Assembly (NCBI GenBank): GCA_016840165.1
Contig: JAEOSU010000101.1
Span: 1 to 17,028, forward strand
Length of the DNA stretch: 17,028 nucleotides
Direction of reading: 5' to 3'
DNA from: Promethearchaeota archaeon
GTDB taxonomy: Archaea > Asgardarchaeota > Lokiarchaeia > Sigyniarchaeales > SOKP01
A program made the position numbers and the translations under genes. The notes below the pieces were generated by a model. It was not told the DNA's origin, did not search any database, and saw nothing but the letters and a program-made list of their open reading frames with translations. This document shows, piece by piece, positions 1-17,028 of the stretch; the stretch's first letter is position 1, and each line of letters begins with the position of its first letter.

Positions 1-41
1 AATATATAGAAAATGAAAAACAAAAAAGAGGTATTAAATAA
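1..41 (+). CDS. 3' end of upstream gene, probably exosome RNA-binding subunit Rrp4 (partial)
   Basis: The frame starting at base 3 is open (YIENEKQKRGIK*) with TAA at 39-41 abutting the rrp41 ATG at 42. Identity is inferred only from the conserved rrp4-rrp41-rrp42 order. Confidence 0.5.
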   Translation, partial: YIENEKQKRGIK

Positions 42-803
42 ATGCCATTAATAATAAATGATATTTATCCAGAAAAATTATTCCGAAAAGATGGAAAACG
101 ACTTGATGGTCGAGAAAAGAATGAACTGCGCCCGATTAAGATGGAGGTAGGAGTTATCAGTAATGCCGATGGATCAGCTTACTTAGAGTGGGGCAACAAT
201 AAGATTTATGCTGCCGTTTATGGACCAAGAGAAGTTCACCCGCATCATTTAGCGAAACCTGACAGAGGGATTTTACGAGTATTTTATCGTATGGCAACTT
301 TTTCAGTATTTGAAAGAAAACGTCCAGCTCCTGGTAGGAGGGAAAAAGAGATATCAATGATAATTACTGATTGTATTGAACCAGTTCTCTTTTTGGAACT
401 TTATCCTGGTACAGCATTTGAAGTCTTTATTGAGGTTATGGATGCAGATGGTGGCACAAGATGTGCAAGTACGACAGTTGCTGCTTTAGCTTTAGCAGAC
501 GCAGGAGTACCCATGAAAAGTCTGGTGACTTCGGTAGCAGTCGGAAAAATTGATGGTCAATTGGTAACTGATCTCTCAGGTATTGAAGATAAAGCGGGTG
601 AAGCTGATTTACCTTGTGCTATAACTTGGTTTAATGAAGAACTATCTCTGCTTCAATTCGATGGAGATATGAGTATAGATGAGTTAAATGAATCTCTACT
701 CAACGCTCGGAATGCTTTAAATGATATTCATCAATTACAACTGCAAGCTCTTAAAAATAAATACACATCAATATTAGAAGAAGTACAAGGAGGAGAAAAT
801 TAA
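42..803 (+). CDS. rrp41: Exosome complex exonuclease Rrp41 (RNase PH family)
   Basis: RLDGR..ELRPI, ADGSAYLEWG, AAVYGPRE, RKRPAPGRREKEIS, ADGGTR and EDKAGEADLP motifs; GAGGT SD at 28-32; followed by rrp42. Confidence 0.97.
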   Translation: MPLIINDIYPEKLFRKDGKRLDGREKNELRPIKMEVGVISNADGSAYLEWGNNKIYAAVYGPREVHPHHLAKPDRGILRVFYRMATFSVFERKRPAPGRREKEISMIITDCIEPVLFLELYPGTAFEVFIEVMDADGGTRCASTTVAALALADAGVPMKSLVTSVAVGKIDGQLVTDLSGIEDKAGEADLPCAITWFNEELSLLQFDGDMSIDELNESLLNARNALNDIHQLQLQALKNKYTSILEEVQGGEN

Positions 804-805
804 AA

Positions 806-1627
806 ATGATGAATATCAAAAGAGTTATCTCTACAATCGAAAAAAATTATATTGCGGAAAATTTAAAGAAAGGACAAAGAATCGATGGGAGAGGTTTATG
901 GGAATATCGAAAAATAGATGTTTCGCACGATATCATCAACTCTGCCGAGGGATCAGCAGAAGTAAAATTAGGTGAAACTGACATTATAACAGGAATTAAA
1001 TATGAAGTTGGAGAACCTTTTCCTGATCTTCCTGATGAGGGAGTTTGTACTATAATGGCTGAATTGTTACCACTAGCATCTCCGTTGTTTGAAAGAGGAC
1101 CTCCTGATGAACAATCAATTGAATTAGCAAGAGTCGTGGATCGCGGAATTCGTCATGCAGATTGTGTACAAACGAAGAAATTGTGCATAAAAGAAAATGA
1201 AGCTGTATACATACTTTTTGTTGATATGTTTGTAATGAATTACGCGGGAAATCTTATTGATGCCGGAGGTATAAGTGCTTTAACTGCTTTGATTTCAAGC
1301 CGTATTCCAGAAGGAGAGATGAAAGATGGAAAGCTGGAATGGACAGGTAAGTATCTTAATGGAAAGGATCTTGTAAAAGAGCTTCCTCTGATAATGACAT
1401 TTGGTAAAATTGGTGATGTCATCTTTTTAGATCCTAATTTGCCTGAAGAGCTAGTATGTGAAGGAAGGATATCCATATCGGTAACAAAAGATAAAATAGT
1501 ATCAATTCAGAAAAGTGGTGTTGCTACCTTCTCTATTGAGGAAATACAAGAATTAATAAAAAGATCTATGGAACTTGGCAAAGAAATTAGAGAGAATTTA
1601 GATCTCTGGCAGTATAAAGTAGATTAA
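806..1627 (+). CDS. rrp42: Exosome complex component Rrp42
   Basis: GQRIDGR, AEGSAEVKLG, EPFPDLPDEG, PLASPLFERGPPDE, ELARVVDRGIR and IQKSG motifs; GGAGG SD upstream; start may be 806 or 809. Confidence 0.97.
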   Translation: MMNIKRVISTIEKNYIAENLKKGQRIDGRGLWEYRKIDVSHDIINSAEGSAEVKLGETDIITGIKYEVGEPFPDLPDEGVCTIMAELLPLASPLFERGPPDEQSIELARVVDRGIRHADCVQTKKLCIKENEAVYILFVDMFVMNYAGNLIDAGGISALTALISSRIPEGEMKDGKLEWTGKYLNGKDLVKELPLIMTFGKIGDVIFLDPNLPEELVCEGRISISVTKDKIVSIQKSGVATFSIEEIQELIKRSMELGKEIRENLDLWQYKVD

Positions 1628-1653
1628 TAATTTTTTTAATCAATATTATTTTA
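1628..1653. terminator. Probable oligo-T terminator region between convergent rrp42 and the inserted cassette
   Basis: T7 run at 1631-1637 just after the rrp42 stop; oligo-T tracts are typical archaeal intrinsic terminators. Confidence 0.4.
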
Positions 1654-2619
1654 TTATCTTATTTTTCTTAATGTTTCAAATGTTCCATATCCACCCTTAA
1701 ATCCATTTAGTTCAAATTCACCAAAGGATTGAATGAGTACCGATTTATTACCTCGGAAATCTTTAAATGGAACAGGAACAATCGAATCAACCTTTCCTTT
1801 AAGTAGATGTTTATTCTCCTCAATATCAACAATCTCCAATTCTGAACTAATGGGTAAAATACCGTTAGGTTCAAAAATCTGATTTATAATTTTAATGGTT
1901 TTCAATGGAATATTTTTTCCTTGCTTATAGAGAAATCCTCCAGTTGATAATCGACCATCATCTGTAATTATTGCAGCAGGATTTATAGCTAAATCTTTAT
2001 TAAACCATACAACATAATAAAACCAATCTCCTACACCTGTCCAATCTCGTACTCCATAGGTATGATCACGTTGACTCATAACATTATCGATTTTATATAA
2101 GCTCTCTCCAATCTTAAGATCACCCGAACATGTCCCTATCTGCTCCCAGTGTTTATCGCCAGATTTTTTACCAATCTCTAGTGATTCAGGGGTCATAAAT
2201 TTACTATACTCATAAGTATTGTTTAATGGAGTGTATAAAAAATCCATCTCAACTTTTTCTATATTACGAATCAACTTTGGATTTTCCCTGATATTTGGTA
2301 AATCTAACGAGTTTTGGACGAAAAACATATTACCTTTAAATTTATAGAACCAATTTCCATTAGACTGCCAATCATGAATCATTCCTTTGACATTTAATTT
2401 ATCGTTAAACTCTTTCATTTGAATTTCTTGGTGATATCCACCTACAGAACCATCTGGCAAGAAAAGGAAGAAAAAAGTCATGGCTTCTTGCTTATTGGGT
2501 TTAAAACCAATTCTCGACATACCACCAATTTTATCAGTTTTATCATAAAACACAAAATAATAACTTTCATTCCATTCAGGATGCTCTGTCAGTTTTTCTT
2601 TATGAATTATCTTTTCCAT
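1654..2619 (-). CDS. Uncharacterised beta-rich protein, likely AttH/CrtC/tocopherol-cyclase-like double beta-barrel (DUF7064/DUF7065-like)
   Basis: WNESYYF (2574-2554), HWEQIG and RDHTYGVRDW (2070-2041) motifs. Start placed at ATG 2619 behind a GAGG SD (2629-2626) rather than TTG 2631. The family call is by recalled motif resemblance. Confidence 0.7.
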   Translation of the reverse strand: MEKIIHKEKLTEHPEWNESYYFVFYDKTDKIGGMSRIGFKPNKQEAMTFFFLFLPDGSVGGYHQEIQMKEFNDKLNVKGMIHDWQSNGNWFYKFKGNMFFVQNSLDLPNIRENPKLIRNIEKVEMDFLYTPLNNTYEYSKFMTPESLEIGKKSGDKHWEQIGTCSGDLKIGESLYKIDNVMSQRDHTYGVRDWTGVGDWFYYVVWFNKDLAINPAAIITDDGRLSTGGFLYKQGKNIPLKTIKIINQIFEPNGILPISSELEIVDIEENKHLLKGKVDSIVPVPFKDFRGNKSVLIQSFGEFELNGFKGGYGTFETLRKIR

Positions 2620-2632
2620 ATGAATCCTCAAT

Positions 2633-5359
2633 TTATTCTTTTATAATCTCACAAATTCCATTAAAACCATTAATAGTAAGAATTTGACCGGTTTTTAATA
2701 CTCTACAAGCATTAGGTATATTAGTCACTGCCGGAATTCCATATTCACGAGACACTACTGCTCCATGCGACAAAATTCCCCCCGTTTCAGTAATTAATCC
2801 TCCAACTTTCGAAAATACAGGTGTCCATCCAGGATCAGTTCGAGGAACCACCAAAATTTCCCCTGATTGAACAGAAGGAATCATACTTATATCATTTAAT
2901 ACCCTGACAGGAGCGGTTATTATTCCATGACTAGCGGGAATTCCTCGAAACTGCTCACTATTCTCATCAAATTCTATGACATCATTAAATTCTTTTGAAC
3001 CTAAAAGAAATTTTGGAGGAAGAATGTTTTCATATTTTAAAAACTCGTTCCTTCTTTCCTTTACTAACTCTAATAACTTATTGAGTTCACTAGTATTATA
3101 TTCATTGAATAAGACTCTTTTAATCTCACGTTTATAGAAGAAAAATATCTCATTTTCCTCTTCAAGCACTTCTCGCTTTACTAAGATGCCACCAATTTTT
3201 AAAAATAATTCTCTATTTCTGGTTATCCATTTATCTAAATTAAATCGTTGGTTTTCGCGAAAAATAATATATTTTCTACTATTTCTTAATATTGCAGAGA
3301 AAAGTTTCCAGATGAGGGGGCCAAAAATTTTTGATCTTATTTTTCTCTCCACAATTCTTTCTATCTTCTCACGTTCAAATTTATTATTTTTTTCCACTTC
3401 ATTTTTGTCTTCATAATCTTCAACGCATAAGGATCTCAAAATATCTATAATGAGATATGGTGCCTCCTTCCATCTTGGATAATATATTTCTCTTGAAAAA
3501 CCACGATCTCCAAAATCAATTAGAAATTCAGTTAATTTTTTATTAAATTGAATTGAGTCAGGATTTTCATCCAATTGTATCCGCTTAAGAATGTTTTCTG
3601 AATCAAATTGATTAAATATTGGTTTTAAATAATAAGACTTTCGAATAAATGATGCTAATTGATGAATTTTTTCATTAGTTTCTGTTAATTTATGATCTAA
3701 TCCTGAGATTAGAACTGGATAAAAATTTTGTGCCTCTTTTTCACTTAATAATTTATTGAGAAGATATTGAGTCATTAAATTCATACCTATATTATGAACG
3801 GGTATTCCATATCTAATAAGACGAAAATGAGAAATCATTACCTTATCCATTTCCTCCGCCAAGCTAAATAATGACACTAAATCATCTGAAATTTCGCTAT
3901 CTTTGACTTTCAAATCAAATTCTTTCAAATACGGTCCAAAAACGTCATATGTCCATTGTTCATACTTTTCTGCTGTTTTTGACATTGCACCATCAGGATC
4001 ATGAAATTTAACGCGCAATTCTGATATCAATCTTTTAAAGAGTCGAAATGGAAGCTTCTTTATGGTCTTTTTTCCATAAGGACCTTGTCCCTCTGGAAAA
4101 TAATTTAGAACATCCTCATTTCTTATAAATGTAGGAATTTCATACTCAACCTTTCTTTTTAAAACATCTAAATTAAAATATACATGCCCTTTGTATAATT
4201 TTATTAACCTCTGGTCTACTCGTTTATAACCCATGATGCTATTGAGCTCTATGTTTACGACTTTAGTTATCTGAGATCCTAATAAGTCAAAAAACAATGG
4301 AGTCGTATTATCGTTCCAATAATCATCAGAATATCCTCTTGAATAAATTGGGGCATCGCTAATGTCAGTAGATGATTTCGAGATTATTGGACGAGTTTGT
4401 AAAATGTAAATCTTATTATTATTATCAATTGCCCATTCAATATCTTGCGGATTTCCTTCAAAAATATTTTCTATTTGAAGTCCAATTCTACTTAGCTCAA
4501 GAATTTGCGAATCACTAAGCGATGGTTTCTCATTCAAGTGATCTGGTAAGTCGAAAATTTCTACACCAGAGCGTAGATTAGAGGAGTGAGGTTGAATAGA
4601 GATCTTTTTATTACCTATTCTTTTATCTATTATCCTAAATGATGATTTGGTTTTGCTCTCCCTTTTAACAATAAATTGATCGGGAGAGATTGTTCCAGAA
4701 GCAATTGATTCACCTAATCCAAAATTTGATTCAATAATGAGTTGAGATTCATTAGGATTTATTGGGTTACTAGTAAAAAGAATACCAGCACATTTTGCTG
4801 GAATTAATTTTTGTATAATTACAGCAATTTTAATATTTAAATGAGAAATATGATTCCTAATTCTGTATGAGATTGCTCTCATAGTCCATAACGATGAATA
4901 GCAACGTTTAATATGATATAATACATTATCATTACCTTTAATATTTAAATAACTGTCATATTGTCCCGCAAATGAGGCTGTTGGTAAATCTTCTGCAGAT
5001 GCTGATGATCTTATGGCTAAGGGAAAACTATCTATTAACGCTGATTGTGATTTAATCTCCGATCTAACTTTATCAGGTAATTGAGCTTCCAAGATGGCAT
5101 TTCTGATTTTAGTTGAGCATGTCCTGATTGATTCAATATTCTCGCTTTCCATTTCTTTTAACGTTTTTTGGATTAACTCTTCAAGATGATTCTCTTTTAT
5201 GAATAAGTCGTAAGCATCGGTGCTAATTACAATGCCCCTTGGCACATTTATGTTATTTTGTACTAAGATTCCAAGATTTTTTGCTTTCATTCCGATTAAA
5301 TTCAAATCACCATCATAAATCTCATCTAAATGAATTAATAGTGGTTCTTCTAAGGTCAT
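2633..5359 (-). CDS. PEP-utiliser family small-molecule phosphotransferase, RPH/YvkC/PigC domain order (ATP-grasp, substrate domain, C-terminal swivelling phospho-His domain)
   Basis: N-terminal GMKAKNL, AIRSSASAED..ASFAGQYDSYLN and PQDIEWAI..IYILQTRPI. C-terminal TDPGWTPVF and GGILSHGAVVSREYGIPAV (His865, codon 2767-2765). No C-terminal PEP/pyruvate TIM barrel. Confidence 0.9.
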   Translation of the reverse strand: MTLEEPLLIHLDEIYDGDLNLIGMKAKNLGILVQNNINVPRGIVISTDAYDLFIKENHLEELIQKTLKEMESENIESIRTCSTKIRNAILEAQLPDKVRSEIKSQSALIDSFPLAIRSSASAEDLPTASFAGQYDSYLNIKGNDNVLYHIKRCYSSLWTMRAISYRIRNHISHLNIKIAVIIQKLIPAKCAGILFTSNPINPNESQLIIESNFGLGESIASGTISPDQFIVKRESKTKSSFRIIDKRIGNKKISIQPHSSNLRSGVEIFDLPDHLNEKPSLSDSQILELSRIGLQIENIFEGNPQDIEWAIDNNNKIYILQTRPIISKSSTDISDAPIYSRGYSDDYWNDNTTPLFFDLLGSQITKVVNIELNSIMGYKRVDQRLIKLYKGHVYFNLDVLKRKVEYEIPTFIRNEDVLNYFPEGQGPYGKKTIKKLPFRLFKRLISELRVKFHDPDGAMSKTAEKYEQWTYDVFGPYLKEFDLKVKDSEISDDLVSLFSLAEEMDKVMISHFRLIRYGIPVHNIGMNLMTQYLLNKLLSEKEAQNFYPVLISGLDHKLTETNEKIHQLASFIRKSYYLKPIFNQFDSENILKRIQLDENPDSIQFNKKLTEFLIDFGDRGFSREIYYPRWKEAPYLIIDILRSLCVEDYEDKNEVEKNNKFEREKIERIVERKIRSKIFGPLIWKLFSAILRNSRKYIIFRENQRFNLDKWITRNRELFLKIGGILVKREVLEEENEIFFFYKREIKRVLFNEYNTSELNKLLELVKERRNEFLKYENILPPKFLLGSKEFNDVIEFDENSEQFRGIPASHGIITAPVRVLNDISMIPSVQSGEILVVPRTDPGWTPVFSKVGGLITETGGILSHGAVVSREYGIPAVTNIPNACRVLKTGQILTINGFNGICEIIKE

Positions 5360-5450
5360 ATTTGAATCATAAGTGAATTTTTAATTAAATTCTTCAAATT
5401 ATCTTTATTTAAAATTCTTTTCAAAACTGTTTTTATTCACACCTTAAATT

Positions 5451-5472
5451 GGAAAAATTTAAAGTTTATAGA
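5451..5472 (+). promoter_or_regulatory. Putative BRE/TATA promoter for rpl37ae and downstream genes
   Basis: GGAAAAA-TTTAAAG-TTTATAGA about 50-70 nt upstream of ATG 5520 in the divergent intergenic region; partial SD GTGAT at 5511-5515. Confidence 0.5.
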
Positions 5473-5519
5473 TGCTTCTATACACTAATCAATAAGATCA
5501 ACATCTCTTTGTGATATAA

Positions 5520-5804
5520 ATGACGAAAAAAGTTGGTTTATCAGGACAATTCGGACCTCGCTATGGAGCCAACGTTAGGAAACGATGGGCTTTAATTATG
5601 AATAAACAAAAAAGCGGTAAATTAAAATGTCCGCGCTGTGAAACTAAGGGATCTATTACAAGAGAATCTACGGGGATTTGGTTCTGTAAAAAATGTAAAG
5701 CCCGCTTTACTGGTGGCGCTTATGATATCTCAACACCGAGAGGACTCGAATCATTTCGAATAGCAAAACGAAAACAGAGAGAGTTGGAAGCTATAGAAGA
5801 ATGA
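5520..5804 (+). CDS. rpl37ae: 50S ribosomal protein L37Ae (eL43)
   Basis: TKKVG..G.FGPRYG, CPRC...CKKC zinc ribbon, TGIWFC, FTGGAY. Confidence 0.97.
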   Translation: MTKKVGLSGQFGPRYGANVRKRWALIMNKQKSGKLKCPRCETKGSITRESTGIWFCKKCKARFTGGAYDISTPRGLESFRIAKRKQRELEAIEE

Positions 5805-5812
5805 ACTAATAA

Positions 5813-6073
5813 ATGGGCCATTTCTCAATTAAATCTAGTATAGCACTAATTTTTAAAAACTCTGAATTATGTTCATATTGTTATAATTCATTTTATCCAG
5901 AATTAAATTCGATTGAATCTAATAGATCAAGTCTATCAATGGAAAAAAAAGATAATTCATTGATATTTACAATTGAAAGTAATGATATCACAGCGTTTCG
6001 AGCAAGTGTAAACGAAATCGTTAGTTTTGGAAAAGTAATTGATCAGACAATCCATATTTCAGAAAATTTTTAA
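5813..6073 (+). CDS. pcc1: KEOPS complex subunit Pcc1
   Basis: 86 aa; PEL, RS and IESNDITAFRASVN pattern; conserved position between rpl37ae and prefoldin beta. Confidence 0.88.
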   Translation: MGHFSIKSSIALIFKNSELCSYCYNSFYPELNSIESNRSSLSMEKKDNSLIFTIESNDITAFRASVNEIVSFGKVIDQTIHISENF

Positions 6074-6156
6074 TTAAAAACAGAAAATTTCAAATTATTA
6101 TTTAAATTTATTATTGTCAAAAAGGTGAGCTAAAAATAACTGTAAATTTAGACCAA

Positions 6157-6492
6157 TTGGACGAAGAGACAAAGAAAAAACTTCAAAACTTAACGGCACT
6201 TAGTCAAAGTTTGGAATTTTATACGCAACAAAAATTACAAATTGATAGTCAAATTCGTGAAACAGAATTAGCAATTGAAGAGTTAGAAAAAACTTCCAGT
6301 GACACCACCGTATATAAAAATATCGGTGGAATTATGGTAAAAAGTAATAGAGATAAGTTATTAGATGAGAAGAAATCTCTAAAAATTACATTAGAAATGC
6401 GTTCAAAGACTATTGCTCAAAAAACTGAACGTACTAAAAATAGCTTTGAAACATTACAACAATCACTCCAAAATGAATTATCAAATAAATAA
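6157..6492 (+). CDS. pfdB: Prefoldin subunit beta (true start possibly ATA at 6136)
   Basis: Coiled coils flanking ETELAIEELEK..TVYKNIGGIMVK; synteny with pcc1; SD AGGTGAG at 6123-6129. Confidence 0.93.
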   Translation: MDEETKKKLQNLTALSQSLEFYTQQKLQIDSQIRETELAIEELEKTSSDTTVYKNIGGIMVKSNRDKLLDEKKSLKITLEMRSKTIAQKTERTKNSFETLQQSLQNELSNK

Positions 6493-6504
6493 TGCGTTTA
6501 TTTC

Positions 6505-7512
6505 ATGAATTTTCAGAAATTCGATATTTTGTTATCAGAATTATCGAACAAAAAAGTATTAATAACTACACACGATCAAGTAGATCTTGATGGATTTACT
6601 TCTTGTGTTTTATTAAAGTTTTTTCTTGAGACTTATTTTGAGAATATTCAAGTTCATCTATTTTTTTCTCGATTATCAAAATTCACCATTGATTTTTTAA
6701 CTAGATTGGAAAAAATTTATCCAAACATAAGTTATTCTATCGAGAACGGTAAGAATTACTTAAATATTGAATTTATAATAATTCTTGATACTAATAATTT
6801 AGATCAAGTGGTTTTTCCTGAAAGCGTTAAGGAAAGTAAAAAAAAAATTCCTTTTATATTTATAGATCATCATTTTAATTTAAATCATGATATCGTTAAT
6901 AATATCAAAGCATATAATATAATTCTTGATTCAAATACTTCCACTGCTGAAATTCTATACGAGATCTTTATGCATTACAAAATTGAAATTCCAATTAAAT
7001 TTAGATACTTACTTTTAGCTGCAATCTATACTGATACGGGAGGATTTAAAAATGCAAATAATAATACTTTCCATCATATATCAGATATATTGAATAGCAA
7101 TCTAAAATTTCAAGATTTTTTAATGTGTGTTGAAAAAGAGAACGATTTTCCAAAAAAAGTAGCGATAATAAAAGGTTTACAAAGAGTAAAAATAAAAAGA
7201 ATAAATACTTGGTTAATAGGGATTTCTCAGGTTGGTAGTTATACCTCCTCTGTTGCTTCTACTTTGCTTCAGATCGGATTTGATGTGAGTATAGTTTATT
7301 CGAAAAAACCAAATAGTTTTAGAATAACTACGAGAGCAAAAAAGGAAATTTGTTTAAAAACTGGATTGCATCTAGGGAAAATTTTAAGCGAAATAAAAGA
7401 GGGAAGCGGAGGTGGTCATGATGGAGCTGCTTCCTTGAATGGAGAGAATTCTTTTGAATCTACTTTGAATCAAATTTTAGAAAAAATAAAAAAAACTTTA
7501 AACAACATATAA
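6505..7512 (+). CDS. DHH/DHHA1 family phosphoesterase (NrnA-like oligoribonuclease/pAp phosphatase)
   Basis: THDQVDLDG, ILDT, IDHH, STAE, TDTGGF and C-terminal GGGHDGAA motifs. Confidence 0.9.
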   Translation: MNFQKFDILLSELSNKKVLITTHDQVDLDGFTSCVLLKFFLETYFENIQVHLFFSRLSKFTIDFLTRLEKIYPNISYSIENGKNYLNIEFIIILDTNNLDQVVFPESVKESKKKIPFIFIDHHFNLNHDIVNNIKAYNIILDSNTSTAEILYEIFMHYKIEIPIKFRYLLLAAIYTDTGGFKNANNNTFHHISDILNSNLKFQDFLMCVEKENDFPKKVAIIKGLQRVKIKRINTWLIGISQVGSYTSSVASTLLQIGFDVSIVYSKKPNSFRITTRAKKEICLKTGLHLGKILSEIKEGSGGGHDGAASLNGENSFESTLNQILEKIKKTLNNI

Positions 7513-7549
7513 ATTTACTATCAAAAGGAACTCTAATAATTTTGAAATA

Positions 7550-8389
7550 ATGTCTCTCATTAGATTTAATAATTTTAGTTTTCGTTATAAAGGTAATGAA
7601 GAATATGCCCTTAATAGAATTAATTTAGAAATTAAAGAAAATTCATTCATCTTACTTGCGGGAGAGACTGGTTCTGGCAAAACATCTTTAATTAGGTGTT
7701 TGAATGGATTAATTCCTCAGTTCTATGCTGGTTATTATAAGGGTTCAGTTGAAATTGATGGTAAAAATACAATTACTACACCAATATCTGATCTCTCAAC
7801 AGTAGTCGGAATCGTTTTTCAAAATCCTGAGAATCAATTAGTTGCTATGAATGTTGAACATGAGATTGCTTTTGGAATGGAAAATTTAGGGATTCATCCA
7901 AATGAAATAGGAAAAAGAATTAAAGAAGTTGTTAAAATCACTGAGATTGAAGATTTATTAGAAAGAGCCCCGTTTGAAATCAGTGGAGGAGAGAAACAAA
8001 GAGTAGCTATGGCTTCAGTATTAGTGTTAGATCCCAAGATATTAATTTTAGATGAACCAACTGCTAACCTAGATCCGTTTTTTGCCAACAAGATTATTAA
8101 AATGTTAAAAAAAATACAAGAGAAAAAAAATATATCAATCATTATTAGCGAACATCGGATGGATCTTTTAGTTCCCCTGGTTGATGATATAATTTTGATG
8201 GAAAATGGAAAACTAATCGCTTATGATGATAAAGATATCATCATGAATAGCGAATTATTCCAAAAATTAAATATTAACAAACCTAAAATTTATTCACTTT
8301 TTAGTGGATTAGAAAAAAACCACCTACAATTTGATAAAATACCAATATCCTTAGAGGATGCTTTAAACCTTTTTAAACAATACAATTAA
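7550..8389 (+). CDS. ecfA1: ECF transporter ATPase EcfA
   Basis: Walker A GETGSGKT, FQNPENQL Q-helix, ISGGEKQR signature, LILDEPT Walker B, SEH switch. Confidence 0.9.
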   Translation: MSLIRFNNFSFRYKGNEEYALNRINLEIKENSFILLAGETGSGKTSLIRCLNGLIPQFYAGYYKGSVEIDGKNTITTPISDLSTVVGIVFQNPENQLVAMNVEHEIAFGMENLGIHPNEIGKRIKEVVKITEIEDLLERAPFEISGGEKQRVAMASVLVLDPKILILDEPTANLDPFFANKIIKMLKKIQEKKNISIIISEHRMDLLVPLVDDIILMENGKLIAYDDKDIIMNSELFQKLNINKPKIYSLFSGLEKNHLQFDKIPISLEDALNLFKQYN

Positions 8390-8407
8390 GAAGAGTTGTT
8401 TTAAAAA

Positions 8408-9262
8408 TTGAAAAGAGACAATCCAATAATTCATATCGATAACGTTGACCATGTATATCCAAACAATACATCTGCTTTAAAAAATATTTCTTTAAGAATC
8501 AACCAAGGAGAATTAGTTGCTATTATGGGTCAAAATGGAGCAGGAAAGACTACTTTAATAAGAACTCTAAATGGTTTAATCCGTCCCACCAAGGGATCCA
8601 TATATATAAAGGGTGAAAAGAATTCAGATAAATCGATAGCGGATCTATCTAAAATCATAGGTATTATATTTCAAAATCCTATGCATCAGTTATTCTCAAA
8701 CACTATTGAGGAAGAACTTAAATTTTCCATGAAGAACTTAGGCTATAACAAAGAGCAAATTCAACATGAAGTTGATAACTTTTTAAATAAATTTAACCTC
8801 GCAAAATATCGCGATCGCTCACCTTTTAACTTATCCGGAGGAGAAGCTAAAAAATTAGCATTAGCAACAATTATTTGTCGTGAACCTGAAATAATTGTTT
8901 TTGATGAACCTACATTAGGTCAAGATGCTAAAGAAATTGATTTTTTCCTAAGTTTAATACAGAATGAATTAAATAAAGGCAAAACTATCATAATGGTTAC
9001 ACATAATATTGAATTTGTCTTCGAAAACATTCCAAGAACCATTCTGATGGCAGAAGGACAAATAATTGCTGATGGTCCTACTGAAAAAGTATTAACAAAT
9101 GATTTTTTAGTAAGAAAAGCCTCGTTAATTCTTCCTCAAATCCATCAATTAAAACTAGGTTTAAAAGAAATTGGTATTGAGGTCCCTAATGAAATTTTTA
9201 AAGAACAAGATATGATTAGTTTCATAGATAATTATCTAAAAGCAAAATTAGCAAACCGGTGA
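8408..9262 (+). CDS. ecfA2: ECF transporter ATPase EcfA' (TTG start)
   Basis: GQNGAGKT, FQNPMHQLF, LSGGEAKK, VFDEPT and VTH motifs. Confidence 0.9.
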   Translation: MKRDNPIIHIDNVDHVYPNNTSALKNISLRINQGELVAIMGQNGAGKTTLIRTLNGLIRPTKGSIYIKGEKNSDKSIADLSKIIGIIFQNPMHQLFSNTIEEELKFSMKNLGYNKEQIQHEVDNFLNKFNLAKYRDRSPFNLSGGEAKKLALATIICREPEIIVFDEPTLGQDAKEIDFFLSLIQNELNKGKTIIMVTHNIEFVFENIPRTILMAEGQIIADGPTEKVLTNDFLVRKASLILPQIHQLKLGLKEIGIEVPNEIFKEQDMISFIDNYLKAKLANR

Positions 9263-9275
9263 GAGGAATAAGGAT

Positions 9276-10052
9276 ATGTCTTTTGAATTTCTAAATGCGT
9301 TTAAATTTTTAAAAAAAAATACAATCATTCATAGATTAGATCCACGAGTAAAGCTAATCTTTTCCTTAGTTTATACTATTAACGCATTAATGTTTACTGA
9401 AATCATACCCCTTCTCTTTATATTTCTTAGTTTACTGCCATTTATATTGTTAGGAAAATTATTCCGCCAATGGATAAAAAGCATACAAAGCCTAGCTTTT
9501 CTTTACATTTTTATCCTTATTATCAATACGCTATTTATTACTACTAATGGTTTTTCTTTTTCAATTGCTATGATTATAAGAATTACTATTATGATCTCTG
9601 CATTTTCGATATTTTTTTTAACCGTAGACCCGAATGATTTAGCATTATCCTTGATCTCTATGAAAATTCCATATGAGTTTGCTTTCTCATTTTCACTAGC
9701 TTTTCGTTTTGTCCCTACAATAGCAATTGAAGCTCAAAATATCATCGATTCTCAACAAAGTCGAGGCTATGAAATGCAAAAAAAAGGAATTATTAGTCAG
9801 ATAAAGAATTTATTTCCGCTTTTAGTGCCACTTATAATAGGATCAATAAAGAGAGCATTCAATGTGGCAGAAGCGCTTGAATCAAGAGCTTTTGGTAGTA
9901 AAAAGAAGCGCACATTTTATTTTACTATTCATTATTCTGGATCTGATTGGGTTTTCACCTTTTTTTTATTATTTATATTAATTGGGTTAATTATTATCCG
10001 TTTGCAAATAATAATAATGCCCGAATGGTTTTATTGGGGTTTACCAGTATGA
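9276..10052 (+). CDS. ecfT: ECF transporter transmembrane component EcfT (CbiQ family)
   Basis: IHRLDPRVKL, several TM helices, LAFRFVP, and the two Arg coupling motifs QQSRG and LESRAF. Confidence 0.92.
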   Translation: MSFEFLNAFKFLKKNTIIHRLDPRVKLIFSLVYTINALMFTEIIPLLFIFLSLLPFILLGKLFRQWIKSIQSLAFLYIFILIINTLFITTNGFSFSIAMIIRITIMISAFSIFFLTVDPNDLALSLISMKIPYEFAFSFSLAFRFVPTIAIEAQNIIDSQQSRGYEMQKKGIISQIKNLFPLLVPLIIGSIKRAFNVAEALESRAFGSKKKRTFYFTIHYSGSDWVFTFFLLFILIGLIIIRLQIIIMPEWFYWGLPV

Positions 10053-10714
10053 TTATCCAAGAATTTTCTTTTGCTGAGGATCAATTACATTACTTCGTTG
10101 GATTAGGATCTCTGATTATCACCAAATTAGAATTAGACGATATTTTTAATTTAATAGAGATTATTCAGAAGCGATACGAAGGTCTTATGCTTCAATTTTT
10201 CAATAGAAAATTAATACTTAACTATAATCATATTTTCTATGCTTGTTATCATACATTAAAGACTTTCTGCTATAAAAAGAATATTTCAAATAAGATGGGA
10301 ATAGAATTTCTGCTATATTTATCAGCAGATCGTCAAATAAAGAGAACGCTTGAAAATTATGGAATAACAACACATAACATTAATCAAGGCGCCATCGATT
10401 TTTGTGCTATTTCTAATAACAATAATCTTGAGATAGTTCGAAGGGATTTATTAAAAGAAATTAATGCTGAAGAAATTGACTTAAATTTGGGTAAGACTTC
10501 CTACGATAAATATGAGAGGATTAAAGAATATTTTGGGATAAATGAAAATCAAATTAATACAGTACTTAAATCGTATAGAATATTGGTTGATGATATAAAA
10601 CCTACTAAAACTAATATTGGACATTTTTATCTAGCACTTGAAGATTTAATCTGTGAAAAAATGGTAATATTAAGTTTAGAGAAAAGTAGTTATGAATTAG
10701 AATCTGCAGAATAA
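10049..10714 (+). CDS. cgi121: KEOPS complex subunit Cgi121 (221 aa)
   Basis: QFF..HIFYA..KNISNKMGIEFLLYLSADRQIKRTLENYGI and C-terminal LICEKMVIL. Start moved from 9947 to ATG 10049, which forms an ATGA overlap with the ecfT stop. Confidence 0.88.
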   Translation: MIIQEFSFAEDQLHYFVGLGSLIITKLELDDIFNLIEIIQKRYEGLMLQFFNRKLILNYNHIFYACYHTLKTFCYKKNISNKMGIEFLLYLSADRQIKRTLENYGITTHNINQGAIDFCAISNNNNLEIVRRDLLKEINAEEIDLNLGKTSYDKYERIKEYFGINENQINTVLKSYRILVDDIKPTKTNIGHFYLALEDLICEKMVILSLEKSSYELESAE

Positions 10715-11236
10715 TTAATTAATCGTGACAACGTCAGAATTTTTAATAAATGAGATTCCACATCTCCTTCCTAATATTTCTATCCAAATAATCTTATCTG
10801 GGTTTGAAAGATCCACTTGGTTGTTGATTCTAGAAGCAATTTTAGTTATCAATGGTTCTCTCTCAATTATTTGACTTTTTCTTCTTTTTACATTAATCAT
10901 AAAGCTCTCATTGGGTTCTATATAATCCTTGTAATACCTTCTAACTACTTCATCAATCATTTTGATGTCAGTTTCACATACAAAATCAATTGGAACAATT
11001 TTTAAAATGTATTGAAAAAATATGGGGTCATCAACTAATATCTTTTTTATTTTTGCTATTATATTGCGTATGTCTTGATTGATAAAGGCACTTAATAAAC
11101 CTGAATAATTTAAATCTGAAATAATTGGATATTTAATCCCACATATCAAAAGGGTGAACCACAGTTCAGCTTTAGCATTTTCCTCATTAAATCGTGATGT
11201 TGAGATTAATAGATTAAAATTATTAATTATAACCAC
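10715..11236 (-). CDS. THUMP-domain tRNA-binding protein (Tan1/THUMPD1-like, no catalytic domain); start possibly ATA 11230
   Basis: FNLLISTSR, ILKIVPID, ESFMINVKRR and VDLSNPDKIIWIEILG..GIS THUMP signature. Confidence 0.88.
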   Translation of the reverse strand: MVIINNFNLLISTSRFNEENAKAELWFTLLICGIKYPIISDLNYSGLLSAFINQDIRNIIAKIKKILVDDPIFFQYILKIVPIDFVCETDIKMIDEVVRRYYKDYIEPNESFMINVKRRKSQIIEREPLITKIASRINNQVDLSNPDKIIWIEILGRRCGISFIKNSDVVTIN

Positions 11237-11912
11237 CCTCCAGACCTAAATCTTCTTGATTCAAAACCTTGAGGATCTCATCTTCTTTAATAACACCAAC
11301 TCGCAAAATTTCAGGTTTATTAGAACTACAATCTATGATAGTAGTAGCAACTTTCGAAAGAGACTTACCACCATCAATTATTAAATCAATAGGACTTAAA
11401 AATTTTTTTGCGACTTCATCTCCACTAGTGGAAGGAGGTTCTCCAGAATAATTAGCTGATGTTCCAATAAGTCCACCAAAATTTCTTTCCTTTTTTAAAA
11501 TTTTAAGAATCTCTAAAATAATGTTATTATTGGGTACTCTTACTCCTATGGTTCTCTTAAAGGCAGTTAATTCAGGTGGGATAATATTTGGTTCCTTTCT
11601 GTTTAATATTAAGGTCAGTTGACCAGGCCAAAAAGTTTCAGCTAATTTCTTTGCTAATGGATTAAATTGAGCGATCTTTTTAGCTTCCTCAATATCGCTT
11701 ACGAGTAATAATAATCCTTTCGAGCGATCCCGAAATTTAATCTCAAAAATTTTATTTATTACCTCAAGATTTTGAGGATCCCCTCCAAGTCCATAAACAC
11801 TATCGGTTGGAAAACCAATAATTTTTCCTTCGATTACATATTCAGCTGCAAATTCCAAATAATATCTGATTTCCTCTATAGGTTTTCCTTTTACCTTAAT
11901 TAGCAATCCCAT
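11223..11912 (-). CDS. sua5: L-threonylcarbamoyladenylate synthase (Sua5/YrdC family, single-domain TsaC type)
   Basis: FPTDSVYGLG, KFR, FWPGQLTLIL, IGVRVP, TSANYSG and ILRVG motifs; 229 aa with no C-terminal SUA5 domain. Confidence 0.93.
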   Translation of the reverse strand: MGLLIKVKGKPIEEIRYYLEFAAEYVIEGKIIGFPTDSVYGLGGDPQNLEVINKIFEIKFRDRSKGLLLLVSDIEEAKKIAQFNPLAKKLAETFWPGQLTLILNRKEPNIIPPELTAFKRTIGVRVPNNNIILEILKILKKERNFGGLIGTSANYSGEPPSTSGDEVAKKFLSPIDLIIDGGKSLSKVATTIIDCSSNKPEILRVGVIKEDEILKVLNQEDLGLEGGYN

Positions 11913-11948
11913 CTTTAGCGAATAAAGCTTTTTTCTCTGATAATAATA

Positions 11949-12890
11949 TCATTTTGGATAATTATCTTGACAACTTAAGTCAACTTCTAGCCGTTTCCAA
12001 GTATGATCCATGTATTCTTGAAGTTCAATTAAATCTTTTTCAGAAATATTAGCAAATCTCTTTTGCCTAGAAAGATATTCGATGAGAGGAATTCTTTTTG
12101 ATGGATCTAAGAGAGGCTTACTGGCTTTTGATAAAGTCATGATCCCGTTTACTATTTCATATAAAATCCATGAACCTGACTTTACTGCTAATCGGGAGAC
12201 TTCTATTGTTTCATCTGAACCAAATCCCCAACCAGGAGCACAAGGTGCTAAAATGTGAATATATTTACAACCCTCAATTGATTTGGCTTTTTTAAATTTG
12301 TCAAACAAATCAAGCGGTTCACTAATAGAGCAAGTTGCTACATAAGGAATATCATGGGCTGCCATTATTGCCGGTAAATTCTTCTTAAATCGATCCTTAC
12401 CTTTAGTAGTAGTACTAGTCCATGCACCATGGGGCGTGCTTGATGATCTCTGGATACCCGTATTCATATAAGCTTCATTATCGTAGCATACATAAATTTG
12501 ATTGGAGTTTCTTTCTGCGGCACCACTTAATCCCTGAATACCGATATCTGCTGTACCTCCATCTCCTGCAAAAGTTAGAGCGGTCATTTTATCCCAACCT
12601 TTTCCAGGAAATCTATATGCCTTTGCTTTAAAGGCTGCTGACATACCCGTAGCTGCTGCAGCTCCAGCAGCAAAGGCCATGTTTGTAAATGGAAAATTAG
12701 GAGCGGTTTTTGGCCATAACCCCACTACTACATTTAAACACGATGCAGGGGTTACTAACGCTGTATTCGGCCCTAAAGCCTTCATCGCCCATCTGAGGGC
12801 AATTTCCAATCCACAACCTGCACAGCACGAATTACCAGGAAGAAAATATTCTTCTTGACAACTTTCTAAAGCTTCTTTTAATTTTGTCAT
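11949..12890 (-). CDS. porB: 2-oxoacid (pyruvate/2-ketoisovalerate):ferredoxin oxidoreductase beta subunit
   Basis: CAGCG, TPP-binding GDGG...YDNEAYMNTGIQRS and PCAPGW motifs. Start set at ATG 12890 behind a GAGGTGA SD. Confidence 0.93.
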   Translation of the reverse strand: MTKLKEALESCQEEYFLPGNSCCAGCGLEIALRWAMKALGPNTALVTPASCLNVVVGLWPKTAPNFPFTNMAFAAGAAAATGMSAAFKAKAYRFPGKGWDKMTALTFAGDGGTADIGIQGLSGAAERNSNQIYVCYDNEAYMNTGIQRSSSTPHGAWTSTTTKGKDRFKKNLPAIMAAHDIPYVATCSISEPLDLFDKFKKAKSIEGCKYIHILAPCAPGWGFGSDETIEVSRLAVKSGSWILYEIVNGIMTLSKASKPLLDPSKRIPLIEYLSRQKRFANISEKDLIELQEYMDHTWKRLEVDLSCQDNYPK

Positions 12891-12892
12891 TT

Positions 12893-14149
12893 TTATTTCA
12901 CCTCTAATAATCCATCCCAATAAGTTCCATATATCATATCTTTTGGAGCTTCTCCTGTTTCATTTAATCTTACCAGTGTTCTCAATTGTTCTTTCTGTTG
13001 CTCTAAAGTGACTTCCCTACCTCCTAAACCATTAATTATCGGTAAAATAGAAGCTGTACCCTCAGTATCATGGAGAACGGATTTAACTTCACAACTAACA
13101 GGACCTCCAGTTAAAGAACCAAATGCTGTAGCCCTATCTACCACTCCTATAAGCTTTACTTTTTTTGCTATTTTTATTACATCTTCTGTTGGAAAAGGTC
13201 TGAAATGCCTTAATTTCACCATTCCCACTTTATAACCCTCTTCCCTAACTTGATCTACCGCGTCTTCCATTTGAAGTGCTAGATCTCCATAAATTATCAT
13301 TGCAACTGTTGCATCTTTCATTTTATACTCTTGTACTAAACCATTTCCATAACTTCTGCCAAAAATTTTTTCAAATTCTTTTGCTGCTTCAGTAATCTTT
13401 GTTTTCGCTTTCATATGAGCTTCATGGATTTTCAAACGAAATTCTTGATAAAAACCCGATGGCATAATTAGGTTGCCAAACATCATCGGTCTTTTAGGAT
13501 CCATCCAAATGTGAGGCCAACCCTCCTCACTTGGTAATGGGGGTAAATAGTTGTCTACTTTTTCTTGATCCTCTACAATAACAGGTTTTGAAGTATGAGA
13601 TAATATAAAGCCTCCATATGCGATAAATTTGGGTAACAAAATGTCTATATCTTCACAAACTTTGTAAGCCATAAGAATTTCATCATATATCTCTTGATGT
13701 GAAGAAGCAAATGCTGTTATCCATCCTGTATCTCTCTGACTTAATACATCAGTAAAATCAGCCCAGATATTCCAAGGAGGGGCAGGACCTCTCGAAGCTA
13801 TAGCCATCACTATAGGCAATCGTGTACCAGCAGCCCAGTGTACCATCTCATGCATATAAAAAAGGCCTTGACCAGATGTCGCTGTGAATGTACGAACTCC
13901 TGCTTTACTTGCTCCAATTATCGAAGCCAAAACACTATGTTCTGATTCAACTTTAATATATTGTGTACCAGGCATTAATCCATTATCAGCAAACTCCGAA
14001 AGTTTCTCAACAACTGTTGTTTGAGGCGTGATTGGATAGGCGCTTATAACTTGTACCCTTGCCGATTTGGCGGCATAAGCTGCGGCAACATTTCCTTTAA
14101 TAATGATATTTTCTTTGTTTTGTATAAAATCGTTAGAAATTTCACCCAT
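12893..14149 (-). CDS. porA: 2-oxoacid:ferredoxin oxidoreductase alpha subunit
   Basis: [27 protein letters not shown] and GLGGRE motifs. Confidence 0.94.
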
Positions 14150-14495
14150 TCTCTATATCACTCTCTCTAACCATCTCAATATTTTTTGTGGGACATTCCT
14201 TTGCACATATACCACACCCTTTGCAATACTTTAAATCAATTTCAAAGGAACCATCCTCTTTTCTTTCTATAACTCCTTCAGGACAATACATCCAACAAAT
14301 CCCGCATTTTGTACATCCTTCTTTAATAACGGGTCGAAATGTTCTCCAATCTCCAGTTTCTCCAATACTTCCTTTGATAGGTAAGGATATTGGAATTGGA
14401 GACAACTCTTCCCAATTTTTATATTCTTGGACTTTAGGTCGCTCTTCTTTAGATTTATTGATTTTTTTCCATTTATTTGATTTAGTTTCTGTCAA
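14142..14495 (-). CDS. porD: 2-oxoacid:ferredoxin oxidoreductase delta subunit (2x[4Fe-4S])
   Basis: [21 protein letters not shown] and [12 protein letters not shown]; TTG start in a TTGA overlap with the gamma-subunit stop, behind a GGAGGT SD. Confidence 0.94.
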
Positions 14496-15073
14496 ACTGA
14501 TACCTCCTTTACTAATTCATAAGCACTTTTAGCAACACTCATATTCTTTTCCAGTCTACCTTCTCCAAATTCCTTTCTAATAACCTTTTCCATGATTTTA
14601 AGATCATAATAGCCCGTAATTTTTCCAAAAGCTCCCAACATTGGAATGTTTAAGATTGGACCACTGGAATGCATGAACTGCTTTTCTATACAAATCCCAG
14701 TTGCATCTACGATAAACAATTTTATATTTTTCCCAAATTTTTGAGTATCAAAAGCTTCTTTACTATTCGCGAGTATATTAACTCCATCATGAATTGTATC
14801 TTTAATTCTAGGTATCTCTAAAAGAGATCTGTCAAAAACTATAATATAGTGAGGATTAACTACACTATCATAAGTTTTTATAGGTTTATTTTTAGAAAGT
14901 TTAGTAAAAGCCTGAATAGGTGCTCCTCTTCTTTCTGCACCAATAATAGGAATTGCTATTGCATCTTTAAAACCTTTTTCATAAGCTAATTCGGCTAATA
15001 ACTGACTTGCAGTGATAGCGGTTTGACCCCCACGTCCATGCATGGTCACTTCAATTATTTCACTTTCAGACAA
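14492..15073 (-). CDS. porG: 2-oxoacid:ferredoxin oxidoreductase gamma subunit (TTG start)
   Basis: [18 protein letters not shown] and NIPMLGAF motifs. Confidence 0.93.
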
Positions 15074-15318
15074 ATTAATCCATCTTTTTTTTGATAATTA
15101 CTTCGAAAAATTCAAAATCACTTATGATAAAAGCAATAATGCGCTATTTATATTAAATCCATTGCATATTTAATTAAGCTTAACCATTTAAAAGTAATAC
15201 AGATGCTCATAGATTATAAGGTAATTAAAAAATTTTTTAAACAAGCTGTTTATTAAGCAATAAACTACTTTTTTACAAAATAATGCAAAAAATAACCAAA
15301 ACAAAATTATAGATAACC
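15074..15318. promoter_or_regulatory. Divergent promoter region for the oxidoreductase operon and zpr1
   Basis: 245-bp AT-rich spacer between divergent genes; TATA-like TTTAATATAAA on the - strand near 15145-15158. Confidence 0.5.
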
Positions 15319-15888
15319 ATGTCAGAAAAAGCGAAAAAAAGTGAGGAAGAATTTCATTTTCAATGTCCTGCATGTAAAAAAGGAACTATATCTATAAAAA
15401 AGACAGTATATGATCTTCCCGATAAAGATAAAATGCTAATTATCAAATTTGAATGCAATAAATGTAATTATTCAGATAATGATATTATCCCATTAACGAC
15501 TAATTTTAAACCGGGTATCATTTCTTTAAAAGTAACGGATGAAACTGATCTTCAATCAAAAGTCTATCGCTCTCCTATAGGTAAATTAGAGATCCCTGAA
15601 TTGGAATTAGTTATTGAGCCTGGACCTAGTGCTACCTTTTATTATACCAATATTGAGGGTATTTTGTTTAGATTTGAAAATGCGGTTTCAATCTATAAAA
15701 AAAATTTTGATAAAAATGACCCCCATATCAATGAAATTGAGGAGCTCTTAGAAAACATTCAAAAAGCTTTGAAAGGTGAATTTGAATTTACTCTAAGACT
15801 ATCAGATACCGGAGGAGGTAGCTACATTATACCACAAAATAAATCAAACTATACATTTAGAGCAATTAATAATCAAGAAATTCAATAA
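15319..15888 (+). CDS. ZPR1-type zinc-finger protein (single ZnF plus A/B module)
   Basis: CPAC...CNKCNY..DI, DLQSKVYRS, LEIPELELVIEPGP, TNIEGIL and FTLRLSD.GG.SYI motifs. Confidence 0.92.
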   Translation: MSEKAKKSEEEFHFQCPACKKGTISIKKTVYDLPDKDKMLIIKFECNKCNYSDNDIIPLTTNFKPGIISLKVTDETDLQSKVYRSPIGKLEIPELELVIEPGPSATFYYTNIEGILFRFENAVSIYKKNFDKNDPHINEIEELLENIQKALKGEFEFTLRLSDTGGGSYIIPQNKSNYTFRAINNQEIQ

Positions 15889-15927
15889 AATATAAAAGAT
15901 ATTTTATCAAAATTTTTTAATAGTAAA

Positions 15928-15940
15928 GGAAGTTATAATT
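15928..15940 (+). promoter_or_regulatory. Putative BRE/TATA box for the phosphofructokinase gene
   Basis: GGAAG-TTATAATT about 30-40 nt upstream of ATG 15970. Confidence 0.4.
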
Positions 15941-15969
15941 AAATCAGTCACTAATCAAATTGATGGTAG

Positions 15970-17028
15970 ATGGAAATAAAAAAAGTAGGTATTTTAACTG
16001 GTGGCGGGGATTGTCCCGGTTTAAATTCAGTAATTTATGGAATTATGTTAAAAGCGTATGAAGCAGGAGTTACTTGTACAGGAATTCTAAAAGGATGGAA
16101 AGGTTTTATTGAAAATCTTACGATTCCATTAGATATAGCCGAACACGATGATCTACATACTGTTGGAGGTACAATTCTCTACACAAGTCGAACGAATCCT
16201 TTCAAAGGAGTTGCTTCTAAAGAAGAAAAAGCCAGAGAAATCGCAAAGAAATTCGAGGAGTTAGATATTGATGCTCTTATTGCCATCGGTGGAGATGACA
16301 CATTAAGCGTTGCTGATGCATTACATAAATATGCTCATGCAAATGTTGTGGGGTGTCCAAAAACGATTGATAATGATTTAGCCGGAACTCATTACACTTT
16401 TGGATTTTGGAGTGCTGTACAATTAGCCTCAAATACTCTTGATAATCTCACAACAACCGCACGCTCCCATCAGCGAGTATTCGTAGTAGAAATTATGGGT
16501 AGAGATGCCGGATTTCTTACTATGTATAGTGGAATCTCTGCGGGTGCTGATATTATCTTAATTCCAGAAACTCCTTTTGATCTGGAAGCTGATGTAATTC
16601 AAGTATTAAAAAATAGAGTGGATTCAGGATATAAGTATCATATAATAGCTGTATCAGAAGGTGCGTATCCCAAAAATGTATCATTAGAGCGAGATTTCAA
16701 AACTATATCAAAGGAGACGATTGATAAATTACCAAAGGATACCTTTGGTAATCCTTTACTTGCTAAATTAGGTATATCTCACATAATAGTTGATGAATTA
16801 AATTTAAGAGACGATTTAAAAAGAGAGTTTCAAAAAAATAATGTTGAATTTGAATGTAGAAGCGTAGTTTTGGGCCACACTATGCGAGCTGGTACGCCGA
16901 ATTCGTTTGATAGAATACTTGGTTTACGCTTCGGTTTAGCCGCGATGAAAATGGTTTTAGATGGTAAATTTGGTAAGATGGTTTCTCTTCAAGGAAATCA
17001 AATTAAAACAGTAGATCTTTCTGAAGGT
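15970..17028 (+). CDS. pfkA: PfkA-family 6-phosphofructokinase, PPi-dependent signature (partial, runs off the window; absent from the ORF track)
   Basis: Manual translation: MEIKKVGILTGGGDCPGLN, GGTILYTSRTNP, AIGGDDT, PKTIDNDL, VEIMGRDAG, VSEG, RSVVLGHTMRAG; 353 codons open to the window end. Confidence 0.95.
   Translation, partial: MEIKKVGILTGGGDCPGLNSVIYGIMLKAYEAGVTCTGILKGWKGFIENLTIPLDIAEHDDLHTVGGTILYTSRTNPFKGVASKEEKAREIAKKFEELDIDALIAIGGDDTLSVADALHKYAHANVVGCPKTIDNDLAGTHYTFGFWSAVQLASNTLDNLTTTARSHQRVFVVEIMGRDAGFLTMYSGISAGADIILIPETPFDLEADVIQVLKNRVDSGYKYHIIAVSEGAYPKNVSLERDFKTISKETIDKLPKDTFGNPLLAKLGISHIIVDELNLRDDLKREFQKNNVEFECRSVVLGHTMRAGTPNSFDRILGLRFGLAAMKMVLDGKFGKMVSLQGNQIKTVDLSEG

Follow-up and report, generated by a model that had tools for sequence, protein, structure and literature searches.

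Two adjacent genes in the window (the whole 17,028-nucleotide stretch of DNA that was analysed, from an Asgard archaeon) encode a dikinase of the rifampin phosphotransferase (RPH) type and a small two-barrel protein resembling a phosphate-eliminating lyase. We suggest that they probably constitute one functional cassette that uses ATP to remove a hydroxyl group: an alcohol would be phosphorylated and the phosphate subsequently eliminated. As the two genes are inherited together and, in some archaea, fused, the pair most likely spends ATP on removing a stubborn hydroxyl, the substrate being probably an oily molecule.

Organization of the locus

Both genes are located on the minus strand, the dikinase gene being followed by the DUF7065+DUF7064 gene:

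2633..5359, minus strand: RPH-type dikinase gene, 908 aa (P0001), based on the ORF, Pfam and an AF2 model
2625..2629, minus strand: Shine-Dalgarno-like GAGGA, 5 nt before the small-gene ATG and 3 nt after the dikinase stop, read directly from the sequence
1654..2619, minus strand: DUF7065+DUF7064 two-barrel gene, 321 aa (P0002, from the ATG at 2619), based on Pfam, AF2 and Foldseek; putative phosphate-eliminating lyase

A check of the sequence placed the dikinase stop codon (TAA) at 2635-2633 and the small-gene ATG at 2619-2617, with 13 nt between them, and the Shine-Dalgarno-like element lies inside this spacer. This agrees with a preceding sequence-only reading, which had described a two-gene unit with a stop at 2633 and the next Shine-Dalgarno/ATG within 14 nt. 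The two genes are translationally coupled. The TTG at 2631, taken by the ORF lister as the start of the small gene, is probably not the true start, because the orthologues are 320-323 aa long and begin at the ATG.

The dikinase and its domains

Three domains can be distinguished in P0001:

4370..5302, minus strand: ATP-grasp (PPDK_N) domain, residues 20-330 (Pfam PF01326 and invariant residues)
2960..4369, minus strand: central helical domain, residues about 331-800, presumed to bind the acceptor substrate (all-helical in the model; RPH alignment)
2657..2869, minus strand: phospho-His swivel domain, residues 831-901, with the putative catalytic His865, codon 2767-2765 (Pfam PF00391)

The protein matches the Pfam families PPDK_N (PF01326; 1.7e-89) and PEP-utilizers (PF00391; 3.7e-23). 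All 69 orthologues compared have the ATP-grasp residues K25, R117, S118, S119, E123, D124, Q305, D306 and E308 as well as H865, which is also kept in the fused form of the enzyme (see below). H865 is the sole histidine of the swivel motif GGILSHGAVVSRE, and the position of its codon was verified. This histidine is C-terminal, whereas in PpsA/PPDK it occupies a mid-protein position. The AF2 model of P0001 (pLDDT 84) gave a full-length match to RPH of Listeria monocytogenes (5hv1; E 1.8e-47), extending over 946 columns with TM 0.60/0.63 and 25% identity. Thus, the RPH architecture postulated earlier, when the enzyme was read as an RPH/PigC-type phosphotransferase, is borne out by both Pfam and structure.

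Besides the His-swivel end, the best conserved stretch among the orthologues lies in the central domain (0.69 identity to the query residue, blocks 351-450), and this domain retrieves orthologues in 60 of the 301 Asgard genomes. PF27448 (Rph_4th) is among the precomputed annotations of orthologues and relatives. Judging from the model, the central domain corresponds to the part of RPH that binds rifampin.

The best NCBIfam names for P0001 were "phosphoenolpyruvate synthase" subfamilies and RPH, every score being far below its cut-off. Three assignments were rejected in this way: RPH proper (NF041857, 403 bits where 999 are required; NF000283, 255 against 1700), PEP synthase/pyruvate, water dikinase (PpsA, 399 bits against 598; TIGR01418, 389 against 740; PF02896 missing) and PigC/RedH prodiginine ligase (370 bits against 1300 and 325 against 1350). 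The Pfam search of P0001 revealed no match to PEP-utilizers_C (PF02896), the PEP-binding barrel, which does occur in the true PpsA (C92, 970 aa) and PPDK (C101, 906 aa) of the same genome. The enzyme is therefore not a plain PEP synthase; had it been one, this would have spoken against the sequence-only reading.

The two-barrel protein

In the Pfam search at E <= 0.1, P0002 matched only DUF7065 (47.2 bits, gathering threshold 27) and DUF7064 (36.9 bits, gathering threshold 24.7); its homologues have both domains. With CrtC it shares the fold class, by way of AttH and kievitone hydratase. The AF2 model (pLDDT 93) adopts the AttH/CrtC/kievitone-hydratase two-barrel fold, so the CrtC-like barrel foreseen from the letters, rather than an unrelated fold, is what the Foldseek search of the predicted structure found. 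The best matches were the three entries of the recently solved 25-phosphosteroid lyase (25-PSL; 9fzn/9g2i/9g4c; E 1.6e-14, TM 0.68), and comparison with this lyase by VIA aligned 277 residues (Z 25.4, rmsd 3.0 A, 19% identity). When a profile of 43 P0002 homologues was compared with the PDB, 25-PSL was the sole match, a weak one (E 0.009, 18 bits) confined to two short motifs. An identity of 15-19% indicates a remote likeness and counts against dehydration as the function, as does the occurrence of the same fold, at equal Z, in hydratases, Diels-Alderases and AttH.

Three motifs picked out in the sequence-only reading were found at the following positions:

2554..2574, minus strand: WNESYYF, W16-F22, aligned to FYDRYYF of 25-PSL
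2140..2151, minus strand: HWEQ, H157-Q160, conserved in the family; the 25-PSL counterpart is RFAQ
2041..2070, minus strand: RDHTYGVRDW, R184-W193, with the D185 codon at 2067-2065, aligned to 25-PSL and conserved in the family

Among 48 diverse family members, the near-invariant residues are E18, S19, Y21 and F22 of the first motif, H157, E159 and Q160 of the second, and R184, D185, G189, R191 and W193 of the third. The P0002 segment GQRDHTYGVR aligns with GSRDRSWGVR of 25-PSL, which reads GSRNRSWGVR in the product-complex entry 9g4c. Because the depositors changed this same Asp to Asn in the product complex, D185 is proposed to be the catalytic Asp. R184 and R191 are candidate phosphate ligands.

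Co-inheritance and fusion of the two genes

Of 80 loci belonging to Asgard lineages, Bathyarchaeia and Methanomethylicia, 77 have the two genes on one strand. Their presence or absence is concordant in 298 of 301 Asgard genomes (both genes in 58, neither in 240), and the three discordant cases lie at contig ends. This pairing is far beyond chance. Moreover, full dikinase-lyase fusions, in the order of the operon, are present in Thermoplasmatota (at least 17 protein clusters). Had the genes rarely co-occurred or fused elsewhere, the idea of a functional pair would have been weakened; the neighbourhood survey instead revealed near-perfect co-occurrence together with these fusions. Most operons start with the dikinase gene, and the full fusions with the dikinase part.

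Similar associations were observed at a greater distance. Distant family members also adjoin RPH-type genes (in Methanomassiliicoccales, on an unassigned contig and on a bacterial-looking contig), one relative occurs as a fusion with a kinase of the APH type, a non-homologous kinase class, and a second locus of the same genome (contig C53) carries a split dikinase beside a DUF7065 paralogue.

The cassette is accessory, as it is missing from many close relatives and the matching site in these congeners is empty. Such patchy presence is in keeping with the breakdown or modification of a compound that is environmental in origin or optional, rather than with core metabolism. No conserved third gene pointing to a pathway was found around the loci, which counts against a role in dehydration.

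Proposed reaction and alternative explanations

Whereas the folds and motifs, the coupled translation, the strict joint inheritance and the natural fusions are observations, we infer the chemistry, the order of the steps and the stoichiometry from characterised homologues. By homology to RPH and HpeHI, ATP would be bound in the ATP-grasp domain and its beta-phosphate transferred to His865, with the release of AMP and Pi; the swivel domain would then carry the phosphate to an alcohol held in the central helical domain, yielding a phosphoester. In the second step, modelled on 25-PSL, the two-barrel protein would bind this phosphoester, with R184 and R191 holding the phosphate, and D185 would act in expelling it, so that a C=C bond is formed. 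The two steps would add up to R-OH + ATP -> alkene + AMP + 2 Pi. A kinase followed by a phospho-lyase had already been suggested from the letters, and this gains support from the closest characterised relative of P0002 being a phosphate-eliminating lyase with an RDxxxG motif.

Our best guess for the substrate is a lipophilic, isoprenoid-like compound bearing a tertiary or allylic alcohol, because, to our knowledge, every characterised member of the fold class (CrtC, kievitone hydratase, 25-PSL) acts at the end group of an isoprenoid, on its tertiary carbon. The chemistry may nevertheless differ from that of 25-PSL, as the conserved HWEQ and NES residues are not conserved in the latter. It also speaks against dehydration that RPH-type enzymes are known to act on phenols and on lactam or aldehyde oxygen, whose phosphoesters are incapable of beta-elimination, and that the characterised partner of 25-PSL is another type of kinase, which forms ADP and is encoded apart from the lyase.

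Three other roles for the barrel have to be considered. It seems unlikely that the pair forms the same phosphoester for a cyclase with phosphate as the leaving group, in which the carbocation would be captured by cyclisation, rearrangement or substitution. The fungal Diels-Alderases CghA, Fsa2 and Phm7 do have the same fold at equal Z (23-24), some clusters among the Atlas look-alikes have tocopherol cyclase as part of their annotation, and the family-specific HWEQ and NES, absent from 25-PSL, hint at extra chemistry. However, the sequence retrieves only 25-PSL, which has the same Asp/Arg motif, and prenyl-chain or polyketide biosynthesis genes are not conserved in the neighbourhoods.

The order of events might also be reversed, with the barrel hydrating an alkene and the dikinase trapping the resulting alcohol as a phosphorylated end product. 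CrtC is a hydratase of this fold class, kievitone hydratase, whose structure has been solved, shares the fold (Z 22.6), and an irreversible ATP -> AMP step would favour hydration equilibria. We nevertheless regard this order as quite improbable, given that the dikinase precedes the barrel in most operons and full fusions, that the Arg pair and the Asp are common to P0002 and the phosphate-binding lyase while the Pfam search of P0002 matched nothing but DUF7065/DUF7064, and that the independent fusion to an APH kinase mirrors the order of 25-hydroxysteroid kinase (25-HSK) and 25-PSL.

The near-invariance of a polar cluster resembling a catalytic site (E18, H157, E159, R184, D185 and R191) at 19-50% family identity, together with the correspondence of its Asp to the position changed in the product complex of 25-PSL, makes it doubtful in the extreme that P0002 is a non-catalytic, lipocalin-like carrier that keeps a hydrophobic substrate soluble and hands it to the kinase or removes the product, although its two-barrel fold is lipocalin-like and an SCP2 lipid-carrier gene adjoins one distant pair. 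Finally, that the large enzyme functions alone (in RPH-like resistance or detoxification, or as a plain PEP synthase) beside an incidental neighbour, as its best NCBIfam names and its best PDB matches (RPH) might imply, hardly deserves consideration in view of the scores far under the cut-offs (RPH, 403 against 999; PpsA, 399 against 598), the missing PEP-binding domain, the true PpsA and PPDK elsewhere in the genome, and the near-perfect co-inheritance and fusion with the small gene, which contradict it.

Implications of the proposed pathway

If phosphorylation followed by phosphate elimination is indeed the function of the cassette, the dikinase step would render the formation of a high-energy tertiary phosphoester irreversible, in contrast to the reversible 25-HSK. 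The substrate may then be an isoprenoid alcohol (of the archaeal lipid, sterol or hopanoid type), and the pair would provide archaea with an oxygen-independent route to functionalise or degrade isoprenoid chains. We can conceive, with less confidence than for the cassette itself and slightly short of calling it probable, that, among anaerobic archaea (Asgard, Bathyarchaeia, Methanomethylicia, Thermoplasmatota and Methanomassiliicoccales), pairs and fusions of RPH-type dikinases with DUF7065/64 proteins make up a widespread, unpublished class of ATP(->AMP)-driven dehydratases that act on unactivated alcohols.

Comparison with known systems

The precedent for kinase-then-lyase dehydration is the 25-HSK/25-PSL system of Sterolibacterium denitrificans (PMC8449060, PMC11061730). 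As proposed here for the cassette, an unreactive alcohol is phosphorylated and the phosphate is then eliminated to give an alkene. 25-PSL is the nearest solved relative of P0002 (PDB 9fzn, 9g2i, 9g4c), with the common motifs YYF and RD..WG.R, whereas HWEQ and NES are conserved in the P0002 family but not in 25-PSL. The kinases are unrelated: 25-HSK, of about 40 kDa and ascribed to the "phosphotransferase family", forms ADP in a reversible reaction and is encoded away from the lyase (PMC8449060), while the partner found here, an RPH-type His-swivel dikinase of 908 aa, should yield AMP + Pi and is translationally coupled or fused to the lyase. The assignment of 25-HSK to the APH class is our own inference, since the paper likens it only to "phosphotransferase family" proteins. 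The hosts differ as well, the RPH-linked cassette being carried by archaea. As its partner kinase is an RPH-type dikinase and not of the 40-kDa ADP-forming type, the cassette was rejected as a member of the published system, which is defined by the latter kinase type and a steroid C25 substrate; by analogy, it would function like that system without belonging to it. What is new relative to the 25-HSK/25-PSL logic is the different kinase class. For the phosphorylate-then-convert system proposed in the sequence-only reading, the word "undescribed" was too strong, because the kinase-then-lyase logic has been published for 25-HSK/25-PSL, albeit with an unrelated kinase and unlinked genes.

RPH of L. 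monocytogenes (5fbs, 5hv1) shares with P0001 the three domains, their order and the catalytic His on a C-terminal swivel, and its products are phospho-rifampin, AMP and Pi (PMC4844700). phmmer aligned P0001 with RPH in two stretches, the better one being the ATP-grasp domain (E 1e-100), while the central domain is matched by structure and not by sequence. Unlike the cassette, RPH is a solo resistance enzyme without a lyase partner.

HpeHI, a split RPH homologue, is also a dikinase (PMC12167813). It belongs with CreHI and phenylphosphate synthase (9goj) to the split phenol-type dikinases, whose ATP-grasp and His-swivel chemistry is like that expected of P0001; HpeI resembles P0001 in the N-terminal domain (E 2.8e-40), and the split form is seen on contig C53 of this genome, beside the DUF7065 paralogue. 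HpeHI/CreHI-type substrates are phenols, and their phosphates are carboxylated or otherwise used, not being beta-eliminable. We know of no pairing of HpeHI, CreHI or phenylphosphate synthase with DUF7065/64 proteins.

In the RPH-like prodiginine condensing enzymes PigC/RedH/HapC, an oxygen is phosphorylated so that it can leave in the next step, but, unlike in the two-gene cassette, activation and condensation take place inside one protein; genes for a pyrrole pathway are lacking here. P0002 has, over its whole length, the double barrel of AttH, CrtC, kievitone hydratase and the fungal Diels-Alderases (2ich, 7a0t, 6kaw, 7e5t; Z 22-26), with no match to this superfamily at the sequence level in the Pfam and PDB profile searches. 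Its members of known function act on lipophilic substrates and need no phosphorylated one.

In class III/IV lanthipeptide synthetases, kinase and phospho-Ser/Thr lyase domains carry out ATP-dependent hydroxyl phosphorylation and then beta-elimination of the phosphate (PMC10604976). These synthetases have unrelated folds and act on peptides, so the likeness is one of analogy only, but the logic of a fused kinase and lyase is the same.

Genomic setting of the gene pair

The window derives from an Asgard archaeon. The genes encoding the RPH-like protein P0001 and the two-barrel protein P0002 lie between Rrp42 and L37ae, on the strand opposite to them, in an archaeal exosome superoperon whose genes in the window are Rrp41, Rrp42, L37ae, Pcc1 and prefoldin beta. 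Also encoded in the window are an ECF transporter, Cgi121, a THUMP protein, Sua5, ZPR1, phosphofructokinase and a four-subunit 2-oxoacid:ferredoxin oxidoreductase. The ORFs of the ECF T-component (CbiQ; 9276-10052, plus strand) and the Cgi121-like protein (9947-10714, plus strand) overlap by about 100 nt as listed; the true start of the latter is probably located further downstream, because its Cgi121 Pfam match starts at residue 80.

Features of the gene pair and its flanks
42-803, Rrp41, exosome superoperon
806-1627, Rrp42, exosome superoperon
2629-2625 (GAGGA) and 2619 (ATG), minus strand, start region of the P0002 gene
2633-5359, minus strand, P0001 ORF (908 aa; stop codon TAA at 2635-2633)
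5520-5804, L37ae, exosome superoperon

The ORF lister placed the start of the P0002 gene at TTG 2631. As the orthologues (320-323 aa) start at the ATG codon, the product was taken to have 321 residues, numbered from ATG 2619. Its nearest homologues carry the names Promethearchaeota, Lokiarchaeota or Hodarchaeota. All the motifs quoted in the sequence-only reading were found in the sequence, and a codon check confirmed H865 as the histidine of the swivel domain.

P0001 belongs to the RPH-like dikinase family

A Pfam search of P0001 identified PPDK_N over residues 20-330 (1.7e-89) and, at the C-terminus, PEP-utilizers over residues 831-901 (3.7e-23), but no PEP-binding PF02896 domain. All its NCBIfam matches (PRK06241 'PEP synthase' subfamilies, RPH, PigC, RedH and PpsA) fell far under the curated cut-offs, and this, together with the domain content, ruled out that P0001 belongs to PEP synthases, RPH proper or PigC. 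The genome carries a canonical PpsA (970 aa, contig C92) and a PPDK (906 aa, contig C101), both with PF02896; therefore P0001 is not its PEP synthase.

The AF2 model of P0001 (built from 42 sequences, pLDDT 84.3), whose middle part is all-helical, aligned over its full length with Listeria RPH 5hv1 (E 1.8e-47, 946 columns, TM 0.60/0.63, 25% identity), and Rph_4th, a newer Pfam family, is present on P0001 orthologues. Neither H865 nor the ATP-grasp residues vary among 69 of these, and the central domain ranks among the best-conserved regions. RPH converts ATP and rifampin into phospho-rifampin, AMP and Pi via a swivelling histidine (PMC4844700), and its split homologue HpeHI is also a dikinase (PMC12167813). 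We conclude that P0001 is a member of the RPH-like dikinase family without being orthologous to RPH, PigC or PpsA. Many proteins of archaea are annotated as 'PEP synthase / phosphoenolpyruvate protein kinase', and these labels are probably wrong.

P0002 is a probable distant relative of 25-phosphosteroid lyase

P0002 carries the Pfam domains DUF7065 and DUF7064, its family comprises 983 representatives at E <= 0.001, and its AF2 model is all-beta (pLDDT 93, pTM 0.90). The best Foldseek matches were three entries of 25-phosphosteroid lyase (25-PSL; E 1.6e-14), released in January 2026; AttH, fungal Diels-Alderases and kievitone hydratase came next. VIA-align gave Z-scores of 22-26 for all of these, AttH (26.2) and 25-PSL (25.4, rmsd 3.0 A over 277 residues) being tied for first. 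It is the sequence, unlike the VIA-align Z-score, that sets 25-PSL apart: its identity to P0002 (19%) is the highest among the aligned structures, and it was the sole match (E 0.009) when a profile of 43 P0002 homologues was compared with the whole PDB.

In the family profile alignment, WNESYYF lies opposite FYDRYYF of 25-PSL, and GQRDHTYGVR opposite GSRDRSWGVR. Entry 9g4c, in which 25-PSL has phosphate and product bound, reads GSRNRSWGVR; it has Asn in place of Asp, so the depositors altered exactly the residue equivalent to D185 of P0002. We infer from this alteration that the Asp is catalytic. Across 48 family representatives (19-50% identity), E18, S19, Y21, F22, H157, E159, Q160, R184, D185, G189, R191 and W193 are nearly invariant. 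25-PSL keeps the RD..WG.R core, whereas HWEQ and NES of the P0002 family are missing from it. The chemistry of the two is probably related, although it need not be identical.

The two genes are coupled

Eighty loci were fetched using P0002 as the query protein. A full-length P0001 homologue (46-73% identity) is encoded on the same strand in 77 of them, and the other three are all interrupted by contig ends. The hosts of the paired loci are Loki-, Hod-, Hermod-, Thor- and Atabey-type Asgard archaea, Bathyarchaeia and Methanomethyliaceae. The P0001 homologue is mostly found directly upstream of the small gene, with 1-2 kb between them in six loci and a reversed order in two. Sampling of 301 Asgard genomes gave a P0002 homologue in 59 and the P0001 central domain in 60, with both proteins present in 58 and neither in 240; of the three discordant genomes, two have the match at a contig end, and in the third, a fragmented assembly, it lies near a contig start.

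Distant family members are paired as well. In one pair from Methanomassiliicoccales the small gene and an RPH-type gene overlap by 4 nt, a 369-aa member sits behind a 1010-aa RPH-type enzyme with SCP2 and Fe-ADH genes close by, and on a bacterial-looking contig (L098, which carries SmpB) a member adjoins an RPH-type gene in reversed order. Functional coupling of P0001 and P0002 is nearly certain.

Only the pair itself is conserved, and no conserved third gene naming a pathway was found across the paired loci: Loki-type loci lie within the exosome superoperon, and different genes flank the pair in Thor and Bathy loci. In five loci (L054, L058, L060, L081 and L090) an additional DUF7065-family paralogue of about 300 aa lies directly beside the orthologous pair on the opposite strand. 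In eight Thorarchaeia-type loci (L079, L080, L082, L085, L086, L088, L089 and L091) the pair is followed on the same strand by a His_Phos_1 gene (histidine-phosphatase superfamily, 216-222 aa), which could encode a linked phosphatase.

Fusion proteins

No longer, fused form of P0002 came up in a word-index search. This reflects the limited sensitivity of that search rather than absence, because an exhaustive profile search did reveal fused proteins of the family. The full fusions (1119-1228 aa; 17 or more clusters at a 90% identity threshold, in independent assemblies) follow the operon order, i.e. PPDK_N, Rph_4th, PEP-utilizers, DUF7065 and DUF7064, and their names, where given, are Thermoplasmata or Thermoplasmatota. 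Identity to P0001 is 40% over 885 residues and to P0002 28%, with both signature motifs intact. For biochemical work, such a natural fusion offers a convenient target in a single polypeptide.

In two further proteins an ATP-grasp domain alone, with no His domain, is joined to the DUF7065/64 barrels, and in another one the partner is an APH-type kinase. As the barrel family is fused to two unrelated kinase classes, these proteins provide strong independent support for its acting on kinase products. The APH-type or ATP-grasp-only types include P0240 (725 aa), P0167 (801 aa) and P0177 (766 aa); Fer4/CCG genes adjoin P0177, and also the bacterial-looking pair in L098. Neither a eukaryotic protein nor an animal one of about 1300 aa was found among the 150 best representatives, the fusion-centred search matches listed and the Atlas look-alikes.

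Three metagenomic proteins of about 1470 aa (P0304, P0307 and P0329) are RPH-like dikinases (PPDK_N, Rph_4th, PEP-utilizers) fused to PF01989, a putative aconitase-X swivel domain of a dehydratase family, possibly another kinase-dehydratase combination.

Distribution and locus history

Among 90 high-quality Asgard genomes, no more than 25 carry the cassette; 27 further genomes from the window's own genus were sampled, and just 10 of them have it. In four complete congeners without it (L101-L104), L37ae comes right after Rrp42 at a distance of about 180-215 nt, i.e. the site is empty. This makes the accessory 3.7-kb cassette a presence/absence polymorphism at a single site of the exosome superoperon. 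The pair occupies the same superoperon position in roughly half of the 80 loci, which stem from several Asgard lineages; judged from locus position rather than a tree, this fits old residence and repeated loss.

A second kinase-barrel locus of the same genome (contig C53; L009:6373-11655) has a split dikinase divergent from three genes.

Features of the C53 locus (L009 coordinates)
6373-7344, minus strand, PPDK_N protein, 323 aa, half of the split dikinase
7370-7726, minus strand, His-swivel protein, 118 aa, half of the split dikinase
7894-9051, plus strand, 385-aa gene without an assigned family
9057-9977, plus strand, DUF7065 paralogue, 306 aa, 26% identical to P0002
9991-11655, plus strand, AMP-binding acyl-CoA synthetase

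No relationship was detectable between the 385-aa protein and the P0001 central domain. The make-up of this locus suggests a hydroxy-acid or lipid substrate.

Proposed function

We consider it moderately probable that the pair performs a kinase-then-lyase dehydration. P0001 would charge His865 from ATP, freeing AMP and Pi, and phosphorylate an alcohol bound in its helical domain. The phosphoester would then be bound by P0002, with R184 and R191 as proposed phosphate ligands, and phosphate would be eliminated with the aid of D185.

Characterised members of the P0002 fold class work on isoprenoid end groups. The fold class and the hydrolase, SCP2 and acyl-CoA synthetase neighbours hint faintly at a lipid-like alcohol as the substrate. 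In L055 (4870-5703), and also in L058 and L066, the kinase and barrel genes are separated by one for a 277-aa alpha/beta-hydrolase (Hydrolase_4; weakly matching LCAT and lipase), a hint that the alcohol may be freed from an ester.

No functional studies of DUF7065, DUF7064 or Rv3169 were found in the literature searched, nor any paper on RPH-like/DUF7065 pairs, the 25-PSL paper lying outside that search. The present case contributes the archaeal RPH-type form of the DUF7065/64-kinase module and its fusions. Part of a large DUF family, as well as the probably mis-annotated archaeal 'PEP synthases', gains a concrete function to test from this cassette, and such enzymes could serve as biocatalysts converting tertiary alcohols to alkenes.

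Comparison with the steroid kinase-lyase system

The 25-hydroxysteroid kinase (25-HSK) of Sterolibacterium denitrificans, a 'phosphotransferase family' enzyme of about 40 kDa, phosphorylates a tertiary C25 steroid alcohol; its ADP formation is reversible because the group-transfer potential of the tertiary phosphoester is very high. A separate lyase then removes phosphate to yield the delta-24 alkene; its gene, not adjacent to that of 25-HSK, was not known in 2021 (PMC8449060; PMC11061730). The structure of this lyase, 25-PSL, is now in the PDB. To our knowledge, the ATP-dependent removal of water from unreactive alcohols through a kinase and a phosphate lyase has been demonstrated to date only in this one bacterial steroid pathway.

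Our observations suggest that the strategy is much more widespread, its hosts including sediment archaea, Asgard among them; little is known of how these archaea metabolise lipids and recalcitrant organics. The logic of P0001/P0002 is like that of 25-HSK/25-PSL, but the first enzyme is different. Although this is speculation, the dikinase step might render formation of the high-energy phosphoester irreversible. The strategy appears to have been assembled on two or more occasions from kinases of unrelated classes, i.e. an RPH-type dikinase and an APH-type kinase.
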